DNA of 58,178 bases, the filler included, from Dirinaria sp. TL-2023a (taxonomy: Eukaryota), in NCBI GenBank assembly GCA_051941275.1. It is 6 parts of 6 records of this genome, joined end to end, with 100 filler letters (N's around TTAATTAATTAA, not from the genome) between each part and the next. Parts side by side here need not be neighbours in the genome. Positions count along the whole stretch, not along the records: positions 48,592 to 58,178 come from JAVEBF010001031.1; 5 more parts are not named here. One strand, 5' to 3'. Both the position numbers and the translations under genes were made by a program. The notes under the pieces are model-generated. The model saw nothing but the letters and a program-made list of their open reading frames with translations, was not told where the DNA came from and did not search any database. Position 1 is the first letter of the stretch, and every line of letters starts with the position of its first letter. Positions 1-58,178 of this stretch are shown piece by piece.

Positions 1-189
1 CCCAAAAGCTGCATCCGCTGCCGCAGAACCTGGCACACGCGCGCCTGCACGCGGTGCCAGAACGAAGCGGTCAATTACTGCTCGCCCGAATGCGAGACCA
101 AAGATTACGAATCGCACAAACAGGCGTGTTACGCGGCGTGCGAGGAGACCTGTATCGTGGCTTTGCATGGCATGAGCATTTCCAAGTGA
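1..189 (+). CDS. 3' end of a MYND-type zinc finger protein (partial, 5' end outside window)
   Basis: Frame 1 is open from base 1 to TGA 187-189: PKSCIRCRRTWHTRACTRCQNEAVNYCSPECETKDYESHKQAC..., matching the MYND pattern CxxC..CxxC..YCSxxC..HKxxC. Absent from the ORF track because it has no start codon. Confidence 0.75.
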   Translation, partial: PKSCIRCRRTWHTRACTRCQNEAVNYCSPECETKDYESHKQACYAACEETCIVALHGMSISK

Positions 190-1389
190 AGAGTTTTTTT
201 TTGGTTTTTTGGACTGGTTGATTAGATTGGAGAGATACATCTATTCAATGTTCTTCGAGAAACATGCGCCGTGATGTCAATGGACGAGACGAGAGCGGAT
301 GACGGGATACGATGCCGACGAGGTGCGGTCGGTCAGAGTGCCCGATGGGTAAGTGTTGCACTTTTCGCGAGCTCTGGGTTTTAAGTGGGCGTGAAGGTCT
401 GGATGAGTCGTTTGAGATCCGGATGCCGTGTGTGGGCCCTTCCAGCTCGGAACCTGGATGTGAGTAAGGACGACCCTTTCAGCTCGGACTCCGGCTTTGG
501 TTGACGGCGTGCCTGTGAGCGGAATACCAGATGTGGACGTTCTCGGCCGAACCTGCTGTTATCGTGATTTTTTAAACGATGGGGCTCGGAAAGATGCTTT
601 GTGAGGCGAAGAGCTGACACATTCAGGGAAAAGCGGGTCAGCCAAAGCCAAATTGAAGGGTTTCCGTGATGGAGTTGTGTTGGACTTCGGCTATCAGGGG
701 TAGTGGTTCGACTATTGAATATGCTCTGAAGATTGATCTCTATTCATGTCTGGGTAAAAGGACCGGAATTTGTTGTACGAAACTGCGTCGCATGCTAGAT
801 CCCTCCGCTAATAGATTGACATGTCGGATCTAACACTGCTCGGATAGTTAGAACCCTCTTCTTCATCGCATGCTGCGTTAATGAACTGGATTTGGATGTC
901 CAGACTTTTCAAGACAATACTGACTGTAAGGTATCGTTCTACATTAGCCAACGTGCCTTCTTTTGCTTGTATATCATCATTCGTCCAGTCTAGACGAGTG
1001 TGGTATTTGTATTGGCACCCGATATTGTCAGGTTCTCAACTCTTGCAGAACTAGCCACCCCCCCTCAGTGATAAGTACAATTACATCTCTCGCAGATCTA
1101 GATCCTCAATGTAGAGTAACAGTCGAATGATCCTCAGTCTCGTTTCTTCGCATATGGAATCTCTGCATGTCTCGGCGTCGTCATTCACGGCAAATGGGAG
1201 AAGGTACGGAAAGCGTTGGACGAATGCACGGTCACATTTTGGCATCAGATATCGTGAGGATCCCTCATCGTCGCCAGCGATCAGATATGGAATTGCTTCT
1301 CAACAATTTCGTATTCTTCTGGAAAATGAGGTTGGCGGTAGGAAATTAGGACATGACTGGATTCGCTGACGTCTTTGGCAAATTCATTT

Positions 1390-3242
1390 TCATTCTTGAG
1401 CGCCACGCGTCTCTCCATACAGTCCAAATTTTGCATGATAGAAAGCTTTCACTTCAGAATCTATGCCTCTGTTCAACGTGGGGAGGCTTTCAACCCTTAC
1501 ACCCTCAAGACAGGTTCCCCGGGACAGGGCAACATAGTCGTGACCTTTCTCGAATGTGTCGGCCAGATTCACGGTTACTCTTGGTATAGTCATGCCTTGA
1601 GATTTATGGATCGTGATTGCCCAGCCGGCCGTTAAAGGAACCTGGGTCCGAGAGATGAGGCTCCGTGGCGTTGAATCCCCTAGTTCATTGACCATGCAGA
1701 CGGGGCAAATCGTCCGTACGAGATTGTGATCAAATCGCACGACTGGCCACTTTTTGTCTCTGTTGTCATCGACATAACTCTTCATACGTGCTGACTTGTA
1801 GGAGGCGTGTTCGCCGTTGGTTTCGATGACTTTCCTTGGCTCAGGAGCAGGTGCAAAGCCTACTACCTCACCCTGACTCCCGTTCACCAGACGGTCTTCG
1901 AAACTGAGGTATAGAGCAACTTGACATTCATTCCCACTCTAACGTCAACCTTCTTCTCTAATCTGGCTTCATCGAGAGCGATGAGTGATCCATCCACTGG
2001 GTCACGCTCTTTTTTTGGAGCAAGCTCAAAATGCTCAGGGTTGACCCAAATATCATCTGCACAAGTATATGTTGTGATAGGGGTTTGCAGCTTAGCGAAT
2101 TCCCGATCATTCACCTTCCTTGCGTCGTCTCGCCGAGAGAATAGTTGGGTCCCCCCTTCAACTTGGCAGTCGTGGTTCAACAGTATATTACGAACCTCAT
2201 GGTTCAGCTGTTTTCCCTGTCGAAATTCCTCCAATATTTGGACGAAAGTGGGGTCTTTCTGACGGTGTACGGCGGTAAGGTGGACGTAAACAAAATCGTA
2301 TTCCTCCTAAGCATTGCTCTTGAATGCTCATTGGTTGCTCTTGTTCCAGTCACGATGCTTGACACACCTCTTCTTGTCATTGCTCAATGGCTTTAGCTCC
2401 TACCCGCACTCGAGGCAAAATTGCATAGGTTCCACAGGAGGCAGCTGCAGAAAATCGCCGGCAATGACGACCTGGACGCCTCCAAATGCTACACGATAAT
2501 TACCCCTAGCTTCTTTCATGATCCGATTTAACCGTTCCAAGCAAAAGTTTTCTATCATGGAGATCTCGTCGATAACTAAGACGTCGGTGTTGTTGAGTCT
2601 TTTCCAGACCAGCGTTTTGTGACACGCTTTCAGCAACTCGTCCATGCTGTTCTTCATTGTATCCGGAGTCCATCCAGCATAGCTATATAGAGTTGACCCA
2701 TTGACATTGAGTGCCGCGCGTCCTGTAGGTGCAACGATTTGTACACGCTTGCCCAGGCGTTCCAAGCATTTGACGCGGCGGTTCAAGACAGTAGACTTTC
2801 CAGTTCCTGCCGGTCCGGTGTAAAAGACGTTGCGTCCGCTGATTATGGTATCTACAAGATTGACTTGTTCTTGACAAAGCGGTGGCTCTGAGACCGGGTT
2901 AAGTTCCGATATGGCAAGTGACAGCATGCCTTCCAGCTCTTTATCTTCAAATTCTCTTTCGCCGTCCAAGTCGCCGAAGGGGATATCGTCCTCTTCCAGG
3001 TCGATAATCTGCACCGAATTCTCCTTGTCCTGTGCGGTTTTCTCTTCAGAATCCATGGAAAAGGCCTTTAATCCCTGGTCCTGATGCTTCCGCTTTTTGC
3101 AATCCGGCGCTGGCGATGGGTAGTAGTATTCGTAAGGGCGGAGTATATCGTCAGATCTTTGCCTTTTGTTAACTCGAACGTTGCTGGTCTCTCGCAGCGC
3201 GAGGCTACGCTTGAGAGATTTTGTGTTTGCTTGAGGGACCAT
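1390..3242 (-). pseudogene. Pif1-family (SF1B) DNA helicase, disrupted by 3 in-frame stops and 1 frameshift
   Basis: Walker A GPAGTGKS, APTGRAA, IDEISM, FGGVQVVIAGDFLQLPPV, HRQKD, NGSQG, WAITIHKSQGMT and YVALSR motifs. In-frame stops at 2402-2400 (TAG), 2330-2328 (TGA) and 2309-2307 (TAG). A 1-nt shift near 1910 changes LLY(N)LSFEDRLVNGSQG to LLYTSVSKTVW*. ATG at 3242 is assumed as start. Confidence 0.85.
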
Positions 3243-5833
3243 GCCCTTGTCTGTATACACCAGAAGAGGAGTTTGAGTGTTCGCTCTCTGCCATTTTCCT
3301 ACAGCGCTACATTGTCCAGGAGGGCTTGGGCTGTCAAATGTGTGCGGTACGGACCCTGCAACGCTTGTGATTGTAACTCCTGGTGGGGTACACTGAGAAC
3401 TGTCCTCCTTTGTTACGCTGATACTTTGGCTTCTTCCAATCTCTTGAAGATACGCCGTGAATTCGAGGTGCGCTCGCTCGAGGCCCCCTTCATTAGAATT
3501 GTAGCCGCGGAACTTAGAGCCTGAATAGCCCTTGACTTGTTGCTCAGCTTCAGACCTGAATTAGGGTAAACTCATGTGCCAGTGTACATAAAAGACGCGT
3601 CGGCTTGTCAAGCTTACCAGCTAATGTAAATTCCAGGAGCAAACCCTTCAAAAACGGCATACGCGACTTTTTTCCGCTTTGCCTTACCCATCAGAAATGT
3701 CCAGAACGACTCGGAGAGTCAACTAAGTATGCTGTCTCCAGATTGCTGCAAGCTGGCGCGTATTTGCTCAGACTGCCAATTTGAAACAAGAAGAATAATA
3801 TTTACATTCTGTGAAGCGGAGTTTGCGGAGCCAATTGCCAATTTCGGAACGGCTCAGCGGACCGCCAACCCAGGAGGCTCGAGCAAACCTTCACTTTGAA
3901 TAGAGGGCTGCTAGACTACTGTGTGTCTCGCACAAGTGCATTCGAAGTAAGATAGTCAGTGTGTATATAGTAGAAGGCGATGGTTGGAACACCAGCTTAG
4001 ATAACAGTAAGTCTGGCTCGAATACCCAACTCTTTCGCCGATGATGAGCATACGTTGTTGAAACCTGAACATGAGCTGTGCCATTGCACGTCTCGGAGAT
4101 GACAACCTACCAAAGCTGAGATGGGAACGCTGCCGCAAAGCCTTCATAGACTATCTACGATCTTCTTTTGGTCGCTGGCTAATTGCGAGATCAAGTGATT
4201 GCGCTTCAAACCCAACAACGACACTCCCATGGAAAGGTCCATAACTGGCAAAGGCCTCTTGACTAACAATCCGTCGAGGAGCTCGAAGATCTTGACTGCT
4301 TTACGCGCACGGAAGTGATGGAACAGAACTGCGGGCTGTGAGAGAAGTGTGAAGATTTAAGAGGTGATGCAAGTCCCTTAATCGAGAGACACTCTGCCAA
4401 ACTCAAGATAAGGAAGCATTGGTTTGCTTTGCTCCACATGATATTACTTTCGGTGAGTTTTGGAATATTATATGAAACCGAGTTCGTGTCTATGAGGAAG
4501 CAGCTTATGCTCTTCAACCCACTGATATCAACATTGACGAATCTCCTTCTTGAGCACACCGAGACAATTTCAGTATTGTTTTGTTCTCACAAGAATTGCA
4601 GTTCGTGCCTCACTCATTAACTTACTCCTAAAACAGTTTACGAAGACCCGGCCTAGAACTTCCCGTATGCAGGACCTGGACGGAGCATATCAATCAAGTG
4701 AAGCACAGGAGACAGATAGTGGTTTGTAACCTCACCCAACCGTCAAATGATGGCCTATGACGACAGCATTCATGTCTAGCCATTCTCCGATGGGCCCTTT
4801 CTCTACCAGCATGCAGACAACGAGTAAGAGAACCATCGTGCAGTCAACTCTTCGTCGTAGCGGACAGATATACAGCTATTTCCGTTGCTGCCTCTGGTAA
4901 ACGAACTATATCTCCAACAAATGGCGGAGAGCTTCACCTCAGGCATCCCTGGACCGGCCAATCATCATTGCCTACTGTCAAGGCTTGGAAGCAGACATTT
5001 TCATATTTCTATCTGGGTCCTTTCACTTTCAGGGGATGCTATTGGGTGTTTCTGGTCCAACTGATATCGCACAGGTTATCAAAATGGTGTAATGTACCTT
5101 ATCTTCCTAAATTTGAAGTTGGCGATGTACAGCAGAGACAGCGGCGCTCAGATTTAATCACAATGTAAAGCCGCTAAGGTTTTATGGTAAGTTAGTGAGC
5201 CAACTGTATAGCTCCTCATCTATTTCTCGGTCACGTGGAAAGTCTATTATTCAAGCTCACGGCGTTGCGTTTGGACCTGCTCTCAGTTGAGGCCCGTGCA
5301 TGACCCAGTCTTTTCCTCTTTTCCTCTTTTCCTCGTTTCTAGCACGAGAGCTTTCGAGATATCCCAAAATGTTGTGTACTATACATGTTGGCGAAGAAAA
5401 CGTGTCGTCTGTCAAAGCTTTGATGCTGACTCCAAGAATAATTCAGAGTGTTAGATAATGGCTGTCGCTCGTCGGCGCTGGCTGGAGCTTAAGCCGAACG
5501 CAACCCTATACAGGAGCGTGGGGTCTAGTATATCTATTTCTTGAATTCATTCCAATATTCATCAAGTGTCAGCCGATCATTACACCGCCATTCACTAGGC
5601 GTCATGCCATCACCAGATATGTGATATATTTTGGCGGCGCTCTTTTCCTGCATAGAATGACGCATTGGCGTCTTTGCACTGCTGCGCGCCACCGCGAGTC
5701 TAGAACGGCTAGCTTTGGTCCTTCGAAAGCTTACAAGAGTTTTGCTTTTGGGAGTGCTCATGACTTTGGTTCCAGGAGTACCTAACATCTTCATCGTACC
5801 AGCCAAAGGATCAATCAGTACTACCAGTACGGC

Positions 5834-6892
5834 TTACAGTTTGCTTTTTGTATTTGATGTCTGTGACTGTATTCGCTGAACATCGTTCCTGATTTCCTCG
5901 AGAATTTGCCATGCATGCTGGACTTTCTTCACTAGCCCGACCCCTGTTCCAGCATACGCAGTCAACCTACCGTGCTCCCCCCACCCCTGATCGCCTCTCT
6001 CAAGGGCCTCCTGATACTTCTTTCTGTTCTCTTCAGTCACCTGTCCGTTTTCTGCATCATGAAAGCTTTCGTTAATAATCCCTCTACCGCCATACCGTCC
6101 AGGCCATCCAGTGGTGCCCCTCAAGGTGTCATATACCTTCGTCCTGACAGTGCTGACACTGCCGTCTTTTGACCGAAGGACATCGGCTTGGTACCCAGTC
6201 GTGATATTGACCTCTCTCGATGCTAAGAACCTTGTGCCAATGGCCACACCTTGGGATCCTAGAGCAAGTGCCGCTGCCACTCCTCGGCCTTCCACAATGC
6301 CTCCGGCTGCTACTAGCTTGATATCGCCTTTGCCTGCGTTCTGCAACACGTCTGATATCTCCGGCAGAAGGCTGACGATGCTTGCGGTACGCTCCAGCCC
6401 ATGACCGCCTGCGTCCATGCCCTGGACCACGAGGACGTCCGGATCACAAACCTCAGCAATTTCCAAAGCATCTGCAACCGTTCCGATCTGGATCCATATC
6501 TTTGTCCTCCTATGGGTGATTTCTCTGATGTTGTTTGCCCACAGCACCAGATCTGCATTACGTTTTGGCGCAAACAGCCAAACGGCAGCAGGTATGTTTC
6601 TCTTCAAGGCATTTAAGGCGGTTTCGAGGTCAGCACCCCAATTGATGATGCCCACACCAATGGGCAATACCCCATCTGCAGCTCTCGTGACGGGCGATTC
6701 GGTAAGGAGGGTTTTGGCATGTTGGAGCTGGTTATCAAGATCGCTTACGTTCTCTCCAGCTCCGATGAAGCCGAGGCCTCCGGCTCGAGACACTGCGACT
6801 GCCAACGGAGCAAGGGAAATGAAGCGCATAGGCGCGCAAACAATCAAGGGAGCCTGAGTCCATGGATAGTCGGTATTCAGGGTGGGCGACAT
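5834..6892 (-). CDS. Nitronate monooxygenase / 2-nitropropane dioxygenase family FMN-dependent oxidoreductase
   Basis: Intronless ORF with PLIVCAPM, AVSRAGGLGFIG, VVQGMDAGGHG, AAGGIVEGRGVAAALALG, IGTRFLAS and YAGTGVGLV motifs. First ATG is at 6892 (the track starts at GTG 6898). Confidence 0.92.
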   Translation of the reverse strand: MSPTLNTDYPWTQAPLIVCAPMRFISLAPLAVAVSRAGGLGFIGAGENVSDLDNQLQHAKTLLTESPVTRAADGVLPIGVGIINWGADLETALNALKRNIPAAVWLFAPKRNADLVLWANNIREITHRRTKIWIQIGTVADALEIAEVCDPDVLVVQGMDAGGHGLERTASIVSLLPEISDVLQNAGKGDIKLVAAGGIVEGRGVAAALALGSQGVAIGTRFLASREVNITTGYQADVLRSKDGSVSTVRTKVYDTLRGTTGWPGRYGGRGIINESFHDAENGQVTEENRKKYQEALERGDQGWGEHGRLTAYAGTGVGLVKKVQHAWQILEEIRNDVQRIQSQTSNTKSKL

Positions 6893-7906
6893 CTCCACAA
6901 CGACGCAGTATCCAGCGTCCTATCAAGGCCACAAGCGGGAATCGCCGAGGCGGTCTTCTCAAGTCGCCGCAGACCTGAGTTCATCGTCGCAGGCCATGAC
7001 AAATGTGACCGCAGATGACCTGCATCCCCATAATCACGGCTGTCCACGGAAATTGGCTGTAGGGCCTGCATGAGCCGGGAGGAACAGCGCAACATGGTGT
7101 CAAGAATAGCTAGCGCGGCCCAATAATCCGCGGTCTTGGCAAGTCTAGATGTGGCTGAAAACATCCATAAAGTCCGTTACGGTAGGTAAAGTACCTTCTT
7201 TGCAGACTTCATTTTCACTTCACTTCTCAATTTTTGGCTATCATCAATCGTTTGGGAATTATTCTTCATGCTTTGGGCTTGCAAACATCCACTCGCAACT
7301 ACACACCTTTATTATATTGGAGCCATTCTGAATTTGACCTTTCTTGGTCTATCCCAAGTCGAAGCGAAGAAAAACTAGAAATCGGACAGTTGAATCGATG
7401 TTTGGAAGAAGCCCAGAGATTCAGACAGGGAAATGAACGCTCCAGATAGGTCAGTCCTCAGATCTCCCGCTGTGACTGCCAAAAGTGTCCATCACCCAGA
7501 CCCGCCCAGGCCTGTTGCCAAGATCCAGGAATGACGCAGCAAAGAAATTTGTTGTGATGCTCTCAAATGTTTGCAAGAGACTGGTTTTGGGTGGCGTGAT
7601 GGAAGGCGCGCGCAGCTGACGCGCTGTGTCGAACCAACAACAACCACCTGAAATAGCCCGAGTGCTATGTCAACATGTCTGGCCAACCCCCTTGTCTCTT
7701 CATAACACCCTTCAAAGCCATTTCTCTCCTTTGCGTTCTCGTAACACCATTGAAATCCACACAGCATCTTCACTCGTCAGAGGAATTTCCTACATAAAGT
7801 GCATATTGTATTCCCATACTGTGACATCATGTCTCATCTGTTATCCCGTCCCTTTATCGTCAACCACTACGCCCATTTGCAGCACAACCCACGCCATAAC
7901 TGGAAC

Positions 7907-8549
7907 ATGGTGCCCTTCGTGCCTGATGGGCCCAGGAGAGCAAAGCTTGCATCGGAGACTAACGTCCCCGAAAGCTTTGAACTCTTCATCCTCGGCGACA
8001 ATGAGAAGAAAGTCACTGAGGAAATTGATACCCGTAAGTCGCTCTGCACCTTTCCTACAATGTATGGTAGTAGCTACACATTGTGCACTTGCTACCGCCT
8101 GCTATCTCCACCATTCTAATCAAACTTTGTTACAGGCATACCCTCAACTTCTATCTTCACATTCAACAAAGAAGACCACACACTGGGCAACATGATCCGC
8201 GCTCGCCTTCTGCAGAACCGTCACGTCAACTTCTCCGGCTACAAAGTTCCTCACCCACTGGTTGCGTATGTCTACCACTCAATGTTTAGACTTACCTTTC
8301 ATTGTCTTGATGCCGCTCACTCCACTCAAAGACCCTAAATCTGTGTCGAAGAACCCGATCTAACATGGATTCAGGTCATTCGAACTCCGAGTTGGCACCG
8401 ATGGCTCCATATCGCCTAGAGCAGCAGTTGTGCAGGCATGCCGCGAACTCGTGACGGATCTGGGGACGATGAACCGCGAGTTCACCAAGGAGTATGAGCT
8501 CCGCAAGATGGTATCGGAGGGGATGAACGGAAATTCAAATGGCATATGA
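7907..8549 (+). CDS. RPB11: DNA-directed RNA polymerase II subunit RPB11; exons 7907-8033, 8136-8265, 8375-8549
   Basis: Spliced product ..[88 protein letters not shown].. carries the EDHTLGN and GYKVPHPL signatures. Introns GTAAGT..CAG (8034-8135) and GTATGT..CTAAC..CAG (8266-8374). Start uncertain (ATG 7907 or 7829). Confidence 0.93.
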
Positions 8550-8985
8550 GAATCTCACGCTGTTATCAAGACTCTCTGGTGGTGTTTAGGGAGGAGTTGG
8601 GGTCTCTATGGGATAGATGCATGGAGGCGAGGTCACAATGATTTTGCCAAACGGGTACACGATTTTGTTGACAAAGTGTGCCACCAAGAAAAAAAAATTT
8701 AGTCCCTGCACTCACATAACCAACCGAAGCCGGTTTTATCTGGCAATGGCAGAACTAGCCATGAGGACGCAGCTTTCAACCAGCGCATCTCATCACCTTA
8801 AAGTGAAGCATTCTACCAGGCTAGCAGACAAAGGCAAAGGCCGATTCTCTTCGGGCTGATATAATAACCAGTCACCCAATACATACGAATTTGACCAGGG
8901 TATCTCTGCGTACATCCAGCATCCAAAAAAATTCACACGCCAGCGCTGCAAAAACGTAAGCTATTCCCTATCCAACCCAACCCGA

Positions 8986-9636
8986 TCACAGCACCATCGC
9001 CCACACCAAAGCCACAAGCACGACTCCAACCCCCCACAACCGCCCGCTCCGCACATCCACCCCCTCGCTCTTGGCACCCTTCACCAAACCCTGCACATTC
9101 TTCCCAAAAGCCCCCACCACATTGCCAGGGGGATAATACTCACACACCAAGTACCAGCCCTCGGTCCTCCCCTGGCGCCCATCACATTTCCGGTCGCCGC
9201 AACCCACACTCGTCGTGCCCTTCCAGACCAACTGCGTGAAATGTCCCGTCCGCTCACTGAACCCGCCGTTGCCGAAATCATACTCTTTACTCTCGTTGCC
9301 CCAGGCGTAGACCGCCGCGCTGGCGTTGCCGTAGCCCGCAGCCAGGTTCTCCCCGTAGCGCCCGTGCTCCGAGTGCGCGAATATGCAGCCTGCCGCGTGG
9401 TCGCTGGCGTAGTTTGCGAGCGAGGTGTTCCAGGTTAGAGAGCTGGCGTTGTGCGCGCTGCGGTAGCTGTTTGTGATGCTGAGGATTGTGGAGCGGAAGG
9501 TGGAGGGGTTGGTGTAGGAGGCGGAGGAGGCGGAGGTGGAGGAGGGGTCCGAGGCGAGGATTGTGGTTGTTGCTGTTGTTTTTAGGGTTGAGATGGAGGG
9601 TGCGGAGGTGAGGATCGGGGTGGGGAAGAGGAAGAG
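8986..9636 (-). CDS. CAP/SCP/PR-1 (Pry1-like) secreted protein with hydrophobic C-terminus (possible GPI signal); 5' end lost at the gap
   Basis: Open minus-strand frame with HNSYRSAH, LTWNTSLA, GENLAAGY, GHFTQLVWKGTTSVGCG and LVCEYYPPGN motifs, a Ser/Thr-rich N-proximal stretch, and a hydrophobic tail LWGVGVVLVALVWAMVL. Confidence 0.9.
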   Translation of the reverse strand, partial: LFLFPTPILTSAPSISTLKTTATTTILASDPSSTSASSASYTNPSTFRSTILSITNSYRSAHNASSLTWNTSLANYASDHAAGCIFAHSEHGRYGENLAAGYGNASAAVYAWGNESKEYDFGNGGFSERTGHFTQLVWKGTTSVGCGDRKCDGRQGRTEGWYLVCEYYPPGNVVGAFGKNVQGLVKGAKSEGVDVRSGRLWGVGVVLVALVWAMVL

Positions 9637-9736
9637 NNNNNNNNNNNNNNNNNNNNNNNNNNNNNNNNNNNNNNNNNNNNTTAATTAATTAANNNNNNNN
9701 NNNNNNNNNNNNNNNNNNNNNNNNNNNNNNNNNNNN
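9637..9736. other. Artificial contig spacer N44-TTAATTAATTAA-N44
   Basis: 100-nt N run with a central 12-mer giving stops in all six frames; identical at five positions. Confidence 0.97.
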
Positions 9737-9789
9737 GAGGGATCCACGGTGCGAGAACTGGTAGGAGGATGGTGGCGGGGGGCGCTTAC

Positions 9790-10243
9790 ATTTGGGCAGC
9801 AATAGCCGTTGGTCAAGCAGTAGCTCCCACCAGGGCAGCCATCTGAGAGCTATCGTTAGTGACACAGATACTTCTAGATATCGTCTCTTGCCGTTGCTAA
9901 TAAAATGAAGGAATAAAAAAAGAAAAAGGAAAGGTTCGTCTCTTCTCCAGTCCACGCGCCACTGCATACTACATATCTTTGGAAAGTCCACGTGTATATA
10001 AAGGGGATACATACAGCCCTCAGCACAGCATACATCCCCAAGACTAGGCGTGACACAGTACGGCAAGCCGTTAAATGTACCCGGACATTGGACCTCATTC
10101 GACGCGCAGCCCTGTTCTAGATTCGTGGGCGGCACAAAGGAACTGCCTCCCTGGCGAGCGTAGAGATGGTGAGCAGCATTGGCCATGACTCCATTCGCGA
10201 GTGCAGGGCTGGTTAGAGCGGCCAGGGCGAGGAGAGAGTGCAT
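9790..10243 (-). CDS. Small secreted Cys-rich protein (5' part; exons 10243-10015, 9842-9790; truncated at contig end)
   Basis: Signal peptide MHSLLALAALTSPALA, a possible processing site (YAR/Q), then CASNEVQC..YCVTPSLGDVCCAEG|YGCPGGSYCLTNGYCCPN after splicing a GTATGT..CTAAC..CAG intron (10014-9843). The next donor GTAAGC at 9789 runs into the gap. Confidence 0.75.
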
Positions 10244-13200
10244 TTTTCCTTGGCGAGATATTTTTGAACTTGTAAGGGATAGCAGGATAGAACAGGTAAA
10301 GAGTATAGCTTTTAAGTTAGGGCTCTTATGATACGCTTTTACAATAGAACGATTAACGAAGGGCAGAGGTGTGAACGAGAGACGCTGTATACTTTGCACA
10401 CGAAAATTGTAAGAAGTAGAGAGCGAAGAAGAAGGCTGTGCTCAATATATAGAGGGTCAGGGGGTCGGGCATACTTTTAATACGAGACTGCTAGCATACC
10501 TACCAATTCTGCCGTGCACGGTACCTCGTACATGATGGGATGAGTCCATCGATAGGTAGAGGCCGTTGCCTTGGCCAACTGAGGCTGCTGAATGGTGCCC
10601 CCATACCTTTAGTCACGGGTGACTTTTTGTATGCCCTATAGGCAGTCTCATCACGATTGGGGGTCAAAACATCCGTGGTAGTCTCATGCCAAGCAGCCCG
10701 CTCGCAAGGCAGACCAATAGCAATTGCATTTGAAATGAAGAGCTAAGCCGGGCTTTTTTCTTGGCTCGTTTCAACATCCAGTGACAGCACGATAGAGAGA
10801 CAAGTCGAGCCGACCATAGCGAGCGCTGAGGCTTTTCATAAACATTGTGATTCGCTGTGCTGTGAGGGGAGCCTGATACCGTCCACCTGATAGGTTTCGA
10901 TATTCAAGCCTCATCGTAAGATCATCTTACGCTTAGCAGGAGCTGAGGTTCAAGTCACTCGAGGAGTCGAGATGCTTGGGACATTGATGCTAACAATGAA
11001 GTGAGGATAGTCGCTGCGTATGCGCTGTAGGTTCTTTCTAGACCAGAGGCGTGTGAAGTCCCATAAAGTCCTCTTAGCGAAGCCCTTGGGTACGGCACGC
11101 GACAGGAATTCATCTTGAATCGGATTGAAGCTTGTGAAAAGCGTATGGCTTCCTTTAAAGCTCACTCCAGGATGACTTGCTCTTGACCAGTCCTGGCAGC
11201 TGTTCGTGGTACAAGTACCCAAGCATCATGCTTCTCATGCTACATCTCCTCCGATTTTAAGCGCACGAGGGGCATTATTCGGAGCATCCACGAGTATCCA
11301 TTCCAGGCTTCCATTATTGGTAAACACTCGCTCACTGGCAACAGTGCTGTAATCCAAGGTCGACAGGTCCGAAAGCCTTAGACTTAGAAGATCTTTGGGA
11401 AGTGGACAGCTTTAAGCGCATTTGGGAGAGAAAGGTTGCTAAAGCTTTAGCGGAGGTTTTCCTTTGACCACCGCTTTATTTTGCCGACTCTTCCCTTCCA
11501 CAGTATTCCCTTCTGGTAGGCTAGAGCACGTGATCTTCAACTCACGTGCAGACGAGTCATGTCAGTTCACACGTCGTGCTTGAGCACTGCAAATCGCCGA
11601 TCTTGACTTCAGTCTCTGCAACTCTTCAGGAAGAATGCCTCTTCAAGCCTGTGTTTGATTTGGATTCATCCAGGTTCAACGTAGTGACTTGGATAGGCTC
11701 CGTAAGTAAAGTAGACGCCGGGTAGTCAAATCGGAAGACATGACGAGTTCCAGATTTGTCTCGAAAGGCATAAGCCATCGAGCGAAAGTGTCCATAAGAG
11801 AGTAGTCCATAAATAATCCGTGAGTAAAGGAAAGTGTTTTACAGAACTCAAAGACGGAAAAAAGATAGAGCCACAATAAATGTATCTAGGACTCACTTGG
11901 TCAGAAAGCTATATCTCGTTAGCCTACAGGACTCTTCGGTAGCGTTCAATGTTCACCGCGTGGGCGAAAGGTAAGATAAATAGGCCAAGAGTTATTCCAA
12001 GCTAGTAAAATTTACTCCCAACTTCGAGGAAAATCGTAGCCCAATACTTTAGTTCCTACTTCCTAGATAAGAAGCACGATCAAGCTTCGTTATCCGGAGT
12101 AGAACCACCTCAGTCAATTACCCCTCAATCGAAGGCTGCGAGTACTCCTCGTGGTAGGTACCATGACATGCCATCAATTGCATCAAATTCCTAGAAAGTA
12201 TTAGGGAGCCAGAGAGGATCTGGTCGTCTCATGTATCTCTTCAAGCCTGCACATTTACTTTGATGTTACGAAGATGTGATCTAGTACAGACGTAATCTCA
12301 GGACTAGAAGTTGCTACGATGGCTGGCTCCGTGTAGCGTATGGACTTGATAAACCTCGGACTAATGGGCGGTTTCAACCCTGTAAGAACCCTATAACAGC
12401 TGAAGTCTAAGGTACCTTATGATAACAATGATTTCCACGTGAAAACTTCGCCTATGCATTAGGGTGTCATGCTCAGCAGAAATTGCCAACCTCGATCCTC
12501 GACCTCGTGTTATGCAGGTAGCGTTTAGACTCGTGGATTATACTATGATAATTTTTGCAAACCTTCCTCCAGGCTATGCGATGATGCAGTAGATTGAAAT
12601 GCTATGGTATGGAGCTAGAAAAAAGAAAAAAGGATAGCACAGATTGTGGGTTTCCATGTGCAGTCACAAACCCGCCAATGCAAGAGGCCATTGCCGTATA
12701 AGCGCTGCCACGACCATTGGCAAATTTGGGTACTTGTTCTTGCGACCACAGGGGAAGTAGGACTCCTATGAGCAAAGAGTACATCGAATGTCCGACTCAT
12801 TCCCAAGGCCTTCTCCGCAGACAGCGCCGGGGACTCAACCTGGTAGACAACAGGCCTGGTCTAGAATTACAGGACCTTGGAATGAAATACAATTTAGTAT
12901 CCCGGTCTTATCATAGGAGCCGACAGAACATTTCCGACCTGTTCCCCGAAGAAACCAGCTGAAAGACATGGCAATTATGATCAAAAAGCTAGAAGGGTCT
13001 TTGCTGATCAATGATTGGATAAGTAAACACAGGTGGCACTCAAATCTGAGATGCGCCTCGAATTAACCTTATGTGAGGAAGGTCTCCACTGTGTATATTC
13101 CCTAAGATAAGGCACCTTAATAATGCGACCTCGTTGAAGAAGCATTGAAGCAGCCGCACTGTGACATCAAGTTTATGTCATCTGCATAAGGTAAGCCACG

Positions 13201-13323
13201 ACATTCGGATCGATAGCCGATGAAGCTCAGATAGTCACTAAACATCAATCTCGACGTCGCATCAACGAAAGATCTTGATCCGCGACAAAGAACGACAGGA
13301 AGTGAAAGCAACTCCCGTTCAGG

Positions 13324-14184
13324 ATGTCTACAAACCTCCTGGACGCTCATGGCAGGCGGTACAACGAGTGGGATACCATGTCCAAAATGTACGAAAGTAC
13401 AGTAGGACGTTTCACTGGACCGATGGTTCAGGAATTGGTGCAATGGGCCGACAGCATCTTGCCACTCAGCGCGTCTGGAACCAAGGCCTTGGATAATGGG
13501 TGCGGCACCGGAAGTTTGAGCGGCGTGCTAAAAAGGGACTACCCCGATGTTGCGCTGCTAGCCACGGACTGCTCTTCGGGAATGATAGATAAGGTTCGAA
13601 AGAGAGCGGCGGAGGAAGGTTGGAGAGCTTTTGAAGCTCGAGTGCAGGACGCCAGAGATCTGAACACCATCAGCGACGAAAGTATCACGCACGTCTTTTC
13701 ATCTTTCATGATTTGCCTTGCGCCTGATCCCGACGTTATTGCAAAGGAGATGTTTCGAGTTTTAGATGCCGGAATTATCGGGCTTGCGGTATGGGGAGAG
13801 CCGAATTTCTCCTTCTGGCACCGTCCATGGACCGAAGCTTGTCTGGAGCTTGACCCTCGTTATCAGAACCATAAGTTCATGCACGAAGAATGGACTCACC
13901 CAGAGATGGTCAAGAAAGGATTGATAGCGGCCAACTTTAAGGATGTCGAGATAAGGACAAAAGAGGAGCTTTGGCCATGGGAGAATGTCGATGCGGCAAT
14001 GCATTATTTTTTCGACGGCCATAATCCTATGAATGAGGAATTGCATAGGTGGTGGCAAGATCTGGGGCGAAGTCTGGACGAAGTGAAGCCAGTTTTTGGA
14101 AGGAAATTGAGAGAGGCTTTCGGGCGTGAGGATGGCTCGCTCGAGGGGCCTCTTTTCATTTGCCTAGCAATAGCGCGGAAATAA
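13324..14184 (+). CDS. Class I SAM-dependent methyltransferase (UbiE/Methyltransf_25-like)
   Basis: Intronless 286-aa ORF with motif I ALDNGCGTG, followed by ATDCSSGMI, VQDARDL and EMFRVL. Confidence 0.9.
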   Translation: MSTNLLDAHGRRYNEWDTMSKMYESTVGRFTGPMVQELVQWADSILPLSASGTKALDNGCGTGSLSGVLKRDYPDVALLATDCSSGMIDKVRKRAAEEGWRAFEARVQDARDLNTISDESITHVFSSFMICLAPDPDVIAKEMFRVLDAGIIGLAVWGEPNFSFWHRPWTEACLELDPRYQNHKFMHEEWTHPEMVKKGLIAANFKDVEIRTKEELWPWENVDAAMHYFFDGHNPMNEELHRWWQDLGRSLDEVKPVFGRKLREAFGREDGSLEGPLFICLAIARK

Positions 14185-16958
14185 TGTGGGAATGGCCATG
14201 ACCCCATGCGAACACTTTGCACAATACATTCAAGATCATCTCGCCAAGACCTTTTCTGTTGTTACTCAAGACGGCGTAAAATTCCTTACCTCATGCATCA
14301 TGGGCCAACCTCCACGTCTGTGCAGGCCCTTACTGCGGCCAGACTAATTTACAGCTGACTGCAGATCAGAGTTCCTGCAAGATCCTTGTGGCATTCCGTC
14401 GCAGAGAATGGCAAAAGTACAGAGTACTAAGTCCTGTATGCCGCTGCCGATCATTCAGTCCGTCGCAGCTGCTGCGTAGATGAGCCATCCTTTCGAAGAC
14501 ACTTAAGAGGATGTCGACTATCAAATTGGGATTAGTCGTATGGGGTCTGTTGAAATGAACCCAACGTTATTTAGGTGGAGGCTAAATTCTGTAACTCCGA
14601 GCTGTTTTGGAGATCGAGCAGCGACATGATGAAACCCATGTCAGCGTTCGAAAGCACAGTGTGAGGACCACTTCATGTACATAACAATGTGAGCAACAAT
14701 TTGACATGGAAATTGAGAACTAGGATGATACGGATGGTGTATACGCGATCCGTTCCGAAGCCGATTGGGATGTAAGATCAGTAGCAGTCACAGATGTATT
14801 TTCTGGCCAATCGAAAAAAAGCACGTCCCTACCAATGTAAGGAGAGATCAAGAACTCTGCTCCGCCATTTCCTGGGAACCATGCGAGTATGACATGCACA
14901 TGCGTGACCACAGTACGCTTTGACCGTCGCTAGCCCGAACGGATGGTATCACTCGTTGTTCTCCTTGCTCCGATCGTGGTGGTCTAGATTTGGATGTGTT
15001 GCTAAGTGGCTGAACTGAACAGTAGCCGTCAATCCGTAGTGTCTGGTTACGACCTGGCATTTGAGGAAGTTCCCTTGGAGACTGGAGAATGACGCGTTCA
15101 GATAGAATTAGGAATTGCGCAAAGAGTCGAGCCATCAAGACTCCACTTCGAGACTCCACACCCCAGGGATCAATTAGCGCCTCTTCTGCATCCGAGATGC
15201 ATCCCAGATCTGCTGCGCATATTGCAGGTCCTTGAAACATTTCGAGGTTCCATGGTGGAGCGTAATCAGTGCATTGAAAAATTGCGGGGACAAAACAATC
15301 AGAAAAGTTGAGGCATATGACTATCGTTCCCCAGTCGCCCTTTTGCCGTTTTTCACATGTCATAGGTACCTGGTCAGATTCAACGCGCAAAAGTGTCTAG
15401 GTCCGCGATCGACCCAGCGACTGAGCCTCCAGCATCCTGAACCTCCCTCACCCCGGATGCCAATTTGCAGCTATCAGTTTCAGCAGGGAAAATGCAATTC
15501 TGGAAGTGAAACGGAGGTATGTCTCTGCTCATGAAGTGGTGTGAAGCCTGGGCTTGACATAAGTACTCCGTACAGTAGGGATCCGGCTGCCTGGTGGCTG
15601 GAATTGTTGTGCACCGCCACAGCATACTCCAGATTCCGCTGGGTTGTCATCGAACATTTGCGAAGGGCAGCGTGCTAGATCAATGCAAGACCTCTAGATC
15701 TCCTAAAGTCGCCCGATTTCGTGCACAAAGGGAAAAGCCGGACGCAGCCCGACACAGAAATGAGGAAAGCCCCGGTAGTATGACTTGCCGGCGATCTTCG
15801 GTCAAGGGTTTGGGGGTTCGTCATAGTGTTTGATGTGTTTGCGGGCTCCGGTTCGCTGCTCGGAAGCGACTGGCGAGCTGGCCTGCAGCACGAGATTAGC
15901 CATGCACTCCATTTAGTATCACCAGCGCCAGATAATGCTCTAACGGACAGGGGTGAGGCGAGGATCGCCAGCCTCCCTTTCTCGCGTGTCCTCGTTACTC
16001 CGCAAACCACCATGGCCTCACATGGCTTGGACATTTTCGGAAATGAAATCTGACCCAATTCGACGCCAGCGCACTGCCAATCTGTTGCCTGTCTTGATCT
16101 GAAATAATGCCTGTCGGGCGGTTTGGTGGTCAGCGACCTTGGAGCTTCCCAAGCCTAGTGGTGGATAGGCGTTCCGAGTATTCCCCATGTTCCAGCTTCC
16201 CTGGCCTTTCGATAATCGTCCACGAAAGTATCCTCAGTAGTCAGCTTTCAGCTCTGCAAGCGGTAGGCTAGCGCTTCTCTTTCATTGAACGTTAAACTTG
16301 TTTATCTCTTGTCTTGACCCCTCATAATGCAAGAGATTTTCGTTCTTAAGATGTACCCCACCCCCACACGCGAATCGGGCCATCCCATACACTGCATGAT
16401 CCCAAGCCACGAAAATCATCCGCTGCTTAGCAATTGAAGTGAGTTTCCTTGAGAAGGCCGGAAGGATTTATCGAAAGAGGATCGGTGAAGGTACTTGTGG
16501 ACGGTGTCGCCGTTCGGAATTTTGGATGTCAACTACCCGCGGGTGACATGGCCAATGTATGACCGTCGACAGAGCCAAAGAGAAGAGGCCCCAATCGAGG
16601 GAAATTGAGGATGTTTCGCTGCTATTGACCTTTGGTAGTGGGAAATTTGAAAAATTTACCCAGATAATCATAATGCCAGCATCAGTCTTGAACCAGGGAA
16701 GGACGCTAGCGCGAGAAATTCAATAAGACTCATCGCACTTTCCCTCGACGCCTGAAGATCTTTCCTCTTCCTCCGTTCAGCACCAATCGGTGCAAAAAAC
16801 TACTCTAAATCTGACTACCTAGATCCTATTGTACTTTTCATTCGGTACCAAGGTCTTTTTCATCCCAACGGTCACCATCACAACCACCTACAACCCCTTT
16901 TGTAAGCTCATGTATCGACAACACAACACTATCGAGGGTCACATGCACTCATTACACC

Positions 16959-18574
16959 ATGGACTCGACAACACTCATGACATTCTTGCTGTACGTATTA
17001 TTTATGTGTGTACCTTATGTTCCCACGGGTGAATTAATATTTTGTGTCTAGTCAAGCGCCAACTTTCGTCTCGACTGTTGAAATCCTAGGATCTTGGGAC
17101 AATTTCTCCCGGCCGTACCCAATGGAGAGAGACAGATCCATGGGTCGTGGTCATTGGCGAGGATGTCACAGCTTCACAGGCATTACTTGTGACGGAGATA
17201 CCTCGGTGTATGGCGGCCGCAGAGATGGCGGCCTTTTAATGGGCGGGACGTATTGGTATTATGTGAGCCCGCCCTTCCCCCCTTAGAAACCCTATTGCTC
17301 GTAATTGTGCCTAACCGCACTTTCTCCAGTACCGTTTCGATGGCGATATCGAGTATTACGATCCTGCTGAGCCTTATACTAACAAATGTCCATTGCTTCC
17401 TGGTCAAGGTGTCAACATATTAGAGGTGCCTGTACAGGCAAAGCCATCAATGAGCAAAGGCCCCAGTGCTTCAACGAGCTCCTTCAGCTCGGCCGTCTTT
17501 ACTATGGATCCCAAGGCTAAGTATCTATCTCCAAAACCTTCCGCGCACCGGACAGTCGCCTCTCGCCTCTCCATCGTTTCCAAAAGCTCTCTCGCAAATC
17601 TGTCAGCACGTTTTGCTAGGCTCATAGTGCGACAACTGCCAGACCACTCGAAGATCTCGTGCAGGTCTACAAAACAAAGGTGTAAATCTTCAGGCTACTC
17701 ACCCGAGCGATGCTCTCCAGCAGCAAGCTTTCAGACACAGAGAGCTACAAAGTCAGCTGGAGACGAGCCACCCCACGAAAGTCAAAATTCGCTAGTAGCT
17801 ACGAAAAGGAAAGTGTCTGGCTCTGCACGGGATATCCATCGCCATGCAGAAGAAGCTGTCACAGCTACATTGGCCAAGACGGCTACCAACGTCCACCATG
17901 CATCAGGTGTCACGGAGGCCCAATCCGACAGCCCGGCACTCTGCTCAAGCGGCCCCCAGGCGCCGCCTAATACTGCCCAACGCTCCGTCTACCCTCCGAA
18001 ACGATCTTCGTCGCCGCCTGCTGAGTTTGACAGCCTTACCCGTCTTGCGCTGGGGAAGGCCATATCACACAGCACCGATGACAGTGAAGTACCCCATGAA
18101 TGGTACGATGCTGGCAATTGCAATATTGTCAGTGCTCGCTCATCAAGCTACTTCTCCAACGACGTTTGCTCTCTCAGCTTCGGACAGAGCACTGACCCGA
18201 CCAGCTCATTGTCTCCTCAGCGTTCATCACACTCGGAATCCCCTTTTTCTGGCGAGATGTCATGGATCGAAGATCGACCGGATGCCTCGATCGCTTATTC
18301 CGTGTACCGGCCCACAGAGACTTCCGAGATCGGTCTGCCTCTATCTTCGCCTCACTTTTCAGGCTACAGTCCCTCTGAAGCGGACCATGGGTCGATGCTG
18401 ACAATCAAAGAGCCTCAAAGCGCGCCTTTCGAACCTCTAGGCTTCAGATCGCCGCTACATCAGAACGACAGCCAAATCCGAGTCCAGGCTTGGAATGATG
18501 CGACCAAGCATCCTGCCTCTGCCTTGGAGGAACTCATTGACGACCTTGGATACTTGGGCGAATTGATTATTTAA
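16959..18574 (+). CDS. Protein with N-terminal CBM48/AMPK-beta-like carbohydrate-binding module and long Ser-rich disordered tail; exons 16959-16990, 17052-17262, 17330-18574
   Basis: Spliced N-terminus MDSTTLMTFLLQAPTFVSTVEILGSWDNFSRPYPMERD..GHWRGC..GGLLMGGTYWYYYRFDGDIEYYDP. Introns GTACGT..TAG and GTGAGC..CTAAC..CAG keep frame into ORF 17393-18574. Confidence 0.75.
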
Positions 18575-19364
18575 CAACGCAGTACAAACATCACCGAGGA
18601 TGACATACATCCGTACAATGGTGCGCAGATGAAGATATTCCTTTTTTATTTTGGCGTACGGGCATCTTTTACAAGATGATATAATACAGGTATACCCCCT
18701 TTTCGCGACACGGACCTTCTGCTTTCTGGCCAATAAACATCTTGGCAACGGATTTTGGGACAGGGAAATAAAGTAAGACCATCAGGTACATAGCTTTAAA
18801 TGGCTATCGAGCTGGAATCGTATAGCAGGAACATAGAGTTGGGAACTTTGTTACTCACGGCAGTGATAAATAATGTTCACAGGAGCTTAGCCAGGTCATG
18901 CTATAAACTATCACATCGTTAAACAAATACACCTTAGGTACCTACCTACTCAAATCTAGCTACTACTCATAGAAAATCAAATACGACCAATATAATCAAC
19001 CTAAAACCCCACTAATACTCCGATCTCGGTACAGTACAAAACTATCTCCAATCAGCCGCTTACAGGATCCTTCCATGTCCAAGCAAAAAGCCAGCTGCAT
19101 CGATCGTTCCGTCACCGAGCAAAAAATCCCGCAAAACAACGACACTACTTACCCATAACTTTAGAAGAACAGTATTCGAAGAGCGTGTATATCATAAACT
19201 ACCGGAGTCTTGTATCTGTCGGCACCTCCCATTTCACTCTAACGGACTAAAGATAAAGGAGGGCGGCCCGCACACCATCCTTCCTCGAGGGAGGGGGGGC
19301 TCTTTTTTGGTATTGGGTCAGGTATCTAGAAGTAAGTATAACTACGCATATGCTACCTTCCCAT

Positions 19365-19464
19365 NNNNNNNNNNNNNNNNNNNNNNNNNNNNNNNNNNNN
19401 NNNNNNNNTTAATTAATTAANNNNNNNNNNNNNNNNNNNNNNNNNNNNNNNNNNNNNNNNNNNN
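19365..19464. other. Artificial contig spacer N44-TTAATTAATTAA-N44
   Basis: Same 100-nt linker as at 9637. Confidence 0.97.
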
Positions 19465-19557
19465 GGTGGGGAAGTGGGAAGTTAATGGACTGCGTTCGTG
19501 AACGAAATACATGGAAATAAATAGAATGATAATAACCACCACCATCACCAAAAACGC

Positions 19558-19580
19558 AGAGAGAGAGAGAGAGAGAGAGA
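19558..19580. repeat. (AG)11 microsatellite
   Basis: Perfect dinucleotide run near the contig start. Confidence 0.9.
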
Positions 19581-20607
19581 TCCCATTCAGCTTGCACATT
19601 CCATATTGCATATTACATGCATGTATTCACTTGCATTGCTTACCTTGTCTGCCTACTTGCTCACGAGCTTTACTATCTTACCAAACAACATCTACACACC
19701 TCATCAGAGATATACATCCACGTAATACGCCAAGAGCTTCTTCATTGCATGCATCCACTCATTCATCAAACATATATATAAAAATCTACCTGACCTAGGT
19801 ACATACATACATGTTTTTACTTCCTCACGAACGAGACGGTTCTGTTTCTGTTTCCTCTAAATTTCGCGTAGAGGTGGATGCACAAGAGACATAGACATAT
19901 AACTTCGACCAAGAAAATAAGCAAAAGGAGAAAAACCGCTGGGGTCCGTTTCACTGCTCTTTCTTCTTCTCCTTCTTTTTCGCAAAACCCAAAAAGCTTG
20001 GGGGGAAAAAAAATCCACCTCCCCAACCCCAAAAAAAAAAGATTTGAGCATATTGTCCCATTCCCAGCGTGAGTAGTTTTCCCCATCCAAAAGGATTATT
20101 TTTTCCCTTTCGGCAGTACGTATCTCAGTAATCGGTATGTAAGGGGTATATCAATAGCCCAAAAAAAAGGGCAGGAGATAGATATAAATAGGATAGATGA
20201 TAGCGGGGATTTGATAACGCGTAGGTAGTAGGGCAATGTAGATAGATAGGGTGTTAAGTGTAGATTGTGAAGATTTTATATACGGGATGGAGGGGTTCGG
20301 TTTGGCGCGGTTTGGATGGCGGAGTAGAGGAGGCGTAAGTAACCTGGGACCAAGAGCCTAGAACCCTCCGCACACGTAGCAGACTGCTGAACGTCGATCA
20401 CGCCTCCGGATTCGCGATTTGCTGAAAGTCTCGTGGAAGATCGTCGGATCATGAGTTACATATATCAGGCTGTACTGATATAACTCGAGGCTTGGCTGGT
20501 AGCAGAGTTTTTCGCTCAGCTTCTGAGCCGTTTTTCCGCTGTTCAATCTGCCGGGTTTGTCTGTGTGAGAATGTATTCTTCTTTCAGAACGAGATGGGCG
20601 AACGGGC

Positions 20608-23600
20608 TCAAGCTTCTTCCATCAGCGCTTCGTCGCCGGCATCGCGCCATTCCCTTGATTGCTTCGTCAACCGCTTCACGCCAGCCACGCGACCCGCCCA
20701 CAAGCTCTCAGCCGGGGTGCGGAAAGTGTAGCCTCTCTGGCTGGCAACCACGCCAATGGCTTGCAGGACTGCCTTCCTGCTGTCACGGCCGAAAACTGCA
20801 GGATGGTTGATCCACTCGAGACTGGCCTCCAGCTCGGTGTCGAGTGCGTTGAGGGTGATCGCATCGATACCGGACGCTGGTGCGAGACCGTTCTCGGAAG
20901 ATGGCGAAGGGTGACGCTCTGGCGATCCTGGCGGGTTCAGCTCAGAGGTACCGTTCGTAGTCCCGCCGACGGGAGACTTGGGTGTAGCGCTGGGTTGGGG
21001 TAGAGGTGGCAGTCCGCCTTTGCCAAGGCCTTTGAGGATCGTCCGAGTTTCCTTGAGCAAGTGGTGGGCGCGGTCATGTTGGCCACGTGACACCAGGGTC
21101 AGAGCACGCGTCAGCATATCAGAAGTCAATAGTTCCATCCGGCGTTGGACGATACCGGGATGGGGAGGGATTGGAGGGGTTTGTGGCCGGGCGGTGGACT
21201 TGGGACGAGGATTGACGGGAAGCATGGTAATTGCGAGCAGGGATGGTCGTGGCGGGTGGGTTAGGGTTCCTTCACGGAGGATGTCTCCATAAGTCAGATC
21301 AGCCTGGATCAAGGGGACCTCCTCGACACTGAGCGTCCGTTGTTCGTCTGAGTCGAAAGGGCCGCCAAGGGCTTCGAGTCCGGAGACAATGGTTTCCCAT
21401 GGATCCTGGGGCAGCTGATCTTGCGAAGTGTTGTCTGGGGCAATGACCAATTGGACGAGGATGTCTGTGTGGAGATGACCCGATATTAGCCCAGGCTCGC
21501 AGCGTCAGGCCAGCTGAGACGGAATACTAATAATGCTAGGAGAAATTAAACAACTAAAAAGGTACGACTAACCTCGTTTGTCTCCGAATCGTAAATCGCC
21601 TAGCGCTGCTTCGGCATCCTTCCCAGTGGCGCGCTTGGTGATCTGAAGAGCTCCCGAGATTTTGACAAACTTTGCTGGCGATCCTTCTGGAAGACGCAGC
21701 TTTAATTTGACATTCTGGTGCGACGTCGTCTGCAGGGACCCCAGGCACCCCGCAACGCATTCGCGAAGCATCATCCAATCCTTGACGTAAGTATACGACG
21801 CCTTGGTTCGCGTGGAAAGCTCAATCATCGTGTCGGGTTTGTGCGTTAATCCCAGGCCGAAGGAGTGGATGGCGACTCTGGTGCCAATAATGTCAGTATA
21901 ACTGGTTCTCGGAAGAGTCGAGCACACTAAACAAGGGCAGGGGCACGAACTTAGCTGCTTCCGCCCGTGAAACCACAAAGTCAACGCTCTCGGCGTCCGA
22001 GGTCGACGAATCGCTAATCAGTAGGATGGTCGCGATAGGGTTGTTGGCCTTTCGTTGCATTAATAAATCCATAGCAACGTTCGCCCCTTCCACGACATCG
22101 GCTCGGAGACTTTTCTGTCCTACGGGGCGGATGGAGTTGAGAATCTTAGTCCAACCCGTCCAGGCCTTCGTCGTCATGCCGACAAGAGGGACTCCACCTC
22201 CGCTCGAACCAAAAGTGACCAGGCCCATTCTGTCGCGCTCGCCCAAGTTCTGAACCATGAATTTCAGGGCATCCCTTAGGAGGGTGATCTTGAGTCCTTG
22301 CATTGAGGACGAGACCGGGATAACGACCACGATGTCTAGTGGTACATGTACGGATGCGGGGAGACGCGGCTCTTGCATGGTCGCACCCCTGCCGGAGGCG
22401 GTATACTCTGTTGGTGCAGTGTTAATAGATTTGGCCCCTCCGTATGAGGAATTGACGGAGGATTGTCGCTTGGTCTTCATTGTCCGGTAGTCATCCTCGT
22501 CCGTACCAGAATTTTCTTGATCATAATCCGGGCTGGCTCGTACAGGCTCCGCAGCATTGAGGTCCATGAGCGCTCGTTTCCACTGGTCTACTTGGCCCCG
22601 ATGTTGAAACTGCAAGTGGAACTGCTGCAGGTCTGCAACCGAAAGGCTCAACGTAAGGACTGGTTCATCTGCACGTCATTTCGGTCAGTCATGCCTGTGC
22701 GCACAGATCGTGCAGATACGTACTAGGGCTTGACTCGACATGCTTCAGATGTTTCTTAATCAAAATGGAGCCTTTAAGCGTGCACCTCGTAAGTTTGCGC
22801 TTAGAGTCTCCATCTGGGTACTGAGGCGGGGCGCCCTTCTTCTCTTTGACGCATATAAGCATCTCTGCGAAAAGGAAGCATTCGAGCTCTTGCCATGATT
22901 GGCGGTCTTTACCGACTCGCACCGTGCCGTAAAGTCGAAGTCGCCCGAAACTGTTTTGAGTTAGAAATAGGGTAGATGGATTAAATCGATAGAGAAAGAC
23001 GCACCGTGAAAAATCCAGCCCATGCCAATTGTCCACACGCAATCGAAGATCCTCTGCGATTTCTTCCAAGACCTCCGAGGACTCGAATGGCCACTCGAGT
23101 TGTTGCCGACTCTGAGCCGGAGATTTTGGCCGGCTGTAAGTATCGCTGCCTTGCTGCGTCGAGGGTAGGTTGGGCGCTCCACGTATATCGGCGGGATCTG
23201 GACTCCATTTCCCCTCAGGCACCTCGATAGTCACCAGGCACGTCAGACTTTGCTGTTGTCGAGACCGACTGAGAGTGGGGTACTCGCTCCGGACCGTGAC
23301 TGTAGGGGCCGGTATAGGGTTTTTTGTAATGCTGGCTCGAGGACTGCTTATTGCAGTCTCCATGGATTGTACATCGTAGTCGTGCCTTCTGTCATTCCCT
23401 GCGTGGTGATCTCCGTACTCGTTAGACGAAGCTGGACCAGTACCCCCACTACCGTCTCTTGAGTGTTGCTGACGTGGCGCTGATCCATATCGCTCAACTC
23501 TCTCACGGTGTCCGATATCCCGAATGTCCCGCTCCCGAGCCGTTTCCCGACTATCTCGTTGAGAATCACCCCTGTTCGACTCTCTGCTCCCAGGTCTTTC

Positions 23601-24724
23601 GCGCGGCTGAGAATCCCATGGGATAGGAGTGTTTTGGGCGCTGCGCGCATGGCGGTCCTTGGCTTCGTTGTTTTGCGATACTGACCGAACAATGCTACTC
23701 AATTTCTCTATTGAATATTAGAAAAATATACTTCGAAATAAATTAGAATATGTAACGAACCTAAGTCCAATACGTTCCCACCGCGACTTGTGTCCAACCC
23801 TAAGGGTGCGTTACACGTGGGGCAAAACTGGGAATCGAATTCTTTGATATATTCATAGAAGCATGCTTCATGCGATACATGACCACAGGAAAATTGCAGA
23901 ATTCTTTCGCCACGTAATGTGTGTTCCAAAGGTTCTTCGCATACCGCGCATTCGCTTCCGATGAATGTTCTCTCTCGTCGGGTCCTCGACCGCTCGAGTT
24001 CAAGCATGCCCGCCATGGGACGGCCGGAGCGCCAGTTGAAAGAGGTTGCGGTTCCGTTGCTGTAGACAGGATTCGGGGTACGGGTTGCTTGTTGAGCTGC
24101 GATGCGATTAAGGAGGCTCTTGCCCTTCGGCTTTGGTTTATAGGGCTTATTGCCGTCGATACGACCCTCAGGTGCTGGGGGAGGGTGAGGGCGCCCGGAG
24201 GCAGAATGTGTGGAGAGGGCTGAGATTTGGCGATTAAAATGTGGTCGTGAGGGCGGGGCTCCGGCGGTGCTTTCGGAGTGAAATGGGGGACGGGTAAGTG
24301 CTTGCGAAGAATTATCTAGTGTACAACGAGAGATTGTCAGCATGACTGTCCACAAAGCATTATTGTCTAGCACCTGTTTCGGCTATACGATAGACTAGCA
24401 GAGCAAAATTGCCAGGGTGTTGATGATGTTCTGGACGAATTGGTGGTCTGGCAACATTAATGTAATGGGCCGACCAGCTCGTGAACTCGTCAAGTCGTCA
24501 AGAAATGTGTCCGAGAGCACCGTCCATGAACTTTGCAGTAGGGCGAATGCGATATTGGGTCAAGGGAATGACATACTTCGTCGATTCACAGGCCTTTCAG
24601 CAGCTTTCCGCGGCAGAAGACCGAGCTCGCTCAAGTTGACGACTTTTTGAATCTGAGTGTTGCTTCCTTGCCTAGAGAAGTTGCCGGGACGCTGAAGGTG
24701 TGATTGGTTGATGTTCGACGACAT
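20608..24724 (-). CDS. RING-H2 / PH / von Willebrand A protein (Far1/Ste5-like scaffold); exons 24724-24577, 24315-23761, 23707-23005, 22950-22724, 22668-21951, 21877-21573, 21464-20608
   Basis: RING CAVCEEPL..FSCGHVSHEACF..CPTC, PH-like region (FGRLRLYG..LECFLFAEMLICVK) and vWA (PLDIVVVIPVSSSMQGLK..DRMGLVTF..LLISD..IHSFGLG). All six introns have GT donors and YAG acceptors and preserve frame. The first exon is the least certain; an alternative start is ATG 24016. Confidence 0.88.
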
Positions 24725-24803
24725 GGACAGGAGCGACAGGAATATCTGTTAGGTGATTGTACATGCGTCCAGTGAGGGCATGCAGGCGGAGAGGGGGGAC
24801 GTC

Positions 24804-24829
24804 AGGTAAGGTAAGGTAAGGTAAGTAAG
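24804..24829. repeat. (AGGTA)n pentamer run about 80-105 nt upstream of the RING-vWA start codon
   Basis: aggtaaggtaaggtaaggtaagtaag; a degenerate related run occurs at about 26713-26758. Confidence 0.8.
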
Positions 24830-25602
24830 CAGTAATCTCTCTGCAGCAGCGCACCAGCAGGAAGAACGCCAACCGCAATGGTAACACGTCTTTTCCCACT
24901 AGAGCCCTCGCAGCAAGAGATTCTGACCTTACTCGTGTAAGACGTGCGACCCTCGATCCTTGTTGGCCCTCGGCACTTTCGGACTGGAAACTAAAATGGG
25001 ACTGTCCTCAAAGTGCCAGATGACCGTTCGATGATTCGATCAAGTGCAGACAAGACCCAGGGGAAGGTTTCCATTCGTTTCGGGGGATATCGCAGCAAAA
25101 CCCAAATTCAGTCGGACGACAACTGCTTTTTGTCGCTTTTAGTCCACCTTCCTTTCCAGCTACCTAAAGATGCCTTAATCCAGGTGGCTGCACTACCACG
25201 ACTACTTGATCTCACACGCATGAAGCTATGCTGTCCTATCCTGGCAGTCGACCTGCTGCAATTGGCTTTGGCTCTAGCAGACATGCGCGCTGGTACCAGC
25301 GTGTTAGCGCGAGCGCAGGCATTTAATGAGGGGGCAGGGTGCGCCGCCGGTGGCTACCACTGTTAGGCGTGGGCCCTGGATTTGGGATGGTTTTGGGGGT
25401 CACTCCGATTGGAGGGATCTATGAAGAATCTCTCTGAACCCCGTCGATAGCCAGGCAAAGAGCCAAAGACTGATCGGCAAGCGTGCTTGTCGAGTCTGTT
25501 TCGAAAGCTGAAAATCAACGACCCGGAGCAGAAGGGACTTCGCAATCATCATTTTGGTGACTCTTGCCGGCCGCGCTTTTTCGCAAGGCAAATTTCGCTG
25601 TG

Positions 25603-25603
<1 letters not shown>

Positions 25604-25636
<33 letters not shown>
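25604..25636. repeat. (GCT)11 microsatellite
   Basis: Perfect trinucleotide run in intergenic DNA. Confidence 0.9.
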
Positions 25637-25637
<1 letters not shown>

Positions 25638-28600
25638 AACAGTCACGCATGCATCGCATGTCTGCGCCATGTGCTGTGAGACGTGACGCAAAGCGGTAAA
25701 AATACACCCAGCTACTCCAATCCTTTTGATCCGGCTGATTGCACCATGGCTGCGACAGGATCAGCTCACTCGACTCCCTTACTCCCGTACCCACCTCCCT
25801 CAATAACAGAGACATGAAACCTGGCCCAAGTTCGCGGAGCGTGTGTCAAACCCCTGGGAAATTGTCACCATGCCGCATGGCGTGTGCCGCTTGCATCATC
25901 TCTTGGTAGTGCTGGGGGATCGTCACTTTAGCAATGAGGAGCCGCTGACTCTACAGTAATTTTGCAGATACCCAGGAACTGTTGATAATAATGATGCTTT
26001 CAACGGGCAGACGTCCGAGTACCGACGCATTCAGACACGCAGAGAGACACACACGATGCGAGGATGCTAACTCAGAGAAGATGGCATGGACCGCCGTAGA
26101 GTACTGCCACCACTGCAGGTTGCTTTTCCTACAGTACTGTACAATCCCGTAGTGCGGTTCGGATCGCAGCGAATACCGTCAGCTTCCATCCACACCTGGA
26201 CCAAAGAGCGGTCCTGCGCCTCAATGACATATGTATGTTTGAAGCAGCCAGATTTCTATTTTGTCGTATCTTGTGGCCGCACAGATGTATTTGCGCGCGG
26301 CTTCTTCCATTGTTGGGAATAGAGTATCTGAATCTTACATTCCCTAAAAACAGCAAGCAAATAATGGGCGCGAGAGGTGTGGAGCTGGGTTACGTTTCCT
26401 CTAAGCCAGCAATTCTGCGTCCACAGTTACAGAAATAAGGTACCCTCGTAGGTAGCTTAAGGTACGGAGTAAGGTATGGAGTATGGATGGAGGGATGGAG
26501 GGATGTTACTATTGCGTCATTTCCCTTGGCACGGAACATGGGATCAACTTACTCTCACTACGATACTCAAGATACTCCTTCGACGGAGGCGAAAAAGTTG
26601 TAGCAATAACGCATACCTCTGGCATCTCGGTATAATCTCGTTCCTGGCGGATGTATTTCGACATCCTACTCTACTCATTCAGTTCTCAGGAAGACGGTCC
26701 ATCCTTTCAGCAGTAAGGTAAGGTAGGGTCGGGTAAGGTAAGGACCGTAAGGTAAGGTGCGCGTACCTGACAGCACAACCCAATACCATTCGAGCTCGAG
26801 GCACCACAGGGAGTTGTAAGGCGGACTGGCTGGCGTATTGATCGCCGTCGTCGACCACCACCACCATCACCACCAACACCGCCACACTACTCCATACCTA
26901 CTCCCACGCTTCCCGTTCTCCACGTGCAAACAAACCCGATCCTCAACGTCATCGCACCGTCGAGACTAAGGTAAGCGAGTATCTCCCGCCAGCAGCCATC
27001 TATCTTCTTTGGGTTGCGATCAGCAGTGGAAGAGATCGGCATGGAGATGGGAAAAGTTGGCCGTGGAACCTTCCAGCGCCGTGGAAAGACCCCGCGACCA
27101 TGTCGATCACCCGGTTCCTTTCCTCGATTCCTGGCTCTAAGTTGGCGCGCAGCAAATTCCGCAATAGTGGTACAATCACATCTGCCTGCCTTAGTTTCCC
27201 CCCCAAGATCGATTATCAGTGACACCTCCCTTGCAAAGGAAGGCGGAAAGAGACTCGGAATGAAGAAGGAGCAAATTGATCTGATAACACTCCTTCTGTC
27301 GATCCCAAATCACAGAATATCAAGCTTCTAAATATGAATACCTGCCATAGGTAGGTAAGCTGTCTTTCTGAACCAGGTCGTGACCACCAACATGGACTCT
27401 GCAGCCACGCCACTCGCCCTGTACGAGCTATCACGCAGATAAAGCCTTGTTCACTTGGCAACGGAGCGGTCTGCAGCCATCACCCCTCGTCAGGCAATAC
27501 TGGGCGACCAAACGGCCAAGTGCTGCCTTCGTCTAATGGCCGATTGTGGTGAGCTGCGTTCTGTGTGCCTATCAGACCATGACAAAAAATGTTCGCGGTC
27601 ACTACACAACCATGTTGACGGTCTTCCGAGATTCGATGGTACCAATCACGTTGCTCTGACCCGTCCCGTTATCCCATGCAGCATGCGGACGGCACGGGGG
27701 GCTCCTATGCCTGAACCTTTTCAATAATCCCCGGCCCGTCTTGGTCCAATCATCACCTTTTCACTTCCCATTGCATGTTCTGCAATAGGCTCAGTAGCCT
27801 CTGCCTATCTCAAAGACCATGAAGAGCCATCTCAATTTGGTTACAACTCAGTGTAAGCAGTCCGCGGTCGTCGGGCGATGGGTCGATTTGTCACGGCTTA
27901 TGTTGCCTTGCGGCACATTCAGTCATTCCTGCTCCAACTCGGCTTGGCCGTCATTCCTTCTGCATGCGTCGGCTCCTGTTTTTTCGGATTTGGTCTCTTA
28001 CAGTCCTTGTGCATACTTGTGAGACGAGTGGATTTCGTCTATTCGCTTTTTTGTTGCAGACATATGATCTGGTCTCCACGGGATGATGGTGGTGGGCGGC
28101 ATGGGTGCGTTTAAAAGCTATTATATATCCCGCCGCCGAAAACATTATCAGGTCTGCTGAGGAGAGTCGATGGTCAAGACGCTTTTCGAGGCTTCAGTTC
28201 TCGTGGCATGCTCTTCGATCTGTGAGATTTGAATTACGTGGACTGTGCCTCATTCGTAAACCCCTCCCTGAACGACAAGCTACTGGATTTCAGAGAAAGG
28301 CATTCGCAACCCCAACATGTTGATGACTCTGTTGTAAGCGACGAAGATTGGGCTGTGACCAATCAGGGGAGTCGTAGTCCCGAAACTAACACCGTCTCAT
28401 ATCGCTCAGTCTAGCAGCTTGTCTCATTGCGAAAGGGACACAAACGCTGTACCTCGATAAGACTAATCTGTACAAGGAATCCGCTACTCTGCAATCTTCC
28501 GCTTGTGCTAAGCGAACCCGTTTCCGCTTCTCAAGGGAGGCAAAAGCCTCCGCAACTCTCCTTACCTCTTGTCGTCAAATCGACGAATGATGCCTCGCCA

Positions 28601-29083
28601 ACGGGACATCAACTCAGGTCCGGTCGTTCTTTCGAAGAGTTTTCGTCCCTGAAGTGCGCCGGCCTCATCCACCAGCCTCTTTATTCAGTTCCGCCCACCT
28701 AAGCAAGGCCTGCACTCTTGTCATCTCCCGTCAATTGTGCCCTCGCTAATTCGGCCCGCTTCGATAAGGTAGGCATCTATACTCTATAAGACCAGGAGTA
28801 CGATGGCTCCATGTTGTGCGAACTCTGAGAAGAAGAAAAAGAAAAAAAAAAAAATTGAATCAAAAAGGTGATTGAAATGAGAAGCTCATGGAGAGTTTTA
28901 TACGGCGAGCAAATGCCTGCTAGTTTGTACTTCTGAGAAAAACAAAAGCAGCAGGGTGTCAGCACTTTCCTCCGTCTATCATCACCTTTTTACCAACTTC
29001 TCAGCAAAAGCAACCCTCCCCAAAAAACCCCCTTCTTAAATCTCATAATCCATAACAACACCCTACCTTTTCCCCCTTAGCAC

Positions 29084-29183
29084 NNNNNNNNNNNNNNNNN
29101 NNNNNNNNNNNNNNNNNNNNNNNNNNNTTAATTAATTAANNNNNNNNNNNNNNNNNNNNNNNNNNNNNNNNNNNNNNNNNNNN
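29084..29183. other. Artificial contig spacer N44-TTAATTAATTAA-N44
   Basis: Same 100-nt linker. Confidence 0.97.
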
Positions 29184-29770
29184 CCTACAGTACTTGGCCT
29201 TGCTTGACGTACTCGTACTTGACTCTAGTGGCTCGCTTCGGGTGGCAATACCTTACAGCACGAGAGTATCTCATTTATGCCTTGCGAGCCTGAGAGCCTG
29301 ACAGTAGTGACAGCCAGGAGGGAATGGGCAATCACTGCGGTATCTCATGTACTGATCCAAGCTCAGTGAAATCTGGATAGCACAGGATAATGAATGTATG
29401 ATTCCAATGTACTGGTACAGGACATGTACATAGCGCACAGGTTCCGCTTCATGCATTATCGGCCATGGAATGAATGATCTCGGTCGATGGCGGGCAAACG
29501 ACGTCTCTACTGCTATCAGGGGCAATCAGAGCAACAATGCATGCCGTGTGCAGGAGAGAAAGCGTACGCATTTTGCTATCTACGTCCACATGTGAAGCAC
29601 ACCCACCCGCGTGAGAAGGTTCTCTTCTCATTGGCTTGCCAGCCTGGTATACCAACCGAGAAAATGGTCAACCACTCCAGCGCTAACATGCCCTCAACCA
29701 CAAAGGGAATTCGTCATTGCGTCGGTCTAACTATCGACATCCCGTGTCTTTCTCTCTGCCTCGACCCTTC

Positions 29771-32700
29771 CTAACCGGAGAGCCGGTTCATGTCGGATGA
29801 TGGCATCTCGTCCGGCCCCTCGAGGATTACGTTGCTGCCGGGCGCGTAGCGATGGTCGGGCTCCGATGTCCTCATCGAGCCGGTCGAGTCCGAACCGTCA
29901 TTGGGGTGGACATACACGCTGCCTCCAATCGGTGCTGATTGGATGTGGGAGCTGATGGGGAGCGAGTATTTGATCACCCCGCGGACAAGGAGCTCAAAGT
30001 CGTGAAGGATCACTTTCTCCCATCTCGCCGTTCCACCCGCTTCAGTCTTGTTGCCCGGCTTGTCAAGGCGGACTTCACCGATCGAGGAGACCGTCTGGTG
30101 TCGCATAGGCGAAGGAGCAAAGGTGAGTGGCGAGTCGAATTCGAAGATCCGCCCGAGGAGCATTGTATGGGAATCGGCCTCGGGGTCTTCGATCGGATCC
30201 GTACCTTCATCGATCCCGTCCGCGGTGTGATACTCGTGAGGGCTTTTGCGATGCTTCAATCTGTGTCTGTCGTTCTGGCGGGAAGATTCCATGTTCCCGC
30301 CGCTCCGTCCCAGCTTCCCGTCCATTTCGCCACTCCTCCAGAGCGCATCGGTCCCAACATACTTGCTCTTGGCAAAAATGTCGATCTTCAGATCGCTAAC
30401 CTGGATAGCAACGATATTTGGATTCACAGCATGTACGTGCAAGTCAAACAGCATCTCCTGCTCTGACGCAAGGACGTTCTCGATGCGCTTGATACGTACC
30501 TCGTCAAGCGGCTTTGAGCACATGACTAGGACGATGACTATGGCAGCGATGATCAAGGCCATTAGTGCTCCTGATAGCGTGTACGCAGTTACTCGGCGGC
30601 AAGCCCGATAGTCTTTCTCCTCTACAACGTAGCCATTGCGTAGAGTTCCTGGTATAGGCCTGCGGCGGTTTCGACCGGTCCGCATCGAGCCGATCAACGG
30701 GGCACGCTCATCGTCAGCTCCCTCATCATCGAGGTCGTACAGCAGAGGCTCGTCTGCCTTTTTAGAAGTGCTTGCGATCCGCACATGAGGACTCCGAGGC
30801 GTCGTAGGACGGGAGGATACCCGGGCGACGTTTCCGGTAGGCGTTCGAACTTTCACTGTTCCATGAAAAGGTGAATCGTTGTCGAAAAGTGAGGTGTGAC
30901 CGTTTCCGCTCCTTCCGTAACGCCCTATGTGGTGATGATGCGACACATTTCCTGTTCGTGAGCTATGATTAGGGCCTCGGACAGTCCCTTGGTCATTTTC
31001 GCCTTGTAGATTACTGAAAGAATTGTAAGAATTATTAGCAAACTTCATGCTCTTCTTTCCTGCTATGCTGTGATGGCCGTCCTGTCTTGCCCTCATGCCA
31101 TGTTGGTCCAGTTGGCTGGCGGTAGACGTAGCACTCGGCGTTCTAGAGTGGAAACGGTGGGGTCGTGCCGACAACGGAGGGTCGGGTGGGTTGGACTCAT
31201 AGACAAAGGTCTCTTCTGAGTCCGATGAATTTGTCTGATCCATGGCGCTGAACACCTTCTGTTCGAATATATCTGCTTTAGAAGAGGCTGTTCGCCCACG
31301 GAAAGGTGTCAGCACAGCACTTGATGGTCTGAACAATCCGTCATCTGTGAAGCTTGAGCGTAGCCCATGGCCCCTAGGTTTCTCCCTCTCGCTGCTCGGC
31401 GCCGTAGCGGACCTTGGGAGTCCAGACTCCGAGCTGCAAGGGAGAGGAAGTTCATGAGAAACAGGAGATACGGAAGGTAGATTATCAGGAGATGGTGCTC
31501 TGGAGTAAATATGATGATGATGAAAACGTCTAGATTGCAACCCACCAGTGCCAGAATTCAGCGAAGGCGCTTTCCGCACCACCTTCTTCTCCTTCTTCTT
31601 CGGCCTAATCGTTTCATTGCTCGGTTTGAGGCGAAGACTACCACCAGTGTCCGTCCTACCCGCTAAGTTGCGCTCGCCAGCCCCACCTCCAAGAGCCACT
31701 TGAGGAATGGTGCTAACTGTTTCGGTCTCCACAATCATGTTCTTTGCTGAACCTTCTTGAGCTTTGGCTTTGGACGGTAGAATTTGTGTGAGAGACTTCT
31801 TGGTTTGTATCTGCGGCTTAGCGGGGTTACTGGGAGGTGCTGACTGTGGGGCGTTCTTGGACTCGTTGATCGTTTTCACTGTCGCTTTGGGGGTGCTGCT
31901 TTCGTTGCCGCTATCTGCAGTTGAACTCGTGGTTTTCGCAAAGGCATCTTCCATTGGATTCTCCTCAATTCGCGCAGGCCGCTCCTCAGAACCTTGTTTT
32001 CCTCTGTGCTGTGAACGCCCCGTGCCTATTGCGGGTGTGGCCGGCAAGCTGCTTTCTTGAACGGTCTCTAAAGTCGGCCCATTGCCGCTGCTTCCCCTAA
32101 CAGGCGTCCGCATTCCAGAAAGCCCACTCTCGTTGCTTTCCGCGTCCGAATCCACACCAGACCTTGCAGACGACGGCGTCGCTCGCTCGAGGACAATGCT
32201 GGGGGTTGTAGGCGCCGAGTCTGCCTTCTTCGGGATAGCTAACGCAGCCTTGTTTGCATTCAAGGCTGGCGGGGGTGACCTGACTCGTGGGACGTTCCCA
32301 CCATGCTGGGCGTTCGAAGTTGCTCTTGGGCCGGGCTTTTGTATCTTTTGGGCATCACCCTTGGTATCCTGATTCACTGAGGATTGCAGCTGTGGAGTTC
32401 CGGCAACAGACAAAGCACGTTGTATCGCAGCGGCAGAAGGAATGGTTGGGATATGTGAGCCTGCAGTACCTGGGCCTCGATTGGGGCTGAAATCGGTACT
32501 GTTCTTGCGGGATCTGGTCATTCTTGAATTGGCCGAGACGGCGGACCTGGGCTGCATTCTCACAGGCGATGGATCACGAGAAGTTTTAGGAGATGTAGCG
32601 GTGGAAGAGGCAGCGGAGAGGTCGGGTGTAGTCGATGCTCGCTTCAGCGAGCCTGGGAATGTGGGAGGCGGCGGCAGTGAATCTTTGGAGTCTCCGCCAT

Positions 32701-32803
32701 TATGAGTGCTGTGACTGCTTTGTCTCTGGTCCATGTTTTCCCCCTCGGCGGGAGAAGATTCCGTTGTCGACTTCTCTGCCGAGGATGTCATCACGTCAGG
32801 CAT
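29771..32803 (-). CDS. VAC7: Vacuolar segregation protein Vac7 (Fab1/PI(3,5)P2 regulator); probable in-frame intron 31545-31288
   Basis: Motifs MIVETETVSTIPQV, LRLKPSNETIRPKK, SSKADIFE..SSDSEETFVYESNP, EGADDERAPL, a single TM helix, then NVLASEQEMLFDL..AVNPN..DIFAKS and LLGRIFEFDSPL..WEKVILHDFELLVRGVIKY. First ATG is at 32803 (the track starts at GTG 32869). Confidence 0.9.
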   Translation of the reverse strand: MPDVMTSSAEKSTTESSPAEGENMDQRQSSHSTHNGGDSKDSLPPPPTFPGSLKRASTTPDLSAASSTATSPKTSRDPSPVRMQPRSAVSANSRMTRSRKNSTDFSPNRGPGTAGSHIPTIPSAAAIQRALSVAGTPQLQSSVNQDTKGDAQKIQKPGPRATSNAQHGGNVPRVRSPPPALNANKAALAIPKKADSAPTTPSIVLERATPSSARSGVDSDAESNESGLSGMRTPVRGSSGNGPTLETVQESSLPATPAIGTGRSQHRGKQGSEERPARIEENPMEDAFAKTTSSTADSGNESSTPKATVKTINESKNAPQSAPPSNPAKPQIQTKKSLTQILPSKAKAQEGSAKNMIVETETVSTIPQVALGGGAGERNLAGRTDTGGSLRLKPSNETIRPKKKEKKVVRKAPSLNSGTGGLQSRRFHHHHIYSRAPSPDNLPSVSPVSHELPLPCSSESGLPRSATAPSSEREKPRGHGLRSSFTDDGLFRPSSAVLTPFRGRTASSKADIFEQKVFSAMDQTNSSDSEETFVYESNPPDPPLSARPHRFHSRTPSATSTASQLDQHGMRARQDGHHSIAGKKSMKFANNSYNSFSNLQGENDQGTVRGPNHSSRTGNVSHHHHIGRYGRSGNGHTSLFDNDSPFHGTVKVRTPTGNVARVSSRPTTPRSPHVRIASTSKKADEPLLYDLDDEGADDERAPLIGSMRTGRNRRRPIPGTLRNGYVVEEKDYRACRRVTAYTLSGALMALIIAAIVIVLVMCSKPLDEVRIKRIENVLASEQEMLFDLHVHAVNPNIVAIQVSDLKIDIFAKSKYVGTDALWRSGEMDGKLGRSGGNMESSRQNDRHRLKHRKSPHEYHTADGIDEGTDPIEDPEADSHTMLLGRIFEFDSPLTFAPSPMRHQTVSSIGEVRLDKPGNKTEAGGTARWEKVILHDFELLVRGVIKYSLPISSHIQSAPIGGSVYVHPNDGSDSTGSMRTSEPDHRYAPGSNVILEGPDEMPSSDMNRLSG

Positions 32804-34011
32804 CCGTACTGGTACTCGTGTCTGGCCTCCCCGGCCATCCGCGCGCAGACGAAGGGAAAGCTGGTCCACTTCAATCGAACACGGAGCAGCATTTGACCAT
32901 GGATGTAATATGATTCGAAGGATGTTGCGTTGCTAGAGGTGCTGAAGGCTGACTACACGCATGGTGCACAAGGAAGTTGCATGGTGATGGTGATGTGGCT
33001 CAGCCTGACAGGAACAAGTAAAAGACGATGGGAATCTGGAATCAGGCACGTGGCGCAAGCGTCTTGAGTTGGCCGAAGAAATGAACGAATGAAGTTCAAA
33101 GAGTCGGAGAATGGATGGGGGGCAGCGATGGGCCATTATTGGTTCGGAGTCTGGGGAGTGTGAAAATGGGCTTTGCTCGGGATTACTAAGACGGTCAGAC
33201 CGGAGGCACTATTGCCCGAGCGGTCAAGGACCGAGGCGGATTGTCAGATCACGGGACTTCGTCCGCCATAGTCTGCGCGATCCCGGCATTCCGTCTCCGT
33301 TTACCTCGACCCGTGGCTCTCGGTGCTAACCGGCCTTGGCGTTGTTTACTCTAGAACGCGTGCAGCGAATCAGGCTCCATCCCTGCAATGCAGAGGCAAC
33401 GGCAGGCAACTTACCCTACTTTACCTTAGGTAGATTTCTCATCTTCCTTCAACTAACCACAACCCAACAACTTCGATCCTTCAGCATTACTCTCTTTTTA
33501 AAATTCTCCCCGAGCTAATATTGCAGCTGCTGAAGCTGTATACATATCCAGAAAAAAAAAAAACCACCTTCCAGTACATACTAGGAGCGCCATCCGGTAT
33601 CTAGGTCGCAGCGGTCCCCAGCTTGGGGCACAAATACATTTGCTAACACAACAAATCCGCTTCAACCGGTGTGGCAAATCCCCAACGAAGCCCCCTGAAG
33701 CGGCATGTGTGAGCTGTGATTGGGAGAAAAGGCAAACGTGCTGGATGGCTTGAAGACCCTCGACTGCGAGTGCTTTGAAACAGCACACATTCCACCAGGG
33801 CATTCCTTCTCGTTTCGAAATCACGCCTGCTGCTGGCAACAAACAATTGCGTCAGCGCGCGGAACAGCGCCCGACTGAATTGCCATATCACAGACTTCGC
33901 TAGGATAGGATAGATTGCGGCGCTGCGAGCGTTCAAAACTCTGTTGATTGCATGCGCTCTGGCTCTACCAAACCTGAGATTGGGGCTTCTAACAGACCTA
34001 CCACACCTGCC

Positions 34012-37000
34012 ATGAGCTCGACATGTTCTCCACGCGGCGACGCAGGAGGTACTATGCATCTTCTTTCGCCCACCCACCTACATCAGGTTGATCCCACTTC
34101 GACATTCAAGATTCGACGCTCGCTCTCACGATCGCCATCGAAAATTTCCGCCTTCCGCCTTGTGGCATCCAAATCAACATCACCATCTGCAAGTCCTTCT
34201 TTATCACCTCCATGTCTTTCACCGCCTAATCGCTCTACTTCGACACCGCTCTTGGCGCATATTACTCAAGTTGCGCCCACACCACGATCGACCGAGCAAT
34301 ATCCAGCCACCACTACGAAAGTGAGATCTACTGCGCGCAACCTTAGCCCCTCGCGCACCCTATCGCGCGTTGGAAGTCGCCAGCGAAGTCCAGCAAAGAG
34401 AACACTCAGCGAATCGAGTGATCAGGGCAATTCGCAGCCTCACTCTTCAGCCGGATCAAGCAGCGATGGTATTGAAAATCGAGTCGCGAAGGACATTAGC
34501 TCCACGGAAATTTTTCCCAGTAGCGCTACGACACAGGACTGGTTCAGCGCAGAGGAGAAGTCGTTCGCGCCATTGCGAGCAGTCGCGCGCACGGTCGGTT
34601 TCGGGGGGCCTCCAGCAAAGTCTAGCCCCTTGAAACGAAGTGATGGCATTATGAATTTGGATCAAGCGAGTATGGGAAGTCCCTCGGCAAAGAGAAGAAG
34701 TTTACATGGCGCATCTTTTGGCACCGACTTTGACATATTTGATCACGAAGCTAATTTGCAGGGTGGAAAGGAGGATCGCGATTACAGAGCGCACACCAGC
34801 GCGGAAAGTATGACCAATGTCGAGCCTACATCCACTTTCTCGCCATTACCAAAACGCACCTCATCGTTGCGGCGAAGTACGCTCCAGCAGAGGCATGAAA
34901 AGCCAACATTAGCACGCTCGAGACTGAACTCAGATCTTGCCCATGATGCAGTCACCCCAGGTCAAGCGAACAGCAAGAGCAAATTTAGACAATCTTTGGG
35001 GAACATTTTGCCATCAAAGAATCGTGAAAGCCCATTCACTTTTCAGGGCAGCCTCCCCAGCGCGTCTGTGCATCCCATGTCGCAGCATAATTCTCAGTCA
35101 TCAGCTGCAGGAGATCAAACCAGACCTCAACGACATCCCCTGTCTCGCACCCTCACCCAATCGTCGTCGAACTCCAGTATGGCCGAAGACTCTCCGACGC
35201 ACATACCTGTCCGTCAACCAGCCCCCCGACGACCTTTGATAGACTTTTCCAAGTCACTTCCTATGGTCGGCCAGAGACCTGTGACGGGCGAAGGTTCTAG
35301 CCATACTGCAGATAGTCAGGCTTCGTCAAATGGACGTTCGCTTGCAACACCTGAAAATTATAAGCTGGCAAAGCCTAACCCTGCGGCATTCGCGTCAACT
35401 GGATTGATCTCAAAACGACATGTGAATATAGACGAGGTGCAACCGGGACTGCACGGAGGCAGATCGCTAATGCCTGATACGCCTTGCAAGCGCCATAGTC
35501 TCATGGGGGCTCCTACGCCTGTGGTAGCGCCCTCCAGCAAGCAGGAATTGAAGGATCGACATGTTAGGCATTCATTTGGTACTCCATCAACTCCGTACAG
35601 CTCTCATGCTGCTCGAGCTGAGCCAGGCGCTTTCGGTAAAGGCGTAAGCATTTTCGGCAGCAACGTCCTCAAGAGCAATATGCAGCGACGAGGTAGCTTT
35701 CTCAGCATCGAAGGCGAAGAGCATTCTCAATCGCCTCTCGGGAACGGGGAAAGCCAGTCCAGTGCAGACGCGGACCTACCTCCAACGCCGACAAAGCAAG
35801 CGCTTGCTTCGGGCTCGTTTCAGCAAGCGCATAGCTCCCGGAGCACTTTTGGAGGGTTTCCTTCAGCTCCAGTTGTCGAGCCGCGTTTAGGATCCCCTTT
35901 ACCTGACCAAGCTTGTAAGTCATTTCCAGTTGGATCGCCATCGCGGAGCGTGGATGAAGACAGTGACAATATGATGGACGAATCTCCATCCGTTGCCCTG
36001 AGATTCAGAAATTCTCTTTCGATGCCGGCTTCTTTTACTCGTTCACGGCGCGTTTCAGCGAACTTCAAGTCTCCTACGCCGCTGAGCCGTTCCTCTTTTA
36101 CTCTCCCTCCCCTATCCTCCAAAAGAAAAGCAACTAAACGAAATCCTCTTTCTCCAGCAAGTCCAATCAACGATATTTTTCAGCGCCTATCGCCACACAC
36201 CCCCCGAGACCATGTCTTAACACCAGACCCAAGTCGCCTCTCGATATCAGGCCATGGCGACGGCATCATACGTCCTATGGAAGGAATCACGAGCAGTGCG
36301 TCTGTTGGACCTCCTGCAACGCCCACAATGATGAGAGATTCATTCCCGGGTTTTGGCGCCTCGACCTCTAGTATGACTCCATTGCACAACTTCCAGCCCG
36401 CTGAGGTCGACCAGAGCCTACTCAGTCGCTTTGATAAGGTGGAAATCGTGGGAACCGGCGAATTCTCTCAAGTATATCGTTGCTCGAAAGCTCAAGAAGC
36501 TAAGGAATACTTTGGTCCCTCGACGAGTCGTGGCTCCCCTCGGACGCCGCTGCCTGATCGTGTCTGGGCTGTCAAGAAGTCTCGCAAACCTTTTCTAGGA
36601 TCCAGAGATCGACAAAGAAAGCTTCAAGAAGTCAATGTTTTGAAAACCCTCTCCTTGTCCGAGCACGTATTGCATTTTGTCGACAGCTGGGAAGAGAAAG
36701 GTCACCTCTATATTCAAACGGAATTCTGTGAGGAGGGTACCTTGGATCTCTTTCTGGTACAAGAAGGTCGCAAGGGACGACTTGATGACTTCAGAATATG
36801 GAAGGTTATGGCCGAGCTTACACTTGTTCGTTTCCACTTCCCTTGTAAGCGACTGGATGGCTAACGCAAAATGCCAGGGTCTCCAGCATATTCACGACTC
36901 CGGGTTCATTCATCTAGACCTCAAGCCAGCTAACGTGCTCATCACCTTCGAAGGAACTTTGAAAATAGGCGATTTCGGTATGGCGTCTCCGTGGCCTGCC

Positions 37001-37615
37001 CAGCCAGGCATAGAGGGTGAAGGTGACCGCGAGTATATTGGACCTGAGGTACTCAAAGGTCAATTCGACAAACCTGCGGATATATTTGCCCTTGGCTTGA
37101 TCATTCTCGAGATTGCAGGAAATGTCCAGTTGCCCGATAATGGAGTCTCCTGGCAGCGTCTTAGGAACGGAGACATTAGCGACGTGCCGAGCTTGACCTT
37201 CAGTTCGAACCCAAGCAGCTTACCCGACCGATCCGACAGCGCCCAGACGACCCTTTCGTCCACTGACGACTTCTATCCTTCCGACTCCAGCAGTGATTTT
37301 GGAGATTTCTCTATGGAACATCGTCAAGCAGCGAGACAGAAGAAGTCCAGTACAGCTAGATATCAGCGGGGAGGCGAGCTTGCCGAACCACCGAATTTCA
37401 TGGTCGACGCCAACGATCAGGACGCGCTTGACAATGTTGTCCGTTGGCTGATCTCCCCTGATCCATGTTTAAGACCGGTGGCGGCGCAAGTGCTGACCAC
37501 CAAGGGGGTCCAATGGGCTATGAAGAGAGCCCGAGCAGGTGCCACCGTTTATGAGGGTCTTTGGGGACCCGCAGACGAAGTACTTGCAGATGATGCAGAG
37601 ATGATCGATGTTTGA
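34012..37615 (+). CDS. SWE1: Wee1/Swe1 mitosis-inhibitor protein kinase; intron 36826-36877, possible in-frame intron 35915-36157
   Basis: Kinase motifs GTGEFSQVY, AVKKS, HLYIQTEFCEEG, DDFRIWK, HLDLKPANVLITFEGTLKIGDFGMA and the Wee1-type EGEGDREYIGPE, plus LPDNGVSWQRLRNGD. Intron GTTCGT..GCTAAC..CAG joins the two track ORFs in frame. Start at ATG 34012 or 33952. Confidence 0.93.
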
Positions 37616-38790
37616 GTCCGCTTTTCCAAAGCAGGTTTTAGTGAGTAGGATGAAGTAGTGGGGGATGGATTACTCGATTATTTGGCCACCAAAACATTCA
37701 GTTAGCAAAAGACCGGCGATTTGGCGTTTCAGGATCGGGAGCATGTCAGCCGCCTTGGCTACAAAGGCCTGGATGGAGCAACACCAGACCGAGCAGGCGC
37801 AGCTGCGACTTTCGTATTTCGGGGATTTCAGCATTTCTCTTGACGAATGACGATACGATATTAACTGACATCGGCGGCTGCGGCTTTTAGCATGATGGAT
37901 GAACGACTTGGCGATTTTTTTCTCTTCCTCGTGGATCCTCTTCAGCATCTGGCCCCATAGACAACATGTCGAAGTCGCAAACAAAAAAAAAAAAAAAAGC
38001 AAGCTCCCTTCATACGTGGATCGTATGTACCAAAGGGGGGGTTCAAAAGACAGAAATACATTCACTTCTACACCACAACCGTGCCATTCAGCTCTGTATG
38101 GCAGTAAATTGTTCTGGACGCCATTTTCCAGCTCTTTCACGGAACGTCACCCACCATCACTCTTAATCGCCTAACCTCTTATGTGGGAACGATGAACCGC
38201 AACTTGCAGCAGCTCTGGCACTTTTTTTTTCCCGCTTGTATGAATAATTACTGTTTTTTATCTACATAGAAAAAGGACCGCTCCTTTTGCTTCGTCCTGC
38301 CTTCATTGAGCATCTGCGCGCAGCTTGCTTAAGCTTTGAAGTAGATAGAACAATTATTCAGTTTGAAAGACTTATTAGAGCACTGCCGCTTTAGCCTCTC
38401 GCTTTTCTTAGTATCTCCCCCAGCACTATCATGCTTTCATTCCCCAAAGCCAGCGCAACACCCCCCCCCCCCAAACAAAGATCTACCAGCTCAAAACACG
38501 AGCTGCTTAGACAGGCACTTCTCAATCCGAGCTCCGGTCCAAAAAAAAATATAGAGGATATTTTCTGAAAATCAAATAGAGTGCGTATGCAAAGGAGTAT
38601 TCAATAATTGCATTTTTTGCCGTGTCCCCCTTCGGCCCTATAAAATTCCGTCTCGGGTAAATTTTCCCTGAGATATCCACACTCGATCCTAAGACCTTTA
38701 CCTTAAACCCCAAATTTTACAAAGCCGCACCACCTCTCCACGAACCGCATCCCATCTACAGCACCAAACAACAAAAAACACCAACAACAA

Positions 38791-38890
38791 NNNNNNNNNN
38801 NNNNNNNNNNNNNNNNNNNNNNNNNNNNNNNNNNTTAATTAATTAANNNNNNNNNNNNNNNNNNNNNNNNNNNNNNNNNNNNNNNNNNNN
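38791..38890. other. Artificial contig spacer N44-TTAATTAATTAA-N44
   Basis: Same 100-nt linker. Confidence 0.97.
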
Positions 38891-39037
38891 TAGGTTCATA
38901 GATTGATATACCATTGAGGTGAGGTGCTGAAATCCTTGAGCTCCTGATTATTGCTATCTTGCCACTTGAGCTATTATTTGAAAGCTTCCATTTGGTTAAT
39001 CACACGAAAATGCATTTATGTCATGCGAGAAACAATT

Positions 39038-40093
39038 TTAGTCTGTAATTGTTTTCGTACGACGCTCGAAAATCTGATAAATTGCGCTGATATTCGCTGT
39101 GATCCTTCCTTGATTTTCCGTCACCACGTATATGTCTTGAACGTTTTGTAGCTTTTCGTGGTCCATTCCGTAGCATCTGATCTTTCTCAGCACTGACCAT
39201 GAAAGAGTCCAACGAATTCCGATTAAGTAATGATATGTGGTTGAGTAAACATTGTCATAGTCTGTGGTCAAAGACCAAGATGTTTTTTCCGATATGTTCA
39301 AGGCGATCTTGAGCGAGGTAGCAATGATGTCAAGACAATGTCGAGCGGAGCAGACTGTGATTGCGTAATGAGTGCGTGGCATAATCGGCTTGAAGACAAG
39401 ACATAAGTGCAAGAAGTGGTTTTGCTGAGAATTTAATTGGGCGTTGAAATTCTTATGCAACATCAAATCCGCTGAGAAGTATCTATAAAGATAATCTGGT
39501 GAAGGAAAGAGCAAAGCGGATCCGACAATGTAGGAGTATTGGTGATAAAACAGGGGTTTGGGAAGACTTTGCCGCTAAGAGTCCCATATGGCTTGGAGTT
39601 AGCCATCAAGAGTGTTAGCCTTGACCATGTTCGATGGCTGATCAATTCAAGCTCCAAAATTTCTTCTCGGCTCATGTAAGTGAGACAATGGCCTATCCGT
39701 TATTAGCTCTGAACCCTTCTGACTACGGTTTTTGAGCTGCTCATTGAGCCGCTCATCTGCCTTCCCGTATGGATCAATTTCCAAAGCGCTCCGGTATCCA
39801 AGCATAGAAACGCAACTTGTTGTCGATTGCAAGAAACAAGTCCAGAGTAAGAAAAATGAAACGAGGAAGAAGAGTAAAAGTGAGAGCTTTAAAGCTATAT
39901 GTTGGTTAGATCTATCGTTGAAAGACTCTTTAAATGAAGTAGGGGCTGTGATATATATATCTCGATTCATGAAATCTTCGTCGAAGTCAAGTCTGAAAAG
40001 ATCATCATGTGTGGCAAGAGTGGCTTTCAAATAAAGTATACACGAGATTTTCAAAGATTGATTTGCTGCTCTCGTCGTCTCGAGTGTGGACAT
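39038..40093 (-). pseudogene. Degenerate reading frame for an unidentified protein with one predicted TM segment
   Basis: Track ORFs 40093-39647 and 39514-39038 are in the same frame, bridged by ..NFGA*IDQPSNMVKANTLDG*LQAIWDS*RQSLPKPLFYHQYSYIVGSAL.. (TGA, TAA, TAG). Hydrophobic LSLLLFFLVSFFLLW segment. Family not recognised. Confidence 0.45.
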
Positions 40094-40512
40094 GTGGAGA
40101 ATGAGTCATGTGCAGGCATGCTTCGGCAGGCGTTGGCAATGTTCAAATTTTTAATAGATATCGTTGGCAGATTCACTGATCGCGTTTAGTAAAAGACGAG
40201 GAGTAGGAACACGCATACGAAAACAGAACCATCAAGGCGTAGCGGTGCTTGATACAGAGGGTCGTGACAAGACTGTTGAAGTAGATAGCTTCGAATTTGA
40301 TAGAAGACAGCAGATGATGCGATATAGAGAATACCTTAAGAATCCGTCAGGCCTGGCTCCAAAGCCTACTTCAACCCTTAGCCAACCCTCAACTCACGAA
40401 AAAGTACTCACAGCCTCAAACCCAGTCATCCAAATGACACACAATCATCATATCCATATTCCGTTAATGCAAATAACTCATAACTTCTTCCAACAGTTGA
40501 GTCACATCCTCA

Positions 40513-40531
40513 AAAATAGAAAAAAAAGAAA
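40513..40531 (-). terminator. Pol III oligo(T) terminator downstream of tRNA-Leu
   Basis: A-runs on the + strand (including A8 at 40520-40527) are T-runs 15-30 nt 3' of the tRNA. Confidence 0.65.
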
Positions 40532-40545
40532 GTTGATCAGACGAC

Positions 40546-40644
40546 TGACAGGAGTGGGACTCGAACCCACGCTCGTTTCCGAACCAGGAAATTGTTGTTA
40601 AGGTAACCTTAACCTGGCGCCATAACCAACTCGGCCATCCTGCC
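40546..40644 (-). tRNA. tRNA-Leu(AAG) with 17-nt intron
   Basis: Minus strand GGCAGGATGGCCGAGTTGGTTATGGCGCCAGGTTAAGG[TTACCTTAACAACAATT]TCCTGGTTCGGAAACGAGCGTGGGTTCGAGTCCCACTCCTGTCA: acceptor stem, A and B boxes, CCAGG/CCTGG anticodon stem, long variable arm. Intronic CCTTAAC pairs with GTTAAGG. Confidence 0.93.
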
Positions 40645-41144
40645 TAACAATGAATTAACTCAACTAATTATTTATATAATTTTAAATTTGACTTGTGTGT
40701 GATGATGAGTGCGAAGGCGTGCTTTGAAAATCCGTCTTGTTCGTTTGTATCTCCACATCTGATAATATGGTATAGCGATATAGAAACTTGGGCTCGGCAT
40801 CGATCGGTCTCTGTTGCTCTACTGACATCATCGCTCTGGATCGAAAAAAATTCTGCTACCCACTTTTCCCGCCTCTACTCGATACTTCCTGTACATTGCC
40901 ATACGCTGATCGGGAACTAATGTATGGAGGCAATCTTCAAATTAGTCCCTTGTCACGCTTCGCACTTTGCAACGATGCCTACTCGACAATTCCATGGTGA
41001 AGTGGGACAACTTCTGCCTCCCAAAGTTTTCTTTAGATCACGATCCACATCCTGCTGTCTCCCATCGACAGCACCTGGATGACTTATCTGCTGGATTAAG
41101 GACTAAAGTTAGCCGTCGCTCGTGGAGCTTCGGCAGTCTATTTT

Positions 41145-42882
41145 CTACCTTACAAACTCAGACACTCTACATGGTAGATCACCGCTAGGCTGGGCTCGCT
41201 GAATTTGATAGCCTCTCTGCCCATGCACTGTCTTAATACCTGTGGATCTCTTCACGCTATCCAATTCATCATACGCCAGTTCGAAATCGAAACTTCGGGC
41301 CGTCATCGCTATAATAACTTTCATCTCAATCATCGCAAGCTCTTGCCCAATGCAATTTCTCGGCCCATGCTCAAAAGGCCGCCATGCACCTTTAATCGGG
41401 TGGAGCGGGTCTTCTGGTCCAACGAGCCATCGCTCCGGTATGAACTCATCAGGCTGATACCAGTAAGCTGGATCGCGATGCACGAGAACCGGATCTGACC
41501 AGACAAGGAAGCCGTTGGTAGGATATCGGCGGCCTAAGTCATCTGTGACGTAGAAATCCGGCTCACCCGCTCGAGTACTGGAGACAGCAGGGTGAAGCCT
41601 TAAAGTCTCTTTTATAACAGCGGCGGTGTATGGAAGCCGATTTAGCAAGACGGGGTCTGATGTGAGAATGGACTCTATCTGCGAAGCTTCTGGACCGAGG
41701 ACTGAATCATGTTCTGCTCGAACCCGGGCGAGAACCTCGGTTTGGGTGGCTAGCGTGTAAAAGATGTAGCACACAGTGCTGCTTGTCGTGTCGTGTCCTG
41801 AGAAGAGGAATAGCTTGATTTGGTTCATCGTGAATTTCTTAAACGTGCTGTCCAGGGGCTGGGATTTCCTCTTCAAATTCTCCGCAAGGTAGGCATTGAG
41901 GACTAGATCAACAATTGACTTGCTATGACTGTTTGAGTGGCCATCCAAGCTCTGCAGTCTGGCAAAGCGACTGTCTATTCTCTTGGATACGTAATCGTTC
42001 ATTCGTCGGGAATTGTACCAGTGAACGAGGGGACGAACAGGGTTGTACCTCGTAAAAGGATTAACATCTGCCCCGAAAGTCAACCAGCGGATTTGCATTC
42101 TTAAACCATCCACTAGGGGGTTTCTTTGGCTTTGCGAGTTCAGATCTGTGTCTCTACAGACTTGTGAGTCACTCGAGCGAGTGTTCTGTCAAAATTGCTT
42201 ACAGAACGATTTTTCCTATGATATCCATGGTCAAATTGTCTGTCAAGTCTTTCATCCTGAAAAGTGTATGACATCGTGAGTGGCGTCTGAGGATGTCACA
42301 GAAATGACGTGTTTCTTCTACTATAATGCCAGTCTCGCTCATCAAATGGCTCGCACTGAAGCCTGGATTAAAGATTCCTCTCCATGTTTTCCACAAATCC
42401 CCTTCCATAGTCACTATATCCATACCTTCGGATATGGGCTTTAAGAAGTATTTCAAGGCGTGGTATTTGGGTAGGGAGTGTTCCTGCGTAATTTGGTACA
42501 AGCCGTGAATATACGCAACAACAAGCATTTGAGGGCCGAACGGCCACGTATCCAGGTAGTAAATAGGTCCAAGGTCTGGTAGGGTTCGGCGAATCATATC
42601 TGGAAGATAGTTTGGATGCGCATCACTGGGTAGCTCCGATTGAATGCGATAGCAAAAGTATAGATGACCGAAGAGAGGATTCCACGGCGGCATTGGCTTA
42701 AAACGAATCAGCATTGTGACTTTCATACTTATTCGGCTTGGTTCTAGTTATACTAGTCCTTGTTTCTTATATTTATATATCGAACTGCGAGCCCTGTATA
42801 GCTTGAAGAGGAATCGACATGTAAAAATGAATAAGATCGCCGTCACGGTCGTCATAGTTGGTGGAAGTTCTACTTTCGCCAT
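41145..42882 (-). CDS. Cytochrome P450 monooxygenase (StcS/AflN(VerA)-like); exons 42882-42754, 42696-42203, 42153-41145
   Basis: N-terminal anchor then PMPPWNPLFGHL, YYLDTWPF, I-helix FSGHDTT, ETLR, PERW and heme loop FEHGPRNCIG. Introns GTATAA..GCTGAT..AAG and GTAAGC..TAG keep frame. Subfamily assignment is by resemblance only. Confidence 0.92.
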
Positions 42883-45762
42883 CCTCTTTCAATAATTGTG
42901 TCACTGTGTGAAACACTTGCCAGTTCAACAAACAGGTTCCCCTTATCAGAACATGCGAGAATACGCTGCGAAGTCCAACTCACCATGGAAATTTGGAGAG
43001 GTTATGAGATTGCGAGTAAGGTCACATAACCGCGCAAAATACTGAGGATGGCCAGAATTAGCAGTGTACGTACGTCAATCCCGAAAATGGCAACGCCGAC
43101 AGAGTACAGTGCGCAAGCGTCATCCTGAGAGTCACATGATATTCACGTTCTATCAAGGATATTCGTAGAAAAGCCAGGCGAGGCCAAATGAAAACCATTC
43201 TTTACTTATGGGATTAGATGTATTCTTGTGGCGGAAGGAGGCGACGGGAGTTCTAAGAGCGACGCTAGCCTCATAAAGTAAGCTTATTACTTCCAACTGT
43301 CTGGACATTCCAAAATATGTATGGGATATTTTCATTGTACTTTGCTCGAATGACATTACCTACTGTACACTTCAGTCTTCAACTATTCCATAGGCATCTG
43401 TAATCGAAAGAGCTTTTACATGTACATCCGGTATGCTCACCCTTCCGTCCAGAACCATGGTCTATTCAATCTCTACCCTGTGTCAGCTATCCGAGAAGCT
43501 GTGACCGCGCTCTGCACTGCCTCCAAGGAGAGATTTCAGCGCTGATAAATCTTTGTTACTAGGAAGATCAAGATCTGAGAGTCCTTGCTCAAAGCCTACC
43601 ACTTTTTTCTGAATGATCTGCGAACTGTTGCTGAGCCATACATCAGCTCTGGAATAATCGACGCCAGCACTGTTGTCAAGCAGAGCAGTGAGTAGAGAAG
43701 CGTTGAAAATGAGCCACGCGGAGGTTAGATTCAGCATCGGCGAAAATACTACTCCATCATCTATTGTAGCGGACAGTTGACGGAAGTAGGTAGGTGTCCA
43801 CCACGAAATCTTCTTAAATAGGACTGTTTGTCCAGGGACTTTGGCATCTCCCTTGAGCCAGGAAGGAGCACGAGCGAGCAGAGCAAATGAGCTGTAAGAA
43901 GCTCAAGAGAAACAGAAGCCTGCGGTTTCTGATGGCGCAGAGAAACGCACTGCGCCTGAACTAAGTTTTCTCCTTTGCAGAGAGTCATGTATTCTTGTTA
44001 GAATGAATGATTTCTAACATGAAAGATACCGTTTTTGCTCTCAGCGGCCAATCGCAGTCTCCGTTCATGGATGATTGCACTCATTTCCCCTTCTTTTATA
44101 TTCTTGTGTGAATGCCAGGCTGTGATTTTGCCTTTGACTTGATGTTCGCCGATGAGTCGTTAGCTACAAGCTGGCGCATACAGTGGTAACGTTTCCGTAA
44201 CATGTCAGCCTGCCTAGAGTACCGTGTCAAGAAAAGAGGAGGGGGCTATTAGTCTTCTCACTCGGGCGGGGGAAGGATGTGTATGCTGCTTAGAGGCCGA
44301 GGTGATGATAAATCTCTTTCATGGAATCGGCCAGCGCTTTGTCTTCGGTGGAATTTAGTGTATATAACATCACTTTTACCTTCCCTTCGCAATCGATGTT
44401 ACATAAGGATAAAGTGATGGCGTATATATCGAAGGAGCCGGGTGATGTATCTTGTTGCATATGAGGCTTCCGTGACTCAAACAAGCTACTTTCATAACAT
44501 TGCGCGATCAGATATCGCAAGTGGGAAAGGGAAAGGAGAGGCAAGTTGCCAATTTGAGGACATGGTGTGTGCTTCAAGCCGCATCAGGCTTTAGCACGTT
44601 ACCATACGTGTTCAATGTCAGACGCAAGTCGCTTGGATCGCTCCGAGATCGTGCCATTATGTGGTTCATCCTACTTGCGTAAGGCACAAGTGCGCAGAGG
44701 CGAGCAGCCTGGGGCCTCACTTGGGAAAGGTAATGGGGAAGTTCGATTCGTGCACGTCGAGCCCGGACATCGCCGTAGAAAGCAGGTTGCCGTTCATGAC
44801 AGCGGCAATGGTGGCACTGCAGTATGGGCCGCGAAGTGGCTGTGATCTGCTTGGGTCGATTGCGCGAATGCTAGAGACAAAGTTCTGTGGCTGATTGGAC
44901 CTTGAATAGGGCGAGAAAACCAACTATGCTCAATTCCGCTCATGCATATGCTTACCGGACCTGGCCTGTCACCTAATGAGTGCTCCTTAGATAGCTCGTA
45001 TCTACTTTTCATCACTGCTGTAGAGAGGAATTCATATAGATCCTAAAATCTCTACGCTGGTCGCGGATCCTTTGAAGACTTGACTTGTGCCTTTGTACAA
45101 GACTATTCGTGGTTGCAGAATTGGACGTCCTAGATTTTGGGCTTCATGTAGTCATATCCTGACGTACCACGGATGCCTAAAGGGTGGTGCTTGGGCTATT
45201 AGCTCGGGTAATGGCTTTTCGTGGCTTTGCTCCGGACAAGTCACCTGTTCGCGAGGAGTCAAGCGTAATACTCATTTCGCTTCTCTCAAATATATTGGTT
45301 ATTCACCCAGGTCTACCCAAGTAAGGCTTTTTGTTGCACAACACAGTTTCGCTGGTTCCGTCTCGGAACGCGGTTGATAGCTTGAAGAGTCGAATTTTCT
45401 ATACAATATCCATTTTTTCGAGTAAATTCGATCGATGAGATTTCGAAGTACTTAATTGAGTTTGGAAATTCAGCACTAACAGTCACGTGACTGCATCAAT
45501 ATTCTGTAAGTTACTCGTATATTGTGCACAGCGCAGAGGTGTAAAAGATTGCACCCAGACCAAAGTCACGGTACTGGACGTACCAGGCCTCACCGGAAGT
45601 GCCAGACATGCTTCTGCAAACATCGGCACTGGTAGTACCACTTATTTCAAGACCGGTGTGAGAAGGCACCCAGCTTCGACTTGTCAGCCGTGATGTCCAG
45701 TGTATCTAGGCAGTCTGGGACAGGAAGCTCTCTGGGGCTGAGGTCTCGGTATGGCCGTGCTA

Positions 45763-45850
45763 ATGTAGGGAAAGCAGATGCACGCGATGAATGGACAAAG
45801 CCACAGATGTAGGGGAAGCAGATGCACGCGATGAATGCACAAGGCTAAAG
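45763..45850. repeat. Imperfect 2 x 44-bp tandem duplication
   Basis: atgtagggaaagcagatgcacgcgatgaatggacaaagccacag followed by atgtaggggaagcagatgcacgcgatgaatgcacaaggctaaag. Confidence 0.85.
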
Positions 45851-46244
45851 AGGAAAGAACATAATCTGCTGGCACTCGAGAAGGAAGAGCTCATGGGATG
45901 AATTATATGCCGCGAACCCGTAGCGCGCTCCTTTACTGGCTGTTGTACCGACGACCTATAGGCCCGTTAACTCTAAGGGTACGGGAGGTTGGTTCGGTAC
46001 CGTGATGGCTGCATATTCAAAGAACTTTTGTGCACGCTCTTCTTGGATCCCTCCAACAAGAAGAGCTTGACATGTCCGTTGTGTGATGGGTACGAATTGC
46101 TTCTCAAGTGTCCCTTATAAAGGTGTTTCCAACAGTCTCTCCATGATGTGAATTAGGACCATGATACATGATCTTGTTGGAATCTGTCCGCTTCTCCTGG
46201 TCACTCTTACGACCTCAGTCTAGATCTTTCGTCTCATCATCCTG

Positions 46245-46703
46245 ATGCCTCTGCACCAGCGCGCTAATAGCACATCCTTGACAATCCCACTTGCCAGTAC
46301 CTCAACTTCTTCGTCCTCCCACAACGCTAGCGCGTCTCCTGAAGTCGTCGTCGCCATAGTGTTCGGCGTCATAATGCTCTTCCTCGCCCTCGTCGGGCTC
46401 TGGCAGAACCACCAGGGACGAAAGCGTATAGACGCCCACGGCGAGCCCACTGCTCTGCATGCGCGTTGGATTGGACCATCCTGTATACATGGCCTTGACG
46501 TGAGGGAAGGCGATGCCAGGTACGTACGGCTACCTTCGATAGCGATGCGGAGCATGAGTGTAAGTTGGGCACTCAACAAGCTTGCCTCAGTACATACTCA
46601 TATGTGTTGCGTAGCTTCCACCAGCCCTCCATGCCTTAACATCGCTTCCAAACATTCACACACTTCAACCGGTGGCTGGTTATTCAGTTGGCATGCCAGC
46701 TGA
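46245..46703 (+). CDS. Putative small single-pass membrane protein (3' structure uncertain)
   Basis: Ser/Thr-rich N-terminus with NST and NAS sequons, TM helix VVVAIVFGVIMLFLALVGLW, then basic GRKR. A TATAAAA lies about 125 nt upstream. Confidence 0.45.
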   Translation: MPLHQRANSTSLTIPLASTSTSSSSHNASASPEVVVAIVFGVIMLFLALVGLWQNHQGRKRIDAHGEPTALHARWIGPSCIHGLDVREGDARYVRLPSIAMRSMSVSWALNKLASVHTHMCCVASTSPPCLNIASKHSHTSTGGWLFSWHAS

Positions 46704-48491
46704 CGCAGCACCACCGCCGCCTCGAGACATCCAAGATGTGCCACCCTTCTAAAGGCTTGGAAACTTCCCTTCCAGACATCGAGGCTCACCGCGCACGCAT
46801 CGTCGGCACGTCTTTGCATTGCAACATCGGTGCACAAAGTCCATAGTCTGTCTTATATGCACAATTAAAAAAGAATGGACGGCATCGCGTTGATGTTGAT
46901 AGGTAGCTCTGACGCTCATGGCTTTCGTTCCATGGCTTCGGCGAAGCTTCCATCTACAATACTGGCAGCGGAGGATGTTACTCGATTTGTGGCATCTGCC
47001 ATTTGTATATAACGCATTTTTCGATATGTATAAAGTCATTCTGGAGCCAGAAAGCAGTAGCCAGACTGAGGAATTTGGTTCAGCCATACCATACATTGAA
47101 CCTAATGATGGCCGTCACATGTGAAGCAATAGAGATGCTGAGACTGTATCTGCCCGGTTCTCACAGTCTTTCCCCCCAATATCTCGATCTGGGTGATCCT
47201 CGACATGTGGATGGGCGACCGTGGGTGGCTGCCCCCCTTTTGGAGCAAGCTGCTGCATGATGCCCCATTCGGTCTCTCTTTGAGGGACTCGCTAAGCACA
47301 CACCCACTTTCGTGTTCTCTTACATCCCTGGCCCCCTTTTCTGAGGTTTAAGTGGTCGGCCGCTCAGTCTGAAGCAATTCGCTATTGAACGTGTATGTGT
47401 TGCTCAACCGTTCTTGAAATTCGTAGAATGATTGCCTCATGATTCAAGGAAAATAAGTATGAGAGGAGAGACTTCAGCTTACCTCAAACCTCTAGAATGT
47501 CAGGGATGGAATTAAATTCATCCGAGACTATCTCGAAGCTTCTTTTTCTTTTCTTTTTTTCTTCTTTTTTACATTTTTAAACACAGTAGAAGTGTACATG
47601 TTGACTTTCATAAATCAAGTCACAAGCGCTTAAGTATAATCATCGTAACCTTGGTATTATGTGTGTGTCTTGAAGCAAGATCAAGGATACTATTGAGTGA
47701 GGCGCATTACAAAGCTGACACGGTCAGGGTTCGGAGGGAAGAGGATGTTGGTGAGAACAGAAGGAGGTGATGTGTGTGTTTAGCAAGGCCCTTCGTTTAC
47801 TGTATTTTTCAAGTTTGCTGGTTGTCTTGCACCTGTTTTGTTAGTTGATGATGACCGAAGTTTCAGGATTCTCTTTACACAGCCATGATCACGACAGAGC
47901 GATCAATCGACGCATCGCGTTAATTGGTAAAGCGAATGCAAAGATTCTACGTAGAATGGCGATGCGCCGGGAAAACCGGATGCCATCGCCTGCCACAATA
48001 CATACACCAGGCCCCATAGCACATATCGGCAAATCGGCATCGCATGGACCGAGGGACCCGCGCCTGCTCGGGTGACTTCATGCGGTATGCGCTAGGTGCC
48101 CGATGCGGGGGCCATGGGAAAGCCGGAACATCTGACCATACCAGAGCCACCATGCCATCGGGCCAAAAGCATAGGAAAATCTATAACAAACCTCAATAGC
48201 AACGATAGGACTTTTTTTTTCGGTACTGAAACTTGCCTTCACCGAGCCTCTCTAGATTTTCTGCTCCCCAATATGTGTCTGATACTCGAGTGACTTACGA
48301 TCCATCACAGCTAAAATAACTATTAGTCAAACGTCATTCATTGGCATCATGAATGCGTATCCTATTCAGATTTCGAAGAATATCTTTGTATCCTCGATAT
48401 TATGGCGCGTACTTTGCGGATTATATGGGTTGTAGGACCAGTGTACCGCTTGGTTCTGCTTTCGAGTTAGGTGACCAGGTCCCCCCCCCTC

Positions 48492-48591
48492 NNNNNNNNN
48501 NNNNNNNNNNNNNNNNNNNNNNNNNNNNNNNNNNNTTAATTAATTAANNNNNNNNNNNNNNNNNNNNNNNNNNNNNNNNNNNNNNNNNNNN
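48492..48591. other. Artificial contig spacer N44-TTAATTAATTAA-N44
   Basis: Same 100-nt linker. Confidence 0.97.
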
Positions 48592-48984
48592 TCTATTATT
48601 GAAAGGTCTTCCCGGAGCTCAACAGCGAATATCGGAGGAAGCCAGAGGATAGGCTGTCCGAGATTCACGGAATATTTAAAAAAAAAAAAAGAAGAAGAAG
48701 AAGAAGAAAAGTTTTTCAGTAATTTGGAAATCGATGATCTTTGGATGATATTTACACTTTGCATACCGTACATGTATGCTATACCTATATGAACGGAGTT
48801 TGAACCGGAAGAAAAGGGACCTTAAAAAACTTATGTATGTACATCAAAAACCACGCTATATAGTACATACACAATAGACGGATATCTATATGGTTCCCCC
48901 TTGCGCAGGCATATTCAACCAACCGCAGTCCTTAGCGTCATGATAATTGTGAGCTGAGGAGTGAGGAGCGAGGGATTTCTGCTT

Positions 48985-49011
48985 GATGATGATGATGATG
49001 ATGATAATGAT
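48985..49011. repeat. (GAT)n microsatellite, imperfect
   Basis: gatgatgatgatgatgatgataatgat. Confidence 0.8.
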
Positions 49012-49671
49012 GGTGCCCGGGTCGTAGATGGGTCTTTTTCTTCTCATTTCAGGAAAGGAGGGAGCGAAGTAGGCACGCCAGGAGCTGCCTTTTTTTCTGG
49101 GCTTCGGAGTTCATCCCTACCGCTCCGCGGGCTTTTCGTGCTTTTGGCGCATGAATATGGAGATGGGTTTTGCTGAGCATTCTCATCTTTCTATTGTGAG
49201 CCTCTGAGATCCAGACTAGCTGTAGCTGTGGCGATGGTGTAAGTGGCTGAAGAAAACCCGGTATCTATCCCCCACGTCCTGCTACAGGTTTTGAGAACTC
49301 TGGCGCTTGACCGTGAGCAGATTCTCGGTCAGGGATCCTTCCGGGGTGTTGTGACCGACGACATCAAGGCCTTGCCCATATTTTGGGTGCCCGAGTCAAC
49401 GCCATTTCGTTTCGCTTTGTGTTGGTTTAACCTCTTGTGAGGTTTTCAACAAGGTTCTTTCAATGTGATCAGATCGAAAGGTAGCCTAGCAGCGAGACTT
49501 GCGATTTTCCCAATCTCCTGAAGAGCTCGATTTCGGGTCCGTCCAATGCGTGAAAAGCGTCAATTATACATCGGTCGAGGTCATACACCGATTTGCCCTC
49601 AGTCATTTCTGCAGGAAGTCTTCCTTTGGATTCGTCCTTTTGATTTCCACATCCGCTGTGCAATCATTCGC

Positions 49672-51819
49672 TTACGCAACACCCATTGCTTTACGTTCTT
49701 CTGGTGGCTCTGCATCCTCCTGAAAGCCATCCTCCATGCGGTTAACATATTCAGCCTTGTCATGTAATAGACGTAGTGCCCTGATCGTATAATCGTCCTG
49801 CTCTAAGCCAGCATCCTGCATCTGCCTTGTGGCTTCAACCACACCGTCAACATCCTGTCGCCGAGCATAACCTGCCATTATCGAATTCCATGTAACTACG
49901 TCGGGCACTATATTCCTTGAGCGCATCATTGCCAAAACTTTCTCTGCTGCTCCGTCGAAACCTTGTTTCATATAACAGTCAACCAGGATGTTCCAGGTTT
50001 GCACCGTAGGCTTTCCTCCGTTCTGTGGGTTTGTGCCCTTGAAGGCCAGTGCGGGAGTGTCGCCAAAAGGGACACTTGCAAGCATGTCCTTTACAACGAG
50101 CGTAGCATATTGTAGATAGTCGTGCTGAGAACCAAGGGCTTTGATGAAGGCGTTACCAATGTGATCTGTATTCGCAAGAGGTGCAAAAAGGGGATGCTTT
50201 GCCGCCACGTATTCACGGTACTGTTGGTACAAGGGAAGGATAGTTCTCGAAGTCGCACGCGATCGGACATAGGCCATCAGCACCATGCCAATGATCAATG
50301 AAGATGGCTGCGAGACACTGAAATCTGTATTCCCTTGATCCACGCTCGGGTACGGGAGTCCCAAATCTCGAAGAGGCTCGATATCGCAGTAGCGGCTGTA
50401 GTATGACAATACAAGCTCGAAGCAATGGGCTGGGTGGTACAGGGTGTCCGACTGATTGACAACGTAGACTGCGTGAAGAATATCGAAGACGAGGTCCAGG
50501 TCATGAGGCAGAATCCCTTCTTCCGTTGCGATGTCGATGACTCTATCTAGGGCACCTTGGTCAGGGCCTTGCTTCGCAATTATCAGTAAAACACTGAGAG
50601 TAATTCGATTAGGCTTCAGCCCTTCCAAAACTCCCATGTCATACCATCTCCAGGCTTCTTCAAAGTTACCGGCCTTAATTGCGGCCTGAATAATACATGT
50701 CCAAAGTATCTGGTTAGGTTTAATACCTAGCTCTATGAGACCCTGCCCCAGGCTCTGGTCGTAGATTTCCGATGAGGTCGTAGTCTCACTCCTAGATTCC
50801 GAAGCTGCCCGCAGAAACTGGACACAGCAGCTCTGCAATGCATAAGACGATGTATCGGTTCCCATACTAACAGCATTCCGGAGAACTTCGAAAGCTATAG
50901 GTAGCTCGCCTTTTTGCACGAATCTCTCCATGAAATGTAAAAGTGTCTTGCCCTTCAATGGAACTTTATACGTGAGCAGAGTTTGGAAAAAAGTTTTCAT
51001 CTGCTCGTGGCTGCAATGCGCTTGGATTAGATGAATGCTGCTTTGACCCATGAGCATTGGTCGCTCGCAGCGTGCAGCCATACTGATGTAGTCGCAAGCC
51101 AATTGATGGATGGCTTTGATGTGCAAAGCTGTGGGTGGATTGGCTGACTGTAGGAAGCATCGAACAAGCCTTTTAAAGTACGACCCCAGGGCTATCGGTG
51201 GTATGTCGAACACGCCATCATTAAATGCGAGGTGCAAGAGTATAAAGGCTTGTTCTGGATGTTCTCTCCAACACAGGTTCAACTGCGCATACCACGTCCG
51301 GCGACACCAGTTTCTGATCATCTGAGTGACCGTTCGCTGCAATTTATCCTCGTCCCATTTCCGATCTGCGCGATACCGATCCAAGCCTTGTGAAGTACTT
51401 CGGGATATCACCCTCTGCGCTGCCTCTTCCTGCATCTTCAAAAGCGCACGATACTTCTCCCAGCTTGTACGCCTCCAATCGATATCATCAGCATTAGTCC
51501 AATCGATGTTCTCAGTGTTATAAAAGAGCGCAGGGGCATCCTCGGGGTCATGCTTTGTGATCTGTGCGTGGCTGGCGTGGCAACCACCTGGTTGTATCTT
51601 CTCGTCTCGGTGCAAGGGACGCGAGGGTTGAGAAAGGCGTATTGATTCGCCATCTTGTAAGAATCCATTTGAGCGCCGTCCTGTGGGGGTTTGCAGGATT
51701 GATCGTTTAGTTGTTGAGCCCGCCACACATGACTTGATCAGTCTTGACTTTGACCAGGTAGATTTGGGAATATCAGCCGTGTTGAGATACGATGTTGCCC
51801 GAAGCGAGCGATTGATCAT
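49672..51819 (-). CDS. Pentatricopeptide repeat (PPR) protein, probably mitochondrial
   Basis: About 715-aa ORF with PPR motifs (GIKPNQILWTCIIQAAIKAGNFEEAWRWY; PTVQTWNILVDCYMKQG..AAEKVLAMMRSRNIVPDVVTWNSIMAGYARRQD) and an Arg/Ser-rich, acid-poor N-terminus. First ATG at 51819. Confidence 0.87.
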   Translation of the reverse strand: MINRSLRATSYLNTADIPKSTWSKSRLIKSCVAGSTTKRSILQTPTGRRSNGFLQDGESIRLSQPSRPLHRDEKIQPGGCHASHAQITKHDPEDAPALFYNTENIDWTNADDIDWRRTSWEKYRALLKMQEEAAQRVISRSTSQGLDRYRADRKWDEDKLQRTVTQMIRNWCRRTWYAQLNLCWREHPEQAFILLHLAFNDGVFDIPPIALGSYFKRLVRCFLQSANPPTALHIKAIHQLACDYISMAARCERPMLMGQSSIHLIQAHCSHEQMKTFFQTLLTYKVPLKGKTLLHFMERFVQKGELPIAFEVLRNAVSMGTDTSSYALQSCCVQFLRAASESRSETTTSSEIYDQSLGQGLIELGIKPNQILWTCIIQAAIKAGNFEEAWRWYDMGVLEGLKPNRITLSVLLIIAKQGPDQGALDRVIDIATEEGILPHDLDLVFDILHAVYVVNQSDTLYHPAHCFELVLSYYSRYCDIEPLRDLGLPYPSVDQGNTDFSVSQPSSLIIGMVLMAYVRSRATSRTILPLYQQYREYVAAKHPLFAPLANTDHIGNAFIKALGSQHDYLQYATLVVKDMLASVPFGDTPALAFKGTNPQNGGKPTVQTWNILVDCYMKQGFDGAAEKVLAMMRSRNIVPDVVTWNSIMAGYARRQDVDGVVEATRQMQDAGLEQDDYTIRALRLLHDKAEYVNRMEDGFQEDAEPPEERKAMGVA

Positions 51820-52179
51820 GAGCAAGATGTTCGCTCATGAGATTGTCTGCAGTGGCATTGGGATAGATTTCATCGATGGGTCCCCTCGCTTGTAAGGTAG
51901 TAATGAACTTTACAGTAGGTAGAGACTGTACATACTGTAGGTACACCGGGACACTAAGATAATACACATGGGTCATCTAAAGTACTCGTACCTCACCTTA
52001 ACTGGACATTTTGCCGAGGCACGAGCAACCACGCCAAGCCCCGCCTGGATCTCACAATCATCAATACTCAATACTCCAGTACTCCACGAGCCAAAATTTT
52101 TCACGAATTCGTCTCTTTGCCGTTCTTCCTGACCAGCTGCGATCATCTGGTGTGCACTTTCACGCCTACCCGATCGGTC

Positions 52180-52791
52180 ATGGCCTCTACCCATACTTCT
52201 CTCGATGCAGCAGCAACAGAACGCAAAGCCCGGCTTGCAAAGCTCAAATCACTCAAGCGCAAACAGCCAGACAGTCACAATGAAACCGACGAGACACCCG
52301 TGGTCGAAGGATTTTCCGCTGCGACTGCAGACATTCCCGGCGAAGCACCGTCAGTTGCCACTACTTACCTGTCCGGCCGCAACTATGACCTAGCCACCCA
52401 CGGCCCCAAACTTGGCTTTGAGCAAGCTCCGACAGAGAACCAAGAAACCTTGGAAGATCGTGCAGCCCAGATCGCGGAAGAAACAGCTCAGAGAGCGGAG
52501 CAGGAAGAAAAAGAGGATAAGCCGATTGATTTGTTCAAACTACAGCCGAAGAAACCTAATTGGGACTTGAAGCGAGACCTGGGTAGGAAGATGGAAATAT
52601 TGGATGCGAGGACGGATAACGCGATCGCGCGACTCGTCAGAGAAAGAATTGAAGGCGTGAGAAAGAAGACCGGCATGGCAGATGACGCTGTTGGCATGAA
52701 GGGAGAAGAGCTGGTCGAGGGCATGCACGTCAGGGAACGAGAAGCGGAAGCGGATGAACTAAGGGAAAAATCCGAGGAAGACATGCTGTAA
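52180..52791 (+). CDS. CWF18: Pre-mRNA splicing factor Cwf18 (CCDC12 family)
   Basis: ERKARLAKLKSLKRK, LSGRNYD..GPKLGFE and IDLFKLQPKKPNWDLKRDL..LDARTDNAIARLVRER. ATG at 52180. Confidence 0.9.
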   Translation: MASTHTSLDAAATERKARLAKLKSLKRKQPDSHNETDETPVVEGFSAATADIPGEAPSVATTYLSGRNYDLATHGPKLGFEQAPTENQETLEDRAAQIAEETAQRAEQEEKEDKPIDLFKLQPKKPNWDLKRDLGRKMEILDARTDNAIARLVRERIEGVRKKTGMADDAVGMKGEELVEGMHVREREAEADELREKSEEDML

Positions 52792-52968
52792 GGGCCGTAC
52801 GCACAGGGGGTCTCGTAGGACACGCCCTTCCACTTCACGGGCACAGTGTTCGGGCATGATATCACGCGGGCACGCATCAGTAGTTGTGGGTAAAATAAAG
52901 AACCGCTGAAATCTACCTCTTTTGGCTCCTTGCTAACCCTTAGCAGACGCAGGCGGCCTTGATAGTGG

Positions 52969-54196
52969 TCATCGAACTCCCATATTCATAGCTTGTGTCA
53001 AAGCGAGCCGCTTGCTAAAGGGACTTAGGCTTCTATCCTTGCGAGTTGGAGGAGACCGCCGCGATGAGTGGCTTGTCCCTTTGCCACGGCTATCGCTCGC
53101 CGCGGTCCAGTGGCTCTTGGTATCATCATACTCCGCGGCCGGTCCAGCTTCCCTTGACTGGTGTCGGGCTTTCCACTGAGAAGCTCTTCCAATCCCTAAT
53201 CCTCGATGTTGAGGGCTTGCAGGTGTCATTGACTGCCGATTCCTTGCGATCTGGCTTCTGTCCCTGCTCCTGGTTTGGCTCCTTCGTCTATGTCGCATCC
53301 CCGGTATACTTCGATCCCTACCACGTCGATCTGGGCTGATCGAAGAGCGCCGACGCCTTGTATTACGGTCTCCTTCTCGCGAGGGACGTCTCCGTCGCCA
53401 GTCAGTTGAGGAATTTGACGAGTATGATCTTGATGATGACTGAGAACTCCGCCGGCGCTTGAGGTTTGCTCGATGGGTGAAATCTGTCTCAAAATTCTTC
53501 ACAGGCTGTGGCAATTCCTGTCGCTCGATACCCTTGACTTGATCTTGAGACGGGTAGCCGCGCCTCCTCCCCAGCGAGGATGATGAAGTATATGACTTGG
53601 CGGAACTACTTGAGCTACTTCTTCTGGGGTAAGCCTTGGAGTCTCGTAGTCCGTTGTGAGAATGACGGTCCCGCATGGTAGTTGCAGGAAGAGAACGTCG
53701 AGGTGAAGGCGAACGCGAAAGGTTCGTGGAGATTGTGGATACCGATGTTGATGAGGACGTCGACACCGATCTCGAGCGCTTTTTGCCCCTGCCTGAAGAG
53801 TCATCCTCGTCCGCTTTGCGTTGACGACCCCTCTCCGCCTCCTTTTTGGCAAGCTCTTCGTCCGCGATCCCTTTCCTACAATTGGAATTCTAGTCAGTGG
53901 ATCATTCTGCAATCGACGGATGTCTACATACTTGCGGAGTAGCTCATTCGGCACATCCGTTGTCAGCTTCGGGACAAGCTTCGGGTTAGTCAGTTGCTGA
54001 GTCCGTGAAGGCCGAGAGACATAGGGTCTGTCCTGTGTGGTGGATTTGCATTCGTAGCTATAATGCCGTATGTGGCATCAGATAGGGATGTTGCCATAGT
54101 CATGATCCACTTATCTCGTTTCAAACATTTCTGGCATTGTGTCTGCGGACTGGCCTTGGAGCGCCCGCTGGCCGCAAGCCCAAATGGCCGATTCAT
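52969..54196 (-). CDS. Zinc-knuckle (zf-CCHC_6 / ZCCHC10-like) RS-rich protein; exons 54196-54115, 54067-53932, 53875-52969
   Basis: Spliced product MNRPFG..QCQKCLKRGHYSYECKSTTQDRPYVSRPSRTQQLTNPKL..ELLRKKGIADEEL.., then an RS-rich tail ending RSLSPFSKRLALTQAMN. Intron 2 is canonical (GTATGT..CTGAC..TAG); intron 1 appears to be AT-AC. Confidence 0.85.
54068..54114 (-). other. Putative 47-nt non-canonical AT-AC intron
   Basis: AAACGAG|ATAAGTggatcatgactatggcaacatccctatCTGATgccacaTAC|GGCATTATAGCTACGAATGC. Removal gives CQKCLKRGHYSYEC. Confidence 0.75.
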
Positions 54197-55028
54197 GAGC
54201 AGCTCGTCAGAAACGAAAGATTCTTTGGAGACGCGAAAACCTCCAAGTACCGCAGCCTGTGTATTGGCGGACGTGATACGGAGAAAGTGCGAGAGCAGGC
54301 TGCCAATGCGTTCCTCATCGAGACCTGAAACTAATGTATGTAGTCCCCGTTCACCTGCGCATTAAACATAACTGTACCTTAATTATTTGCCGGTCTCCCG
54401 GTCCTTGGTATGAACACTTGTAGAATAATACTTAATGAACCTCAACATTCGCGGCTTCCAAATGATCTGCGGCACTAGAATTTTAGCGGCATCCCCACAT
54501 CTTTGCCCGGAGTGACTACTACTGGTACCAGGCTGAGATTATTACCTTGGTATTATTATCATTATTACTCGCCGTCTTACTAACCCTCGTCAACATAACA
54601 GCAAACTTTGGTTCCACGGGCTGAGTGAGGCGACAAAACACCCTTTTCTGTCTTCATTGAGTGTGTTGGCATTCATGGACTGATTCACCCCGATCGCAAT
54701 TCCCTCACCACCTTTACTTACGTCGCCCACAATTCAAGAGGCTTCCAACCTCGTCTTTCTCAAGGCTATCGGGGCTCGGAGTAACAACGCCAGAAGAGAG
54801 CAGTGACAGTGACAGTGACAGCTCGTCTCGTCTACATGGCGGACGGTCATGATGCCAAGGGATTCTTTTCCATTACCACCAGAAGTGTTTGAGATGTCTT
54901 CTCCTTGAGCTACTATTGCATTCTTCTTACCCAACTTTTCTACACTCCTTTGGCACTGAAGTCCTCGATCTTTCAATCCCTACAACCGCCTCACCAGGCT
55001 CTGAAGGTCTAATATTCACTGATCTGTC

Positions 55029-57606
55029 ATGACGGCCAAGTCGCCTGCGTCTGGCGGCTCCAAGCCATCATTCGCAACTGTAAGCGTTCTTGACTCCGGA
55101 TTCGACACCGCCGGACTCTATTTCAGCTGACCTAAACTAGATTGCTGCGATGGCTCCTCCTTCGCAATCAGGGCGGGGTTCCAAATCGAGAGGCGTTACC
55201 GAAAGGTCGCCCAATCTTCCAGACCGCCCTTCACCTACCCGCGAAAAAAACCTTAATGATGAAACCACGTCAGCCTTGCATGCCCATCGCGATCTACAAA
55301 GTTCTATGAAACGGCTTGCCATCAGCGAGAAAGTGGTCATCCGTTCTCCGGCGGATGCGGATGGTCCAGGCCGTGCTAGCCTTAGGTTCGATGACGAACA
55401 GACCCATATCTCTTGTTCATCAACGAAGCAGACTAGCTCAGACAGTAGGAGCGCCACATCGGGCGCTACCTGTGCTCTCGACGAAAAGGAGTCTCTGAGA
55501 CCTGACGACAGTGCTAGCACAAGAGCTGTCGAGGAAGAGGATTCCTGTTCTGGAGTCGCATCAGCAGCGCCAAGCTCACGGGTTGGCTCAGAAGCTGGAG
55601 GTAGAGCCTTTCGAGATCAGTTCAACGAGATATCGGAGAGAATAGGTCCCAGCTTGCACCGTTTACAATCCATAAATCGACGGGGCATCCCAGGTATCGT
55701 CGAGGAGGGCTCGCAGCCAACGAACGCACCAAATGACCCCACAGTACCTGCACCCATCAACGGACCTGAAGGATTAGCTGCGAATGGCAGGTCGTTCATT
55801 ATAGAATACAAAGGTCCAGACGAGAAATTGTTTGAAGCCCTCGAGTCTCCTAAAGACCGCTTATTCCTTATTCGGCTTGAGCAAGAAGTAATCTCCTTCA
55901 TCAAAAATTCCAACGATCCAATTTTGGATCTCCCACCATGCAACTCGTTTTGCAGACTTCTTGCGCACAAGCTGGCCGATTACTACGCTCTAACTCATTA
56001 TGTGGATAACGCTGTCAGTTCTGTGCGCTTGTATCGGACGCCCTACTGTCGAATCCCAACGCCTTTGAGCGCTTTGGCGAAACAGTCGGTTCCAAAAGAT
56101 TCCATGCCAACCTCGCAGCCCAGCATGAAGATCATGCGGCGCGAAGGCGCTGGTAAAGATGGAGTAAATGCAGGATCGGGGGCCAACACCACTACGAGTT
56201 CAATGGCTGCTTCCAAGGCTAATTCTGAGATTGGGGACGACAGTCAACGAGGTACAGGGCTTGCATCGCCGACCGATTCTGTCACTGCAAAGGAGAGAGC
56301 TACCATGACCCGTGAAGAACGAGAAGCGAAATACAAAGAAACAAGGGAACGGATATTCAAAGGTTTTGAGGATGCCGAGAACGCCGAAGCAAACCAATCC
56401 AGCGAGCTTGTTAACGAAATGTCTCGTACGAGTTCAAGCGCTGGGAAGAAAAAATCGAAGAAGTCCAAACACCATGACGATGGCTTCGAGGCCCGTTCTA
56501 AGTTCAACGCTTACTATCCAGCAATGCAATATCCTCCTTCGCAGTACCCTGCCTCGCAGTATCCTCCCTCCCAGTACCCTCCTTCGCAGTATCCTATGTC
56601 AGATTACAAGCAGACCGCAGGTGCAATGGTGTATTTCAACCCATACTCCGCGGAGCAGGATGCAATGATGAATCAATCCGGCATGCTCAACACGCCAATC
56701 TTCTCGAACCCTTATTCGCATGGATATCCCCCAGTGCCAAACGGACCAATGTATCAAATGGGAATGCAAACCCCCATGATGCCCGGGTCAGATATGGCTA
56801 GTCAAAGCAATGGGCTCTGTTCCTACGGCGGTTACAGTCAACAATTTCCACAGGCATATGACCAACAGATGATGCAACAGCCAGTAATGGGCCAGCAGTC
56901 TCCAGTGATGTCGTCTCCCGCACTAAGTAACAACCCTCAACTCTCACGGCCATCATCGCAAATGTCCGACCAGTCTTATGTTCAGAACAGTTACTCGTAC
57001 GGTTACCAGCAACCTCCACAGCCGCAGCCGAGCTACTCACCGCACCTGCACCACCGGACCCCTGCGCGCAGCGTACCTTCAGTGCCGTATCAGTATGGGC
57101 AATTACCATATGAGCCCAATCATCCACCAGGGAAAGCACAGCACCCTCTGCCCGGAAGCTACAGTCGACAAGCATTTAATCCGCAGACTCGGGCCTTCGT
57201 CCCAAGTTCGGGCGGCAATGCTTCGCAGAGCCCGTCCTTCAGTGCACCGACCAGTACGCCGATACGTAGTCCACTGGCAAATTTGTCAAACGGCTCCGCC
57301 AATTCTCCTCACAGCAAACAGACAGGCAATCCTCACAACAGCTCCAAGAACACGTCTTCCACTCCGGCCCACTCCCACCGGTCGACGTCAAACCACAGCA
57401 GTCCCCAGCCAAGCACGCTTGCAAAGTGGGGGACACCGGCAAATCTGCCTCCCAAGCCGCCGCCACCGGAAACGCCGGCTGCGCCAGACTCGCTGCCCAC
57501 CAACCCTACGACCATGCACGGGCCTATTCCGATGCAGCCGATGATGCACGGGCAACCCATGCCAAGCTATCAGAATGGAATCTACAGTATGCCGGGAGGG
57601 AAATAA
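55029..57606 (+). CDS. R3H- and SUZ-domain RNA-binding protein (encore/ARPP21-like); exons 55029-55079, 55141-57606
   Basis: R3H region (PKDRLFLIRLEQEV..LPPCNSFCRLLAHKLADYY), SUZ (MKIMRR..TREEREAKYKETRERIF), Q/P/Y-rich tail with FNPQTRAFVPS. Intron GTAAGC..GCTGAC..TAG (55080-55140) adds MTAKSPASGGSKPSFAT in frame. Confidence 0.88.
56527..56601 (+). repeat. Coding 15-bp tandem repeat (QYPPS-like x5) in the R3H/SUZ gene
   Basis: Encodes QYPPS QYPAS QYPPS QYPPS QYPMS. Confidence 0.85.
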
Positions 57607-58178
57607 ATACAATGGTCAGCACGAGACCGGGGCATTTCTTTCTCTGGCGCATACATGCTTCTCTGCTGTGAAATGAAAGAAAAAAGCCAGATAAGTATAG
57701 GTCCGCCTTGGGAGGAGGGGGGGGGGTTTGTTTTTAAAGCATCCAGACACGGCGTTGACCAGTCGGTAACTTTTTCATGATGAAGCCTCATGACGATAAA
57801 GCATTCTGGGTGGTTGGTGGGTGGTGGCGGTGGTGTCTGTTTTTTCCTCCTTATATTTGCATGCACACACGTCATAGCTTGCGAAAGCGAAAAAAAGGAG
57901 GGAGAAAGCAGTTTTCTGGGGTGAAACGCCCGGGAACTCGAGGCCGCATCTTTTTTCGTGCGGCTCTTCCCTTTTTTTGTAGACAGATATGAATAGAAGA
58001 AGCTTTTTCTCCAATTTCTTCCATAATGTAAGGACCGCATACATACAGTAAGGTAGTCAAGATATCTAACCCGCGTGGTCTTTTTGTCTATACTTGTAGA
58101 GGTAGTCTTCATACTCCCCGCCACCGTGAAATGCACCCCAATAAATAAACATCTGTACTTATGTACAAACGCCCACCC

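Follow-up and report, generated by a model that had tools for sequence, protein, structure and literature searches.

Evidence for a major-spliceosome AT-AC intron in a zinc-knuckle gene of a lichen-forming ascomycete

The CCHC zinc knuckle of a gene in Dirinaria sp. TL-2023a is split by 47 nt that begin with AT and end with AC. This arrangement raises two questions: is the segment truly an intron, and if so, which spliceosome removes it? The gene lies on the minus strand of the window, by which we mean the whole 58,178-nt stretch of DNA that was analysed. An earlier note, made from the sequence of the window, had described the segment as ATAAGT...CTGAT...TAC between 54114 and 54068, and our re-reading of that strand gave the same 47 nt. 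We consider it very probable that the segment is a genuine spliceosomal AT-AC intron of "type II", removed by the major (U2-dependent) spliceosome from the transcript of a PF13917 gene in a lichen-forming ascomycete.

Table 1. Coordinates of the gene, its splice signals and its neighbour, counted along the window.
Feature	Position	Strand	Description
Exon 1, coding part	54115..54196	-	ATG at 54196; 27 codons plus the first G of a Gly codon
Intron 1, AT-AC, phase 1, 47 nt	54068..54114	-	U2-type by its signals; from sequence, RNA joint and orthologues
5' splice site ATAAGT	54109..54114	-	Follows exon ...CGAG; differs from the U2 consensus GTAAGT by A at +1
Putative branch site CTGAT	54077..54081	-	Branch A at 54078, 10 nt from the last intron base; sequence-based
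3' splice site TAC	54068..54070	-	Followed by exon 2 (GG CAT...); from sequence and RNA joint
Exon 2	53932..54067	-	Remaining knuckle GHYSYEC and the conserved RPYVSRPSRTQQL...LLRK block
Intron 2, ordinary GT-AG, 56 nt	53876..53931	-	GTATGT...CTGAC...TAG; same-gene control
Exon 3	52969..53875	-	RS-rich tail, conserved C-terminal RSLSPFSKRLALTQAMN motif, stop codon
Convergent neighbour, cwf18 pre-mRNA splicing factor	52180..52791	+	ORF; PF08315, E 4e-44; context only

Reading frame, encoded protein and RNA junction

Exon 1 holds the CxxC half of the knuckle and closes with ...TGT TTG AAA CGA and a lone G at 54115, and exon 2 opens at 54067 with GG CAT TAT AGC TAC GAA TGC. On the gene strand, the segment between them starts with AT at 54114-54113 and finishes with AC at 54069-54068. 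When the exons were joined and translated, removal of the 47 nt gave a complete knuckle of the form C-x2-C-x4-H-x4-C within a single open frame of 375 codons, as had been proposed. The unspliced frame runs into a stop at 53992-53990, exactly where the earlier note had placed it.

A search with exon 2 returned 355 homologues at E <= 0.001, and PF13917 was already precomputed for all 120 of those listed. The Pfam gathering-score test was run on P0004, the spliced form of a relative's protein from public run assemblies, as a stand-in for the window protein. P0004 is 375 residues long and aligns with the spliced window protein free of gaps, with 309 of 375 positions identical; it matched PF13917 (zf-CCHC_3) over residues 16-56 with 68.6 bits (cut-off 27) and an E-value of 4e-19. 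The predicted product is a 375-aa PF13917 (ZCCHC10-like) zinc-knuckle protein with an RS-rich tail. The adjoining gene proved to be cwf18, as suggested before (Table 1). The putative label "splicing-associated gene", whose sole basis is the RS-rich tail and this neighbour, is not supported.

Two GT-AG introns can be drawn at this position, and both were rejected, which leaves the AT-AC junction as the one that yields a whole knuckle in a 375-aa frame. The first, 54110-54058, keeps the frame but deletes Gly-His-Tyr-Ser and leaves a product reading ...KRDNYEC that, as had been pointed out, lacks the His; it has no support in the RNA contigs. The second (54126-54058, 69 nt) is implied by P0006, a 347-aa database model named for a Dirinaria species, in which 345 of 347 residues match the window protein; this match places the window in that lichen-forming genus (Lecanoromycetes) or close to it. 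The start of P0006, MPEIYECK, can be read only from an ATG at 54137 in another frame with 54127 spliced to 54057, an arrangement in which the knuckle is lost. Judged by its N-terminus, the deposited P0006 appears to be a forced canonical model with a destroyed knuckle, the kind of error that had been predicted for gene finders restricted to GT-AG.

RNA data were available from four runs of one lichen metatranscriptome sample, together with one DNA-like run from another study. Contigs of X1, X3, X4 (all one sample) and X5 were compared with positions 52900-54500. The RNA evidence consists of assembled contigs from a relative approximately 97% identical to the window over the aligned parts. Two RNA contigs, one from X1 (2074 nt, depth 12.7) and one from X3 (282 nt, depth 11.4), join 54067 directly to 54115. 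Read along the plus strand, the 47 window letters skipped here are bounded by GT..AT, or by AT..AC in the direction of the gene. The cut is unambiguous (both = 0), the shorter side being matched over 137 letters, and the junction fits neither the sequence nor the joint when moved one base in either direction. In X1, the first record covers 54115-54415; RNA contigs cover exon 2 over 53931-54067. The X1 contig also lacks the GT-AG intron 2 (joint 53874 to 53931, CT..AC on the plus strand) and so must derive from spliced RNA rather than from library DNA. The predicted junction CGAG^GGCAT is therefore present in RNA contigs of one sample, from a relative approximately 97% identical to the window. 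A 47-nt intron with AT-AC ends is truly excised from RNA at exactly those ends.

Among the RNA contigs of this one sample none retained intron 1, although contigs cannot gauge efficiency; intron 2 was retained in a 115-nt X3 contig. The DNA-like X5 contig, from a relative approximately 93% identical, runs unbroken through intron 1, and the intron thus exists as DNA in another relative. The letters of X5 at the intron ends fall among 70 unlisted differences, which makes this contig silent on the ends themselves.

Intron ends in orthologous loci and protein models

The earlier note had called for an alignment of orthologous genes. Exon 2 and 32 short homologues were aligned and used to scan metagenome contigs; of 332 stretches fitting the pattern, 264 passed confirmation, and the analysis covered the best 80 of the 264, with the two knuckle halves of each located by script. 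This alignment bore out the conservation of the ends. Among the best 80 of 264 loci, 50 carry AT..AC at this codon position and none carries GT..AG. Six have AT..AA (L044, L048, L068 and L071-L073), two are incomplete upstream and show ..TAC before exon 2 (L022 and L079), and 22 have no intron but a plain GGN codon. Some of the short intronless contigs may be metatranscriptome cDNA, in which case the intron would not truly be lost.

With the window included, the best 80 of 264 loci yielded 38 distinct introns (35 AT-AC and 3 AT-AA) of 46-61 nt, which fall into 31 clusters at >=75% identity (28 AT-AC and 3 AT-AA). The window intron clusters with no other, indicating that its interior has diverged completely while the ends were kept, and the three AT-AA clusters point to some freedom at the 3' base. 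Other readings of the AT-AA loci fail: use of the AG one base downstream with the AT start breaks the frame (by hand reading), and a TA..AG intron gives Asp instead of Gly and has a 5' site unlike any consensus. The AT-AA assignment was therefore kept for these loci.

The 5' splice site of the 38 distinct introns is strongly constrained. Position 1 is A and position 2 is T in all 38, position 3 is A in 33 and G in 5, position 5 is G in all 38, and position 6 is T in 34. The pattern ATRNG[TA] fits 38/38. A CTRAY branch motif occurs in 34/38, its A lying without exception 10-12 nt from the end of the intron; in the remaining four, CTGAG (twice), CCAAC or CTTAC takes its place. At exon position -2, the third base of a codon, A occurs in 37/38 sequences with the intron vs 7/15 distinct ones without it, counts that are uncorrected for relatedness. 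This bias is the outcome expected from selection for an AG| exon end at the 5' splice site. As a control, intron 2 was located by script in 54 cases among the same loci (best 80 of 264), and its 5' end was GT in 52 of them and GC in 2.

These data bear on two alternatives to spliceosomal AT-AC splicing. On the first, the AT and AC would stem from faulty assembly or sequencing, and the gene would be a decaying pseudogene whose true intron is GT-AG. This view could draw on the GT-AG intron that the N-terminus of the deposited P0006 implies and on a source that is apparently a metagenome-derived genome. However, AT...A(C/A) ends recur in 38 distinct orthologous sequences drawn from many samples, and the RNA joint can be placed in one way only (both = 0). 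Either of the two GT-AG introns ruins the knuckle, and the spliced frame stays open for 375 codons. We regard such errors as an extremely improbable explanation. The second alternative is removal outside the spliceosome, for example by an endonuclease and a ligase as for HAC1-type introns. The short length and the non-GT-AG ends are compatible with this idea, but the conserved U2-like 5' site, the CTRAY motif 10-12 nt from the end and the AG at the exon end are hallmarks of spliceosomal introns. Moreover, the intron interior is not conserved, so that no shared stem-loops are evident from comparison of the sequences. Non-spliceosomal removal is scarcely credible on this evidence.

Database proteins carry a trace of the same ends. 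When a phase-1 intron is read through, the insert starts with G plus the first two intron bases and finishes with the last base plus GG; a GT..AG intron would therefore give an insert of the form Gly...Gly. Of the 120 listed homologue models (of 355), 59 have an intact knuckle, 30 read through the intron, 30 are without the CxxC half, and one has lost the His (P0006, the window's own gene). All 30 read-through inserts in this list begin with Asp (from G|AT or G|AC and never G|GT), and 28 end in Arg (C or A before GG). The single insert ending in Ser agrees with the AT..AA loci, and the single one ending in Gly, in P0097 (...LGH...), implies an AT..AG variant. Arg stands immediately before the His in 29/30 of the listed models that lack the CxxC half. 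A second search, with a Trichoderma protein as query, added 106 proteins, mostly from Sordariomycetes: 86 were intact, 8 showed a D..R read-through, 9 were truncated with Arg before the His, 1 was truncated with Ser before the His, and 2 were missed by the pattern. Judged from their sequences, about half of the database models (61 of the 120 listed) are wrong at intron 1, because gene finders insist on GT-AG.

The loci were placed by summed tblastn scores against 49 named proteins and by taxonomy look-ups, which gives nearest-neighbour guesses and not phylogenies. Intron-bearing loci lie nearest to Cornicularia (Lecanoromycetes), to Hyaloscypha and Stipitochalara (Leotiomycetes) and, for L060 and L061 with a score of 625, to Thermoascus aurantiacus (Eurotiomycetes). 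For most of the intronless loci, the nearest named proteins are those of Pyrenochaeta and Dothidotthia (Pleosporales). Models that carry the names of Trichoderma, Colletotrichum and Tolypocladium (Sordariomycetes), of Lasiodiplodia and Lepidopterella (Dothideomycetes) and of Glutinoglossum (Geoglossomycetes) show the D..R signature. Fusarium, whose AT-AC intron is considered below, belongs to Sordariomycetes by taxonomy look-up. Taken together, the nearest-protein placements and the read-through signatures indicate that the intron is older than the split of the main "leotiomyceta" classes.

Spliceosome type and persistence of the ends

The signals of intron 1 had been described as U2-like without a U12 donor, and this description held across the orthologues. 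The 5' site AG|ATAAGT agrees with the U2 consensus except at +1, by the criterion of Sheth et al., and the CTGAT branch motif lies 10 nt from the end. U12-type introns are defined by a ATATCCTT 5' site and a TCCTTAAC branch 10-15 nt from the 3' end, and intron 1 has neither. Among the 38 distinct introns from the window and the best 80 of 264 loci, ATATCC was found in 0/38 and TCCTTRAY in 0/38.

A minor-spliceosome (U12-type) origin of the splicing reaction nevertheless has to be weighed. AT-AC ends are typical of one U12 subtype, 15/38 distinct 5' sites start with ATAT as in the U12 consensus, and minor introns are biased away from phase 0, with which the phase 1 of intron 1 agrees. Against this stand the lack of ATATCC and of the TCCTTRAY branch in all 38 introns, and the G/T at +5/+6 as in U2 sites. 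Published surveys point the same way and agree with the earlier statement that Pezizomycotina are not known to have the minor spliceosome: the available text of PMC2846911 names Ascomycota, Basidiomycota and "Pezizomycotina" as lacking both U12 splicing and the snRNAs for it, and the accessible part of PMC10639083 reports no convincing minor intron in Ascomycota and a complete absence from Dikarya. An Rfam search of the 58-kb window found tRNA only, a result that says little about minor snRNAs beyond the window. We consider U12-type splicing highly improbable, and from the motifs and the published surveys we infer U2 rather than U12 dependence.

Removal by the major spliceosome could proceed as follows. 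AG|AUAAGU would be recognised like a normal GUAAGU site, the A at +1 notwithstanding, and U2 would pair with the branch sequence CUGAU, which lies 10 nt before the intron end. A(+1)-C(-1) would then, at the second step, take the place of the usual non-Watson-Crick contact between G(+1) and G(-1). The available portion of PMC11585973 describes this G-G pair between the first and last intron bases and its replacement by A-C. In the part of PMC5029451 at hand, yeast splices an engineered AT-AC intron, and /ATAAGT is given as a strong consensus for the U2-type AT-AC introns of metazoans.

The same pairing may offer the simplest explanation of why the ends persist. GT-AG would be reachable only if both ends changed together, so that AT-A(C/A) would be kept or the intron lost. 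Because a change at a single end should spoil the A-C pair, the site would form a mutational trap, and a pattern of "keep or lose, never convert" would arise without any function. In the 31 clusters (best 80 of 264 loci), A(+1) pairs with C(-1) or, in three clusters, with A(-1), and never with G.

We also considered the possibility that the ends are held by selection, with a slow or factor-dependent AT-AC intron limiting or tuning the dose of an RS-domain protein, in line with the splicing-fidelity sensor or autoregulatory switch that the earlier note had suggested. The AT is invariant in the 31 intron clusters with no conversion to GT-AG (best 80 of 264 loci), and the host protein has an RS-rich tail and cwf18 as its neighbour, all of which such a role would accommodate. 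However, the same pattern is expected without function, given that single-end changes should impair the second step (available portion of PMC11585973), and 22/80 loci do without the intron (best 80 of 264). Intron 1 was seen spliced only, in contrast to the unspliced intron 2 contig, with the proviso that contigs cannot gauge efficiency. Retention as a designed switch was rejected, as it shows no pattern: the lengths modulo 3 are divided 11/15/12, and read-through is stop-free in 4/38. A selected function thus seems distinctly unlikely, and a mutational trap in a U2-type intron is the reading that we prefer.

How such an intron came about is a separate matter. One scenario is that the ZCCHC10-like gene ancestrally had a U12-type AT-AC intron and that the major spliceosome took this intron over as Dikarya lost U11/U12; the 5' site would have changed from ATATCC to ATATGT/ATAAGT while the A...C ends were kept and became frozen across Pezizomycotina. 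We hold this scenario to be unlikely, though not negligible. A literature search for ZCCHC10 as a U12-intron gene found nothing relevant. The intron could serve as a test case for the survival of former minor introns in Dikarya, and if the capture did take place, it would be a datable molecular fossil of the U12-to-U2 hand-over.

Comparison with known AT-AC introns

Intron 1 joins the known class of U2-type AT-AC introns; its conservation is unusually deep, and its effect on gene annotation is large. If AT-AC is allowed at this site, the zinc knuckle is repaired in the models of many genomes. The locus also amounts to a natural, long-running experiment on the rule that links the first base of an intron to its last, set in organisms for which the major spliceosome alone is reported. 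The AT-AA cases and the one implied AT-AG case indicate which departures nature tolerates, and the pattern of keeping AT-AC or losing the intron, never converting it, provides a clean example of a mutational trap.

Within fungi, the closest precedent is a 52-nt AT-AC intron in Fusarium graminearum FGSG_10073, for which confirmation primers are tabulated (Zhao et al. 2013, PMC3577648). As far as the available text of that report goes, the intron lies near the 5' end of its gene, and an earlier gene model was revised. The reverse primer encodes HGGRHQ, which among 229 proteins occurs only in the F. graminearum orthologue P0134; the forward primer has no match in any P0134 coding frame and presumably lies in the UTR. 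The table coordinates of PMC3577648 do not sum exactly to the 304-aa model, a discrepancy that we attribute to a different 3' end in the old model. On the six-residue match and the gene features, the FGSG_10073 intron is probably the orthologue of intron 1. It appears in the available part of the report as a table row, without gene family, U2/U12 type or conservation. Our literature search, covering non-subscription titles, found no report that names the gene family, assigns a type or notes conservation.

Outside fungi, U2-type AT-AC introns are extremely rare: they have been counted in human (15), mouse (6) and fly (3), with 0 in worm and 0 in Arabidopsis, and they include those of SCN4A and SCN5A (available text of Sheth et al. 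2006, PMC1557818). These metazoan introns resemble intron 1 in having AT-AC ends and a U2-type 5' site (/ATAAGT; PMC5029451, in the part available), and they share its long conservation, with borders conserved from human to pufferfish (PMC1557818, likewise in part). Unlike them, intron 1 has a fungal host that should have no minor spliceosome, is 47 nt long and has a CTRAY motif of fungal type as its putative branch, 10 nt before the intron end. The U2 dependence of SCN4A and SCN5A was shown by experiment, according to the same portion of PMC1557818, whereas for intron 1 it follows from motifs and surveys. Intron 1 has the same terminal dinucleotides as U12-type AT-AC introns, and its first and last bases would likewise pair as A-C, but it lacks the ATATCCTT 5' site and the TCCTTAAC branch that define that class.

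Further cases of AT-AC splicing are known from fungi that have no minor spliceosome, each taken here from the available portion of its source. A few AT-AC junctions have been counted in fungal RNA-seq studies. Ganoderma lingzhi has 13 AT-AC introns, and one of its gene models was broken until AT-AC was allowed (PMC11590231). In S. cerevisiae, a nested AT-AC intron of RPL30 is a side product of 1-2% with a 5' site unlike /ATAAGT (PMC5029451). The available text on these two cases (PMC5029451 and PMC11590231) describes no conservation across classes. Both resemble intron 1 as AT-AC splicing by fungi that lack the minor spliceosome; unlike the RPL30 event, intron 1 provides the one productive junction of its gene, with a 5' site close to the consensus.

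Assembled transcripts across intron 2 and exon 3

Assembled RNA contigs from one lichen metatranscriptome sample, representing a relative about 97% identical to the window, were examined across the zinc-knuckle gene. In X3, a 115-nt RNA contig covering window positions 53846-53960 (depth 11.1) keeps the ordinary GT-AG intron 2, and a spliced contig is also present alongside it at depth 7. For the AT-AC intron, no retaining contig was found among the assembled RNA contigs of this one sample.

The X1 and X3 RNA contigs also differ from the window within exon 3, where 61 nt of the minus-strand stretch 53625-53687 are absent and five different letters stand in their place. The net change of -56 nt is not a multiple of three, and the ends of the skipped segment are other than GT-AG. 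X5, a DNA-like contig from another study, is continuous across this stretch, an X4 RNA contig retains it and ends exactly at 53626, and the 375-aa relative protein P0004 has no matching gap. The skip could be a case of odd splicing, a deletion in the strain or an assembly artefact, the stretch being repetitive and AGA-rich.

The deposited model and neighbouring genes

The deposited 347-aa model of this gene, P0006, begins MPEIYECK. For that start, translation would have to begin out of frame, at the ATG at 54137, and a 69-nt GT-AG intron would be forced at 54126-54058 (region 54058-54137). This structure is an annotation error in which the zinc knuckle is lost. The zinc-knuckle gene and the neighbouring cwf18 gene are convergent, with about 180 nt separating their stop codons. 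A relative's RNA contig departs from the window 22 nt beyond the zinc-knuckle stop, and the 3' flank is therefore different in that relative. A tRNA gene in the window probably contains an intron, because its span exceeds the length of the model.

Positions of additional features
Feature	Position	Strand	Remarks
AT..AA intron 3' ends	just ahead of match start in each of L044, L048, L068, L071-L073		
tRNA gene	40546-40644	-	99 nt vs 71-position model
cwf18 splicing-factor gene	52180-52791	+	PF08315, E 4e-44

Variant termini and intron loss in orthologous loci

Among the best 80 of 264 orthologous metagenome loci, six carry AT..AA, not AT..AC, at the same intron position, and these are spread over three unrelated intron clusters. 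The base after the intron is G in all six, which places an AG one base downstream, out of frame. One AT..AA intron is read through as ...PLSH... in the homologue model P0095. A second read-through model, P0097, whose sequence is close to the AT..AA one of P0095, ends ...SLGHYSYEC, which points to a putative intron with AT..AG termini in a single metagenome organism.

Within the same best 80 of 264, most orthologues that lack the AT-AC intron have a frame that is open through the intron 2 position as well (L014, L036, L046, L050, L058-L059, L062-L063, L065, L069, L074-L078 and L080). The nearest named protein is from Pleosporales for most of these double-intronless loci. Because several sit on contigs of 20-230 kb, the absence of introns is true loss in DNA, not cDNA.
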